Shown here: one piece after another, positions 1 to 4,830 of the stretch
Numbering within the stretch: the stretch's first letter is position 1
Layout of the letters: the number at the start of each line of letters is the position of its first letter
Origin: a virus
Lineage: Duplodnaviria; Heunggongvirae; Uroviricota; Caudoviricetes
Reading direction: 5' to 3' (one strand)
Virus record (IMG/VR): IMGVR_UViG_2563366878_000014
DNA: 4,830 nt
Made by a program: the position numbers and the translations under genes
The notes under the pieces: model-generated
The model's input: only the letters and a program-made list of their open reading frames with translations
Databases searched by the model: none
Told to the model about the DNA's origin: nothing

Positions 1-1287
1 GATTCACTGGATATGATTACGGGCTTTTCGCCGTCATATAAAAAAATTGTTATTGGTGATGATGAAATAACGATGCCTGGCGACAAGGTTGTTAAGTTTA
101 AACGCGCATCAACTGCCACATATATCAATAAATCAGGCGTATTTAGTGTTGCTAAAATTGATGAGCCACGATTTGAAAAAGAAGGTTTATTGATTGAAGG
201 ACAGCGCACTAACTATTTTGTTAAATCCAATACTCCCGCTGAATGGACGAGTACCAGCAATATCGATAAAACTAATAATGGTGTTGATGAATTTGGTTTT
301 TCATATGCCAAAATGCGAACAAAAGATAATATGACAGGACAATCATCTGCACTTAGTCTGCATACATGCAGTGCATCCCGGGGGATTGATGTTAGTGGCG
401 ATAATAAGTATTGCACTGTTTCATGCAGGGTTAAAGCTCCTGATGGTCTTCGTTGTCGTTTGCGTTTTGAAAAATACGATGGGTCGGTTTATACATTTTT
501 AGGAGATGCTTATTTAACTTTCGGAACTCTGATAATAGAAAAAACTGGCGGAGCAGCCAATAGAATAGCAGCTACTGCAACTAAAGATCCGGTTACAGGG
601 TGGATTTTCTATGAGGCAACTATAGAAGCTGTTGAAGGTGAAACCTTAATTGGCGCAATGATTCAGTATGCGCCGAAAAAAGGTGGTATAACTGAAGCGG
701 GAGATTATATTTACCTTGCAACACCACAATTTGAAAACGGCGGATGTGCTTCATCTTTTGTTATTACGACAACTGCACCCGCAACCCGCTCCAGTGATAT
801 GGTGACGATCCCAACTGAAAATAATATCTATAATAGACCGCTTACGTGTCTTGTCGAGGTTAATAGAAATTGGGGCGATATTCCTCCTAATGTAGCACCG
901 CGTATTTTTGATTTTTCTGGTGTGCCACCTATTGAGTCAATTACATACGCTTTTAACACAACTGAGAAATATTACGGTCAGCTTTATATGCAAACTTATA
1001 AAGCGTCGACAAGTACTTACGTTTCTAGTGTGTTTGCTGGTCGAACTGATGTTCGAAAATTCATTGGTGGTTTTAATATTTATTCTGATGGTACTAAACG
1101 AGTAGTTTCTAACGGTGAGGCTACTAAAACTATGAAAACGGAGTGGACGGGCGTAAAAACACGGACCTTTATTCGAATTGGAGGTCAAGCCACATCGGGA
1201 ACTCGTCATCTATTCGGCCATTTGAGAAATCTTCGTCTCTGGCATAAAGAATTAACTGATGCGCAAATGGGGGAGAGTATTAAATGA
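1..1287 (+). CDS. Tail fibre / receptor-binding protein, C-terminal part (5'-partial; frame open from base 1, 428 codons in window). C-terminus looks like a lectin-type jelly-roll (LamG/ConA-like) domain.
   Basis: Frame 1 has no stop from base 1 to TGA at 1285-1287. The first ATG at 13 has no room for an RBS, so the gene most likely starts upstream of the window. C-terminal motif ...GTRHLFGHLRNLRLWHKELTDAQM matches my recollection of the typical end of LamG-like jelly-roll domains in phage fibre tips. N-terminal window segment RASTATYINKSG...DEPRF...GLLIEGQRTNY resembles the start of a second such domain (weaker). Genomic context is tail fibre (Tfa remnant and Pin recombinase downstream). Confidence 0.75.
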   Translation, partial: DSLDMITGFSPSYKKIVIGDDEITMPGDKVVKFKRASTATYINKSGVFSVAKIDEPRFEKEGLLIEGQRTNYFVKSNTPAEWTSTSNIDKTNNGVDEFGFSYAKMRTKDNMTGQSSALSLHTCSASRGIDVSGDNKYCTVSCRVKAPDGLRCRLRFEKYDGSVYTFLGDAYLTFGTLIIEKTGGAANRIAATATKDPVTGWIFYEATIEAVEGETLIGAMIQYAPKKGGITEAGDYIYLATPQFENGGCASSFVITTTAPATRSSDMVTIPTENNIYNRPLTCLVEVNRNWGDIPPNVAPRIFDFSGVPPIESITYAFNTTEKYYGQLYMQTYKASTSTYVSSVFAGRTDVRKFIGGFNIYSDGTKRVVSNGEATKTMKTEWTGVKTRTFIRIGGQATSGTRHLFGHLRNLRLWHKELTDAQMGESIK

Positions 1288-1673
1288 AAGATTTAACACT
1301 CAAATTTGCAGACAGGGTCGACTTTTCGGCCTTTATGGAGAGCATTGGCTATTATGATGACGAGTCGATGCAGGATGATATTCTTATTGACGTGATAGGT
1401 AATGTGTACAAAGAAACCGGAGAACTTACTGAAGATGGCGAGCCGGTATGTGTTAAGGAGGACGGATATTTTGTAAATGTGCGCATCATTAATGATTCGC
1501 AAATATCGTCATTATTCGATGAACACGCGGTTGCTGTTGAGCATCAACTCCGTAGCTGGATGTGAGGAAGAAAAATGGCTACATCGACAGTAATTCCTGA
1601 TGACATCAAAACGCTAAAGGGAGATGTCAGTAAGGCAAAGGAAGATATTTCCTCAATTAACGTAAAAGTATCA
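858..1673. repeat. Tandem duplication unit 1 (816 bp), identical to 1674-2489.
   Basis: Checked line by line against 1674-2489 and found no mismatch. Identical ORF pairs in the supplied track are offset by exactly 816 bp (908/1724, 937/1753, 1284/2100). Confidence 0.95.
1284..1565 (+). CDS. Hypothetical acidic 93-aa protein, translationally coupled to the fibre gene; candidate fibre accessory/chaperone (copy 1).
   Basis: ATG at 1284 overlaps the fibre stop (ATGA). SD-like GGGGGAGAG lies 7-8 nt upstream. The protein is D/E-rich. No family recognised from memory. Confidence 0.65.
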   Translation: MKDLTLKFADRVDFSAFMESIGYYDDESMQDDILIDVIGNVYKETGELTEDGEPVCVKEDGYFVNVRIINDSQISSLFDEHAVAVEHQLRSWM

Positions 1674-1679
1674 GGTTAA
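1575..1679 (+). pseudogene. Truncated N-terminal fragment (34 codons) of the 234-aa gene, created by the duplication junction.
   Basis: Same RBS (GAGGAAG) and ATG as the 2391 gene. Reads MATSTVIPDDIKTLKGDVSKAKEDISSINVKVS, then the junction adds G and TAA at 1677-1679. Confidence 0.7.
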
Positions 1680-2103
1680 TAGAAATTGGGGCGATATTCC
1701 TCCTAATGTAGCACCGCGTATTTTTGATTTTTCTGGTGTGCCACCTATTGAGTCAATTACATACGCTTTTAACACAACTGAGAAATATTACGGTCAGCTT
1801 TATATGCAAACTTATAAAGCGTCGACAAGTACTTACGTTTCTAGTGTGTTTGCTGGTCGAACTGATGTTCGAAAATTCATTGGTGGTTTTAATATTTATT
1901 CTGATGGTACTAAACGAGTAGTTTCTAACGGTGAGGCTACTAAAACTATGAAAACGGAGTGGACGGGCGTAAAAACACGGACCTTTATTCGAATTGGAGG
2001 TCAAGCCACATCGGGAACTCGTCATCTATTCGGCCATTTGAGAAATCTTCGTCTCTGGCATAAAGAATTAACTGATGCGCAAATGGGGGAGAGTATTAAA
2101 TGA
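1674..2103 (+). pseudogene. Duplicated 3' fragment of the fibre gene (last ~143 codons, including the lectin-like C-terminus) with no proper start or RBS.
   Basis: Identical to 858-1287. The frame opens only after TAA at 1663-1665. There is no ATG with an SD; the ORF track start at 1738 is an internal GTG. Confidence 0.7.
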
Positions 2104-2381
2104 AAGATTTAACACTCAAATTTGCAGACAGGGTCGACTTTTCGGCCTTTATGGAGAGCATTGGCTATTATGATGACGAGTCGATGCAGGATGATATTCT
2201 TATTGACGTGATAGGTAATGTGTACAAAGAAACCGGAGAACTTACTGAAGATGGCGAGCCGGTATGTGTTAAGGAGGACGGATATTTTGTAAATGTGCGC
2301 ATCATTAATGATTCGCAAATATCGTCATTATTCGATGAACACGCGGTTGCTGTTGAGCATCAACTCCGTAGCTGGATGTGA
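2100..2381 (+). CDS. Hypothetical acidic 93-aa protein (copy 2, identical to 1284-1565).
   Basis: Identical sequence with the same RBS, carried inside the duplicated fibre fragment. It could be expressed by read-through transcription. Confidence 0.6.
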   Translation: MKDLTLKFADRVDFSAFMESIGYYDDESMQDDILIDVIGNVYKETGELTEDGEPVCVKEDGYFVNVRIINDSQISSLFDEHAVAVEHQLRSWM

Positions 2382-2390
2382 GGAAGAAAA

Positions 2391-3095
2391 ATGGCTACAT
2401 CGACAGTAATTCCTGATGACATCAAAACGCTAAAGGGAGATGTCAGTAAGGCAAAGGAAGATATTTCCTCAATTAACGTAAAAGTATCAACGCTTCAGAC
2501 TGATATGGACAGTGCAAAGCAGGATATCAGTACCAGATACACAAAAACAGAAGTGGATAATAAGCTGAAAAACAAAGTGGAAGTGAACGATCTGGAAAGT
2601 GGTCGTTATGGCGGAGATTTTTACCCGCTGACTGGCCGTGAAGCGTTTTATTTATGGGGATTGGGCACAACTACAGCGGCGGCAAATCTTTATCTTAATC
2701 CTGACCCTGCAATTTCGTCTGTGCTGCGGTCAACATCGTCTATCCGCTATAAACATTCAGTAGAGACGATAGATTCAGAGCACGCCGATCTCATTTTCAG
2801 GATGCGCCCTGTGTGGTACAGGTCGCAATGCGAAAATGACAGGCGTGACTGGGGATTCTATGGATTGATTGCCGAGGAAGTAGGAGAAATTGCCCCTCAG
2901 TTTGTTCACTGGCGACCAGCCAACGAAGATGATGCACCGGAAACCATTTCCAGCAATGGCCTTGTTGCCGAAGGTGTAATGTACGAACGTCTGGTTGTTC
3001 CACTGATTCACCATATCCAGAAACTGACTGAAAGAGTTGATGAACTTGAGTCAGAATTGAAGTTGTTATCAACTTCCCAAAGCGATATCGGATAA
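2391..3095 (+). CDS. 234-aa fibre-like protein: N-terminal coiled-coil-like region plus C-terminal domain resembling the phage intramolecular chaperone (Peptidase S74-like) domain.
   Basis: Strong RBS GAGGAAG 5 nt before the ATG. C-terminal motifs LIFRMRPVWYR, GLIAEEVGEIAPQFV and VMYERLVVPLIHHIQKLTERVDELESEL match my recollection of the S74 chaperone-domain consensus (LRPVxY / GxIAQEV..P / Y..LVPLL..IKEL). Confidence 0.8.
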   Translation: MATSTVIPDDIKTLKGDVSKAKEDISSINVKVSTLQTDMDSAKQDISTRYTKTEVDNKLKNKVEVNDLESGRYGGDFYPLTGREAFYLWGLGTTTAAANLYLNPDPAISSVLRSTSSIRYKHSVETIDSEHADLIFRMRPVWYRSQCENDRRDWGFYGLIAEEVGEIAPQFVHWRPANEDDAPETISSNGLVAEGVMYERLVVPLIHHIQKLTERVDELESELKLLSTSQSDIG

Positions 3096-3105
3096 AGGAG
3101 GAGTA

Positions 3106-3399
3106 ATGGATATAACACCTTTTCTTCATGCGCTTTGTGCTGTGGCTGCGCAGGTAATGATTGGTCTTTTTACCGGAAACTGGGTTTACGGGGCGATAGC
3201 CGGTTGTACGTTCTTCATTGCGCGTGAACACACCCAGGCAGAATATCGCTGGATTGAAATGTTCGGGCATGGCAAGCGGATTAACATGCCGTGGTGGGGC
3301 GGTTTTGATCCGCGTGTTTGGGATGTGGCAAGCCTGATAGATTTTGCTGTGCCGGTGGTGGCGTGTCTGCTGGTCTGGCTGTTGGTTAATCGTGGGTGA
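3106..3399 (+). CDS. 97-aa small predicted inner-membrane protein (2-3 hydrophobic helices), hypothetical; possible moron.
   Basis: Strong RBS AAGGAGG 4-5 nt before the ATG. Hydrophobic stretches FLHALCAVAAQVMIGLFTG, WVYGAIAGCTFFIA and VASLIDFAVPVVACLLVWLLV. Spot-checked lines are GC-richer than the upstream genes. Confidence 0.7.
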   Translation: MDITPFLHALCAVAAQVMIGLFTGNWVYGAIAGCTFFIAREHTQAEYRWIEMFGHGKRINMPWWGGFDPRVWDVASLIDFAVPVVACLLVWLLVNRG

Positions 3400-3409
3400 A
3401 AAAAGGTGA

Positions 3410-3529
3410 GCTGTATATGCAACGGAGGAAGAAACCCCGTTGCTGGAAGCCTGGAAAAAGTATCGGGTGTTGCTGAACCGTGTTGATACGTCAACTGCAC
3501 AGGATATTGAATGGCCAGCACTGCCGTAG
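3410..3529 (+). pseudogene. tfa: 3' remnant of a tail fibre assembly (Tfa-family) gene: conserved C-terminal 39 codons only.
   Basis: Frame 2 reads [39 protein letters not shown] then TAG, the C-terminal signature I recall for lambda Tfa / Mu U / P2 G-type proteins. An in-frame TGA at 3407-3409 sits immediately upstream and there is no start or RBS. Confidence 0.75.
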
Positions 3530-3605
3530 GGTAAAACATATAAATTCTATAATTAGATGTATCTTTCCATTTACGGCAAGGAAGGGGGCTTGGAAGACGT
3601 AAAGC

Positions 3606-3628
3606 ATCTCACACCGAGATTATTTTTT
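3606..3628 (+). terminator. Weak candidate intrinsic terminator for the + strand gene string (5-bp stem ATCTC/GAGAT, then TATTTTTT).
   Basis: Hairpin 3606-3620 followed by a T-run at 3621-3628. The stem is short and AT-rich, and the site overlaps the recombinase stop on the other strand. Confidence 0.25.
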
Positions 3629-4217
3629 ATATGTCAGGTGTCTGAAGTTTTGCTTTGGCTCTTAAAATGGTTTGCCGCGAGGTTTTGAATTCCCGGGCAA
3701 TGGCACTTATACTTACACCTGACTTAATTCGTTCGAATACCACCTGTTTCTGTTCTTCATTTAACACAGGTGGTCGACCAAAACGTTTCCCTGCGCCCCG
3801 GGCTCTTACTATCCCGGAATGAGTGCGTTCAAGTAAAAGGTCTCGTTCAAATTCAGCGACTGCTGAAATTACTTGCATCATCATTTTTCCTGTTGGACTG
3901 GTCAGGTCAATGCCCCCCAATGCTAAGCAATGCACTCTGATACCTGTTTCGGTCAGTTGTTCCACTGTTTTCCTGATATCCATTGCATTACAACCAAGGC
4001 GATCCAGTTTTGTCACAATCAATTGATCACCACATTTCAGGCGAGCAAGCAACCGGTTAAAACCAGGACGCTCACTGGTTGCTGCTGAGCCGCTAATGTG
4101 TTCTTCGATTATTTGCTGAGGTTTGATTTTAAAACCTGCACTTTCGATTTCCCGGCGTTGATTTTCGGTGGTCTGATCCAGAGTTGATATCCGACAGTAA
4201 GCAAAAATTCGAGACAT
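3627..4217 (-). CDS. pinR: Small serine recombinase, DNA invertase/resolvase family (Pin-like), 196 aa.
   Basis: N-terminal YCRISTLDQ with the catalytic Ser, central LDRLGCN...[16 protein letters not shown], and C-terminal GRPP plus helix-turn-helix are hallmarks of the Hin/Gin/Pin and resolvase family. Length and sequence match my recollection of E. coli prophage PinR/PinQ; I cannot tell those two apart without a search. Convergent with the tail-fibre genes. Confidence 0.93.
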
Positions 4218-4596
4218 AGTGAGACTCTATACGAAATTGGTGTACATATCATAATGCATATCCAAAAATTATTTCGCTTATTATTGCACATATTTGTATG
4301 TATACGTTCGAAAATAAACAAATTCGGATGCAGTCCCGTAATTTTGGTGTAACCCAAAATCGATTTTTTGAAAAATGGCTTTAACTCGGTTTGTTTTTCG
4401 AACTCCGGGCGGACTCGAGAAAGACGAATAATAGTGTTGTATGTTGTTTTAGCCAGATTTCAATTTGTTTGGTCTTGGAAAAGTGGAGCAAAAAGTTGTT
4501 AAAGTGGAAAAATGGTAAAAAAGTAGGTTGTTGCGGCATAACGTAGTTGTTGATATTTTTTAATGCATTGAAAAATTATTTTTCAGGGGGTGTTTA
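4218..4596 (-). promoter_or_regulatory. AT-rich intergenic region upstream of the recombinase gene; expected to hold its promoter, exact -10/-35 not resolved.
   Basis: 379-bp non-coding spacer. Contains the dyad ATTTTGG-TGTAAC-CCAAAAT (4341-4360) and three GTTGTTG repeats (4495-4552). A TATGAT -10-like hexamer on the - strand lies about 30 nt upstream of the ATG. Confidence 0.3.
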
Positions 4597-4830
4597 TTAC
4601 ACTTTACCATTTAAATTTTGGTTGTCTTTAAGAACTGATATCGCTGTTTGTAATAATTCTTTGTTATCCAGCCATGACTTTTTCTTTATGTTTCCTTCAA
4701 TGTAATCAAGCAATGTTCTGGTATTGATAGGTCTTCCCTGTTTTGCCACTTCCACGACAGCATCTCCCAGGATAATTCTGACTTCAGGAAGCTGCGCGGG
4801 GAACCACTTTAGGGTGTCTTTTGATTTCAT
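4597..4830 (-). CDS. ynaE: 77-aa hypothetical protein in the position of Rac ynaE / Qin ydfK (cold-shock-induced prophage gene family); start ATG is at the window edge.
   Basis: Complete 77-codon ORF from ATG at 4830-4828 to the stop at 4597-4599. Same strand as and directly upstream of the Pin-like gene, as I recall for pinR-ynaE and pinQ-ydfK in E. coli K-12. Symbol is assigned by position and length from memory, not by verified alignment. Confidence 0.6.
   Translation of the reverse strand: MKSKDTLKWFPAQLPEVRIILGDAVVEVAKQGRPINTRTLLDYIEGNIKKKSWLDNKELLQTAISVLKDNQNLNGKV

Follow-up and report, generated by a model that had tools for sequence, protein, structure and literature searches.

Exact 816-nt tandem duplication in a prophage tail-fibre locus is probably a local misassembly in one draft Escherichia coli scaffold

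Enterobacterial tandem duplications with short junctions, as reported in the literature of Roth and Andersson, arise without RecA and are lost by homologous recombination. Such duplications are arranged head-to-tail, consist of identical copies, join unrelated sequences and involve no mobile element. The invertible segments of Mu (G/Gin), P1 (C/Cin) and e14 (P/Pin), in turn, place a Pin-family invertase beside tail-fibre or tail-fibre-assembly sequence. False duplications in draft assemblies comprise exact copies beside gaps and misplaced copies, are missing from finished genomes, and typically adjoin gaps or wrongly filled gaps; in most of them a gap separates the copies, and in a minority wrongly filled sequence connects them (Ko et al. 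2022, PMC9516828).

The window analysed here, a stretch of 4,830 nt corresponding to bases 4407851-4412680 of draft scaffold KB732535.1 (GCA_000351185.1, a 2013 draft of a Broad "KTE" E. coli isolate), shares features with each of these systems. It contains a head-to-tail duplication of the enterobacterial short-junction kind; unlike those duplications, its unit is small (0.8 kb), its microhomology is at the lower limit and it is known from one draft sequence. As in Mu, P1 and e14, a Pin-family invertase lies next to tail-fibre and assembly sequence, whereas here the fibre genes lie on one strand, the assembly gene is a stump, no crossover sites were found and the rearrangement is a direct duplication rather than an inversion. 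As in false duplications, exact copies near gaps are accompanied by a misplaced copy and are missing from finished genomes, whereas here the two copies abut without any N. Weighing the evidence set out below, we propose local misassembly, confined to one draft scaffold, as the most likely origin of the duplication, which would then be no feature of the chromosome.

Self-comparison of the window at period 816 reveals a single unbroken run of 817 matching positions, in which 857-1673 equals 1673-2489. The repeat consists of two exact head-to-tail copies of 816 nt and one shared base, the A present at positions 857, 1673 and 2489 (Table 1). The 816-nt spacing was also returned by a separate repeat search, which detected no further repeats longer than 20 nt in the window. 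The longest exact match at any other period in the self-comparison is just 12 nt, which excludes chance as the origin of the 816-nt repeat. Tandem Repeats Finder gave no report for the window because only periods up to its maximum of 500 were covered. An earlier sequence-only reading of this DNA had described an exact 816-bp duplication at 858-2489 with its boundary at 1673/1674 and at most 1 bp of microhomology; these positions represent one valid phasing of the 817-position run, and the single shared A agrees with the microhomology given. The junction joins fibre sequence directly to sequence of the downstream 234-aa gene, and the two breakpoints are unrelated, with a 1-nt overlap. The junction can also be written as ...GTAAAAGTATCA/GGTTAATAG... 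and ...AACGTAAAAGTATCA/GGTTAATAGAAATTGG....

Table 1. Features of the window, with coordinates counted from its first base.
Feature	Position	Strand	Basis or remark
3' part (428 codons) of lambdoid side-tail-fibre gene	1..1287	+	PHROG 1419 'tail protein', E = 1e-197
Copy 1 of 816-nt unit	858..1673	+	Exact period-816 match; ORFs
93-aa gene, copy 1	1284..1565	+	ORF; PHROG 1361 (function not assigned)
Truncated 34-codon copy of 234-aa gene start	1575..1679	+	Stop created just past junction
Novel junction ...GTAAAAGTATCA/GGTTAATAGAAATTGG..., one shared A	1660..1690		Absent from genomes and contig collections searched
Copy 2 of 816-nt unit	1674..2489	+	Identical to copy 1; single in finished genome F344
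Start-less second copy of fibre end (142 codons)	1675..2103	+	ORFs
93-aa gene, copy 2	2100..2381	+	ORF
Intact 234-aa gene	2391..3095	+	Pfam PF13884, 27.3 bits vs cut-off 22; PHROG 3299 and 454
Stretch carried twice by source scaffold, exactly, out of order	2811..3434	+	Second 624-nt copy 634 nt upstream of window position 1, behind 10-N gap
97-aa gene	3106..3399	+	ORF; PHROG 1443 (function not assigned)
Tail-fibre-assembly gene remnant, N-terminus missing	3419..3529	+	RefSeq annotation of identical F344 locus
Pin-type serine DNA invertase, 196 aa	3627..4217	-	Resolvase and HTH_7 domains; annotated pinQ in related genomes
ydfK, 77 aa; window ends at ydfK start codon	4597..4830	-	ORF; F344 annotation

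A lambdoid prophage inserted beside prfC has its receptor-binding end here, with genes in the order side tail fibre, 93-aa gene, 234-aa S74 fibre-like protein, 97-aa gene, assembly remnant, Pin-type invertase and ydfK. The 5' end of the side-tail-fibre gene is cut off by a scaffold gap; the full gene encodes 799 aa in the finished genome F344. The 234-aa protein starts with a coiled coil, has a Peptidase_S74 (endosialidase-chaperone) domain and is similar to the C-terminal part of long tail fibres. Copy 1 of the unit includes the 143 final codons of the fibre gene, spans the whole 93-aa gene and ends 33 codons into the 234-aa gene. In line with the earlier reading, the open reading frames show a doubled 93-aa gene, a truncated start of the 234-aa gene and a start-less copy of the fibre end. 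Specifically, the 34-codon ORF reads MATST...VKVSG followed by two stops, running into the junction before it terminates, whereas the second fibre end has no start at its 5' end, lies in a different frame from that ORF and includes an internal GTG ORF at 1738-2103. Every full-length gene is still intact despite the repeat. The fibre tip had been called lectin-like, a description whose sole basis is a Laminin_G_3 match at residues 356-418 that falls below threshold in the domain search (19 bits against a cut-off of 27.6). The AlphaFold model of the 424-aa fibre part is poor, with a mean pLDDT of 59 and confident prediction only at residues 72-243. The idea of a duplicated tip cassette is weak: the left breakpoint of the unit falls inside codon E282, within an invariant protein block that includes P276, E282, N286, W287 and P292, and not at a module boundary.

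The unit is followed, 1.1 kb downstream, by the serine invertase gene, and the left breakpoint contains the motif CGAGGTT (855-861), broken at its centre, which we take to resemble the core of a Gin/Hin-type site. These features would suit a duplication generated by the adjacent invertase on cryptic sites, by an IS, or by a fibre-tip cassette or shufflon-like system, yet we regard any such programmed origin as very improbable. Invertases invert DNA and do not duplicate it. Their sites are imperfect dyads of ~26 bp that resemble each other, and a serine recombinase requires an identical 2-nt crossover core; the two breakpoints, however, are alike at just 11 of 40 bases in register, show dyad symmetry at 1-5 of 12 positions (background mode 3) and have a single base (A) in common. 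Neither an inverted or direct partner of the breakpoints nor a AAACCNNGGTTT-type core was found in 28 kb of the identical F344 locus. Because the breakpoints are without similarity or dyad symmetry and the invariant protein block is cut, we conclude that the neighbouring Pin-type invertase did not make the junction. The left breakpoint is, moreover, not a mosaic boundary in 278 complete-genome records. The junction contains neither IS sequence nor IS ends. In a Logan contig from an unrelated sample, the sequence joins an IS1 end at 852/853, 4 nt from the breakpoint; this end represents an unrelated insertion elsewhere, the window has no IS, and IS1 was rejected as the cause. Shufflons and DGRs entail several non-identical cassettes or a template/variable pair, whereas the two copies here are 100% identical and not diversified. 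The earlier description of the event as illegitimate rather than site-specific therefore holds if the event is real.

Position 857 at first sight resembles a recurrent branch point, with 3 contigs starting at 857-859. Control look-ups explain this apparent hot spot: four codons upstream and seven codons downstream, they return 4 and 3 contig starts, respectively, so that the 3 starts equal background and position 857 was rejected as a branch point.

Outside this draft, the junction was not encountered. A 200-nt query spanning it finds no contiguous match in any of 5,426 complete E. coli genomes, and the 31-nt junction string is absent from three large collections of genome, viral and metagenome contigs. 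The whole locus is carried by 133 of the 5,426 genomes, in single copy in every case. The finished genome F344 has the unit once and differs by one SNP from the window after collapse of the repeat; one copy is likewise present in phage PhiR49_1 (99.5% identity) and in three other assemblies that share the identical 93-aa allele. The two breakpoints coincide with no repeat boundaries seen in other strains.

The source scaffold is disturbed around the window. A 10-N gap directly precedes window position 1, 857 nt upstream of the repeat; position 1 is itself a recurrent contig start (15 contigs). A 5,665-N gap lies just upstream of the window in the same scaffold, and a further gap, of 820 N and mis-sized by +161 nt, falls within an ISEc31 element. 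In addition, the 624-nt stretch that the scaffold carries twice (Table 1) is present in its misplaced copy with the window's own allele, A at 3172, whereas the DLP12-like second copies in four other assemblies have G at this position. The A at 3172 makes the misplaced piece look like an assembler-made false duplicate within 3.4 kb of the 816-nt repeat. The DLP12-like remnant of other strains has window positions 2741-3516 in common with this locus; as a candidate cause, it accounts for the troublesome 2811-3434 stretch but not for the 816-nt unit. The duplication thus resembles false assembly duplications both in lying next to gaps and redundant sequence of a draft and in its absence from finished genomes with the same locus. 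An artefact of assembly, the scenario named in the sequence-only reading as its own refutation, has become no less likely than a real event. The claim of a very recent event or an unstable amplification intermediate finds no independent support; the 10-N gap, the misplaced 624 nt, the 5.7 kb of N and the uniqueness of the junction to this draft were outside the view of that reading.

How the additional 816 nt might have been generated can be outlined as follows. Other prophages of the same genome contain parts of the locus, and it is here that short-read assemblies break; the assembler, presumably ALLPATHS-LG for the Broad KTE project, left the 5.7-kb and 10-N gaps and appears to have inserted the redundant, out-of-order 624-nt piece. 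We infer that the extra 816 nt stem from the same assembly trouble and that the junction is without genuine read support. As a candidate route, a gap-patching or path-choosing step may have accepted a loop, which could come from a chimeric read of a circularised long-insert library, as ligation in such a library joins the end of a unit to its start without microhomology. Random joining gives a blunt junction with 1 nt shared. From 180-bp and 3-5-kb Illumina libraries, it is impossible to read how many copies a tandem repeat has once it exceeds the read length (PMC4237348). On the other hand, the breakpoints lie off known repeat boundaries and contig starts are at background, so that the usual cause of misjoins is not demonstrated here. 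Furthermore, a de Bruijn-graph assembler normally cannot invent a junction contained in no read; some library molecules therefore probably carried this one, which argues against misassembly.

The latter point also bears on a genuine recent tandem duplication, private to this isolate and produced by RecA-independent illegitimate recombination in an already defective prophage, which we consider a real possibility, though not the favoured one. Such a duplication may have formed by end-joining or template switching at the single shared A; it would be selectively neutral and destined for loss by unequal homologous exchange between the 816-nt copies, and its copy number could be 2 or more. The junction is free of N characters and seamless within a contig, which in a k-mer-graph assembly implies reads containing it, while the other negative gap in the assembly is marked with 10 N. 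Exact copies are the expectation for a recent duplication, and head-to-tail copies with a single novel junction are its form. The unrelated breakpoints with their 1-nt overlap, carrying no IS or recombinase site, lie away from recurrent contig-break positions. Nothing selects against the duplication, all full-length genes being intact, and the prophage is already inactivated by ISEc31 in tail-assembly gene I, whose copy in the source draft is GenBank protein ELD28453.1. The size of the 5,665-N gap equals the F344 spacing of 4,839 nt plus 816 plus 10 nt, and so fits a duplicated locus to within 10 nt; this arithmetic favours a real duplication if read pairs gave the gap size directly, whereas a size taken from the assembled contig would make it neutral, and it was left unweighted.

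Several observations speak against a genuine event. In independent assemblies of relatives the duplication was not seen: it occurs in 0 of 5,426 complete genomes, with no finished clone-mate among them, and in none of the three contig collections. Within the same draft, a scaffold gap lies at a distance of 857 nt and a demonstrably redundant piece at 3.4 kb; only about a tenth of a draft genome is estimated to lie this near a gap. In the literature of Roth and Andersson, real microhomology-mediated duplications reportedly have 1 nt of microhomology only at the low end of the range. Finally, de Bruijn assembly (k=31) of reads from a true duplication should yield a contig of 817 nt that starts at 857. 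This contig was missing from an index of 153 billion genes, as was any contig of the source strain starting at 2460, and a look-up of the junction peptide returned nothing from this strain; these absences weigh little, as the strain's runs may be missing from the index.

Until reads confirm the copies, neither gene gain nor fibre-tip cassette evolution should be read from the extra 93-aa gene, the 34-codon stump and the silent fibre end of this record. Should the duplication be true, it would add one more case to a well-known class, the transient neutral tandem duplication, here in an IS-inactivated prophage; no new question or mechanism follows from it. With corresponding reserve, the locus may have been caught in a no-homology duplication within tail-fibre genes, a possible origin of start-less copies of the receptor-binding end beside an intact fibre gene, open to later reshuffling through homologous exchange. 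The ISEc31 insertion that cripples the prophage is not shared by any finished genome in the search for a clone-mate, while the draft of a sister isolate has the same ISEc31-disrupted tail gene (GenBank protein ELG76897.1).

At a period of 816, comparison of the window with itself reveals a single uninterrupted run of 817 matching positions (857-1673 against 1673-2489); the longest run at any other period is 12, and a repeat search recovers the same 816-nt spacing. This unbroken run indicates that the 816-nt unit occurs twice, head to tail and without mismatch, with one A common to both sides at the join, in line with the sequence-only reading, which had claimed an exact tandem duplication with no more than 1 bp of microhomology. 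Its predicted effects on genes are borne out as well, namely a doubled 93-aa gene, one truncated start of the 234-aa gene and a start-less copy of the fibre end. Specifically, the 93-aa ORF occurs twice, copy 1 of the start of the 234-aa gene encodes MATST...VKVSG before a stop just past the junction, and the second fibre-end copy lies in a different frame and lacks a start at its 5' end. Additionally, the 93-aa gene contains a 28-nt near-palindrome, ATGTGCGCATCATTAATGATTCGCAAAT, which is duplicated with it and has 10 of 12 dyad matches.

Coordinates of the duplication and neighbouring features (L015, source scaffold stretch around the window; L002-L004, compared contigs)
Feature	Window position	Duplicate in window	Position elsewhere
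816-nt unit (junction 1673/1674)	858-1673	1674-2489	
Fibre gene, 3' part	1-1287		
Start-less fibre-end copy		1675-2103	
T run, T5 in window, T6 in two contigs	904-908		L002 4604-4609; L003 3929-3934
93-aa ORF	1284-1565	2100-2381	
T against C in F344	1318	2134	
28-nt near-palindrome	1477-1504	2293-2320	
Codons common with 346-aa variant	1575-1618	2391-2434	
234-aa gene, intact copy	2391-3095		
Stretch also in ompT/nfrA prophage	2741-3516		
624-nt piece	2811-3434		L015 10001-10624
Assembly stump and Pin-type invertase	3419-4217		
IS1 end in Logan contig			L004 1-22
ISEc31 insertion			L015 270-1688

The native breakpoint sequences are identical at 11 of 40 bases in register and at 15 of 40 at best over shifts and inversions, the 12+2+12 dyad score around each breakpoint is 1-5 of 12 (background mode 3), and only one base is common at the join. 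Strand exchange by a serine invertase takes place at a 2-nt core identical in both sites. Within 28 kb of the identical locus in F344, a finished E. coli genome used as single-copy reference, neither a second copy of the left-breakpoint sequence nor a AAACCNNGGTTT-type core was found, and no IS sequence lies at the join. Taken together, the low identity, background-level dyads, one-base overlap and missing partner site and IS rule out a recombinase or mobile element as the maker of the junction, and anything programmed is hardly credible. The earlier description of the join as illegitimate rather than site-specific is therefore upheld, provided that the event is real, the breakpoints being dissimilar and devoid of dyads and of a 2-nt core. 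Its duplicated "tip cassette" is not: the left breakpoint cuts codon E282, which belongs to a block (P276, E282, N286, W287, P292, N293, A295, P296, R297 and D300) invariant across 22 homologues of 50-95% identity, and is therefore not a module boundary, nor is the second copy a clean cassette. Starts at exactly 857-859 occur in three unrelated contigs; control codons close by gave 4 and 3 such contigs, so 857 was rejected as a recurrent break point, and 232 of 278 matching complete-genome records run straight through it. In a Logan contig (ERR10033174), 22 nt of an IS1 end are joined at 852/853, 4 nt from the left breakpoint; this join comes from a separate IS1 insertion, in a different sample, and IS1 was rejected as the cause of the duplication.

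The window aligns to 4,014 nt (4,830 minus 816) in F344 and three other best hits. With one copy removed, it differs from F344 at a single position, where T in place of C changes residue 12 of the 93-aa protein from Ala to Val. Among 5,426 complete E. coli genomes, none contained a junction-centred 200-nt query contiguously (one or both halves occur in 698), and a 31-nt junction string was not found in one-genome-per-species contigs, IMG/VR viral contigs or JGI metagenome contigs. Comparison with related prophages, a check suggested by the sequence-only reading, returns a single copy in each: F344, the induced phage PhiR49_1 (window 1-3516 present once, 99.5% identity) and three other assemblies (L009, L010 and L012), which encode the identical Val-12 protein once each. 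No finished clone-mate of the source isolate was found; GenBank lists a sister isolate that shares the gene disrupted by ISEc31 (ELG76897.1).

The window is an exact substring of scaffold KB732535.1 (GCA_000351185.1), in which two 93-aa genes lie 816 nt apart. Within the 20-kb surroundings, the scaffold upstream of the window runs through the 5' part of tail gene I, two stretches of ISEc31 (93 nt, then 506 nt) with 820 N between them, 2.6 kb of J, a gap of 5,665 N, a 624-nt piece and 10 N, and the duplication sits 857 nt from the contig start. Because of the upstream gap, the "fibre ORF" of the sequence-only reading is fibre sequence but not a whole ORF, the gene being cut by the gap. The 624-nt piece repeats part of the window exactly, from the end of the 234-aa gene through the 97-aa gene into the first bases of the assembly stump, and is placed out of order upstream of the fibre. 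It carries A at 3172, the window's own allele, and therefore looks like a pure false duplicate; DLP12-like second copies in four other assemblies carry G. The assembler demonstrably made redundant sequence in the stretch that holds the duplication.

False duplications in assemblies typically flank gaps or wrongly filled gaps (PMC9516828). We propose that the duplication is probably a local misassembly, which would fit its position beside gaps and proven redundancy, a junction not found elsewhere and a blunt join with 1 nt in common. The Broad standard recipe combines 180-bp fragment and 3-5-kb long-insert Illumina libraries into ALLPATHS-LG drafts, and the source project presumably used it. 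With such libraries, the number of copies in a tandem repeat that exceeds the read length is not directly readable (PMC4237348). The ligation junction of a circularised long-insert fragment would have exactly the topology and bluntness of this join, and would be a plausible route into a patched contig. We give less credence, though still a substantial share, to a genuine strain-private duplication by illegitimate recombination: no break marks the junction, while the negative gap nearby was written as 10 N, graph assemblers normally make no junction absent from every read, and the breakpoints are not repeat boundaries. Were the duplication true, its reads assembled at k=31 should yield contigs starting at 857 (817 nt) and 2460; neither an 817-nt contig starting at 857 nor a contig of the source strain starting at 2460 was found, which favours an artefact. 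Adding 816 and 10 to the distance between J and the 624-nt piece in F344 (4,839) gives the length of the 5,665-N run, an arithmetic that we treat as neutral because the number could derive from the assembled contig itself; another gap in the scaffold is off by 161 nt. Misassembled or genuine, the finding is an ordinary one. If real, the duplication would be neutral, since all full-length genes survive and the prophage is probably defective owing to interruption of tail gene I by ISEc31. This IS3-family insertion, whose flanks overlap by 3 bp, creates a clone-specific 165-aa fusion protein in two GenBank assemblies (ELD28453.1 and ELG76897.1, named E. coli KTE213).

The locus is the right end of a lambdoid prophage, and at least 80% of the window length is matched in 133 complete E. 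coli genomes. Annotation of F344 (NZ_OY754421.1) places tail genes, J and lom first, followed by a "prophage tail fiber N-terminal domain-containing protein" of 799 aa, a hypothetical protein of 93 aa, a "tail fiber domain-containing protein" of 234 aa and a hypothetical protein of 97 aa; after these come a tail-fibre-assembly stump, a recombinase, ydfK, a gene of the YnaM/YnfT family, a dinI-like gene and chromosomal prfC. The fibre part matches PHROG 1419 "tail protein" (E = 1e-197) and Laminin_G_3 only below threshold (19 bits, cut-off 27.6), a Peptidase_S74 chaperone domain is present in the 234-aa protein (27.3 bits, cut-off 22), and family search identifies the 196-aa protein as a serine recombinase with Resolvase and HTH_7 domains. 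The Pin-type invertase is an orphan, separated from the fibre module only by a C-terminal tail-fibre-assembly stump; all fibre genes nearby lie on one strand, no crossover site was found at the locus, and the invertible segment seems to have been replaced.

Contigs of other assemblies repeatedly start at window position 1 (15 contigs in the collection), which is the boundary of a conserved fibre N-terminal part common to several prophages. Elsewhere, the ATG at 13 starts free-standing "phage head spike fiber domain" proteins of 416-424 aa (P0027, P0040, P0048 and P0111); from these two observations, the fibre is a conserved N-terminal part fused to this module. In two ENA metagenome contigs, a sixth T shifts the frame and leaves two fibre ORFs, of 674 aa and 121 aa; either a true pseudogene allele or a homopolymer error could account for it. 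Other strains also have the stretch from the end of the 234-aa gene through the 97-aa gene and the assembly stump in a degraded prophage by ompT/nfrA, joined directly to a tail-T chaperone gene (L013, L016 and L017), and this stretch is thus present a second time in those genomes. A 346-aa variant of the 234-aa gene in other strains (L019-L021) shares only the first ~15 codons and diverges thereafter, so the coiled-coil start appears to be a conserved adaptor whose distal parts can be exchanged.

Follow-up and report, generated by a model that had tools for sequence, protein, structure and literature searches.

Side and lateral tail fibres set which O-antigen types a phage reaches, and they are the parts that are swapped to retarget lambda-derived particles and therapeutic phages. 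The systems closest to the locus described here are the Tfa-type chaperones (lambda Tfa, Mu U and P2 G; Caudo_TAP), whose genes lie directly behind the fibre gene and are co-expressed with it, and which usually vary with the fibre tip that they fold. Other fibres, such as the K1F endosialidase and T5 pb1, carry a Peptidase_S74 domain, which is a self-cleaving C-terminal domain of the fibre itself. T4 gp57A is a small, acidic, cytoplasmic protein linked to fibre assembly; it is all-helical, is encoded at a separate locus and serves several fibres. In T2-type phages, the gp38 gene lies directly behind the fibre gene. A different class is formed by connectors: gp35 and gp36 are small connector proteins of the T4 long tail fibre, and DT57C has LtfA and LtfB. 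Two-part fibres of T5-like phages have been documented (PMC4728585, PMC10713586). In DT57C, LtfB is joined to LtfA, no small ORF has been reported between them, and both fibres are S74-ended (PMC4728585, PMC10713586).

Here we describe a gene for an acidic 93-aa protein that follows a lectin-headed fibre gene in a window of 4,830 nt (the whole stretch of DNA analysed, from IMG/VR record IMGVR_UViG_2563366878_000014). Like the genes of Tfa-type chaperones, it lies directly behind a fibre gene and is co-expressed with it. It is also present where there is no intact Tfa, and is plausibly needed for the C-terminal end of the fibre. Unlike Tfa-type proteins, its product is half the size, has no sequence similarity to them, has a different predicted fold, does not vary with the fibre tip, and has as its partner a LamG-type head rather than a Stf/gp37-type tip. 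In the fibre alleles of Vequintavirinae it occupies a distal place equivalent to that of the S74 domain, but it is a separate polypeptide and not a self-cleaving C-terminal domain, with no similarity to S74 in sequence or fold. Like gp57A, the 93-aa protein is small and acidic and would be a cytoplasmic protein linked to fibre assembly, but in contrast to gp57A it is predicted to be alpha/beta and belongs with one fibre gene. As with gp35/gp36 and LtfA/LtfB, there is a position between proximal and distal fibre genes and conservation of both sides of the junction. There is no homology to these connectors, however, and the 93-aa family is kept in single-fibre phages.

Results

Gene content of the window

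The window represents the side-tail-fibre region of a lambdoid E. coli prophage, at its right-hand end. Two pieces of it, each 100% identical, align to the chromosome of E. coli isolate F344 (NZ_OY754421) and cover only 4,014 bases of that record; the other 816 bases are accounted for by a tandem duplication (see below). Phage PhiR49_1 carries the same module at 99.5% identity. The natural locus, as annotated in F344, runs from J (tail tip protein) through Lom, a 799-aa fibre ("prophage tail fiber N-terminal domain-containing protein"), the 93-aa protein, a 234-aa fibre ("tail fiber domain-containing protein") and a 97-aa protein. These are followed by a Tfa pseudogene without its N-terminus, a PinQ/PinR-type recombinase and ydfK, and then by the bacterial genes prfC and osmY.

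The first feature of the window (1-1287, plus strand, in frame from base 1) is the 3' part, 428 codons, of the 799-aa side tail fibre, which we call fibre A; its 5' end lies outside the window. It matches PHROG 1419, "tail protein", with E = 1.4e-197, contains the NCBIfam domain GTA_spike_fiber (E = 1.6e-15) and, in its last 63 residues, has a weak match to Pfam Laminin_G_3 (E = 0.0016, under the curated cut-off). These matches agree with the description of the upstream gene in the earlier note as a lectin-like fibre. In IrisVonRoten, the homologous head domain has been termed "galectin-like" (PMC11990801). The last 27 residues of fibre A hold a conserved motif, RHLFGHLRNLRLWHKELTDAQMGESIK, that is kept in 14 diverse phages and seven distant metagenomic loci. 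The fibre ending in the 14 phages follows the pattern R/K-H/L-L/M-F/Y-G/A-H-x-R/K-N/D-x-R-x-W-x-x-x-L-T/N-D-x-Q, and in the seven metagenomic loci it has either the same pattern or a more generic LamG ending.

The gene for the 93-aa protein occupies positions 1284-1565 on the plus strand (ATG start, 93 codons, TGA stop; PHROG 1361), which are the coordinates originally proposed for it. Its ATG (1284-1286) overlaps the fibre A stop codon TGA (1285-1287) in the form ATGA. A Shine-Dalgarno-like sequence, GGGGGAGAG (1269-1277, plus strand), lies within the last codons of fibre A, with its GGAG ending 8 nt upstream of the ATG, and purine-rich counterparts (AAGGAG, GGGGGAA and AAGGAA) are found at the same site in other phages. 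Hence, both the stop-start overlap and the ribosome-binding site inside the fibre 3' end that had been noticed earlier are present, and the coupling is kept at every related locus inspected. The protein is indeed acidic, with a pI of 4.11 and 21 Asp and Glu residues versus seven Lys and Arg residues. We also considered a programmed frameshift that would fuse fibre A to the 93-aa protein. This was rejected: there is no canonical slippery heptamer, and the 1-nt overlap or short gaps of relatives use other frames.

The 93-aa ORF is a real gene under purifying selection. It represents more than a chance ORF, since the PHROG 1361 profile matches it over its full length (E = 1.2e-44; residues 1-93 against profile positions 1-92 of 92), a word-indexed search found 227 related protein clusters, and dN/dS is ~0.19 across 39 distinct alleles. 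Among these alleles, the variable sites at codon positions 1, 2 and 3 number 11, 14 and 26, respectively. In the RefSeq annotation of the identical locus, the protein (WP_000654154) is described only as "hypothetical".

Four further features complete the layout. Fibre B (2391-3095, plus strand), the 234-aa short fibre, opens with the conserved peptide MATSTVIPDDIKTLK. It also has a coiled coil, and its residues 116-172 form an intramolecular chaperone domain of the Peptidase_S74 type. Fibre B is followed by the gene for a predicted membrane protein of 97 aa (3106-3399, plus strand), a member of the function-unknown family PHROG 1443, which trails the fibre module in lambdoid phages with or without fibre B. 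A remnant of a Tfa-type assembly gene (3419-3529, plus strand), comprising the C-terminal 36 codons only according to the RefSeq annotation of the identical locus, adjoins a PinQ/PinR-type serine DNA invertase (3627-4217, minus strand; supported by the ORF, profile matches and RefSeq annotation).

The 93-aa ORF is present twice in the window because of an exact tandem duplication of 816 bp, in which 857-1673 (unit 1) is identical to 1673-2489 (unit 2) and the units, to which no strand is assigned, have base 1673 in common. Copy 1 of the 93-aa gene is coupled to full-length fibre A. Behind it, fibre B is reduced to a stump of 34 codons (1575-1679, plus strand; MATSTVIPDDIKTLKGDVSKAKEDISSINVKVSG and then a stop), cut short at the duplication junction. 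Unit 2 contains the last 143 codons of fibre A without a start, the identical second copy of the 93-aa gene (2100-2381, plus strand) and the true 5' end of fibre B. Copy 2 therefore has a start-less fibre A fragment upstream and intact fibre B, starting 9 nt past it, downstream; it corresponds to the sole copy in the unduplicated natural locus. The duplication junction was not found in 5,426 complete E. coli genomes, GTDB species representatives, IMG/VR or JGI metagenome contigs, and hence the duplication either is private to this sequence or arose through misassembly or artificial editing. With the duplication collapsed, one base differs from F344: position 1318 is T rather than C, which changes Ala12 of the 93-aa protein to Val. 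The nature of the 93-aa gene is unaffected by the duplication. Neither the tandem duplication nor the second copy of the gene had been recorded in the earlier note.

Sequence and fold of the 93-aa protein

A Pfam scan of the 93-aa protein gave no match at E <= 1, and an NCBIfam scan gave none at E <= 0.01. When 24 family members were compared with Pfam, none matched Tfa (Caudo_TAP), and the only matches were to nine unrelated families, one member each, with a best E of 0.047. The 93-aa protein has no match to Peptidase_S74 either; the S74 domain of the window belongs to the next gene, at 2391-3095. The view that this is not a Tfa is therefore upheld, and the Tfa C-terminal signature of the window sits in the remnant at 3419-3529. 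An exhaustive profile search of 1.84 billion representative proteins recovered 55 clusters only, all of them of proteins of up to 150 aa, with no fusion of the family to a larger protein among them.

The quality of the structural model depended on the alignment. A shallow alignment of 27 sequences (81-98% identity) gave an AlphaFold monomer model with a pLDDT of 56, and a deeper alignment raised this to a confident 87.2. The predicted fold runs in the order strand, helix, short helix, long beta-hairpin, short helix and final strand. Foldseek found no significant match in the PDB (best E = 0.031, TM <= 0.44); the best matches were generic alpha/beta folds with a long hairpin, for example those of the NusG N-terminal domain, ribosomal protein S10 and PII. 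Only uncharacterised phage proteins were matched in BFVD, and phmmer and profile searches of PDB sequences yielded no informative relative. One profile match to a PDB sequence, Tetrahymena p19 (E = 0.004), was judged to be due to chance. Profile and structure-based searches of this kind had been suggested as a way in which an unrelated family might lay claim to the protein, and none did. The family stands alone as PHROG 1361, which is annotated as function-unknown, with a predicted alpha/beta fold that matches nothing characterised.

Linkage to the lectin-headed fibre end

A tblastn search with the 93-aa protein recovered homologues from 183 phage records. Six lineages are represented: lambdoid temperate phages, Drexlerviridae, Dhillonvirus, Queuovirinae, T5-like Markadamsvirinae and rV5-like Vequintavirinae. 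With the LamG-type fibre end (last 140 residues) as the query, 203 records were found, and their breakdown by organism was the same. Two of the additional LamG-end records were checked, those of AKFV33 and BRET, and both have a divergent 88-aa member of the family in the same position.

The gene order is equally consistent. In 21 of 21 diverse loci (14 from phages and seven metagenomic), a gene of the 93-aa family lies directly behind a LamG-ended fibre gene, and the seven metagenomic relatives have this arrangement at only 23-33% identity to the 93-aa protein. The stop codon of the fibre gene and the small gene either overlap by 4 or 1 nt or are separated by 0-3 nt, except for a spacing of 46 nt in one distant metagenomic locus. 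The complete genome of PhiR40_1 has this fibre and the small gene, with neither Tfa nor a second fibre. Together, these comparisons of gene neighbourhoods show an obligate linkage of the small gene to the LamG-ended fibre, without dependence on a second fibre, and they establish a functional link between the 93-aa family and the lectin-headed fibre end that is both tight and ancient.

The gene occurs in 987 of 5,426 complete E. coli genomes (18%), with up to five copies per genome. Among GTDB species representatives, a search with a narrow alignment, which recovers only relatives that are at least 90% identical, found it only in Escherichia and in one contig binned as Collinsella.

The rV5-like phages provide a natural exchange at the fibre end. 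Gp41 of rV5 and gp26 of CarlMeissner are 91% identical over residues 1-1049. Beyond residue 1049, the rV5 protein has an S74 chaperone-type end and no small gene, whereas the CarlMeissner protein has a head module of ~420 aa and is followed by the small gene. This head module is 36% identical to residues 363-799 of fibre A of the window (E = 5e-76), and the same terminator lies downstream of either end. In these phages, the lectin head and the small gene thus behave as a cassette that is swapped for a built-in chaperone end. EmilHeitz also has the small gene. According to a tail-fibre atlas preprint, the lectin-like head of the rV5-like RBP_10 (EmilHeitz) replaces the S74 domain of its relatives, which cryo-EM is said to confirm; the small protein is neither mentioned nor assigned in the preprint.

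Fibre B and the conserved junction

In most siphovirus contexts, another gene begins 9-12 nt past the small gene. The first ~22 residues of its product, fibre B, are conserved (M-x-T-x-T-x-I-P-x-D-I-x-x-L-K) and common to lambdoid, T1-like, T5-like, Dhillonvirus and Nonagvirus phages. The remainder varies in length between 166 and 579 aa, often with no relationship from one phage to the next, and the domain after the fibre B N-terminus is attached to different N-termini in other phages. An unbiased IMG/VR scan with a DNA pattern for the fibre B N-terminus found at least 116 genes, mostly in E. coli prophages, and among the matches listed the small gene was directly upstream in 116 of 116.

Fibre B is nevertheless dispensable for retention of the small gene, which is intact where fibre B is absent, in Vequintavirinae, in lambdoid phages ev203, 4A7 and PhiR40_1, and in two metagenomic loci. 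In Vequintavirinae, 33 of the 41 matching records have a protein at least 95% identical to the CarlMeissner small protein. In the lambdoid members that lack fibre B, the small protein retains the residues that are conserved across siphovirus members.

Comparison of the window with 2G7b or PhiR63_1 brings out the contrast between the junction and the parts around it. Identity is 96% for the small protein, 78% for the last 27 residues of fibre A and 91% for the first 22 residues of fibre B, but it falls to 30% in the head (residues -140 to -27) and to 25% in the remainder of fibre B. Furthermore, across 83 close loci the same small-protein allele occurs with different types of fibre A and fibre B, and no co-variation of the variable patch of the small protein with the type of either fibre was seen. 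With high identity at the junction, low identity in the outer fibre parts, and this mixing of alleles, the small gene lies at the centre of a conserved junction between exchangeable modules. Rank correlations of pairwise identity favoured the fibre A end (rho 0.76) but are confounded by physical linkage, and we therefore give them no weight.

Discussion

What is the function of the 93-aa protein? Some kind of fibre accessory role is very probable. The earlier note had suggested a different class of fibre accessory protein, acting in place of Tfa. The lack of likeness to Tfa stands, and comparative genomics ties the small gene tightly to lectin-headed fibres; physical binding, chaperone activity, any Tfa replacement and any place in the virion are matters of inference.

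We estimate a probability of roughly 0.5 that the protein is a dedicated accessory of lectin-headed lateral or side fibres, either as a trans-acting assembly factor or as a cap over the C-terminal head segment that is conserved. It would be made in step with fibre A by virtue of the stop-start overlap, and its target would be the final ~27 residues of the head, a conserved segment that is kept while other parts of the head diverge. Most likely it would be a trans-acting assembly factor, and for the lectin-type end the counterpart of Tfa or of the built-in S74 domain elsewhere; it may also remain bound as a cap. We favour an assembly factor or cap because the lectin head and small gene are exchanged against a built-in chaperone domain, because the small gene persists in single-fibre phages, and because there is no intact Tfa, which in the prophage of the window is present as a remnant only. 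Three points count against an assembly factor. LamG beta-sandwich domains generally fold without help. The small protein does not co-vary with the head when 2G7b and PhiR63_1 are compared with the window, as would be usual for a chaperone of the Tfa type. Lastly, the block formed by the last 27 aa of fibre A, the small protein and the first 22 aa of fibre B resembles a structural joint.

Such a joint is the main rival to an assembly factor, and it is a possible though more doubtful explanation. The 93-aa protein would sit as an adaptor on the head of proximal fibre A in the virion and provide a socket for the N-terminal peptide of distal fibre B. It is a serious alternative to a chaperone because the small gene is followed by a second fibre gene whose product has a conserved N-terminus. 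The gene order (proximal fibre, small gene, distal fibre), the conserved 9-12 nt spacer ahead of fibre B, and the constant presence of the small gene directly before the fibre B-type N-terminus in the IMG/VR matches listed are all as expected for a joint. So are the conservation of that N-terminus across five phage groups in proteins that are otherwise ~25% identical, the attachment of the following domain to other N-termini in other phages, and the 96% identity of the small protein where both flanking fibre domains have been exchanged. Indeed, in a published model of the IrisVonRoten fibres, Gp24 is a T-shaped distal fibre mounted on the proximal fibre Gp22, and the small Gp23 is neither assigned nor discussed in that study (PMC11990801). 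On the other hand, since the small gene is kept in phages without fibre B (Vequintavirinae, PhiR40_1, ev203, 4A7 and two metagenomic loci), docking of fibre B is not its sole role. Moreover, the conserved end of fibre A could equally be the docking site of fibre B. In its broadest form, this explanation would make the protein a universal joint: a trimer that caps lectin-headed proximal fibres and receives a short, conserved N-terminal peptide, such that distal fibres are plug-and-play across lambdoid, T1-like, T5-like, Dhillonvirus and Nonagvirus phages, and the conserved block doubles as a recombination linker. We regard this proposal as tentative. An assembly factor and a structural joint are not mutually exclusive.

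Published work provides little with which to choose between them. The 93-aa protein has no assignment in the papers on DT57C, in both BASEL papers, in the tail-fibre atlas, in the AKFV33 proteomics or in the lambda-vector preprint, and a literature search with identifiers of the protein and its family found nothing. The AKFV33 study is the sole virion proteomics that we found for a phage bearing the module; only four gel bands were analysed, and it is therefore silent on a 10-kDa protein.

The remaining explanations are unlikely. One is that the 93-aa protein is a mere passenger of the fibre operon with a role unrelated to the fibre, such as that of a moron, a regulator or an anti-defence protein. 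The protein has no domain match and the same operon encodes the 97-aa membrane protein of a function-unknown family, which would fit a passenger. However, position and coupling are shared by phages of six lineages, whether temperate or strictly lytic, and by relatives of 23-33% identity, and the small gene travels with the head module in the swap between rV5 and CarlMeissner, all of which makes a passenger improbable. The other is a gp38-like adhesin, a small fibre-tip protein that itself touches the receptor: the gene lies directly behind a fibre gene, as gp38 does, and residues 72-77 vary among close relatives (SQISSL, VKTPSI, AKKSLI, TGVSSM), but the protein is far more conserved than the neighbouring receptor-binding parts, one allele goes with different heads and different distal fibres, dN/dS is as low as 0.19, and Pfam, PHROG and Foldseek (PDB and BFVD) searches found no similarity to gp38 or any adhesin family.

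Fibre chaperones and connectors are already known; what would be new is an unrelated family that plays this part for a single, widespread type of fibre end. Whether as assembly factor or as joint, the 93-aa protein would add to the fibre accessory proteins a family that is related to Tfa, gp38, gp57A and S74 neither in sequence nor in fold. If the fibre needs the small gene, chimeras with a lectin-headed donor fibre would be expected to fail unless the small gene is transferred as well. If, instead, the protein is a joint, it would define a portable docking interface for distal fibres. The small gene is present in many phages that are used for host-range work.

A tandem duplication within the fibre module

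The window contains an exact tandem duplication of 816 bp (857-2489), with 1 nt of microhomology at its junction. The duplicated segment comprises the 3ʹ end of fibre A (the side tail fibre with a lectin-like head), the gene for the acidic 93-aa protein (hereafter, the small gene), and the start of fibre B, the second fibre gene, through codon 33. Besides the duplication, base 1318 is the sole difference between the window and the corresponding locus of E. coli isolate F344. We did not find the duplication junction in 5,426 complete E. coli genomes, GTDB representatives, IMG/VR, or JGI metagenomes.

Each copy of the small gene includes a 28-nt imperfect palindrome with TTAA at its centre (1477-1504 and 2293-2320). 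The palindrome falls within VNVRIIND, the motif that is best conserved in this gene, and probably represents a chance occurrence.

Fibre B and the genes downstream

Fibre B (2391-3095) is a putative distal fibre of 234 aa, in which residues 116-172 form a self-cleaving S74 chaperone domain. Given the position of this domain, mature fibre B would be only ~115 residues long, with a docking peptide followed by a coiled coil and a short tip. The fibre B homologue in KarlJaspers is annotated as a “putative lateral tail fiber chaperone”.

Located 3ʹ of the fibre module is a gene for a predicted membrane protein of 97 aa (PHROG 1443; 3106-3399), with a possible role in lysogenic conversion or exclusion. 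In lambdoid phages, this gene occupies the same position whether or not a second fibre is present (PhiR49_1, PhiR63_1, 4A7, ev203 and PhiR40_1). Further downstream, at 3419-4217, a C-terminal remnant of Tfa (36 codons) adjoins an intact PinQ/PinR-type invertase gene. Together, these look like what is left of an invertible Stf/Tfa host-range switch that was displaced by the lectin-head fibre module.

Related loci

In phage 4A7 (2417-4833 of that locus), most of the fibre head has been replaced by an insertion sequence with three transposase ORFs, leaving only the last ~46 codons of the head, immediately 5ʹ of an intact small gene. JAGZNZ010000051.1, a 2.8-kb contig binned in a “Collinsella sp.” MAG, carries a small-gene copy with 90% identity; this contig is almost certainly a piece of an E. 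coli prophage that was mis-binned.

Follow-up and report, generated by a model that had tools for sequence, protein, structure and literature searches.

The window, that is, the whole stretch of 4,830 nt analyzed here, comes from draft scaffold KB732535.1, in which runs of N adjoin it. Very probably, it holds the distal end of the lateral (side) tail fiber locus of a lambda-like Escherichia coli prophage that adjoins prfC. E. coli F344 matches the window at 100%, and phage PhiR49_1 matches it at 99.5%; in both, the gene order is the same (J, lom, stf, the 93-aa gene, the S74 gene, the 97-aa gene, a tfa remnant, pin, and ydfK). The features are as follows.

1-1287, plus strand: C-terminal 428 codons of stf (annotation of L001 and L002; phrog_1419 tail protein over aa 1-427, E = 3e-201; GTA_spike_fiber, NF048003)
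1-215, plus strand: conserved stf hinge, 77-82% nucleotide identity to other alleles
216-1168, plus strand: allele-specific stf tip body, from homology blocks
1169-1287, plus strand: conserved stf 3' end, from homology blocks
857-2488, plus strand: perfect tandem duplication, 2 x 816 nt (857-1672 equals 1673-2488; 1-nt junction microhomology)
1284-1565, plus strand: 93-aa gene, phrog_1361, function not assigned (PHROG match; gene order in phages)
2391-3095, plus strand: 234-aa distal fiber protein (PHROG matches, partial-match classes, alignment A1)
2391-2434, plus strand: its conserved N-terminal adaptor, MATSTVIPDDIKTLK, common to the alternative 346-351-aa alleles
2435-3095, plus strand: its allele body, moving as a single unit (partial-match classes)
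about 2415-2590, plus strand: putative coiled coil within the 234-aa gene, rich in K, D, S, and T
2591-2735, plus strand: short tip region within the 234-aa gene
2736-3095, plus strand: Peptidase_S74 intramolecular chaperone (PF13884), beginning at Ser116-x4-Lys121
2486-2797, no strand: support interval (2 log-likelihood units) of the total-GC change-point, best at 2576, codon 62 of the 234-aa gene
3106-3399, plus strand: 97-aa predicted membrane protein, phrog_1443 (GC 0.52, GC3 0.53)
3407-3529, plus strand: 3' remnant of tfa (tail fiber assembly), annotated as a pseudogene in L001; tfaQ/tfaR homology starts here
3627-4217, minus strand: PinQ/PinR-type serine DNA invertase (Pfam Resolvase, E = 2.5e-36, plus HTH_7; phrog_125)
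4597-4830, minus strand: ydfK/ynaE-family cold-shock gene, at whose start codon the window ends

Full-length stf encodes 799 aa in complete genomes. The source scaffold has an N-gap directly before base 1 of the window, which cuts stf there, and the apparent 424-aa gene of the window is the C-terminal part left by this gap. Because of the 816-bp duplication, the start of the 234-aa gene also occurs in truncated form at 1575-1672, with a stop directly past the junction; part of the stf 3' end recurs at 1673-2103, and the 93-aa gene recurs at 2100-2381. A search for the repeat junction in 5,426 complete E. coli genomes, IMG/VR, and JGI metagenomes did not find it, and the three other assembly places shown for this 93-aa variant are single copy each. 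Because the repeat is known, among the assemblies searched, from this draft scaffold alone, in which N-gaps and a further misplaced repeat lie immediately upstream, the duplication is probably an assembly artifact. In the AT-rich block drawn from 1 to 2600, 816 nt are duplicated sequence.

The N-gaps of KB732535.1, the 624-nt piece repeated upstream of the window, and the unique 816-bp repeat could suggest that misassembly produced the compositional mosaic as well. Nevertheless, once the duplicate is removed, the sequence is collinear with and 99.9-100% identical to closed genomes and an isolated phage, and these show the same composition profile. The artifact reading thus holds for the duplication only; for the mosaic itself it is refuted, and we regard it as next to impossible.

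The original prediction described an AT-rich fiber tip beside GC-richer sequence, with the shift inside the 234-aa gene. Its spot counts are exact (0.300 for 121-180 and 0.533 for 3241-3300), the contrast between blocks is real (0.399 for 1-2600 and 0.488 for 2601-3540), and the best total-GC change-point in 1-3540, with the 816-nt duplicate removed, does fall inside that gene, at 2576. Its log-likelihood ratio (LLR) is 10.2; 300 independent shuffles averaged 2.7 and reached 10.5 at most. The GC step is genuine but of moderate size. Steps of LLR 14-16 are found within gene J of this prophage. Recursive segmentation of the 16-kb context placed steps only at L001 position 5952 (LLR 67; inside stf, 48 nt upstream of base 1 of the window), at the prophage/prfC edge (L001 11145; LLR 68), and at two weaker points.

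Third codon positions place the boundaries elsewhere. GC3 is 0.52 in the stf N terminus, 0.27-0.29 in the stf C terminus, and about 0.45 (0.453) in the three downstream genes, with change-points near stf codon 279 and near window position 1313, close to the boundary of stf and the 93-aa gene; a GC3 scan of the 234-aa gene found none inside it. When GC is modeled from amino acid composition, the two parts of the 234-aa gene leave residuals of +0.005 and +0.008, the stf C terminus one of -0.039, and the 97-aa gene one of +0.040. The stf part at 1-1287 (GC 0.396, GC3 0.269) is the module that is genuinely AT-rich and low in GC3.

These data bear directly on the proposal that the 234-aa gene is a chimera, in which an AT-rich coiled coil that came with the tip was joined to an older, host-adapted S74 half akin to the 97-aa gene. 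In favor of a chimera, the gene contains the change-point (2576), Drexlerviridae "chaperone" genes are similar by blastn only over 2593-3027, and the matches of several PHROG families begin no earlier than aa 50-66 or aa 104-111. Amino acid composition alone, however, reproduces the step: predicted GC rises from 0.371 to 0.467, and observed GC rises from 0.376 to 0.475. The K/D/S/T-rich coiled-coil stalk uses codons that are AT-rich at positions 1 and 2, and GC3 of the two halves (0.41 versus 0.45) differs by about 0.65 standard errors. The intragenic step thus reflects amino acid composition and is not a junction of different origins.

Homologs also argue against a chimera. The protein of T1-like phage PeterMerian is 56% identical over aa 1-223, coiled coil included, and its gene has the same low-to-high GC gradient (0.35, 0.44, 0.48), although, unlike in the window's gene, GC3 differs between its N part (0.22) and C part (0.45). 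Moreover, phrog_3299 (aa 1-227) and phrog_454 (aa 22-228) align contiguously to the C termini of long fibers, and DT57C LtfA carries both a DIxTxYTKTEVD shaft motif and a chaperone domain. Among E. coli genomes, 1,049 match the 234-aa gene, 740 of them over at least 80% of its length. Match classes come from samples of 60 records spaced evenly along the ranking, and every partial match in them covered nt 1-44 or 1-59 only, with no split near 2576-2736. The actual joint lies at codons 15-20 (window 2434/2435) and may add a small part to the total-GC step. The lower bound of the change-point interval, 2486, is about 50 nt from this joint. With the S74 half residing in a cassette common to virulent phages and not in the lambdoid backbone, we consider a chimeric origin very unlikely.

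The fiber tip fared differently: that 1 to about 1170 is an acquired, AT-rich module is supported. It is a compositionally foreign, exchangeable unit, as evidenced by its low GC3, its synonymous residual of -0.039, flanking homology breakpoints, free reassortment, and membership in a lateral tail fiber family that AT-richer virulent siphoviruses also have. Comparison of 5,426 E. coli genomes and phages placed breakpoints at about 215, 1169-1240, 2434, 3105, and 3384-3418, and none between the coiled coil and the S74 domain in the records sampled. Homology blocks against Tritos, PhiR63_1, ESCO3, and PhiR55_1 run from -30 to 215, 1169 to 1618/1633, 3105 to 3456, and 2435 to 3384. In E. coli, the tip is freely combined with different downstream alleles: it occurs in 227 genomes and this distal allele in 740, the two together in 179, and all four combinations of tip and distal allele were found.

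The 93-aa gene is part of a conserved linker block (1169-1618); in lambdoid, T1-like, T5-like, and Queuovirinae phages, its place is always after the fiber gene and before the S74 gene. The cassette of fiber tip, 93-aa gene, and S74 gene occurs in virulent Drexlerviridae, Queuovirinae, and Demerecviridae, where local GC is flat; virulent siphoviruses with this arrangement have 38-47% GC. In the lambdoid tail region (53-60% GC; 54% upstream of the window, in the virion-attachment domain at the stf N terminus), the same cassette is a GC trough. Assignment of the S74 half to the lambdoid backbone was considered and rejected, as that half belongs to the cassette held in common with virulent phages. 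Judged by the test that accompanied the original prediction, co-occurrence in unrelated phages, the tip lies next to the 93-aa and S74 genes in unrelated phage families; the 97-aa gene alone, and not the S74 half, is specific to the temperate backbone and has host-like GC. That gene is found in temperate phages only, being absent after the cassette in the four virulent phages examined, and is 94-96% conserved in many lambdoid phages, whatever the upstream allele. The right boundary of the replaced fiber cassette is at the tfa remnant that follows; tfaQ/tfaR homology, which nearly all E. coli genomes have, begins at position 1735-1747 of the query 1673-3540 in thousands of genomes.

The trough could instead have evolved in place in lambdoid phages, without a horizontal origin, through selection on fiber genes or protein composition (e.g., trimer folding helped by slow translation of rare codons). 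It recurs in all lambdoid alleles examined, including an Escherichia ruysiae allele (71% identical), with the GC3 trough weaker in the others, and amino acid composition accounts for part of the total-GC difference. Also, more than 200 lateral tail fibers of virulent siphoviruses share 54-59% identity with the tip protein, and lambdoid relatives are about equally distant, which points to no donor lineage; a donor of this allele closer than 82% (nucleotide) or 71% (amino acid) was not found. Yet amino acid content does not account for the -0.039 residual and the 0.27 GC3 of the stf C terminus, both of which are effects at synonymous sites, and in virulent phages, with genomes of that composition to begin with, the cassette makes no trough. 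Sharp breakpoints and free reassortment demonstrate exchange, and the tip copies in all 227 E. coli genomes are at least 99% identical, the next relative being at 82%, which suggests recent spread. An origin in place is accordingly improbable, if less so than a chimeric 234-aa gene.

Alongside the observed composition, breakpoints, reassortment, and common architecture, we propose that the locus is a series of independently exchangeable cassettes with short conserved linkers between them, a reading to which we give, as a whole and with the prophage identification included, a probability of about 85%. The order would be the stf N-terminal domain; the hinge (1-215); a receptor-binding tip body (216-1168); a linker (1169-2434, numbered through the duplicate) that comprises the 3' end of stf, the 93-aa gene, and codons 1-15 of the gene after it; a distal fiber body (2435-3095) ending in a putatively self-cleaving S74 chaperone; the 97-aa gene (3106-3399); the tfa remnant; and pin. 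Homologous recombination in the linkers would swap tip and distal alleles among prophages and between temperate phages and virulent siphoviruses. The cassette would have the composition of the AT-richer virulent siphoviruses, giving the trough in the lambdoid tail region; with composition as the only guide to direction, we infer transfer from the virulent pool to lambdoid phages. Because GC3 of this tip (0.27-0.29) is below that of the ESCO3 tip (0.38), the sole virulent-phage allele measured, the match to the virulent pool is imperfect. This tip allele is the extreme case. Self-cleavage of the 234-aa protein and the roles in fiber assembly are predictions from sequence. A GC patchwork is the usual signature of an exchangeable tail fiber cassette, and such a mosaic with a swappable cassette in a lambda-like prophage is already known biology.

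Several known systems resemble parts of this locus. First, as in Mu (Gin), P1 (Cin), and e14 (Pin), a Pin-family serine invertase adjoins fiber/tfa sequence. The window differs in having neither inverted duplicate fiber ends nor the crossover-site core AAACCNNGGTTT, sought throughout it with one mismatch allowed; pin is apparently an orphan, and variation arises by allele replacement, not inversion. Second, the S74 domain resembles the chaperones of endosialidase and T5 pb1 in its Ser-x4-Lys at the domain start, its C-terminal helix, and a PF13884 score above gathering (27.3 bits against a cutoff of 22; aa 116-172), although the sequence match is weak and self-cleavage and trimer folding are predicted here. 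Third, likeness to the Stf/Tfa of lambda (Ur-lambda) includes the position after J and lom, PF08400 (phage_tail_N) in the 799-aa protein, and a tfa fragment with Qin/Rac-type pin and ydfK downstream; here, the tip/93-aa/S74 cassette replaces the distal part and the Tfa chaperone, leaving only the 3' tfa remnant.

The closest parallels are in virulent siphoviruses. DT57C, a T5-like phage, has L-shaped, branched two-protein fibers (LtfA/LtfB; PMC4728585, PMC10713586) with, as here, a proximal fiber and a separately encoded distal protein. The C-terminal chaperone domain of LtfA (residues 952-1070; PDB 8hqz) matches aa 109-224 of the 234-aa protein (E = 5e-7), and the DIxTxYTKTEVD motif is in both. 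In the window, the distal protein has 234 aa, or about 115 aa after predicted cleavage, and the 93-aa gene intervenes. Lateral tail fiber loci of siphoviruses are hypervariable past a conserved 5' end and encode one, two, or more proteins (PMC8594841), and the third-gene product of IrisVonRoten is a distal receptor-binding protein with a chaperone domain on a proximal fiber (PMC11990801). The Drexlerviridae, Queuovirinae, and Demerecviridae loci of the BASEL collection (PMC8594841, PMC11990801) have the same order of fiber gene, ~92-aa gene, and S74-ending protein, with a tip protein 54-59% identical and a distal protein 56% identical (PeterMerian bas05_0029). There, as in the window, variability starts downstream of the conserved 5' end and the N terminus of the distal subunit is conserved. 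The window differs in that a temperate prophage carries the cassette behind an stf N-terminal domain of lambda type. After the cassette come the gene for the 97-aa membrane protein, the tfa remnant, and pin, which were seen in none of the four virulent phages examined, and only in this lambdoid setting does the cassette make a GC trough.

Identity is 99.9-100% between the stretch and E. coli chromosomes and 99.5% between it and PhiR49_1, an isolated temperate phage. In every match 816 nt of the window are missing: the genomes align over 4,014 nt, and PhiR49_1 has 2,700 nt for window 1-3516. The closed E. coli genome F344 provides the gene order. There, the J tail tip gene is followed by lom, stf (799 aa), a 93-aa gene, a 234-aa "tail fiber domain" gene, and a 97-aa gene, and then by a tfa pseudogene fragment, a pin-type recombinase, ydfK, ynaM, dinI, and the host gene prfC. 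The window is therefore the distal end of a lambda-like prophage fibre locus. A coding stretch that the original prediction had read as a 424-aa gene (13-1287) is indeed part of this locus but not a separate gene, since it constitutes the final 428 codons of stf. The attachment domain phage_tail_N (PF08400) lies upstream of the window, as seen on the 799-aa stf product of two further loci (L011 and L012). Source records name the 93-, 234-, and 97-aa proteins only as "hypothetical," "tail fiber domain-containing," or "chaperone of endosialidase," and NCBIfam has no family for any of the three.

The extra 816 nt are a perfect tandem repeat, in which 857-1672 recurs as 1673-2488 with 1 nt of microhomology at the junction. 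As a result, the 93-aa gene is present twice and stf has a single complete end; of the 234-aa gene there is an intact version and a 32-codon stub, which meets a stop immediately past the junction. None of 5,426 complete E. coli genomes covers this junction; exact-match searches of IMG/VR and JGI metagenome contigs also failed to find it, and it is absent from the best-matching phage records; moreover, the same 93-aa variant is single copy in all three of the other assembly places shown. The source, traced through an exact protein match, is scaffold KB732535.1 of draft assembly GCA_000351185.1, with the window at 1902-6731 of locus L013. There, a 10-N gap directly precedes window base 1, and a 624-nt piece identical to window 2811-3434, flanked by N runs, sits upstream of the window within positions 1-1901 of L013. 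The N-terminal half of stf is therefore missing from the scaffold, and the region is unreliable as assembled. Because of the adjacent gaps and the misplaced repeat, we take the 816-nt repeat to be probably an assembly artefact; a real recent duplication is less likely. Composition statistics were run on a de-duplicated sequence (window 1-1672 plus 2489-4830) that differs from F344 at one base. That base, at window 1318 (duplicate 2134), replaces an Ala of the 93-aa protein with Val (ADRVDFS instead of ADRADFS), and in a protein collection the exact ADRVDFS variant is found on 33 contigs.

The original prediction described an AT-rich fibre tip giving way to GC-richer sequence, with the shift inside the 234-aa gene (2391-3095). 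Its spot counts were exact (0.300 for 121-180 and 0.533 for 3241-3300), and overall GC is 0.399 in 1-2600 and 0.488 in 2601-3540. In a likelihood change-point search over de-duplicated 1-3540, the best single break in total GC fell in codon 62 of the 234-aa gene, at window 2576 (support interval, 2486-2797). The support score (LLR) was 10.2, compared with a mean of 2.7 for the maxima of iid shuffles, 1 of 300 of which reached 10.5. The step is therefore real and lies at the predicted location, although it is modest. Segmentation of 16 kb returned strong breaks at position 5952 of the F344 locus, inside stf and 48 nt before window base 1 (LLR, 67), and at the prophage/prfC edge (LLR, 68). Two weaker breaks also emerged, one within J (LLR, 13.8) and the other close to the start codon of pin, at window ~4202 (LLR, 10.3). 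In equal-sized spans, the LLR reaches 16 inside J and is at most 7 in the host flank.

Two other compositional features were seen. Upstream of the window, at position 2935 of the F344 locus, GC inside J drops from ~0.60-0.64 to 0.52 with an LLR of up to 16; this step exceeds the one in the 234-aa gene, and it could point to the variable receptor-binding end of J. Between pin and ydfK, at 4218-4596, GC reaches its minimum for the window (33%).

To separate a mutational or codon-usage signal from protein composition, we used GC at third codon positions (GC3). GC3 is 0.52 in the N-terminal part of stf, 0.269-0.285 in its C-terminal part, and 0.453 in the pooled 93-, 234-, and 97-aa genes, with the tip and the downstream genes ~5.7 standard errors (SE) apart. 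GC3 shifts near stf codon 279 and again at window 1313, the latter change-point lying close to the stf/93-aa gene boundary (LLRs, 11.4 and 14.2), and the same search returned none inside the 234-aa gene. Within that gene, GC3 is 0.406 for aa 1-70 versus 0.454 for aa 116-234, a nonsignificant difference of ~0.65 SE; in the 97-aa gene it is 0.526. Expected GC was also computed per segment from the amino acid sequence under a single pooled codon usage. For aa 1-62 of the 234-aa protein, which are dominated by K, T, D, S, V, and I, the expected and observed values were 0.371 and 0.376, and for aa 63-234 they were 0.467 and 0.475. The intragenic GC step is thus essentially all amino acid composition, whereas the residuals of -0.039 for stf-C and +0.040 for the 97-aa gene reflect real differences at synonymous sites.

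A homologue from the T1-like virulent phage PeterMerian, 56% identical over aa 1-223 with the N-terminal motif and coiled coil included, has the same GC gradient (0.35, 0.44, and 0.48) as the window's gene. It follows that the gradient belongs to the protein family. In this homologue, GC3 is 0.22 for the coiled-coil part (the first 60 codons, positions 3829-4008 of the PeterMerian locus) versus 0.45 for the S74 part, unlike in the window's gene. The possibility raised in the original prediction, namely, that the 234-aa gene is a chimera joined between coiled coil and S74 domain, does not survive these measurements, as GC3 has no discontinuity there and amino acid composition accounts for the step.

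Comparative analysis places the joints elsewhere. When the natural sequence was compared by blastn with four related loci, Tritos, PhiR63_1, and Nonagvirus ESCO3 shared the blocks -30 to 215 (77-82%), 1169-1618/1633 (87-89%), and 3105-3456 (95-96%), and they carried other alleles in the bodies of both the tip (216-1168) and the 234-aa gene. PhiR55_1 shares 2435-3384 at 93% and differs in the tip and the small gene. Protein alignment of third-gene alleles of 227, 234, 346, and 351 aa revealed that only the first ~15 residues, MATSTVIPDDIKTLK, are common to all, beyond which the alleles split into two classes that are 28% identical. The 234-aa gene was matched in 1,049 E. coli genomes, 740 of them over at least 80% of its length. 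In an evenly spread sample of 60 of these records, matches covered nt 1-705 or 45-705, or else nt 1-44 or 1-59 alone, with no other partial class. PHROG profiles tell a similar story: aa 1-227 and aa 22-228 align contiguously to the C termini of ~1,380-aa fibres, and aa 1-49 match the N terminus of the 346-aa class. The joint inside the 234-aa gene is therefore at codon 15-20, and the coiled coil and S74 domain move as a unit. Their proposed separability finds no counterpart among the sampled partial matches, which end at nt 44 or 59, or in the full-length homologues of PhiR55_1 and PeterMerian.

The tip body is present in 227 E. coli genomes, always with at least 99% identity, and the next class is at 82%. 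When the tip, linker, and distal body were used together as a query against E. coli genomes, 179 contained the complete arrangement. Some paired this tip with another distal allele, the match stopping at window 1618 (equivalent to 2434); most paired another tip with this distal allele, the match beginning at 1170-1240; and some had the linker only. Since all tip/distal combinations were seen, the alleles reassort freely at conserved linkers. The tip breakpoints (~215 and 1169-1240) coincide with compositional boundaries. The locus is thus a chain of cassettes with conserved linkers between them.

Profile searches assign the tip to phrog_1419, a large family of fibres. Part of it, window 190-792 (stf aa 435-635), scores against NCBIfam NF048003, the "GTA/phage head spike fiber" domain (E value, 1.6e-15). 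The last 60 tip residues have a weak, below-threshold match to a concanavalin-like lectin fold (Laminin_G_3). Full-length relatives with 54-59% amino acid identity occur in more than 200 lambdoid, T1-like, T5-like, and Queuovirinae phages, with nucleotide-level matches of 65-70%, and the virulent siphovirus loci that share the family have 38-47% GC. The nearest nonidentical relative, at 82% nucleotide or 71% amino acid identity, is in Escherichia. A one-genome-per-species scan for a donor outside Escherichia, insensitive because exact short peptides were required, returned only an E. ruysiae prophage at 71% amino acid identity. GC3 of the tip (0.27-0.29) is below that of every sampled relative (0.34-0.38), and its synonymous-site composition is foreign. 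An acquired, AT-rich, swappable tip, as originally predicted, is borne out by this foreign GC3, by breakpoints at the tip's edges, and by its varied neighbours. The cassette may have entered the lambdoid backbone from an AT-richer pool of virulent siphoviruses, with exchange occurring by recombination within the linkers. A more specific scenario, in which the tip arrived very recently from a low-GC siphovirus lineage not yet sampled and marks a new receptor specificity that is sweeping E. coli prophages, seems unlikely to us.

Downstream of the reassorting cassettes lies a gene with a different distribution:

3106-3399, gene for a 97-aa predicted membrane protein, phrog_1443, GC 0.52 (host-like)

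Its product has no Pfam or NCBIfam family. The gene is 94-96% conserved across many lambdoid phages, independent of the upstream allele; it follows the fibre cassette in temperate phages only and is absent from all four virulent phages examined. It may be an accessory gene associated with lysogeny.

Next to it, at window 3407-4217, a pin-family invertase adjoins a mere 3' tfa remnant. The crossover-site core AAACCNNGGTTT was not found in the window, even with one mismatch allowed, nor were long inverted repeats or inverted fibre ends. The invertase therefore appears to have been orphaned by fibre-end replacement. With neither a crossover core nor inverted fibre ends, inversion switching by pin was rejected as the origin of the mosaic.

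The 234-aa protein matches Peptidase S74 (PF13884) at aa 116-172 with 27.3 bits against a curated cutoff of 22, covering profile positions 1-57 of 58. It also matches the chaperone domain of DT57C LtfA (PDB 8hqz; E value, 4.9e-7), plus a shaft motif. A weaker match is to the related domain of myelin regulatory factor. The S74 domain opens with S116-S-I-R-Y-K121, which lines up with profile position 1 and with TSGIEYKK of LtfA, and an alternative third-gene allele carries a classical SDRDLK at this predicted cleavage site. From established knowledge of the family, we take Ser116 to be the nucleophile and Lys121 to be its catalytic partner. Upstream, DISTRYTKTEVDNKL at window 2514-2570 (aa 42-60) matches the repeated shaft motif DIATTYTKTEVDSAL of LtfA residues 461-540, which suggests that long, L-shaped fibres repeat the unit that forms the short stalk of the 234-aa protein in a single copy. 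A coiled coil is putative, based on a sub-threshold Tropomyosin match and composition. The protein would dock onto the proximal fibre via its conserved N terminus, trimerise with the help of the S74 domain, and then shed that domain, leaving ~115 residues.

Overall, the original observation is confirmed in part. The mosaicism is of a known kind, the sequence is common in databases, and a search of the literature on GC mosaicism of lambdoid side tail fibres found nothing relevant. A caution follows for similar analyses: intragenic steps in total GC can stem purely from the amino acid composition of domains, and so a chimera should not be inferred until GC3, or an expectation conditioned on amino acids, has been consulted. 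Draft scaffolds, too, may insert spurious repeats that lengthen apparent islands. More broadly, temperate lambdoid phages and virulent T1-like, T5-like, and Queuovirinae phages tap one pool of receptor-binding cassettes via conserved linkers, which is useful for host-range prediction and fibre engineering, although such a pool has already been described in principle.

Known systems provide several points of comparison. The BASEL work reported that lateral fibre loci are hypervariable downstream of a conserved 5' end and encode one, two, or more proteins (PMC8594841), and that in IrisVonRoten receptor binding falls to the third-gene product, a distal protein that has a chaperone domain and is attached to a proximal fibre (PMC11990801); DT57C has a branched fibre of two proteins (PMC4728585, PMC10713586). 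Unlike Pin/Gin/Cin invertible fibre switches, the window is without inverted crossover sites around alternative fibre ends. The locus resembles lambda-type Stf in its phage_tail_N domain and its position after J and lom, but differs in that no intact gene for a cognate Tfa chaperone lies downstream, where the 3' tfa pseudogene fragment alone persists. The order of fibre gene, ~92-aa gene, and S74-ending gene recurs in PeterMerian (Drexlerviridae), KurtStettler and ESCO3 (Queuovirinae), and IrisVonRoten (Demerecviridae). The tip and the S74 gene therefore do stand contiguously in unrelated phages, an arrangement that the original prediction had counted against a mosaic and that applies to this pair of modules. 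In those four phages, GC around the cassette is a flat 38-47%, whereas in lambdoid prophages the same cassette is flanked by tail genes of 53-63% GC and by a 97-aa gene of 52-55% GC.

Follow-up and report, generated by a model that had tools for sequence, protein, structure and literature searches.

A short prophage protein with an intact S74 Ser-Lys dyad is a probable minimal distal subunit of a multi-component side tail fibre

The closest described relatives of the protein discussed here are tail fibres that end in an S74 intramolecular chaperone (IMC). In T5 pb1 the cleaved bond is Thr1263|Ser1264 and the lysine is Lys1269 (PMC4690869). For both MyRF and endoNF, the Ser and the Lys have proved indispensable, and S587/K592 of MyRF are equivalent to S911/K916 of endoNF (PMC8326128). 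For IrisVonRoten (Bas32), an AlphaFold-Multimer model puts the protein Gp24 on the proximal fibre Gp22, which has a protruding galectin-like domain (PMC11990801). The gene for Gp24 follows that of a proximal fibre whose C-terminus is lectin-like and a gene of ~92 codons, and Gp24 carries an N-terminal anchor and a C-terminal IMC. The protein described here shares this gene position, the anchor and the IMC.

The window (the whole stretch of DNA that was analysed, 4,830 nucleotides of IMG/VR record IMGVR_UViG_2563366878_000014) is an E. coli lambdoid prophage. It carries a mobile three-gene cassette that encodes a proximal side tail fibre, a protein of ~92 aa and a distal protein with an anchor of ~15 aa. 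Such cassettes are hosted by lambdoid, T1-like, Dhillonvirus, Queuovirinae and T5-like phages, and the proteins encoded by their third genes are 215 to 576 aa long and include the published T-shaped fibre Gp24 of IrisVonRoten. The window also contains an apparent tandem duplication of 816 bp. All features given below lie on the plus strand. Gene 1 (positions 1–1287) is the 3' part of the gene for a 799-aa Stf-type side tail fibre, whose lambda-type N-terminus is encoded upstream of the window. Its C-terminus contains a GTA-head-spike-fibre-like domain and a LamG/lectin-like domain, with profile matches to NF048003 (E = 1.6e-15) and, weakly, to Pfam Laminin_G_3. Gene 2 (2100–2381), the copy adjoining gene 3, encodes a 93-aa acidic protein of phrog_1361 and is always paired with a gene 1-type fibre C-terminus (181 phage records). 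The two gene products are 45% and 39% identical to those of IrisVonRoten genes 22 and 23, respectively. The gene 2 product has neither a Pfam nor an NCBIfam family, and a PDB sequence search returned chance-level matches only. Its AlphaFold2 model (mean pLDDT 44) was computed from a shallow alignment of 24 sequences with at least 81% identity and was discarded as unusable.

Gene 3 follows directly after the gene 1-type fibre and the ~92-aa gene. It is a real gene, a 234-aa open reading frame at 2391–3095 (stop codon included), and encodes an anchor, a coiled coil, a small tip and an S74 IMC. The product is 100% identical to WP_000235966.1, and phage PhiR49_1 encodes an identical protein; the gene is very common and is already named tail fiber domain-containing protein in RefSeq. 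A strong ribosome-binding site, GAGGAAG, precedes its ATG within a 9-nt spacer (2382–2390, GGAAGAAAA), and the stop codon of gene 2 lies inside this site. A promoter and terminator scan around gene 3 yielded nothing above the shuffled expectation. As genes 2 and 3 share a frame in the window, with TGA and three codons between them, stop-codon readthrough that fuses the two was also considered. Coordinate arithmetic showed the shared frame in only four of seven independent lineages, and the idea was therefore dropped as chance. Gene 3 is intact in 740 of 5,426 complete E. coli genomes (~14%) and is under purifying selection, with an overall dN/dS of 0.17–0.21 and values below 0.5 in each of three regions. 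Dozens of virulent Drexlerviridae keep a homologue with 55–60% identity.

The first 15 residues of the protein (2391–2435, MATSTVIPDDIKTLK) form a conserved anchor with the motif M[AV]TxT[VN]IPxDI[TK]xLK. The motif recurs in nine other third-gene products from five phage groups (lambdoid, Drexlerviridae, Dhillonvirus, Queuovirinae and Tequintavirus); the products compared have lengths of 215 to 574 aa. Across these groups the anchor is kept while the remainder of the protein is swapped. PhiR63_1 and HannyBb, for instance, have gene 1 and gene 2 products that are 75% and 94% identical, and gene 3 products that correspond over the first 32 aa only. Likewise, 78 related prophage loci have two gene 3 alleles, of ~234 and ~346 aa, with gene 2, spacer and anchor in common, and the 9-nt spacing is kept in all 78. 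The N-terminus also matches the first 33–47 positions of phrog_4563 and phrog_19752. Shared by the distal fibre subunits of five or more coliphage groups, the anchor marks a recombination boundary for swaps of distal modules, which is of relevance to host-range engineering and to the correction of a widespread 'chaperone' annotation. We also looked for a site at which gene 3 could dock on gene 1, in its highly conserved junction segment (QPLPDVWIPFNDSLDMITGFSPSYKK...). Phages without gene 3 conserve this segment to the same degree, so that it is uninformative on docking either way and does not discriminate between gene 1 and gene 2 as the partner.

The anchor leads into an α-helical coiled-coil rod, residues 7–68 (2409–2594), with clean heptads over residues 7–49. 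In this stretch, one register has hydrophobic residues at 12 of 13 a/d positions, compared with 0–6 in the other registers, and the AlphaFold2 monomer model has helices at residues 9–49 and 52–60. These observations bear out the coiled-coil N-terminus proposed in an initial annotation of this DNA. The length of the rod varies among gene 3 homologues. It is followed by a small distal tip, residues 69–115 (2595–2735), which ends at the predicted scissile bond T115|S116. These ~45 residues before the cleavage site are conserved rather than hypervariable: in 31 homologues, N99 is invariant and T94 and R113 are nearly so, and the dN/dS of the tip is 0–0.20. Residues 58–111 have low confidence in the monomer model, as would be expected if the tip folds only as a trimer. 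Searches of Pfam and PHROG and comparisons with homologues revealed no receptor-binding domain of the Gp12-like or T5-like type between anchor and IMC. With only a coiled coil and a ~45-residue tip in this place, the protein may have no receptor-binding role, even though it is a member of the gene family. Gp24, in contrast, has 574 aa and two receptor-binding domains, one Gp12-like and one T5-like, and its IMC region is 27% identical to that of the window protein.

Residues 116–234 (119 residues, 2736–3092) are assigned to the Peptidase_S74 intramolecular chaperone/autoprotease by Pfam, PDB alignments, AlphaFold2 and Foldseek. Pfam PF13884 matches residues 116–172 over profile positions 1–57 of 58 (E = 4.6e-6), with a score of 27.3 bits that is modest yet above the gathering cut-off of 22 bits. 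This upholds the S74-like domain that had been suggested from the bare sequence. The same annotation, however, held the Ser-Lys dyad to be missing. It is present: the motif SSIRYK contains S116 and K121 (codons 2736–2738 and 2751–2753) in the canonical S-x4-K spacing. S116 occupies profile position 1, which places the dyad at the same profile position as in the SDRDLK of canonical relatives, and both residues are invariant in 31 homologues. Eighteen residues separate the motif from LIFRMRPV, against 17 between the corresponding elements of canonical relatives (SDRDLK ... RIRKMNGYTY). A MAFFT alignment (A2) places the dyad one residue off; it was left out for the catalytic residues, and the Pfam profile coordinates were used instead, together with a regular-expression and hand check.

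The comparisons with solved structures agree with this placement. In PDB alignments, S116 and K121 align with S587 and K592 of MyRF and with the SGIEYK of DT57C LtfA; by our reading of the alignment, the position of MyRF S587 is Ala in the crystallised chain. Y143, also invariant in the 31 homologues, aligns by our reading with MyRF Y615 near the cleavage site. The arrangement T115|S116...K121 reproduces the T|S-x4-K pattern of T5 pb1. The string SVETIDSEHAD, cited as evidence of that loss, does exist at residues 123–133, but the motif lies just upstream; the absence was wrongly concluded because the segment inspected was one too far downstream. An intact and correctly spaced dyad is what the annotation itself had named as contradicting its headline claim, which is therefore refuted. 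A non-cleaving or trans-acting module, for which a missing dyad was the defining premise, is not borne out either. An S74 domain that is both free-standing and catalytically dead would have been truly unusual. The evidence shows otherwise, and judged from its sequence the protein is an ordinary minimal member of the known S74 family.

The predicted structure of the domain resembles known S74 chaperones. In the AlphaFold2 monomer model, residues 121–230 of the IMC reach pLDDT values of 76–95 per ten-residue block and form a mixed α/β body with a long C-terminal helix (residues 198–232). Foldseek searches with this model retrieved the MyRF ICA (7dc3, E = 1.9e-5, probability 1.0), the GA-1 neck appendage (3gud, probability 0.97) and the endoNF IMC (3gw6, probability 0.8). 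These proteins (endoNF is from K1F) have the fold and the Ser-Lys dyad in common with the window protein, whereas their identity to it in structural alignments is only 12–26%. Their passengers are triple β-helix tailspikes or a transcription factor, in place of the short α-helical coiled coil found here. A PDB profile search with a second alignment (A1) matched DT57C LtfA only, so that the endoNF and GA-1 chaperones were reached by fold comparison alone. DT57C LtfA (8hqz) is the best PDB sequence match (E = 4.9e-7), and an upstream 'YTKTEVD' fibre repeat is shared as well. Like LtfA and T5 pb1, whose C-terminal intramolecular chaperone is deposited as PDB 4UW7/4UW8, the window protein has a C-terminal S74 IMC, a T|S-x4-K motif and a long C-terminal helix. 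However, the passengers of pb1 and LtfA exceed 900–1,200 residues and carry a large receptor-binding tip, whereas here a passenger of 115 residues forms a separate subunit that is not the main fibre. At 115 residues, mostly α-helical coiled coil, this is a very short natural S74 passenger and hence a convenient minimal model for how S74 domains sense correct trimer folding.

The nearest sequence relatives are found at the ends of long fibres. Residues ~49–234 are 55–61% identical to the C-terminal end of Stf-type fibres of 539–1243 aa. Lambda-type Stf fibres such as P0185 (735 aa) end in the same combination of tip and IMC, with 61% identity over window residues 45–224, including SSxRYK. In these fibres the module is joined to a complete fibre (phage_tail_N and Phage_fiber_2 repeats), whereas in the window a gene of its own encodes it, behind a 15-aa anchor. 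The comparison indicates that the C-terminal module of long Stf fibres has been grafted behind the conserved anchor and coiled coil. The view of the gene as the decapitated C-terminus of an ancestral fibre therefore holds in the evolutionary sense; in others it fails, as the module is anchor-grafted, intact and under purifying selection. Similarly, the domain is indeed encoded by a separate small gene, but it does not stand alone: S74 forms the C-terminal 119 residues behind its own fibrous passenger of 115 residues, the usual cis arrangement. Among the three alternatives put forward in the initial annotation, a short whisker-like fibre comes closest to the evidence.

We therefore propose that the protein represents, in its smallest version, the third-gene subunit of a side tail fibre with several components. 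In our view it is probably a minimal distal subunit that its own IMC folds in cis and that is cleaved at the T115|S116 bond. Trimerisation, cleavage, incorporation into the virion and the docking partner of the gene 3 product are parts of this proposal that we infer. The C-terminal S74 domains (116–234) would bring three chains together and trimerise through the long C-terminal helix. The S74 trimer would then template the short passenger in cis, giving a trimeric coiled coil of six heptads (7–68) and a β tip of ~45 residues (69–115). After correct folding, K121 would activate S116 to cut T115|S116, upon which the 119-residue chaperone would leave and the tip would be exposed. The mature 115-residue trimer could be held on the virion by its 15-residue anchor, docked on the gene 1 fibre, possibly together with the gene 2 product. 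Literature searches returned no experimental study of the short-type protein.

An alternative that we regard as unlikely is a trans-acting assembly chaperone that is not part of the virion: the anchor and coiled coil would dock on the nascent gene 1 fibre, and the S74 trimer would nucleate its trimerisation and folding. This would agree with the label 'putative lateral tail fiber chaperone' chosen by the depositors of PeterMerian, KarlJaspers and VogelGryff (BASEL collection), with the unusually short passenger of 115 aa, and with the reduction of the lambda-type tfa to a remnant in this prophage, which leaves gene 1 without a recognisable Tfa. Lambda Tfa, Mu gpU and T4 gp38 are, like the gene 3 product, encoded by a small gene 3' of a fibre gene, with a 'chaperone' label in some records. 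Proteins of this type, however, act in trans, lack a protease dyad and are unrelated in sequence to the 234-aa protein, for which no Tfa-type family appeared among the Pfam, NCBIfam and PHROG matches. Moreover, gene 3 is optional: the isolated phages 21, ev207 and ev243, and also the rV5-like nimi, carry a gene 1-type C-terminus and gene 2 without it. The body of gene 3 swaps independently of gene 1, the opposite of what would be expected of a cognate chaperone, and a receptor-binding fibre of 574 aa begins with the same anchor. The invariant cleavage dyad has a known purpose only in the release of a cis passenger. We know of no example of a trans-acting S74 IMC. In the systems that have been solved, the IMC and the fibre that it folds belong to one chain (PMC4690869, PMC8326128).

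It is quite unlikely that the S74 domain trimerises the mini-fibre and then stays attached, uncleaved, as a knob at its distal end. In favour of this, the motif SSxRYK has Ser in place of the Asp of the commoner SDxRxK, and the Pfam score of 27 bits is lower than the 53 of the long-type alleles. Yet DT57C LtfA (SGIEYK) likewise lacks this Asp, and the Ser and Lys that are indispensable in MyRF and endoNF (PMC8326128) are invariant here, as is Y143, the residue that we align with MyRF Y615. The IMC is, furthermore, the most strongly constrained part of gene 3 (dN/dS 0.07–0.13).

Equally doubtful is a role of the short third-gene product as a transient assembly cap, in which the anchor, alone or jointly with the 92-aa protein, would plug into the proximal fibre at its end, the S74 trimer would act in trans as a template for that end, and autocleavage would leave a coiled-coil stub of 115 residues. 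If true, an S74 chaperone would here assist in trans for the first time, and the anchor would be a cross-family plug-in socket for fibre engineering. That the ORF is a functionless 3' end left from an ancestral long tail-fibre gene, its ATG retained by chance, is very improbable: the 55–61% identity of residues ~49–234 to the ends of long fibres and the debris elsewhere at this prophage end (the tfa remnant downstream and an orphan pin invertase) would fit such a remnant, but dN/dS is ~0.2 in all regions, 740 complete genomes carry the ORF intact, compact virulent T1-like genomes retain it in the same gene order, it has a strong ribosome-binding site at a fixed 9-nt spacing, and its N-terminus is the conserved third-gene anchor rather than an internal fibre fragment.

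Downstream of gene 3, the window encodes a 97-aa membrane protein of phrog_1443 (3106–3399), which follows the cassette in lambdoid phages and is very similar to gp24 of phage 21, annotated with two transmembrane domains.

The open reading frame at 2391–3095 on the plus strand (gene 3), which follows a strong ribosome-binding site, encodes a 234-residue protein, as the initial annotation had proposed. Pfam Peptidase_S74 (PF13884) matches residues 116–172 over profile positions 1–57 of 58 and scores 27.3 bits (gathering threshold 22), which confirms the S74-like intramolecular chaperone (IMC) domain that had been recognised from the sequence alone. The proposed coiled-coil N-terminus is likewise borne out: across residues 7–49, one register has hydrophobic residues at 12 of 13 a/d heptad positions (the others have 0–6), and AlphaFold2 predicts helices at 9–49 and 52–60. 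The chaperone part of the AlphaFold2 monomer has pLDDT values of 76–95 per ten-residue block (residues 121–230). The best PDB match of the model is the MyRF ICA domain (E = 1.9e-5, probability 1.0), and the endoNF and GA-1 chaperones are also among its best matches. By every feature that can be assessed computationally, the protein belongs to the S74 intramolecular-chaperone family.

The catalytic Ser-Lys dyad had been thought absent, based on the segment SVETIDSEHAD. This segment sits directly after the motif, as the protein reads ...L-R-S-T-S116-S-I-R-Y-K121-H-S-V-E-T-I-D-S-E-H-A-D-L-I-F-R-M-R-P-V.... The dyad is in fact present, and four observations place it at S116 and K121. The Pfam profile starts at S116, just as it starts at the first Ser of SDRDLK in relatives with the textbook motif. 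HMMER alignment with solved structures places S116/K121 opposite the Ser and Lys of the DT57C LtfA fibre motif SGIEYK and opposite position 587 and K592 of the MyRF ICA domain, where we read position 587 of the crystallised chain as Ala. In MyRF, the scissile bond lies between P586 and S587, the substitutions S587A and K592A each abolish cleavage, and S587/K592 correspond to S911/K916 of endoNF (PMC8326128). Finally, cleavage of T5 pb1 falls between Thr1263 and Ser1264 and is activated by Lys1269 (PMC4690869), a T-S-x4-K pattern that is common to gene 3. In an alignment of 31 homologues, S116, K121 and Y143 are invariant; by our reading, Y143 aligns with MyRF Y615, near the scissile bond.

Gene 3 closes a three-gene cassette, consisting of a 650–800-aa fibre (gene 1), a protein of ~92 aa (gene 2) and a variable third gene, that recurs in unrelated coliphages. 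These include temperate lambdoid phages (PhiR49_1, HannyBb, PhiR63_1), virulent T1-like Drexlerviridae (PeterMerian, phiE31-2 and dozens more), a Dhillonvirus (KarlBarth), Queuovirinae (ESCO3, VogelGryff) and T5-like Tequintavirus (HMD-P4, IrisVonRoten, EC104). The third-gene products whose N-termini were examined open with an anchor of ~15 residues, M[AV]TxT[VN]IPxDI[TK]xLK, beyond which they are wholly divergent in length and sequence. They measure 215–234 aa in the type found in the window, 333–351 aa where the chaperone has the canonical SDRDLK, and 384 and 574 aa in VogelGryff and IrisVonRoten, respectively. The EC104 gene at the same cassette position encodes 576 aa. In KarlBarth, the anchor lies on a 98-aa open reading frame that is followed by a second one lacking the S74 motif.

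Genes 1, 2 and 3 of the window are homologous to genes 22, 23 and 24 of IrisVonRoten. Gp24, a published ‘T-shaped tail fiber’, combines an IMC with two receptor-binding domains. An AlphaFold-Multimer model seats it on the proximal fibre Gp22, from whose C-terminus a galectin-like domain protrudes (PMC11990801). The cassette has already been described in outline, and gene 3 is a minimal member of its third-gene family. Unlike its longer relatives, gene 3 has no sizeable receptor-binding domain and therefore may not itself be a receptor-binding protein.

Receptor binding by the fibre probably falls mainly to the lectin-like C-terminus of gene 1, an Stf-type proximal side tail fibre. Position 1 of the window falls within this gene (first in-frame residues of the window ...DSLDMITGF), which continues to 1287 and terminates in a LamG-like motif (...RNLRLWHKELTDAQM). 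Its C-terminal ~440 residues show 42–75% identity among cassettes and match NCBIfam GTA_spike_fiber (E = 1.6e-15); there is also a weak match (E = 0.054) to the Rhodobacter GTA head-spike fibre Rcc01080 (PDB 6tb9). The junction segment QPLPDVWIPFNDSLDMITGFSPSYKK is almost invariant in lambdoid, T1-like, T5-like and Queuovirinae fibres and looks like a recombination joint.

Gene 2, a 93-aa acidic protein (phrog_1361) present at 1284–1565 and 2100–2381, is translationally coupled to the fibre gene by an ATGA overlap. Gene 2 proteins show 39–95% identity among cassettes; the one in the window matches no Pfam or NCBIfam family and yields an AlphaFold2 model with a pLDDT of 44. Gene 2 occurs in 181 phage records, rV5-like myoviruses among them, and in all loci examined follows a lectin-like C-terminus of the gene 1 type, even where gene 3 is missing; conceivably, it is a cognate chaperone or adaptor. 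Genes 2 and 3 share a frame across TGA GGA AGA AAA (2379–2393), so readthrough of the TGA would fuse them. This common frame is probably due to chance, since only four of seven independent cassette lineages keep it, and phiE31-2, VogelGryff and KarlBarth do not.

We consider it probable that gene 3 encodes a cis-folded, self-cleaved mini-fibre seated on the proximal fibre by its anchor. Direct observation covers the domain and its dyad, the heptad pattern, the synteny of the cassette, the anchor, the modular exchange and the selection. The remaining steps, from trimerisation and cleavage to incorporation into the virion and the choice of docking partner, we infer as follows: the C-terminal domain would trimerise and template the short passenger in cis, S116 and K121 would cleave between T115 and S116, and the chaperone would depart. 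The product would be a 115-residue trimer with about six heptads of coiled coil and a small tip (residues 69–115), which the conserved anchor would seat on the proximal fibre.

The distribution of the third gene supports a structural subunit. Of 80 IMG/VR prophage loci in which gene 2 reaches 90% identity or more, 78 had downstream DNA, and all 78 carry gene 3 with its anchor 9 nt 3′ of gene 2, as one of two alleles (~234 aa or ~346 aa). A fixed N-terminal anchor with an exchangeable distal body is typical of fibres attached to the virion. Three related IMG/VR prophage loci (L066, L078 and L079) carry long-type genes truncated to 189, 90 and 323 aa instead of ~346 aa, which shows that the third gene sometimes decays in prophages.

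Some phage records label the product ‘chaperone of endosialidase’ or ‘putative lateral tail fiber chaperone’ (RefSeq has ‘tail fiber domain-containing protein’). A trans-acting chaperone is nevertheless unlikely, and the second of these labels is probably misleading. Against it, the body of gene 3 swaps independently of genes 1 and 2: PhiR63_1 and HannyBb are 75% and 94% identical to the window in genes 1 and 2, and alike in gene 3 for the first 32 residues only. Gene 3 is also dispensable for gene 1, since the gene 1-type C-terminus and gene 2 occur without it in three isolated lambdoid phages (21, ev207 and ev243) and in the rV5-like myovirus nimi. Moreover, purifying selection acts on every part of gene 3 (dN/dS 0.17–0.21 overall; coil 0.28–0.45, tip 0–0.20, IMC 0.07–0.13), and 740 of 5,426 complete E. 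coli genomes carry an intact copy, as do compact virulent genomes. The invariance of the cleavage dyad argues in the same direction; to our knowledge, such a dyad is useful only for the release of a cis passenger. Less likely again is an S74 domain retained as a non-cleaving knob, and a functionless remnant is highly improbable. Our literature search found no experimental work on the short-type protein.

An exhaustive HMMER search (E <= 0.001) yielded 3,465 cluster representatives. Residues ~49–234 recur with 55–61% identity at the extreme C-terminus of 539–1243-aa fibres, and P0185, a canonical lambda-type Stf, combines phage_tail_N and Phage_fiber_2 repeats with the same tip and an SSGRYK chaperone. 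Since long fibres such as P0185 end in this module, gene 3 is a composite, in which the anchor and a coiled coil meet a tip-plus-IMC module around the common YTKTEVD fibre repeat. The initial suggestion of a ‘decapitated’ fibre thus holds an evolutionary grain of truth, but the gene is no remnant. The cluster representatives include further short S74 proteins of 183–242 aa, some of which may be fragments.

E. coli chromosomes match the window with 100% identity at the tail-fibre end of a lambdoid prophage. In the top match, NZ_OY754421, the order is tail-tip J, lom, a 799-aa Stf-type side tail fibre, the 93-aa and 234-aa proteins, a 97-aa membrane protein, a tfa remnant, a Pin-type invertase and ydfK. 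The sole difference is an exact 816-bp tandem duplication in the window (857–1672 = 1673–2488; zero mismatches, 1-nt junction microhomology). The best-matching E. coli sequences in public databases cover 4,014 bp, or 4,830 minus 816, and all eight NCBI contigs encoding the identical gene 3 protein are single-copy here. The repeated unit begins 431 nt before the end of the fibre gene, takes in gene 2 completely and reaches 98 nt into gene 3. The duplication yields an extra gene 2, a 3′ fibre-gene fragment and a 34-codon gene 3 stub (1575–1679; MATSTVIPDDIKTLKGDVSKAKEDISSINVKVSG, then two stops) with its own ribosome-binding site, which encodes the anchor and half of the coiled coil before running out of frame into fibre-gene sequence. 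The full gene 3 is unaffected. The duplication could be a very recent event, an assembly artefact or a constructed feature.

Downstream, the 97-aa membrane protein (phrog_1443; 3106–3399, strong ribosome-binding site) differs very little from phage 21 gp24, whose annotation gives a signal sequence and two transmembrane domains. It trails the cassette in lambdoid phages with or without gene 3, and the T1-like and T5-like loci that we examined have no such annotation there. One possibility is a lysogen-expressed moron or exclusion factor. The 3′ end of a lambda-type tail fibre assembly gene (tfa remnant; 3419–3529, plus strand) adjoins an intact 196-aa PinQ/PinR-type serine invertase (3627–4217, minus strand), and together they look like debris of an ancestral stf-tfa module displaced by the cassette. 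A repeat scan of the whole window revealed no inverted repeats suggestive of an invertible segment. An 18-nt near-repeat lies within the fibre gene (976–993, GGTCAGCTTTATATGCAA) and immediately 5′ of the tfa remnant (3405–3422, GGTGAGCTGTATATGCAA), and may be a recombination scar or due to chance.

Follow-up and report, generated by a model that had tools for sequence, protein, structure and literature searches.

A membrane protein gene of the PHROG 1443 family behind the tail fibre gene of an Escherichia coli lambdoid prophage: a plausible candidate for a phage accessory or exclusion protein

The window analysed here, the whole stretch of 4,830 nucleotides of IMG/VR record IMGVR_UViG_2563366878_000014, is the right end of an Escherichia coli lambdoid prophage. 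On its plus strand, an open reading frame (ORF) with an ATG start encodes a membrane protein of 97 amino acids that belongs to the PHROG 1443 family (3106..3399, +, stop codon included). A Shine–Dalgarno motif, AGGAGG (3096..3101, +; read from the sequence), lies 4 nt 5′ of the ATG and is the strong ribosome-binding site (RBS) reported in a preliminary description of this DNA. It abuts the TAA stop codon (3093-3095) of the preceding gene, the gap between this codon and the membrane protein ORF being 10 nt. The preceding gene (2391..3095, +) encodes a short tail fibre of 234 amino acids with a C-terminal Peptidase_S74 intramolecular chaperone domain, detected by Pfam with an E-value of 4.6e-06, above the Pfam cut-off, and matched also by tail-fibre PHROGs. 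On the other side lies a 3′ remnant of tfa, 36 codons and a stop (3419..3529, +), which is a pseudogene according to the RefSeq annotation of an identical locus in E. coli. Both the placement between fibre and tfa remnant and the GC contrast with the upstream genes stand as first described: GC content is 52.0% in the membrane protein ORF (52% at third codon positions, GC3) versus 39.6–44.7% (GC3 27–44%) in the three upstream ORFs.

Several complete genomes match the 401-nt segment 3050-3450 with 100% identity. One of these is NZ_CP032145, where the gene order runs from the tape measure gene to J, lom, a 796-aa side tail fibre, a 93-aa hypothetical protein, the 234-aa ‘tail fiber domain-containing protein’, the 97-aa hypothetical protein WP_001545206, the tfa pseudogene, a Pin-type recombinase, ydfK and then the host gene prfC. 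In the window, the 93-aa acidic ORF (PHROG 1361/18574, unknown function) is found at 2100..2381 (+), with a duplicate at 1284-1565. In most of the E. coli close-relative loci it occurs together with the membrane protein gene, an ORF of this type stands immediately upstream of the gene in four distant loci, and it may be a fibre chaperone.

The product of the gene is a protein of about 97 residues with three predicted hydrophobic helices and is read as a cytoplasmic-membrane protein. Hydropathy delimits hydrophobic stretches at about residues 4–39 and 74–96, and an AlphaFold2 (AF2) model with a mean pLDDT of 90.4 places helices at residues 4–23, 26–53 and 74–96. Both methods give three helices, which bears out the earlier view of a small polytopic membrane protein with 2–3 transmembrane (TM) segments. 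Helix 1 (residues 4–23; 3115..3174, +), defined by AF2, hydropathy and conservation, is hydrophobic and contains an invariant His8. Helix 2 (residues 26–53; 3181..3264, +), defined by AF2 and alignments, is hydrophobic in its first half, with a GxxxG motif (G29–G33), and carries the conserved polar motif A-R-E-H-T-Q-A-E-Y-R-W-I in its second half. Conservation marks out the Trp-rich loop that follows (residues 54–73; 3265..3324, +), G-x-G-K-R-x-N-M-P-W-W-G-G-F-D-P-R-x-W, and hydropathy, AF2 and conservation concur on helix 3 (residues 74–96; 3325..3393, +), which is the most hydrophobic part and in which D79 and P83 are conserved.

When aligned, close and distant members display variable hydrophobic helices and a nearly invariant polar signature, composed of H8, R40-E41-x-x-Q44-A-E-Y-R-W-I50, G-x-G-x-R58-x-x-M-P62-W-W-G-G-F-D68, W72, D79 and P83. 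Among 180 members from alpha-, beta-, gamma- and deltaproteobacteria, the residues H8, R40, E41, Q44–R48, R58, P62, W72, D79 and P83 are near-invariant, and the polar signature residues should be grouped at one membrane face. Counts of Lys plus Arg (5.5 on the side of the N-terminus and loop 2 versus 1.6 on the opposite side) tentatively favour a cytoplasmic location of the N-terminus and loop 2, but loop 2 is near net neutral and the C-termini of alphaproteobacterial members are basic. A lipoprotein of the Cor/Llp type had been rejected at the outset, and rightly so: the lipobox L-[AS]-[GA]-C is absent from the protein, its N-terminus (M-D-I-T) is free of basic residues, C11 is preceded by Leu at position –1, and C11 is not conserved among family members.

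The match to PHROG 1443, a catalogued family whose function is listed as unknown, is full-length (E 5.6e-58, 194 bits, residues 1–96 on profile positions 1–96 of 97). The family comprises 564 clusters at 90% identity and 437 at 50% identity across Proteobacteria, all of them stand-alone proteins of about 90–130 amino acids, and it is carried by temperate and some virulent phages of several proteobacterial classes. In E. coli, 1897 of 5426 complete genomes (35%) carry the gene, with a median of two copies and up to seven per genome. The exact 97-aa protein is present on about 1000 contigs. The 78 full-length copies compared represent 42 distinct alleles, every one of them intact, with a dN/dS of about 0.13–0.14. 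Given the full-length family match, the intact alleles and the low dN/dS, the ORF lies far beyond chance; ORF 3106-3399 is a functional gene under purifying selection.

Searches for a function returned none. Scans of the window protein against Pfam and NCBIfam gave sub-threshold noise only (for example PhoR, E 0.38), PADLOC defence-protein models gave no family at E-values up to 1, PDB sequences searched with a profile yielded a single hit of no significance (E 0.53), Foldseek against BFVD gave nothing at E 0.001 or better, and annotated PHROG families gave no match. Homology to a known structural or holin family, named in the preliminary description as an outcome that would speak against an accessory gene, was looked for by profile search and did not appear. 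Database names of cluster members are uniformly ‘hypothetical protein’, and a literature search found nothing on WP_001545206, PHROG 1443 or DUF5658, nor a paper on the gene in the PhiR phages. DUF5658 enters the picture through an Ideonella prophage protein of 197 amino acids, of which residues 1–90 are PHROG 1443-like and residues 108–189 match this membrane domain (PF18902), itself uncharacterised. The window protein has no match to the DUF5658 profile; the two are therefore different domains and the Ideonella protein is a fusion.

The behaviour of the gene in E. coli was followed in 85 close-relative loci (individual fetched loci are designated below by L and a number), classified by upstream gene. 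The 234-aa S74 fibre with the 10-nt gap precedes it in 49 loci, a different S74 fibre of about 349 amino acids (Peptidase_S74, E 4.9e-14) with a 42-nt gap in 27, and an orf93-like gene directly in six; two more loci retain only a 3′ remnant of the 349-aa fibre, and the last has an ORF of no listed class, probably an insertion sequence. In the 349-aa arrangement (L018, 5965-5989), a terminator-like hairpin GGGGCCGAGCGCCCC, then GTTTTATT, occupies the space between fibre stop and RBS. This hairpin has a 5-bp GC stem and lies 21 nt 5′ of the ATG, which leaves no space for a promoter between them, the 42-nt gap holding both hairpin and RBS. The unit formed by fibre 3′ end, hairpin and gene is kept despite truncation or replacement of the fibre (L003, L015, L035).

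Near-identical copies stand behind at least three different upstream genes, and also occur in P22-like phages and phage-plasmids; the membrane protein gene moves between phages as a cassette. Its edges are sharp. In six inspected E. coli lambdoid copies, the homology block has one edge exactly at the ATG, while at its other end it reaches an identically truncated 3′ end of tfa, and the tfa remnant motif is found just 3′ of the gene in 56 of the 63 assessable close-relative loci. The remnant is the co-inherited 3′ flank of the cassette, and the common tfa junction points to a single ancestral junction later spread by recombination, and it suggests one ancestral replacement of the stf tip and tfa by a block with the S74 fibre or the membrane protein.

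In phage genomes at large, the gene closes the late structural operon or stands very near its end, and it is nearly always located directly behind a receptor-binding gene. Lambdoid mEp460_4F5 and a 108-kb phage-plasmid display the order J, Stf, orf92 and membrane protein gene at the late operon end. In P22-like vB_EcoP-611R6, the order is tailspike, OafA O-acetylase, a 37-aa fibre remnant, the membrane protein gene and int, while EC.W1-9 has a tailspike, a 47-aa ORF, the membrane protein gene, Phage_holin_8, Phage_holin_3_7, endolysin and Rz. A Comamonas prophage presents a J-like protein, a 72-aa ORF, the membrane protein gene, two membrane proteins and a PHROG 3108 member, and fibre genes of the DUF4376 type precede the gene in a metagenomic phage. 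In prophages of Comamonas nitrativorans, Pigmentiphaga humi and Ideonella dechloratans, the gene is inserted 5′ of avd and a reverse transcriptase gene of a diversity-generating retroelement (DGR; loci L117 and L118, about 6725-10051, and L167, 3825-7319). The upstream gene in L117 is a 403-aa Mtd-like ORF whose C-terminal end, as read from the sequence, resembles a variable region, and L118 is similar; at the Ideonella DGR locus, whose family member is the DUF5658 fusion, it is an untyped 364-aa hypothetical protein. Pfam gave no match for the upstream gene in either L117 or Ideonella.

Partial copies are found in two further phages. In Salmonella Kuttervirus KFSST3 (L159, 3501-3656), an unannotated fragment lies behind an unnamed 675-aa gene in the tailspike cluster, and in Escherichia phage HC6 (L158, 3501-3662) one lies behind an 859-aa hypothetical gene, the last large gene of the late strand. 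These copies cover residues 1–52 and 41–94 with 40–50% identity, start 22–39 nt 3′ of the large late genes and look like debris from receptor-binding module exchange. Exceptions to the receptor-binding position are Aeromonas phage 62AhydR11PP and one metagenomic phage, where the gene lies 3′ of a PHROG 1544 membrane protein, as well as Aeromonas jumbo phages. The possibilities that PHROG 1544 represents a GTA-type three-TM holin and PHROG 3108 a transglycosylase-like endolysin were considered, and neither was confirmed by Pfam; according to iterative HMM searches, neighbours of these two types occur in just 2–3 fetched loci. Likewise, no kinship was detectable between the 125-aa and 134-aa downstream membrane proteins of the Comamonas prophage and EC.W1-9, and a downstream ORF apparently conserved in GC-rich genomes turned out to be an overlapping-frame artefact.

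Outside phages, stand-alone chromosomal copies are found among housekeeping genes in Aeromonas and in Sphingomonadales (next to ligA, cdd and others). Three Aeromonas loci, one per species (A. rivipollensis, A. aquatica and A. media), have the gene immediately 3′ of pirin or of an ORF that shares its C-terminus with pirin, and these copies (L006, 6001-6309; L092 and L095, about 8001-8288) show 56–58% identity. L006, the one Aeromonas locus with called genes, has host genes only, including a convergent RIO1 kinase gene, and phage genes are absent, which suggests a vertically inherited or domesticated copy.

The preliminary description had proposed the gene as a candidate moron, and this proposal holds in part. 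Morons, as defined by Juhala, Hendrix and colleagues, are extra genes of deviant GC content at a permissive late-region site, with block edges at gene ends, found behind different upstream genes in otherwise related phages; all these traits are shared by the gene of the window, which has a deviant GC content and moves as a block behind varied upstream genes. A strict lambdoid moron, however, is a gene with its own promoter and terminator, and neither was found for the PHROG 1443 gene. A simple consensus scan, which may miss weak or internal promoters, detected no sigma-70-like promoter on the plus strand between 2300 and 3106, and a simple scan of 2300-4400 detected no terminator-like site. 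Moreover, in the 349-aa arrangement the terminator-like hairpin is upstream of the gene, not downstream. These differences indicate end-of-operon late cargo rather than a classical moron, and the term fits the PHROG 1443 gene solely in a loose sense. The gene is probably read by late (antiterminated) read-through transcription: with a hairpin before it in the 349-aa arrangement and no promoter found, its expression looks tied to late read-through, and for the same two reasons expression in the lysogen is doubtful.

Taken together with its position, the architecture of the protein makes the PHROG 1443 gene a reasonable, plausible candidate for a phage accessory or exclusion protein. The reading that we tentatively favour, while granting that it may well be wrong, is an autonomous inner-membrane accessory protein acting in superinfection exclusion at a generic membrane entry step. 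Its gene would be transcribed together with the late or tail-fibre genes rather than from a separate promoter, and the protein would work autonomously in the membrane, as argued by the stand-alone chromosomal copies and by the lack of a conserved partner gene. Its target would be an envelope or inner-membrane component conserved across Proteobacteria and not a strain-specific surface receptor; unrelated receptor-binding partners combined with a class-wide invariant polar site point to such a conserved partner as the probable one. The protein may block or disturb a cytoplasmic-membrane step needed by an incoming phage, for example channel formation or DNA translocation, in a mode like that of T4 Imm, HK97 gp15 or P22 SieA. 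The benefit would fall to the infected cell late in infection and possibly to the lysogen through read-through expression.

HK97 gp15 and T4 Imm are small inner-membrane superinfection-exclusion proteins, gp15 reportedly being the subject of Cumby et al. 2012. The PHROG 1443 protein would resemble them as a small polytopic inner-membrane protein encoded in or at the end of late/structural blocks, accessory to virion production and proposed to act at the DNA-entry step rather than on an outer-membrane receptor. It differs from them in having no annotated PHROG or PADLOC hits, in being far more conserved across classes, in its chromosomal non-phage members and in the lack of a detected promoter of its own. 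The Cor proteins of phi80, N15 and T1 and Llp of T5, on the other hand, are secreted receptor-blocking lipoproteins with a signal peptide and a lipobox, specific for FhuA. They share with PHROG 1443 a gene immediately beside the receptor-binding gene and co-inherited with it, but the PHROG 1443 protein is polytopic and devoid of a lipobox, lies behind unrelated receptor-binding proteins and has a loop that is invariant across taxa, differences that argue against receptor specificity. Receptor masking thus appears unlikely, because the polar loop is near-invariant from alpha- to gammaproteobacteria and unrelated receptor-binding proteins precede the same protein. A mechanism of the kind proposed is used by the immunity proteins of E1-type pore-forming colicins, three-TM proteins of about 100–115 amino acids, which recognise an incoming membrane-inserting protein within the membrane and thereby protect the cell. 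They agree with PHROG 1443 in size and in their three membrane helices as well; however, PHROG 1443 has no Pfam match and is surrounded by phage tail genes, not by colicin operons.

Several observations weigh against exclusion at the membrane. Homology lends it no support, PADLOC and annotated PHROGs being empty, and such conservation of polar residues resembles a catalytic or ligand-binding site more than a typical exclusion protein. Furthermore, the non-phage chromosomal copies suit a cellular function equally well, the adjacency to receptor-binding genes could reflect hitch-hiking at a permissive operon-end site, and expression in lysogens is doubtful with no promoter found and a hairpin ahead of the gene in one arrangement. 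A bolder version, possible but doubtful, would see in PHROG 1443 a previously unrecognised, widespread class of receptor-binding-linked inner-membrane proteins, whose invariant interfacial His/Arg-Glu/Trp/Asp site would bind an envelope component universal among Proteobacteria (for example a lipid carrier, a lipid head group or some conserved protein of the inner membrane) and so block a generic step of genome entry or envelope assembly. If true, about one-third of E. coli genomes would hold, in 1–7 copies each, an uncharacterised factor that excludes phages broadly or modifies the envelope, and the chromosomal relatives in Aeromonas and Sphingomonadales would be domesticated.

In a first alternative, a rather unlikely one, the protein would serve general cell physiology and be carried by phages as fitness cargo, for instance as a small membrane enzyme, a protein that binds lipids or ions, or a stress protein, with no direct role in conflicts between phages. 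Stand-alone copies in housekeeping settings, in Aeromonas (pirin) and in many Sphingomonadales, speak for it, and the near-invariance of His, Glu, Asp, Arg and Trp across proteobacterial classes suggests a defined binding or catalytic site; the one natural fusion to another membrane domain, DUF5658, also agrees with it. It is less at ease with the strikingly constant position right after the receptor-binding gene in phages, with the fact that no known enzyme fold or family was detected and with a length of 97 amino acids, very small for an enzyme.

It is unlikely that the protein is a lysis accessory of the membrane, produced along with the late genes and resembling a holin or an antiholin or setting the time of lysis. 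Class I holins such as lambda S105 have likewise about 100 amino acids, three hydrophobic helices and late expression, and in a few phages the PHROG 1443 gene adjoins lysis genes: in EC.W1-9 it lies directly 5′ of Phage_holin_8, Phage_holin_3_7, endolysin and Rz, in a metagenomic phage it closes a block with an M23 peptidase, and in 62AhydR11PP it follows the PHROG 1544 membrane protein beside PHROG 3108. Phage_lysozyme was found within two genes downstream (four hits in 114 downstream ORFs scanned), and alphaproteobacterial members have basic C-terminal tails. Yet the window protein has no match to Pfam holin families at E-values up to 1, and a Pfam scan of 51 distant members gave a single weak Phage_holin_8 match (E 0.0036); the window protein also lacks a dual-start motif and ends in V-N-R-G, without the charged tail typical of holins. 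EC.W1-9 possesses its own two Pfam holins, endolysin and Rz, and lambdoid carriers are expected to encode S. The missing profile match, the missing charged tail and the separate holins of EC.W1-9 argue together against a holin, and neither the long conserved polar loop nor the chromosomal orphans are holin-like. Finally, in the window the gene is flanked by a fibre gene and a tfa remnant, lysis genes being adjacent in a minority of distant phages only, and the S-R-Rz lysis cassette of lambdoid phages is known to form the promoter-proximal part of the late operon, at a distance from the genes for tail fibres.

Distinctly unlikely is a lysogenic-conversion factor that would modify or inhibit the assembly of surface polysaccharides (O-antigen, capsule or EPS), after the model of phages D3 and epsilon15, which encode small membrane inhibitors of the O-antigen polymerase. 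The gene does adjoin receptor-binding proteins of the polysaccharide type (S74 fibres and tailspikes), in 611R6 it lies two genes after the OafA O-acetylase and just before int, and a conserved target in lipid carriage or glycan assembly would be in keeping with the conservation seen in different taxa. However, the protein has no similarity to the GtrA, Oac and Wzy families, its expression from the prophage is doubtful, and the gene is also found after Mtd-like and J-like proteins, which are not known to bind polysaccharides; nor are Sphingomonadales known to have classical LPS. Lastly, an assembly or maturation helper of the adjacent receptor-binding protein, or a virion component, is most improbable, for while the adjacency is kept across many phage types and a gene right after a fibre gene is classically that of its chaperone, the predicted, largely membrane-embedded location and the chromosomal orphans without phage genes nearby argue against a fibre chaperone, the same protein (>90% identical) follows structurally unrelated fibres, and S74 fibres have their own intramolecular chaperone.

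The interest of PHROG 1443 lies in a family that is common, under purifying selection and endowed with a sharply defined conserved site, with no assigned function, and whose constant place behind unrelated receptor-binding genes recalls the comparative-genomic pattern of Cor and Llp. Should it prove to be an exclusion or envelope-acting factor, it would account for part of the prophage-mediated phage resistance in E. coli, bear on the choice of therapeutic phages and introduce a fold and a function that are new among small membrane proteins; if it has no measurable effect, it is just another conserved hypothetical prophage gene.

Some features of the rest of the window deserve mention. One of them, further upstream, is a perfect 816-bp tandem duplication with two exact 817-nt copies, 857-1673 and 1673-2489, that have base 1673 in common. 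It takes in the final 427 nt of the Stf-like fibre gene, the 93-aa ORF in full and the initial 99 nt of the 234-aa fibre gene, leaving behind a truncated 34-aa ORF (1575-1679) and a 121-aa fibre fragment (1738-2103). None of the 5426 complete E. coli genomes and none of the fetched loci has the duplication junction, not even an IMG/VR contig otherwise 100% identical; the duplication therefore reflects either a very recent event or an assembly artefact. Downstream, a 196-aa Pin-type serine invertase (Resolvase and HTH_7; PHROG 125, DNA invertase) is encoded on the minus strand at 3627-4217. An invertible segment was looked for, and neither suitable inverted repeats nor a second fibre/tfa set was found, so that the invertase appears to be orphan. 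At the prophage end, on the minus strand at 4597-4830, lies a cold-shock-like ydfK/ynaE gene, near which the matching genome has dinI-like and YnaM/YnfT genes.

Follow-up and report, generated by a model that had tools for sequence, protein, structure and literature searches.

The right end of a lambdoid tail operon

The window (the whole stretch of DNA that was analysed, 4,830 nt) makes up the right-hand end of the tail operon of a lambdoid prophage. An 816-bp duplication aside, it is 99.9-100% identical to the prophage beside prfC in E. coli F344 (NZ_OY754421). Its features, from left to right, are:

13..1287, + strand: distal 424 residues of the side tail fibre Stf (NCBIfam NF048003, E = 7e-17; PHROG 1419, tail protein)
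2100..2381, + strand, with a first copy at 1284-1565: gene for a 93-aa acidic protein (PHROG 1361, function not assigned)
2391..3095, + strand: gene for a 234-aa tail fiber domain protein (Pfam PF13884, passing the cut-off with E = 4.6e-6; C-termini of tail fibres, PHROG 3299/454)
3106..3399, + strand: gene for a 97-aa small membrane protein (PHROG 1443, function not assigned)
3400..3418, + strand: old illegitimate junction zone where the 97-aa gene meets tfa (aligned to the intact tfa genes of 2H10, Rac and lambda and to the independent Ayreon and mEp460 remnants)
3419..3529, + strand: tfa pseudogene remnant, made up of the final 36 codons and the stop of a tail fibre assembly gene of the lambda/Rac type (conserved C-terminal helical domain)
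3470..3489, no strand: putative homologous crossover interval inside the remnant (switch from the module-linked to the pin-linked haplotype)
3530..3626, no strand: spacer from the remnant stop to the end of the recombinase gene, belonging to the tfaR/tfaQ-pin block
3627..4217, - strand: serine recombinase of the DNA invertase family, 196 aa (Pfam Resolvase and HTH_7; PHROG DNA invertase)
4597-4830, - strand: ydfK, at the right end of the window

The distal part of Stf has a GTA head-spike-fibre-like domain (the full gene is at 4888-7287 of the 16-kb parent locus, L001), and its C-terminal tip is weakly LamG-like (Pfam Laminin_G_3, E = 0.0016, under the cut-off). In the single-copy locus, the 93-aa gene begins with an ATG that shares bases with the stf stop (ATGA), and in intact loci tfa overlaps stf in this way. 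An intramolecular chaperone domain of the endosialidase type (Peptidase_S74) is present in the 234-aa protein. The 97-aa gene is the last gene of the fibre module, and in the annotation of phage 21 its product is a membrane protein with two TMDs. No Pfam, NCBIfam, PDB or PADLOC match was found for the 97-aa protein, and the 93-aa protein likewise has no PDB sequence match and no match in Pfam, NCBIfam or PADLOC. The 93-aa and 97-aa genes always accompany this type of fibre. That the former encodes a fibre chaperone and the latter a membrane-located exclusion or moron function are guesses.

We considered the 93-aa protein as a possible substitute for Tfa. Among the best 120 of its 227 relatives, those with a name are called "hypothetical," and nearly all are from E. 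coli. Its AF2 model is mediocre (pLDDT 65.6), and Foldseek found no fold match in the PDB with E below 0.08.

The 816-bp duplication is perfect and head-to-tail (857-1672 is repeated as 1673-2488). It takes in the final 143 codons of stf, the 93-aa gene in full, and 33 codons at the start of the 234-aa gene. A truncated 34-aa ORF (1575-1679) and a 3' fragment of stf without a promoter result from it. All of the closest genomes (F344, GmM066, A22, and A32) and phage PhiR49_1 have a single copy, spanning 4014 bp, and none of the related genomes and phages has the duplication. The 25-mer across the duplication junction was absent from 5426 E. coli genomes, from the GTDB representative genomes, and from JGI metagenome contigs, and we found no record of the 34-aa junction ORF. 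Microhomology at the joint is at most 1 nt. The duplication may be private and real, an assembly artefact, or edited sequence.

The recombinase gene converges with the fibre operon, and its product has the same accession in the parent locus and in the Rac locus of K-12 (WP_000086527.1, which is PinR). A search of the window for the hix/gix-like consensus, with three mismatches allowed, gave 0 matches, no such site was found at or near 3400-3420, and no inverted repeats of at least 18 nt were found around the locus. A weak hix/gix-like imperfect palindrome (TAACCCAAAATCGATTTTTTGAAAAA) lies at 4350-4375, about 135 bp upstream of the pin start codon and without a partner. It has the best half-site score in the window, 11.6 versus 19-33 for four reference sites. 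With 0 consensus matches, only this weak site, and no inverted repeats, an invertase crossover site at the junction was rejected.

The spacer between the remnant and the recombinase gene has one mismatch to 2H10 (at 3616). As far as 3577, where the displayed alignment ends, it is identical in Rac, Tritos, and PhiR63_1. An RNA element or terminator in 3400-3630 was also rejected: this region has no intrinsic terminator and no Rfam match, and its folding z-scores are -1.65 and -2.08. An imperfect long hairpin (GCCGUAGGG...CCAUUUACGGC) lies at 3522-3575, between the remnant stop and the pin stop. It lacks a T-run (overall folding z only about -2), and it could act as a weak bidirectional stop for the convergent transcripts.

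A 3' fragment of tfa

An earlier note on this DNA had read 3410-3529 as the C-terminal remnant of a Tfa-family gene, and database comparisons bear this out. Within the 39-residue translation of this stretch, residues 4-39 align with positions 95-130 of the 131-position Pfam profile Caudo_TAP (PF02413; E = 4.8e-16, 59.5 bits, cut-off 22.1). The peptide also matches four PHROG families (tail fibre assembly or chaperone), aligns with the C-termini of the Tfa proteins of lambda, SfV, APSE, and P2-like phages, and aligns with the extreme C-terminus of U, the Tfa of Mu (PDB 5yvq_B, residues 142-174 of 175). The note had suggested tblastn with a Tfa query, and the intact 191-aa Tfa of 2H10 gave a significant match: its residues 156-191 correspond to 3419-3526 of the window, with 94.4% identity (E = 3.7e-18). 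The survival of a remnant was confirmed, far beyond what chance would produce, but the in-frame homologous part is 36 codons and starts at 3419, rather than the ~39 codons that had been proposed. Its coding part is 3419-3526, and its stop codon is 3527-3529.

The placement of the fragment was described correctly: it follows the stop of the 97-aa gene (at 3399) and precedes the convergent recombinase gene (which ends at 3627) by about 100 bp, the spacer being 97 nt. It also holds that no intact tfa lies elsewhere in the operon. With the full 191-aa Tfa of 2H10 as the query, tblastn found only residues 156-191, and the rest of tfa is absent from both the window and the 16-kb parent locus. What is missing at the remnant is the N-terminal fibre-binding domain (a full-length Tfa has about 175-195 aa). 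Upstream of the remnant and in frame with it, there is a TGA at 3407-3409 and no ATG. In intact tfa loci, the stf stop overlaps the tfa start; the remnant has no such coupling.

The fragment is not new as an observation. At the equivalent position in F344 (8603-8713 of L001), RefSeq/PGAP already lists a tfa pseudogene ("tail fiber assembly protein, incomplete, missing N-terminus"), and the equivalent stretch of IHE3034 is likewise a RefSeq/PGAP incomplete tfa pseudogene. The remnant is an ordinary prophage pseudogene scar of a known kind, previously annotated. As a routine pseudogene that annotation pipelines flag, it has little weight in itself.

A passage of PMC9608196 that cites North et al. 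2019 describes the N-terminal fibre-binding domain of Tfa as variable and its C-terminal helical domain as highly conserved. The remnant resembles the Tfa/Caudo_TAP chaperones (lambda Tfa, Mu U, and P2 G) in this conserved C-terminal domain. It differs from them in having no N-terminal fibre-binding domain, no start codon, and no translational coupling to a fibre gene. Judged by its sequence, it cannot be a working Tfa chaperone.

The junction and the switch of haplotype

Within the junction zone, a residual tfa-like GAGCTG remains at 3408-3413, and one nucleotide is deleted, relative to intact tfa, just before GCAACGG (near 3419). The junction between the 97-aa gene and the remnant is base-for-base identical in PhiR49_1, phage 21, Tritos, PhiR63_1, and 2G7b, while ev243 and IHE3034 hold a diverged allele of it. 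Using a 171-nt query (3330-3500, at least 80% covered), we found the junction in 1744 of 5426 complete E. coli genomes (about a third) as well as in 36 phage records, the classical phage 21 among them. Because the same junction is present in all of these, 3405-3418 is an old, shared scar and not an event of this locus. The 97-aa gene is always the left neighbour of this type of remnant, and it is 90-99% identical across all of the junction-bearing loci that we compared. We found no prior description of this specific junction in the literature that we searched.

To the right of the remnant, there are three different contexts. The window, Tritos, and PhiR63_1 have pin and ydfK. PhiR49_1, 2G7b, ev243, and IHE3034 have a ybcY-type methyltransferase, a second tfa fragment, a hydrolase, and ompT, which is the tfaD-ybcY-tfaX-ompT arrangement of DLP12 in K-12. 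Phage 21 and many lambda-like phages have sitABCD, which follows a remnant truncated once more, at 3475. The 3' end of the remnant varies with the context: the full-length pin-type remnant ends like tfaR and the tfa of 2H10, and the ybcY-type remnant ends in ...TAPDIEWPTNPVRE*, which matches K-12 tfaD exactly, both at its 3' end and in the bases downstream. So the same short homologous patch has unrelated flanks in different genomes, with one left junction and three right-hand contexts. The arrangement in the window (97-aa gene, remnant, and pin) is present in 461 of the 5426 complete genomes, as counted with a 351-nt query (3300-3650) that requires the end of pin. This leaves about 1280 genomes (1744 minus 461) with the same left junction and no pin.

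An 18-nt direct repeat (GGTGAGCTGTATATGCAA at 3405-3422 and GGTCAGCTTTATATGCAA in stf at 976 and 1792) was considered as possible microhomology for the join and set aside. The 16/18 match is close to chance (an estimated ~0.3 expected in 4.8 kb), and the repeat is partly derived from tfa, as GAGCTG...GCAA is also found in Ayreon, mEp460, and intact tfa.

An independent 3' remnant of tfa, with a different left junction, is present in Ayreon (3501-3611 of locus L004) and in mEp460 (3501-3610 of locus L005). Neither is annotated. These remnants lie ~50 nt past an Stf whose end is an intramolecular chaperone domain of its own (Peptidase_S74).

As the earlier note had suggested, we aligned the locus with intact stf-tfa-pin loci of the Rac type, and both breakpoints could be placed. 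On the right, homology starts at 3418 and continues through pin, ydfK, and beyond (98.2-98.6% identity to 2H10 and 91% to Rac). For 3418-4830, which covers the 3' end of tfa, the invertase gene, and ydfK, the DNA identity to 2H10 is 98.2%. In a multiple alignment, weak similarity to tfa extends leftward from 3418 to ~3408. The left limit of homology to Rac and 2H10 is at 5240-5336 of L001, corresponding to stf codons ~118-150, where the conserved phage_tail_N domain ends. This boundary is outside the window, 670-760 bp to the left of its start. Compared with K-12 Rac and 2H10, then, the segment from just past the conserved N-terminal domain of Stf to codon ~155 of tfa has been replaced by the genes now in the locus.

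The remnant itself has two parts. Its 5' part (3418-3469) has the module haplotype and is identical to PhiR49_1 and phage 21: at 3435, 3437, 3451, and 3469, the window (C-C-C-G) differs from 2H10 and Rac and equals those two phages. From 3490 on, it has the pin-linked haplotype, which is identical to 2H10 and Rac and unlike PhiR49_1. In numbers, the window has 4 mismatches to 2H10 in 72 positions versus 1 in 137 (Fisher p = 0.049), and after 3469 the mismatch at 3616 is the only one as far as 3700. Compared with PhiR49_1, it has 2 mismatches in 384 positions (3106-3489) versus 4 in 27 (3490-3516; Fisher p = 2e-4). Because the pattern of mismatches switches between 3469 and 3490, we infer that homologous crossing-over took place at least once within the remnant, in the interval of about 3470-3489. 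The informative sites are few (4 + 4 mismatches), and such a switch could also be produced by mutation or gene conversion. The interval 3470-3489 is the likeliest place for the real joint between the fibre module and the pin block. The right breakpoint proposed in the earlier note, 3400-3410, is a fair description of the old junction, given that homology starts at 3418 (or weakly at ~3408), but it is probably not where the pin block was joined.

The two flanks also differ in their similarity to 2H10: the right flank is 98.6% identical, versus only 85% for the N-terminal region of stf on the left. Also, the block from the 97-aa gene through the remnant, pin, and ydfK to dinI is 98.4% identical to PhiR63_1, which has different fibre genes upstream. 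These identities would agree with separate histories of the left and right flanks.

How the remnant may have arisen

In the history that we favor (probability of roughly 0.78), the fragment is a dead 3' end of tfa, a Tfa-independent fibre cassette was joined to it once and then spread by homologous recombination, and the remnant in the window is a hybrid. The order of events, and homologous recombination as the process, are what we infer from the comparisons above. A single illegitimate event in some ancestral lambdoid phage would have joined the cassette to the last ~37 codons of tfa. The cassette would have comprised a new distal part of Stf, the 93-aa gene, optionally a second fibre protein with an S74 chaperone, and the gene for the 97-aa membrane protein. 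The joining would have destroyed tfa and left the DNA for its C-terminal domain, which is conserved across otherwise different tfa genes. The cassette would then have spread, with the conserved N-terminal domain of Stf as the left arm and the 3' remnant of tfa as the right arm, and because of this spread the same junction would now stand before pin/ydfK, before ybcY/tfaX/ompT, and before sitABCD (the last after another illegitimate break, at 3475). In this lineage, a crossover inside the remnant would have joined or re-joined the pin block. The 5' part of the remnant (to ~3469) would have come with the cassette, and the sequence from ~3490 on would belong to the tfaR/Q-pin-ydfK block. The only "activity" of the remnant would be passive, as a homology patch of ~110 bp.

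Homologous recombination with the conserved 3' end of tfa as an arm is the most likely mechanism. Recombination between lambda and Rac has been shown experimentally in stf/tfa, and a third of the right-hand crossovers fell in the region of homology in tfa (De Paepe et al. 2014, PMC3945230). Those mosaic joints resemble the one in the window: a short patch of high identity has unrelated flanks, and the crossover is mapped between mismatches. They differ in that their homology is in intact stf/tfa, whereas the arm in the window is a dead fragment that travels with a Tfa-independent cassette. Also, they were observed experimentally, whereas recombination in the window is deduced from natural variation. 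Between lambda, Rac, and 2H10, the whole of tfa is 90-100% identical, and not just its 3' end, so the case for the 3' end as an especially suitable arm comes from more distant Tfa proteins and from the literature.

The earlier note had proposed a simpler history, of direct descent from an stf-tfa-pin phage by one replacement in situ, with 3400-3410 as its right breakpoint and the linkage to pin ancestral. Part of this stands. Relative to Rac and 2H10, the fibre tip and most of tfa were indeed replaced; in both, stf-tfa-pin is intact and has the spacer and the PinR of the window, the 3' third of the remnant and all sequence rightward of it are of the stf-tfa-pin type, and the 461 genomes share the linkage to pin. 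That the replacement was an event of this locus does not stand, given the number of genomes with the junction, its three right-hand contexts, and the switch of haplotype at 3470-3489. The ~1280 further genomes have an identical left junction without pin, at four sites the 5' part of the remnant agrees with the non-pin loci and not with Rac and 2H10, and the left flank has diverged far more from 2H10 than the right flank has. It is possible that the first truncation occurred in a pin-bearing ancestor, but even then, the ybcY-type alleles require a later homologous exchange inside the remnant. Overall, we consider a single replacement in situ to be unlikely.

We think it highly improbable that the neighbouring Pin-type invertase made the junction at a cryptic crossover site or that the remnant lies in an invertible segment. 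A serine invertase is just 97 nt away, and Sandmeier reportedly proposed that invertases act on cryptic crossover sites in the shuffling of tail-fibre genes. However, there is no crossover-like site at the junction, there are no inverted repeats, and the window has no minus-strand ORFs or similarity for fibre or tfa genes, that is, no oppositely oriented segments. Furthermore, the same junction is present in loci without the recombinase. (Invertase-driven exchange of stf is cited as an idea by De Paepe et al., PMC3945230.) We give just as little credence to the remnant being kept for a function, whether as a 3' UTR or antisense to pin or as a 29-aa peptide from a TTG at 3440 whose Tfa trimerisation helix would act against the Tfa of rival phages. 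The remnant is widespread and well conserved at the DNA level, a GGAGGA lies 11 nt upstream of this TTG, and a part of PMC9608196 reports that Tfa's C-terminal domain mediates trimerisation. But GGAGGA corresponds to TEEE codons that are found in every tfa, and every allele after the 97-aa gene has an in-frame stop three codons upstream; the remnant in the window also has no ATG. The alleles of the phage 21 type are cut at 3475, and as for a role in RNA, there is no terminator, no Rfam family, and an unremarkable folding energy. Among the 10 alleles that we compared, we found W->R in phage 21, KY->AC and E->A in ev243 and IHE3034, and L->R in Tritos. These changes in other alleles fall in the most conserved motif (WKKY...EWP) and include the loss of the invariant Trp and of the KY pair, which suggests decay. 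Because the changes are non-conservative, the remnant probably has no function as a protein. Judged by its sequence, it is also probably untranslated.

Translation into the remnant by frameshifting or read-through from the 97-aa ORF was rejected separately. The A AAA AAG run comes after the TGA, the remnant's own frame has the stop at 3407-3409, and the alleles of ev243 and IHE3034 are one A shorter.

Returning to the spread of a Tfa-independent cassette, PhiR49_1 and phage 21 are viable phages that have the cassette and only remnants of tfa. The independent remnants behind a self-chaperoning Stf in Ayreon and mEp460 likewise fit the history that we favor. This fibre cassette, the evidence indicates, needs no Tfa-type chaperone. 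The remnant would mark where side-fibre cassettes, which affect host range, are cut and pasted among lambdoid prophages, and it would illustrate from nature, with the crossover interval mapped, the homologous exchange in tfa that De Paepe et al. obtained by experiment. For the engineering of lambda Stf chimeras, the conserved N-terminal domain of Stf and the 3' end of tfa would be natural splice points. Beyond the annotated pseudogene, the refinement made here, namely that the remnant is a hybrid and has served as a homology arm, is probable. More doubtful, and offered tentatively, is the idea that the 3' end of tfa was retained by selection, as a "portable homology arm" that makes Tfa-independent fibre cassettes mobile. 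If so, then only cassettes that keep the ~110-bp arm could be pasted by homologous recombination into any stf-tfa phage. This would explain why independent cassettes (the 97-aa type, and the self-chaperoning Stf of Ayreon and mEp460) end in the same fragment and how the junction reached a third of E. coli genomes.

Compared with the switches of the Din family (Mu G/Gin, P1 C/Cin, and e14 P/Pin), the window is alike in having a serine invertase beside tail-fibre and tfa sequences. It differs in having no inverted crossover sites of ~26 bp and no oppositely oriented alternative fibre ends. An invertase of the PinR/PinQ type beside stf-tfa would seem to have nothing to invert here.

The cryptic prophages of K-12 (tfaD/tfaX in DLP12, tfaR-pinR in Rac, and tfaQ-pinQ in Qin) also have partial tfa frames beside ybcY/ompT or pin, and the 3' third of the remnant, the spacer, and PinR in the window are of the Rac/Qin type. 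The K-12 fragments are different in extent: TfaX is a 61-aa internal fragment of Tfa and TfaD is a chimera with a foreign N-terminus, whereas the window keeps only the last 36 codons, with no start codon. The K-12 fragments adjoin remnants of stf or terminase genes, whereas the fragment in the window follows the gene for the 97-aa membrane protein. In the ybcY-type loci, the second tfa fragment, after the methyltransferase, corresponds to tfaX of DLP12 (7645-7719 of L003, which is PhiR49_1; 4132-4206 of L009; and 4138-4212 of L010 and L011). It is more diverged, with 84-85% identity to the remnant in the window, and some prophages have two tfa scars within 1.2 kb.

Follow-up and report, generated by a model that had tools for sequence, protein, structure and literature searches.

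The stretch of viral DNA analysed here (4,830 nucleotides, below called the window) carries a recombinase gene beside tail fibre genes, and the question it raises is what, if anything, this enzyme recombines. A first-pass annotation, made from the letters of the window, had described a Pin-type serine recombinase with neither recognisable crossover sites nor an invertible cassette, and had offered two readings: that the invertible segment was lost or overwritten when a fibre module was replaced, leaving an orphan or repurposed enzyme, or that the sites lie outside the window. Its description of the gene as intact stands, as the open reading frame at 3627-4217 of the minus strand encodes 196 aa without interruption (ORF list and translation), with a Resolvase domain at the N-terminus (PF00239, E = 2.5e-36) and HTH_7 at the C-terminus (PF02796, E = 3.8e-11), the domain order and length (~185-200 aa) of Tn3-family TnpR proteins. 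The product is 100% identical to PinR of the Rac prophage of E. coli K-12 (b1374) and 99% identical to PinQ of the Qin prophage (b1545). Its identity and its tfa-pin-ynaE/ydfK context assign the gene to the PinR/PinQ recombinases of lambdoid prophages in E. coli. The gene and its arrangement are already known, and the missing neighbouring substrate is already in print.

The label “Pin-type invertase” did not survive comparison with the invertases themselves. The characterised Gin, Hin, Cin and Pin proteins (the Din group) are ~60-80% identical to each other, and PinE and Gin share 79%, whereas the window's protein reaches 38% identity with PinE, 36% with Gin and 33% with gamma-delta resolvase, outside the close identity that unites the group. 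Comparison with PDB sequences places it roughly equidistant between invertases and classical resolvases, its best match being Gin (E = 2.7e-29), with gamma-delta resolvase (PDB 1GDT, 1ZR4) at E = 2.7e-22. As judged from these identities and from the flanking DNA described below, PinR is by descent neither a tail-fibre DNA invertase nor a member of the Gin/Hin/Cin/Pin family.

The surroundings of the gene differ from those of an invertase as well. Din genes act on two inverted 26-bp sites (12-2-12, with an AAACC-NN-GGTTT core) around an adjacent segment, and their 5′ end lies beside the invertible fibre segment, with an alternative fibre or tfa on the opposite strand; the window has no such pair of sites, and its pin gene does not lie in this way. 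The 26-bp invertase consensus TTNTCNNAAACCNNGGTTTNNGANAA had 0 matches in the window at up to 3 mismatches, and the core AAACCNNGGTTT, with up to 2 mismatches allowed, matched twice in the window against 3.06 expected by chance, which bears out what the first-pass annotation had concluded by eye. It had also proposed a scan of 20 kb on either side for hix-, gix- or pix-like sites. This was carried out on NZ_OY754421.1, a genome 100% identical to the window, over 44 kb (stretch L001, 20 kb each side), and gave 0 matches to the core at up to 1 mismatch. Repeat finding revealed no inverted or direct repeats bracketing pin or the fibre genes beyond chance-level inverted matches of 12-28 nt.

In NZ_OY754421.1 a complete lambdoid late region ends on the right with the window: the genes from terminase to tail tip, Lom and side tail fibre come before it, and prfC lies next to the prophage. 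The RefSeq annotation of this genome places no fibre or tfa′ gene on the minus strand between stf and pin, and it calls the bases corresponding to 3419-3529 a tail fiber assembly protein, incomplete, with the N-terminus missing; both the absent opposite-strand cassette and the tfa remnant had thus been read correctly from the letters. The tfa stop codon lies 55 bp from the outer edge of the transposon-derived DNA (3584). The 3′ end of pin points toward tfa and the fibre genes (convergent orientation), whereas pinE of e14 reads away from its P segment. No Rfam family reached its gathering threshold anywhere in the window.

Adjoining tail fibre genes, the truncated tfa and the PHROGs label of the protein family, ‘DNA invertase’, could all be taken to mean that pin is a degenerate Gin/Hin/Cin/Pin invertase whose fibre/tfa cassette was deleted or overwritten by fibre-module replacement. 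This account is already contradicted by the distribution of the arrangement. In both Rac and Qin of K-12 the order is tfa, a 98-bp gap, convergent pin, then ynaE/ydfK, then ynaM/ynfT, and the window is alike; in Rac, Qin and viable lambdoid phages, stf and tfa are intact beside the same convergent pin with the same 98-bp gap. Of 5426 complete E. coli genomes, 2847 carry the pin module (3584-4330), as do the isolated phages PhiR63_1, 2H10, Tritos and mEp460_ev081. Since the arrangement also occurs where stf and tfa are intact, the orphan state is older than the window's fibre-module swap and does not depend on it; lacking a cassette is normal for the tfa-pin-ydfK module and not a product of the swap. 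Together with the identity to PinE of 38% (against 79% between PinE and Gin), the convergent orientation, the absence of hix-type sites and the presence of transposon DNA (IR and res) on both flanks, this makes the loss of a neighbouring cassette highly improbable. Of the alternatives offered at first, the orphan part holds, as no substrate adjoins the gene, while repurposing is a possibility that is taken up below.

The origin of the gene becomes apparent from its closest relatives outside prophages. Homologues at 78-85% identity are encoded on many plasmids of Escherichia, Klebsiella, Providencia and Morganella, and also in Shewanella. One close relative (P0014) is a TnpR of 196 aa, 83-84% identical to the pin protein at the amino acid level and with Arg at position 76; in 5 of 6 loci sampled, a divergent 994-aa transposase of the DDE_Tnp_Tn3 family lies 160 bp away. 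The plasmid element encoding it is ~3.8 kb long, has the structure IR-tnpA-res-tnpR-IR, is bounded by ~40-bp inverted repeats beginning GGGG (GGGGTCCGCTTGGAAAACGGAAAATATCCCACGCTAAGAC) and matches 1809 plasmid records, being frequent on plasmids of Escherichia and Klebsiella. In Shewanella, a relative with 77% aa identity is accompanied by the same transposase (84% identity), likewise placed, and a Photorhabdus relative has a transposase that is present in truncated form.

Homology between the window and this element extends well beyond the coding sequence. Positions 3588-4297 align with IR-R, tnpR and res of the plasmid element at 83% nucleotide identity over 712 bp. IR-R of the element ends in GTCTTAGCGTGGGATATTTTCCGTTTTCCAAGCGGACCCC, and the minus strand of the window past the pin stop codon reads ATCTCGGTGTGAGATGCTTTACGTCTTCCAAGCCCCC, ending at 3584; within the same alignment, 3584-3620 pairs with IR-R. 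Read from the outside in, this remnant is GGGGGCTTGGAAGACGTAAAGCATCTCACACCGAGAT. It marks the outer limit of transposon-derived DNA, also matches IR-L of the element (75% identity, 44 nt), recurs unchanged in Rac and Qin of K-12, and is present in a second prophage lineage (L037). A terminal inverted repeat of ~38 bp beginning GGGG, as expected of the Tn3 family, thus survives in the form of the IR-R remnant, while the DDE_Tnp_Tn3 neighbour, divergent across res, is present in the relatives of 77-84% identity and absent from the window: a tblastn search of the window with the 994-aa TnpA gave nothing significant (best E = 1.0), and neither tnpA nor IR-L is present in the 44-kb parent locus.

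What the window holds is therefore the relic of a Tn3-family element and not an element as such, consisting of a terminal repeat (3584-3620), a resolvase gene (3627-4217) and one decayed res (~4228-4330). Its features are collected in the table below. The origin and anatomy of the relic are well supported. No paper deriving the pin genes of Rac and Qin from a Tn3-family transposon, and none stating the Arg-to-Cys change of PinR/PinQ described below, was found in the searchable literature, the coverage of which is incomplete; both are given as observations to verify, and priority is not claimed.

Table. Features of the pin locus in window coordinates.
Feature	Position	Strand	Basis or description
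tfa C-terminal remnant	3419..3529	(+)	Frame translation; RefSeq call on the same bases of NZ_OY754421.1
Right terminal inverted repeat (IR-R) remnant	3584..3620	(-)	712-bp alignment to plasmid element
pin gene, PinR allele	3627..4217	(-)	196-aa small serine recombinase; Resolvase + HTH_7; from Tn3-family tnpR resolvase
Cys76 codon TGT (= Tn3/gamma-delta R71)	3990..3992	(-)	Alignments with homologues
Ser11 nucleophile codon (= Tn3/gamma-delta S10), kept	4185..4187	(-)	Alignments with Gin and gamma-delta resolvase
res subsite III and -10-like hexamer	4228..4258	(-)	Collinear alignment with active tnpA-tnpR intergenic regions
res subsite II, decayed	4259..4290	(-)	Alignment and dyad scan
res subsite I, presumed crossover site, decayed	4305..4330	(-)	Alignment and dyad scan

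The decayed res upstream of pin and the terminal repeat downstream of it had both gone unmentioned in the first-pass annotation. As the gene and its flanks come from the end of a Tn3-family element, the type of site to seek at this locus is res and not hix. Comparison of tnpA-tnpR intergenic regions (including those of loci L004, L019 and L021-L023) and an alignment of upstream regions revealed three collinear dyads of TGTMCGAAA half-sites common to seven relatives. Counted from the tnpA side, an active res consists of site I (26 bp), a 12-bp gap, site II (32 bp), the hexamer TATAAT and site III, which sits just before the tnpR start codon; site I of active elements reads TGWCCGAAAnnG-NN-CGnTTTCGKACA. 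Site III is the least well defined, covering 19 bp, or 31 bp with the -10 box included. In Tn3 and gamma-delta, site I (nearest tnpA) is the crossover site, and sites II and III serve as accessory and operator sites. By analogy, the same division of roles may be assumed for the res of the pin family.

The 113 bp upstream of pin are collinear and homologous with the res of active relatives, with the half-sites mutated. Subsite II reads TGTGCAATA-N14-TTTTGGATA in the window against TGTCCGAAA-N14-TTTCGGATA in an active element, and subsite I of the window reads CATCCGAATTTG-TT-TATTTTCGAACG; homology to the transposon stops within or just past subsite I, and tnpA is missing beyond. The segment 4228-4258 is presumed to be the former tnpR promoter/operator, its hexamer at 4248-4253 (TATGAT, against TATAAT in active elements) being assigned as a putative -10 box by conservation. 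Generic scans of 3380-4830 called neither a sigma-70 promoter inside res nor a terminator between ydfK and pin. The decay is evident from a dyad scan: in active elements it recovered sites I and II with 0-1 mismatch over 18 positions, and in the window it found no res dyads at up to 4 of 18 mismatches. The res regions of K-12 pinR and pinQ are more decayed than that of the window.

Across the 44-kb stretch, the same scan gave 8 matches, all at 4 mismatches, against 6.8 expected, and no second res copy was found within 20 kb on either side. A resolvase requires two res copies on one molecule; with one degenerate res that has no partner, the window's locus offers its resolvase no substrate. It could still be supposed that a cryptic invertible or excisable segment with non-canonical sites adjoins pin, given that the scans were consensus-based and repeat-based. 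Such a segment is scarcely to be expected here: neither pin nor the fibre genes lie between inverted or direct repeats, the 44 kb contain no further res copy or res-like dyad, the best 25 complete-genome matches to the window are all collinear except for an 816-bp duplication, and a published BLAST survey recorded inversions in e14 only, not in Rac or Qin (PMC12529663).

A further departure from an active resolvase lies in the protein itself. The equivalents of Tn3 Y6, R8, S10, R45, D67 and R68 are kept (Y7, R9, S11 and R73 are present in the pin protein), the equivalent of D36 is Glu across the whole pin/TnpR family, and the position of R71 is occupied by Cys76, so that the complete Tn3 catalytic set (Y6, R8, S10, D36, R68, R71) is not found. 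The transposon copy has CGT (Arg) in place of the TGT codon. Among 120 homologue cluster representatives, column 76 is R in 115, as it is in Gin and gamma-delta resolvase, and the five with Cys all belong to the prophage PinR/PinQ lineage or its sister P0009; K-12 PinR and PinQ also carry Cys76. Tn3 resolvase with R71A or R71K shows no resolution in vivo and cleaves single strands at ~1e-3 of the normal rate, with binding retained (PMC2794168). Extrapolating from these Ala and Lys mutants of the 33%-identical Tn3 resolvase, Cys76 has probably cut catalysis by orders of magnitude. A Hin mutant with the change R69C was reportedly described earlier and carries no weight here.

The loss of arginine is shared by two prophage lineages, both with an intact gene. 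P0009, which is encoded in lineage L037 and is 85% identical to the pin protein at the amino acid level, has the same tfa junction and repeat remnant, an intact ORF and Cys76; from the shared substitution and junction it follows that the change predates the split of the prophage lineages (dS 0.20). Between the PinR lineage and L037, dN/dS is 0.40 at dS 0.20, and against the transposon copy it is 0.15-0.19, while the window's pin differs from K-12 pinR by 4 synonymous and 0 non-synonymous changes, too few for an informative dN/dS. By this measure, values below 1 show a protein still under some selection and not junk, and the pattern fits a relaxed yet continuing constraint after the loss of Arg, possibly on a function that does not need it.

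One such function might be thought to be resolution in trans, PinR still acting as a resolvase on cointegrates or multimers of plasmids that carry a sibling Tn3-family element. The 84% identity to the transposon TnpR, the intact res sites of siblings, the nearly unchanged recognition helix (SRQTILRAK vs TRQTILRVR), the abundance of the sibling element on Escherichia and Klebsiella plasmids and the intact ORF across two lineages would all be compatible with this. Against it, Cys76 replaces the very residue whose mutation abolishes Tn3 resolution, and sibling elements encode a TnpR of their own, which makes a chromosomal helper redundant. On balance, resolution in trans appears improbable.

The alternative that sites lie outside the window has gained a concrete form from Kirigo et al. 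(NAR 2025, PMC12529663), who reported that PinQ, with PinR treated as equivalent, inverts in trans the 1797-bp P segment of e14, and that this inversion blocks T2 adsorption via a chimeric protein. On this account PinR/PinQ would be an active trans invertase with its crossover (pix) sites in the P segment and would protect by a tail-fibre switch. In that work 88% of the P segment was inverted with pCA24N-pinQ, against 26-30% in controls, inversion was seen in T2 survivors overproducing PinQ, and deletion of stfP, stfE or e14 made PinQ ineffective (PMC12529663). Were PinQ to bring this about unaided, it would be catalytically competent in spite of Cys76, and on sites foreign to it. Shifting the register by one base in each half-site brings the half-sites of pix (TCTCCCAAACC) and of the family (TGTCCGAAACC) into agreement at 9 of 11 positions.

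The same data set contains observations that point to PinE. Deletion of pinE left 1.5 +/- 0.2% inverted despite intact pinQ and pinR, and deletion of pinQ left 22 +/- 3% against 30 +/- 2% in the wild type; these data show that native P-segment inversion depends on PinE (PMC12529663). PinQ overproduction in a pinE deletion, an S11A control and a purified-protein assay are all absent from the strain list and Table S4 of that paper. Because of these missing PinE-separating controls, together with Cys76, the 38% identity to PinE and a cognate site of the Tn3-family res type, direct catalysis by PinQ on the P segment is regarded as unproven. In dyad register, pix and family half-sites match at only 5 of 12 positions; from the sequences, binding of PinR/PinQ to pix is conceivable, and correctly spaced catalysis less so. 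The pin module occurs in 2847 genomes and e14-type pinE (at least 80% coverage) in 1154; appending pinE to a window-specific query brought no further matching place on NZ_OY754421.1 (7 either way), by a count that is not additive, having fallen from 5 to 4 in another genome. The suggestion of sites beyond the window agrees with the P-segment report and finds no counterpart within 20 kb, and a direct trans invertase seems to us rather unlikely.

The reading that we consider probable is that the locus is a one-ended Tn3-family relic, whose product is a weak or non-catalytic DNA binder that has nothing to recombine nearby. Its history would begin in an ancestral lambdoid phage, where a small transposon of the Tn3 family (IR-tnpA-res-tnpR-IR) would have entered 55 bp past the tfa stop codon and would then have lost tnpA and its left end; with one degenerate res remaining, nothing beside pin would be recombined. 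PinR is predicted still to bind half-sites of the TGTCCGAAA type through its HTH domain. Tn3 TnpR autoregulates, and PinR would be predicted to do likewise by way of the operator-like res remnant that precedes its gene. It may also bind the intact res sites of sibling plasmid transposons, and other invertible segments would be affected, if at all, only indirectly or with very low efficiency. It is tempting to go one step further and suppose, tentatively and with the balance still somewhat against it, that PinR/PinQ is a domesticated, catalytically disabled Tn3-family resolvase kept for DNA binding, which could act as a repressor or decoy at the res sites of incoming sibling transposons or bias the P-segment inversion catalysed by PinE. 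Were this so, the reported inversion phenotype of PinQ would be indirect.

Seen as a resolvase relic, the locus gives no reason to seek a hidden invertible cassette, and its orphan status is normal for the pin module. The pinR and pinQ genes, along with many plasmid genes automatically named “pinR” (for example in a Tn3-pinR-Tn3 structure, PMC9845883), belong with the Tn3-family resolvases and not with the Pin/Gin invertases, and the DNA cognate to this group is a res site with TGTCCGAAA half-sites. The results also bear on the anti-phage mechanism recently proposed for PinQ and T2, as prophage PinR and PinQ lack the arginine needed by Tn3 resolvase and the sole functional study did not separate PinQ from PinE.

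Among known systems, the K-12 PinR and PinQ loci are the nearest, sharing with the window the protein (100% and 99% identity), gene order, the 98-bp tfa-pin gap, the IR remnant and Cys76. They differ in that res and the outer flanks are 8-13% divergent against 0.7% for the coding sequence, and in that the window has a less decayed res, another upstream fibre module and a truncated tfa. Next come the Tn3-family TnpR proteins of plasmids and Shewanella, with the same length of 196 aa, the same domains, 83-84% amino acid identity and 83% nucleotide identity over IR-R, gene and res; compared with the plasmid element, the window has neither tnpA nor IR-L, its res is mutated, and Arg76 has become Cys.

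Tn3 and gamma-delta resolvases are more distant. They belong by sequence to the same fold family, and active relatives of pin likewise have three dimer-binding subsites between tnpA and tnpR. The gamma-delta half-site is TGTCCGATAA, which the pin-family half-site TGTCCGAAA resembles. The differences are an identity of 33%, the family-wide change of D36 to Glu, the change of R71 to Cys in the prophage lineage, and a site I of 26 bp (12-2-12) in pin relatives against 28 bp in gamma-delta. Gin, Hin, Cin and PinE, finally, are also small serine recombinases with Resolvase and HTH_7 domains encoded beside phage tail fibre genes, yet the pin protein is only 36-38% identical to them (PinE and Gin: 79%), its gene is convergent with the fibre genes in a window without 26-bp hix-type sites or an invertible segment, and the DNA on its flanks is that of a transposon.

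Compared with the Rac and Qin prophages of E. coli K-12 (loci L002 and L003, carrying pinR and pinQ), the segment 3530-4217 is set off from its flanks by sharp mosaic boundaries. Divergence is 0.7% in the pin coding sequence and 0% in the terminal inverted repeat remnant and spacer, rising to 3.4-3.8% in ydfK, 8-10% in the tfa remnant and 13.3% in the decayed resolvase-site (res) region, while the distal intergenic region combines 10.8% divergence with a 63-nt indel. At most of the res positions where the window and K-12 differ, the window has the base of the active plasmid transposon, and judging from these sequence differences it seems that either the K-12 res region has decayed further or the individual blocks have had separate histories. 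The ydfK-pin intergenic region also contains a palindrome, ATTTTGG-TGTAAC-CCAAAAT, just beyond the edge of the transposon-derived DNA. It is kept, with an altered spacer, in Rac, Qin and the second prophage lineage L037, and may either bind a protein or have arisen by chance.

The fibre region constitutes a module distinct from stfR/tfaR of Rac. Since it ends just upstream of the tfa remnant, this arrangement fits a replacement in which a self-chaperoning fibre, with no need of Tfa, took the place of the stf tip together with most of tfa.

Features of the fibre region and the ydfK-pin intergenic region (window positions)
Feature	Position	Assignment or remark
stf C-terminus	within 13-3399	GTA/head-spike-fibre domain NF048003, E 7e-17
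93-aa protein	within 13-3399	phrog_1361
234-aa fibre	within 13-3399	Peptidase_S74 intramolecular chaperone domain; phrog_3299
97-aa protein	within 13-3399	function unknown; phrog_1443; hydrophobic-looking by eye
816-bp repeat unit	857-1672 and 1673-2488	perfect tandem duplication
tfa remnant	3419-3529	
palindrome	4341-4360	

Within this module lies a perfect tandem duplication, each unit of which runs from the 3' part of stf through the entire 93-aa ORF and takes in 98 nt at the start of the 234-aa fibre gene. The duplication spares every full-length gene and adds two fragments: the beginning of the fibre gene, cut off after 34 codons, and a second stf 3' end that lacks a start. In NZ_OY754421.1, the 100%-identical genome, and likewise in the remaining best matches, the alignment falls into two pieces spanning 4014 bp (4830 minus 816), so that these genomes carry a single copy; none of the genomes listed covers the junction (1560-1790) as one continuous match, all showing two separate pieces only. 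The duplication could be a genuine recent event, an assembly artefact or an edited window sequence.

Related recombinase genes occur elsewhere in stranded or apparently damaged form. An identical copy of the transposase-linked Arg76 recombinase P0014 is found without a transposase at L007:5273-6591, directly 3' of a MazE/PemK toxin-antitoxin pair; as this metagenome scaffold carries colicin and microcin genes, it is probably a plasmid, and stranded tnpR genes of the P0014/PinR family therefore exist outside prophages too. Additional pinQ-like copies are present in Shigella flexneri and E. coli chromosomes (L029:6001-6587 and L030:6001-6583), with near-identical upstream DNA and 57-73% identity to the query in the best tblastn segment. 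These look frameshifted or otherwise damaged, which would mean that the pinQ-like gene is not kept everywhere.

An invertase function has been assigned to PinQ by Kirigo et al. (NAR 2025, PMC12529663), whose main text and Table S4 do not list a test of PinQ without PinE, the e14 invertase. There, inversion stands at 30% in the wild type, at 22% when pinQ is deleted and at 1.5% when pinE is deleted and both pinQ and pinR are left intact; native inversion is thus dependent on PinE.
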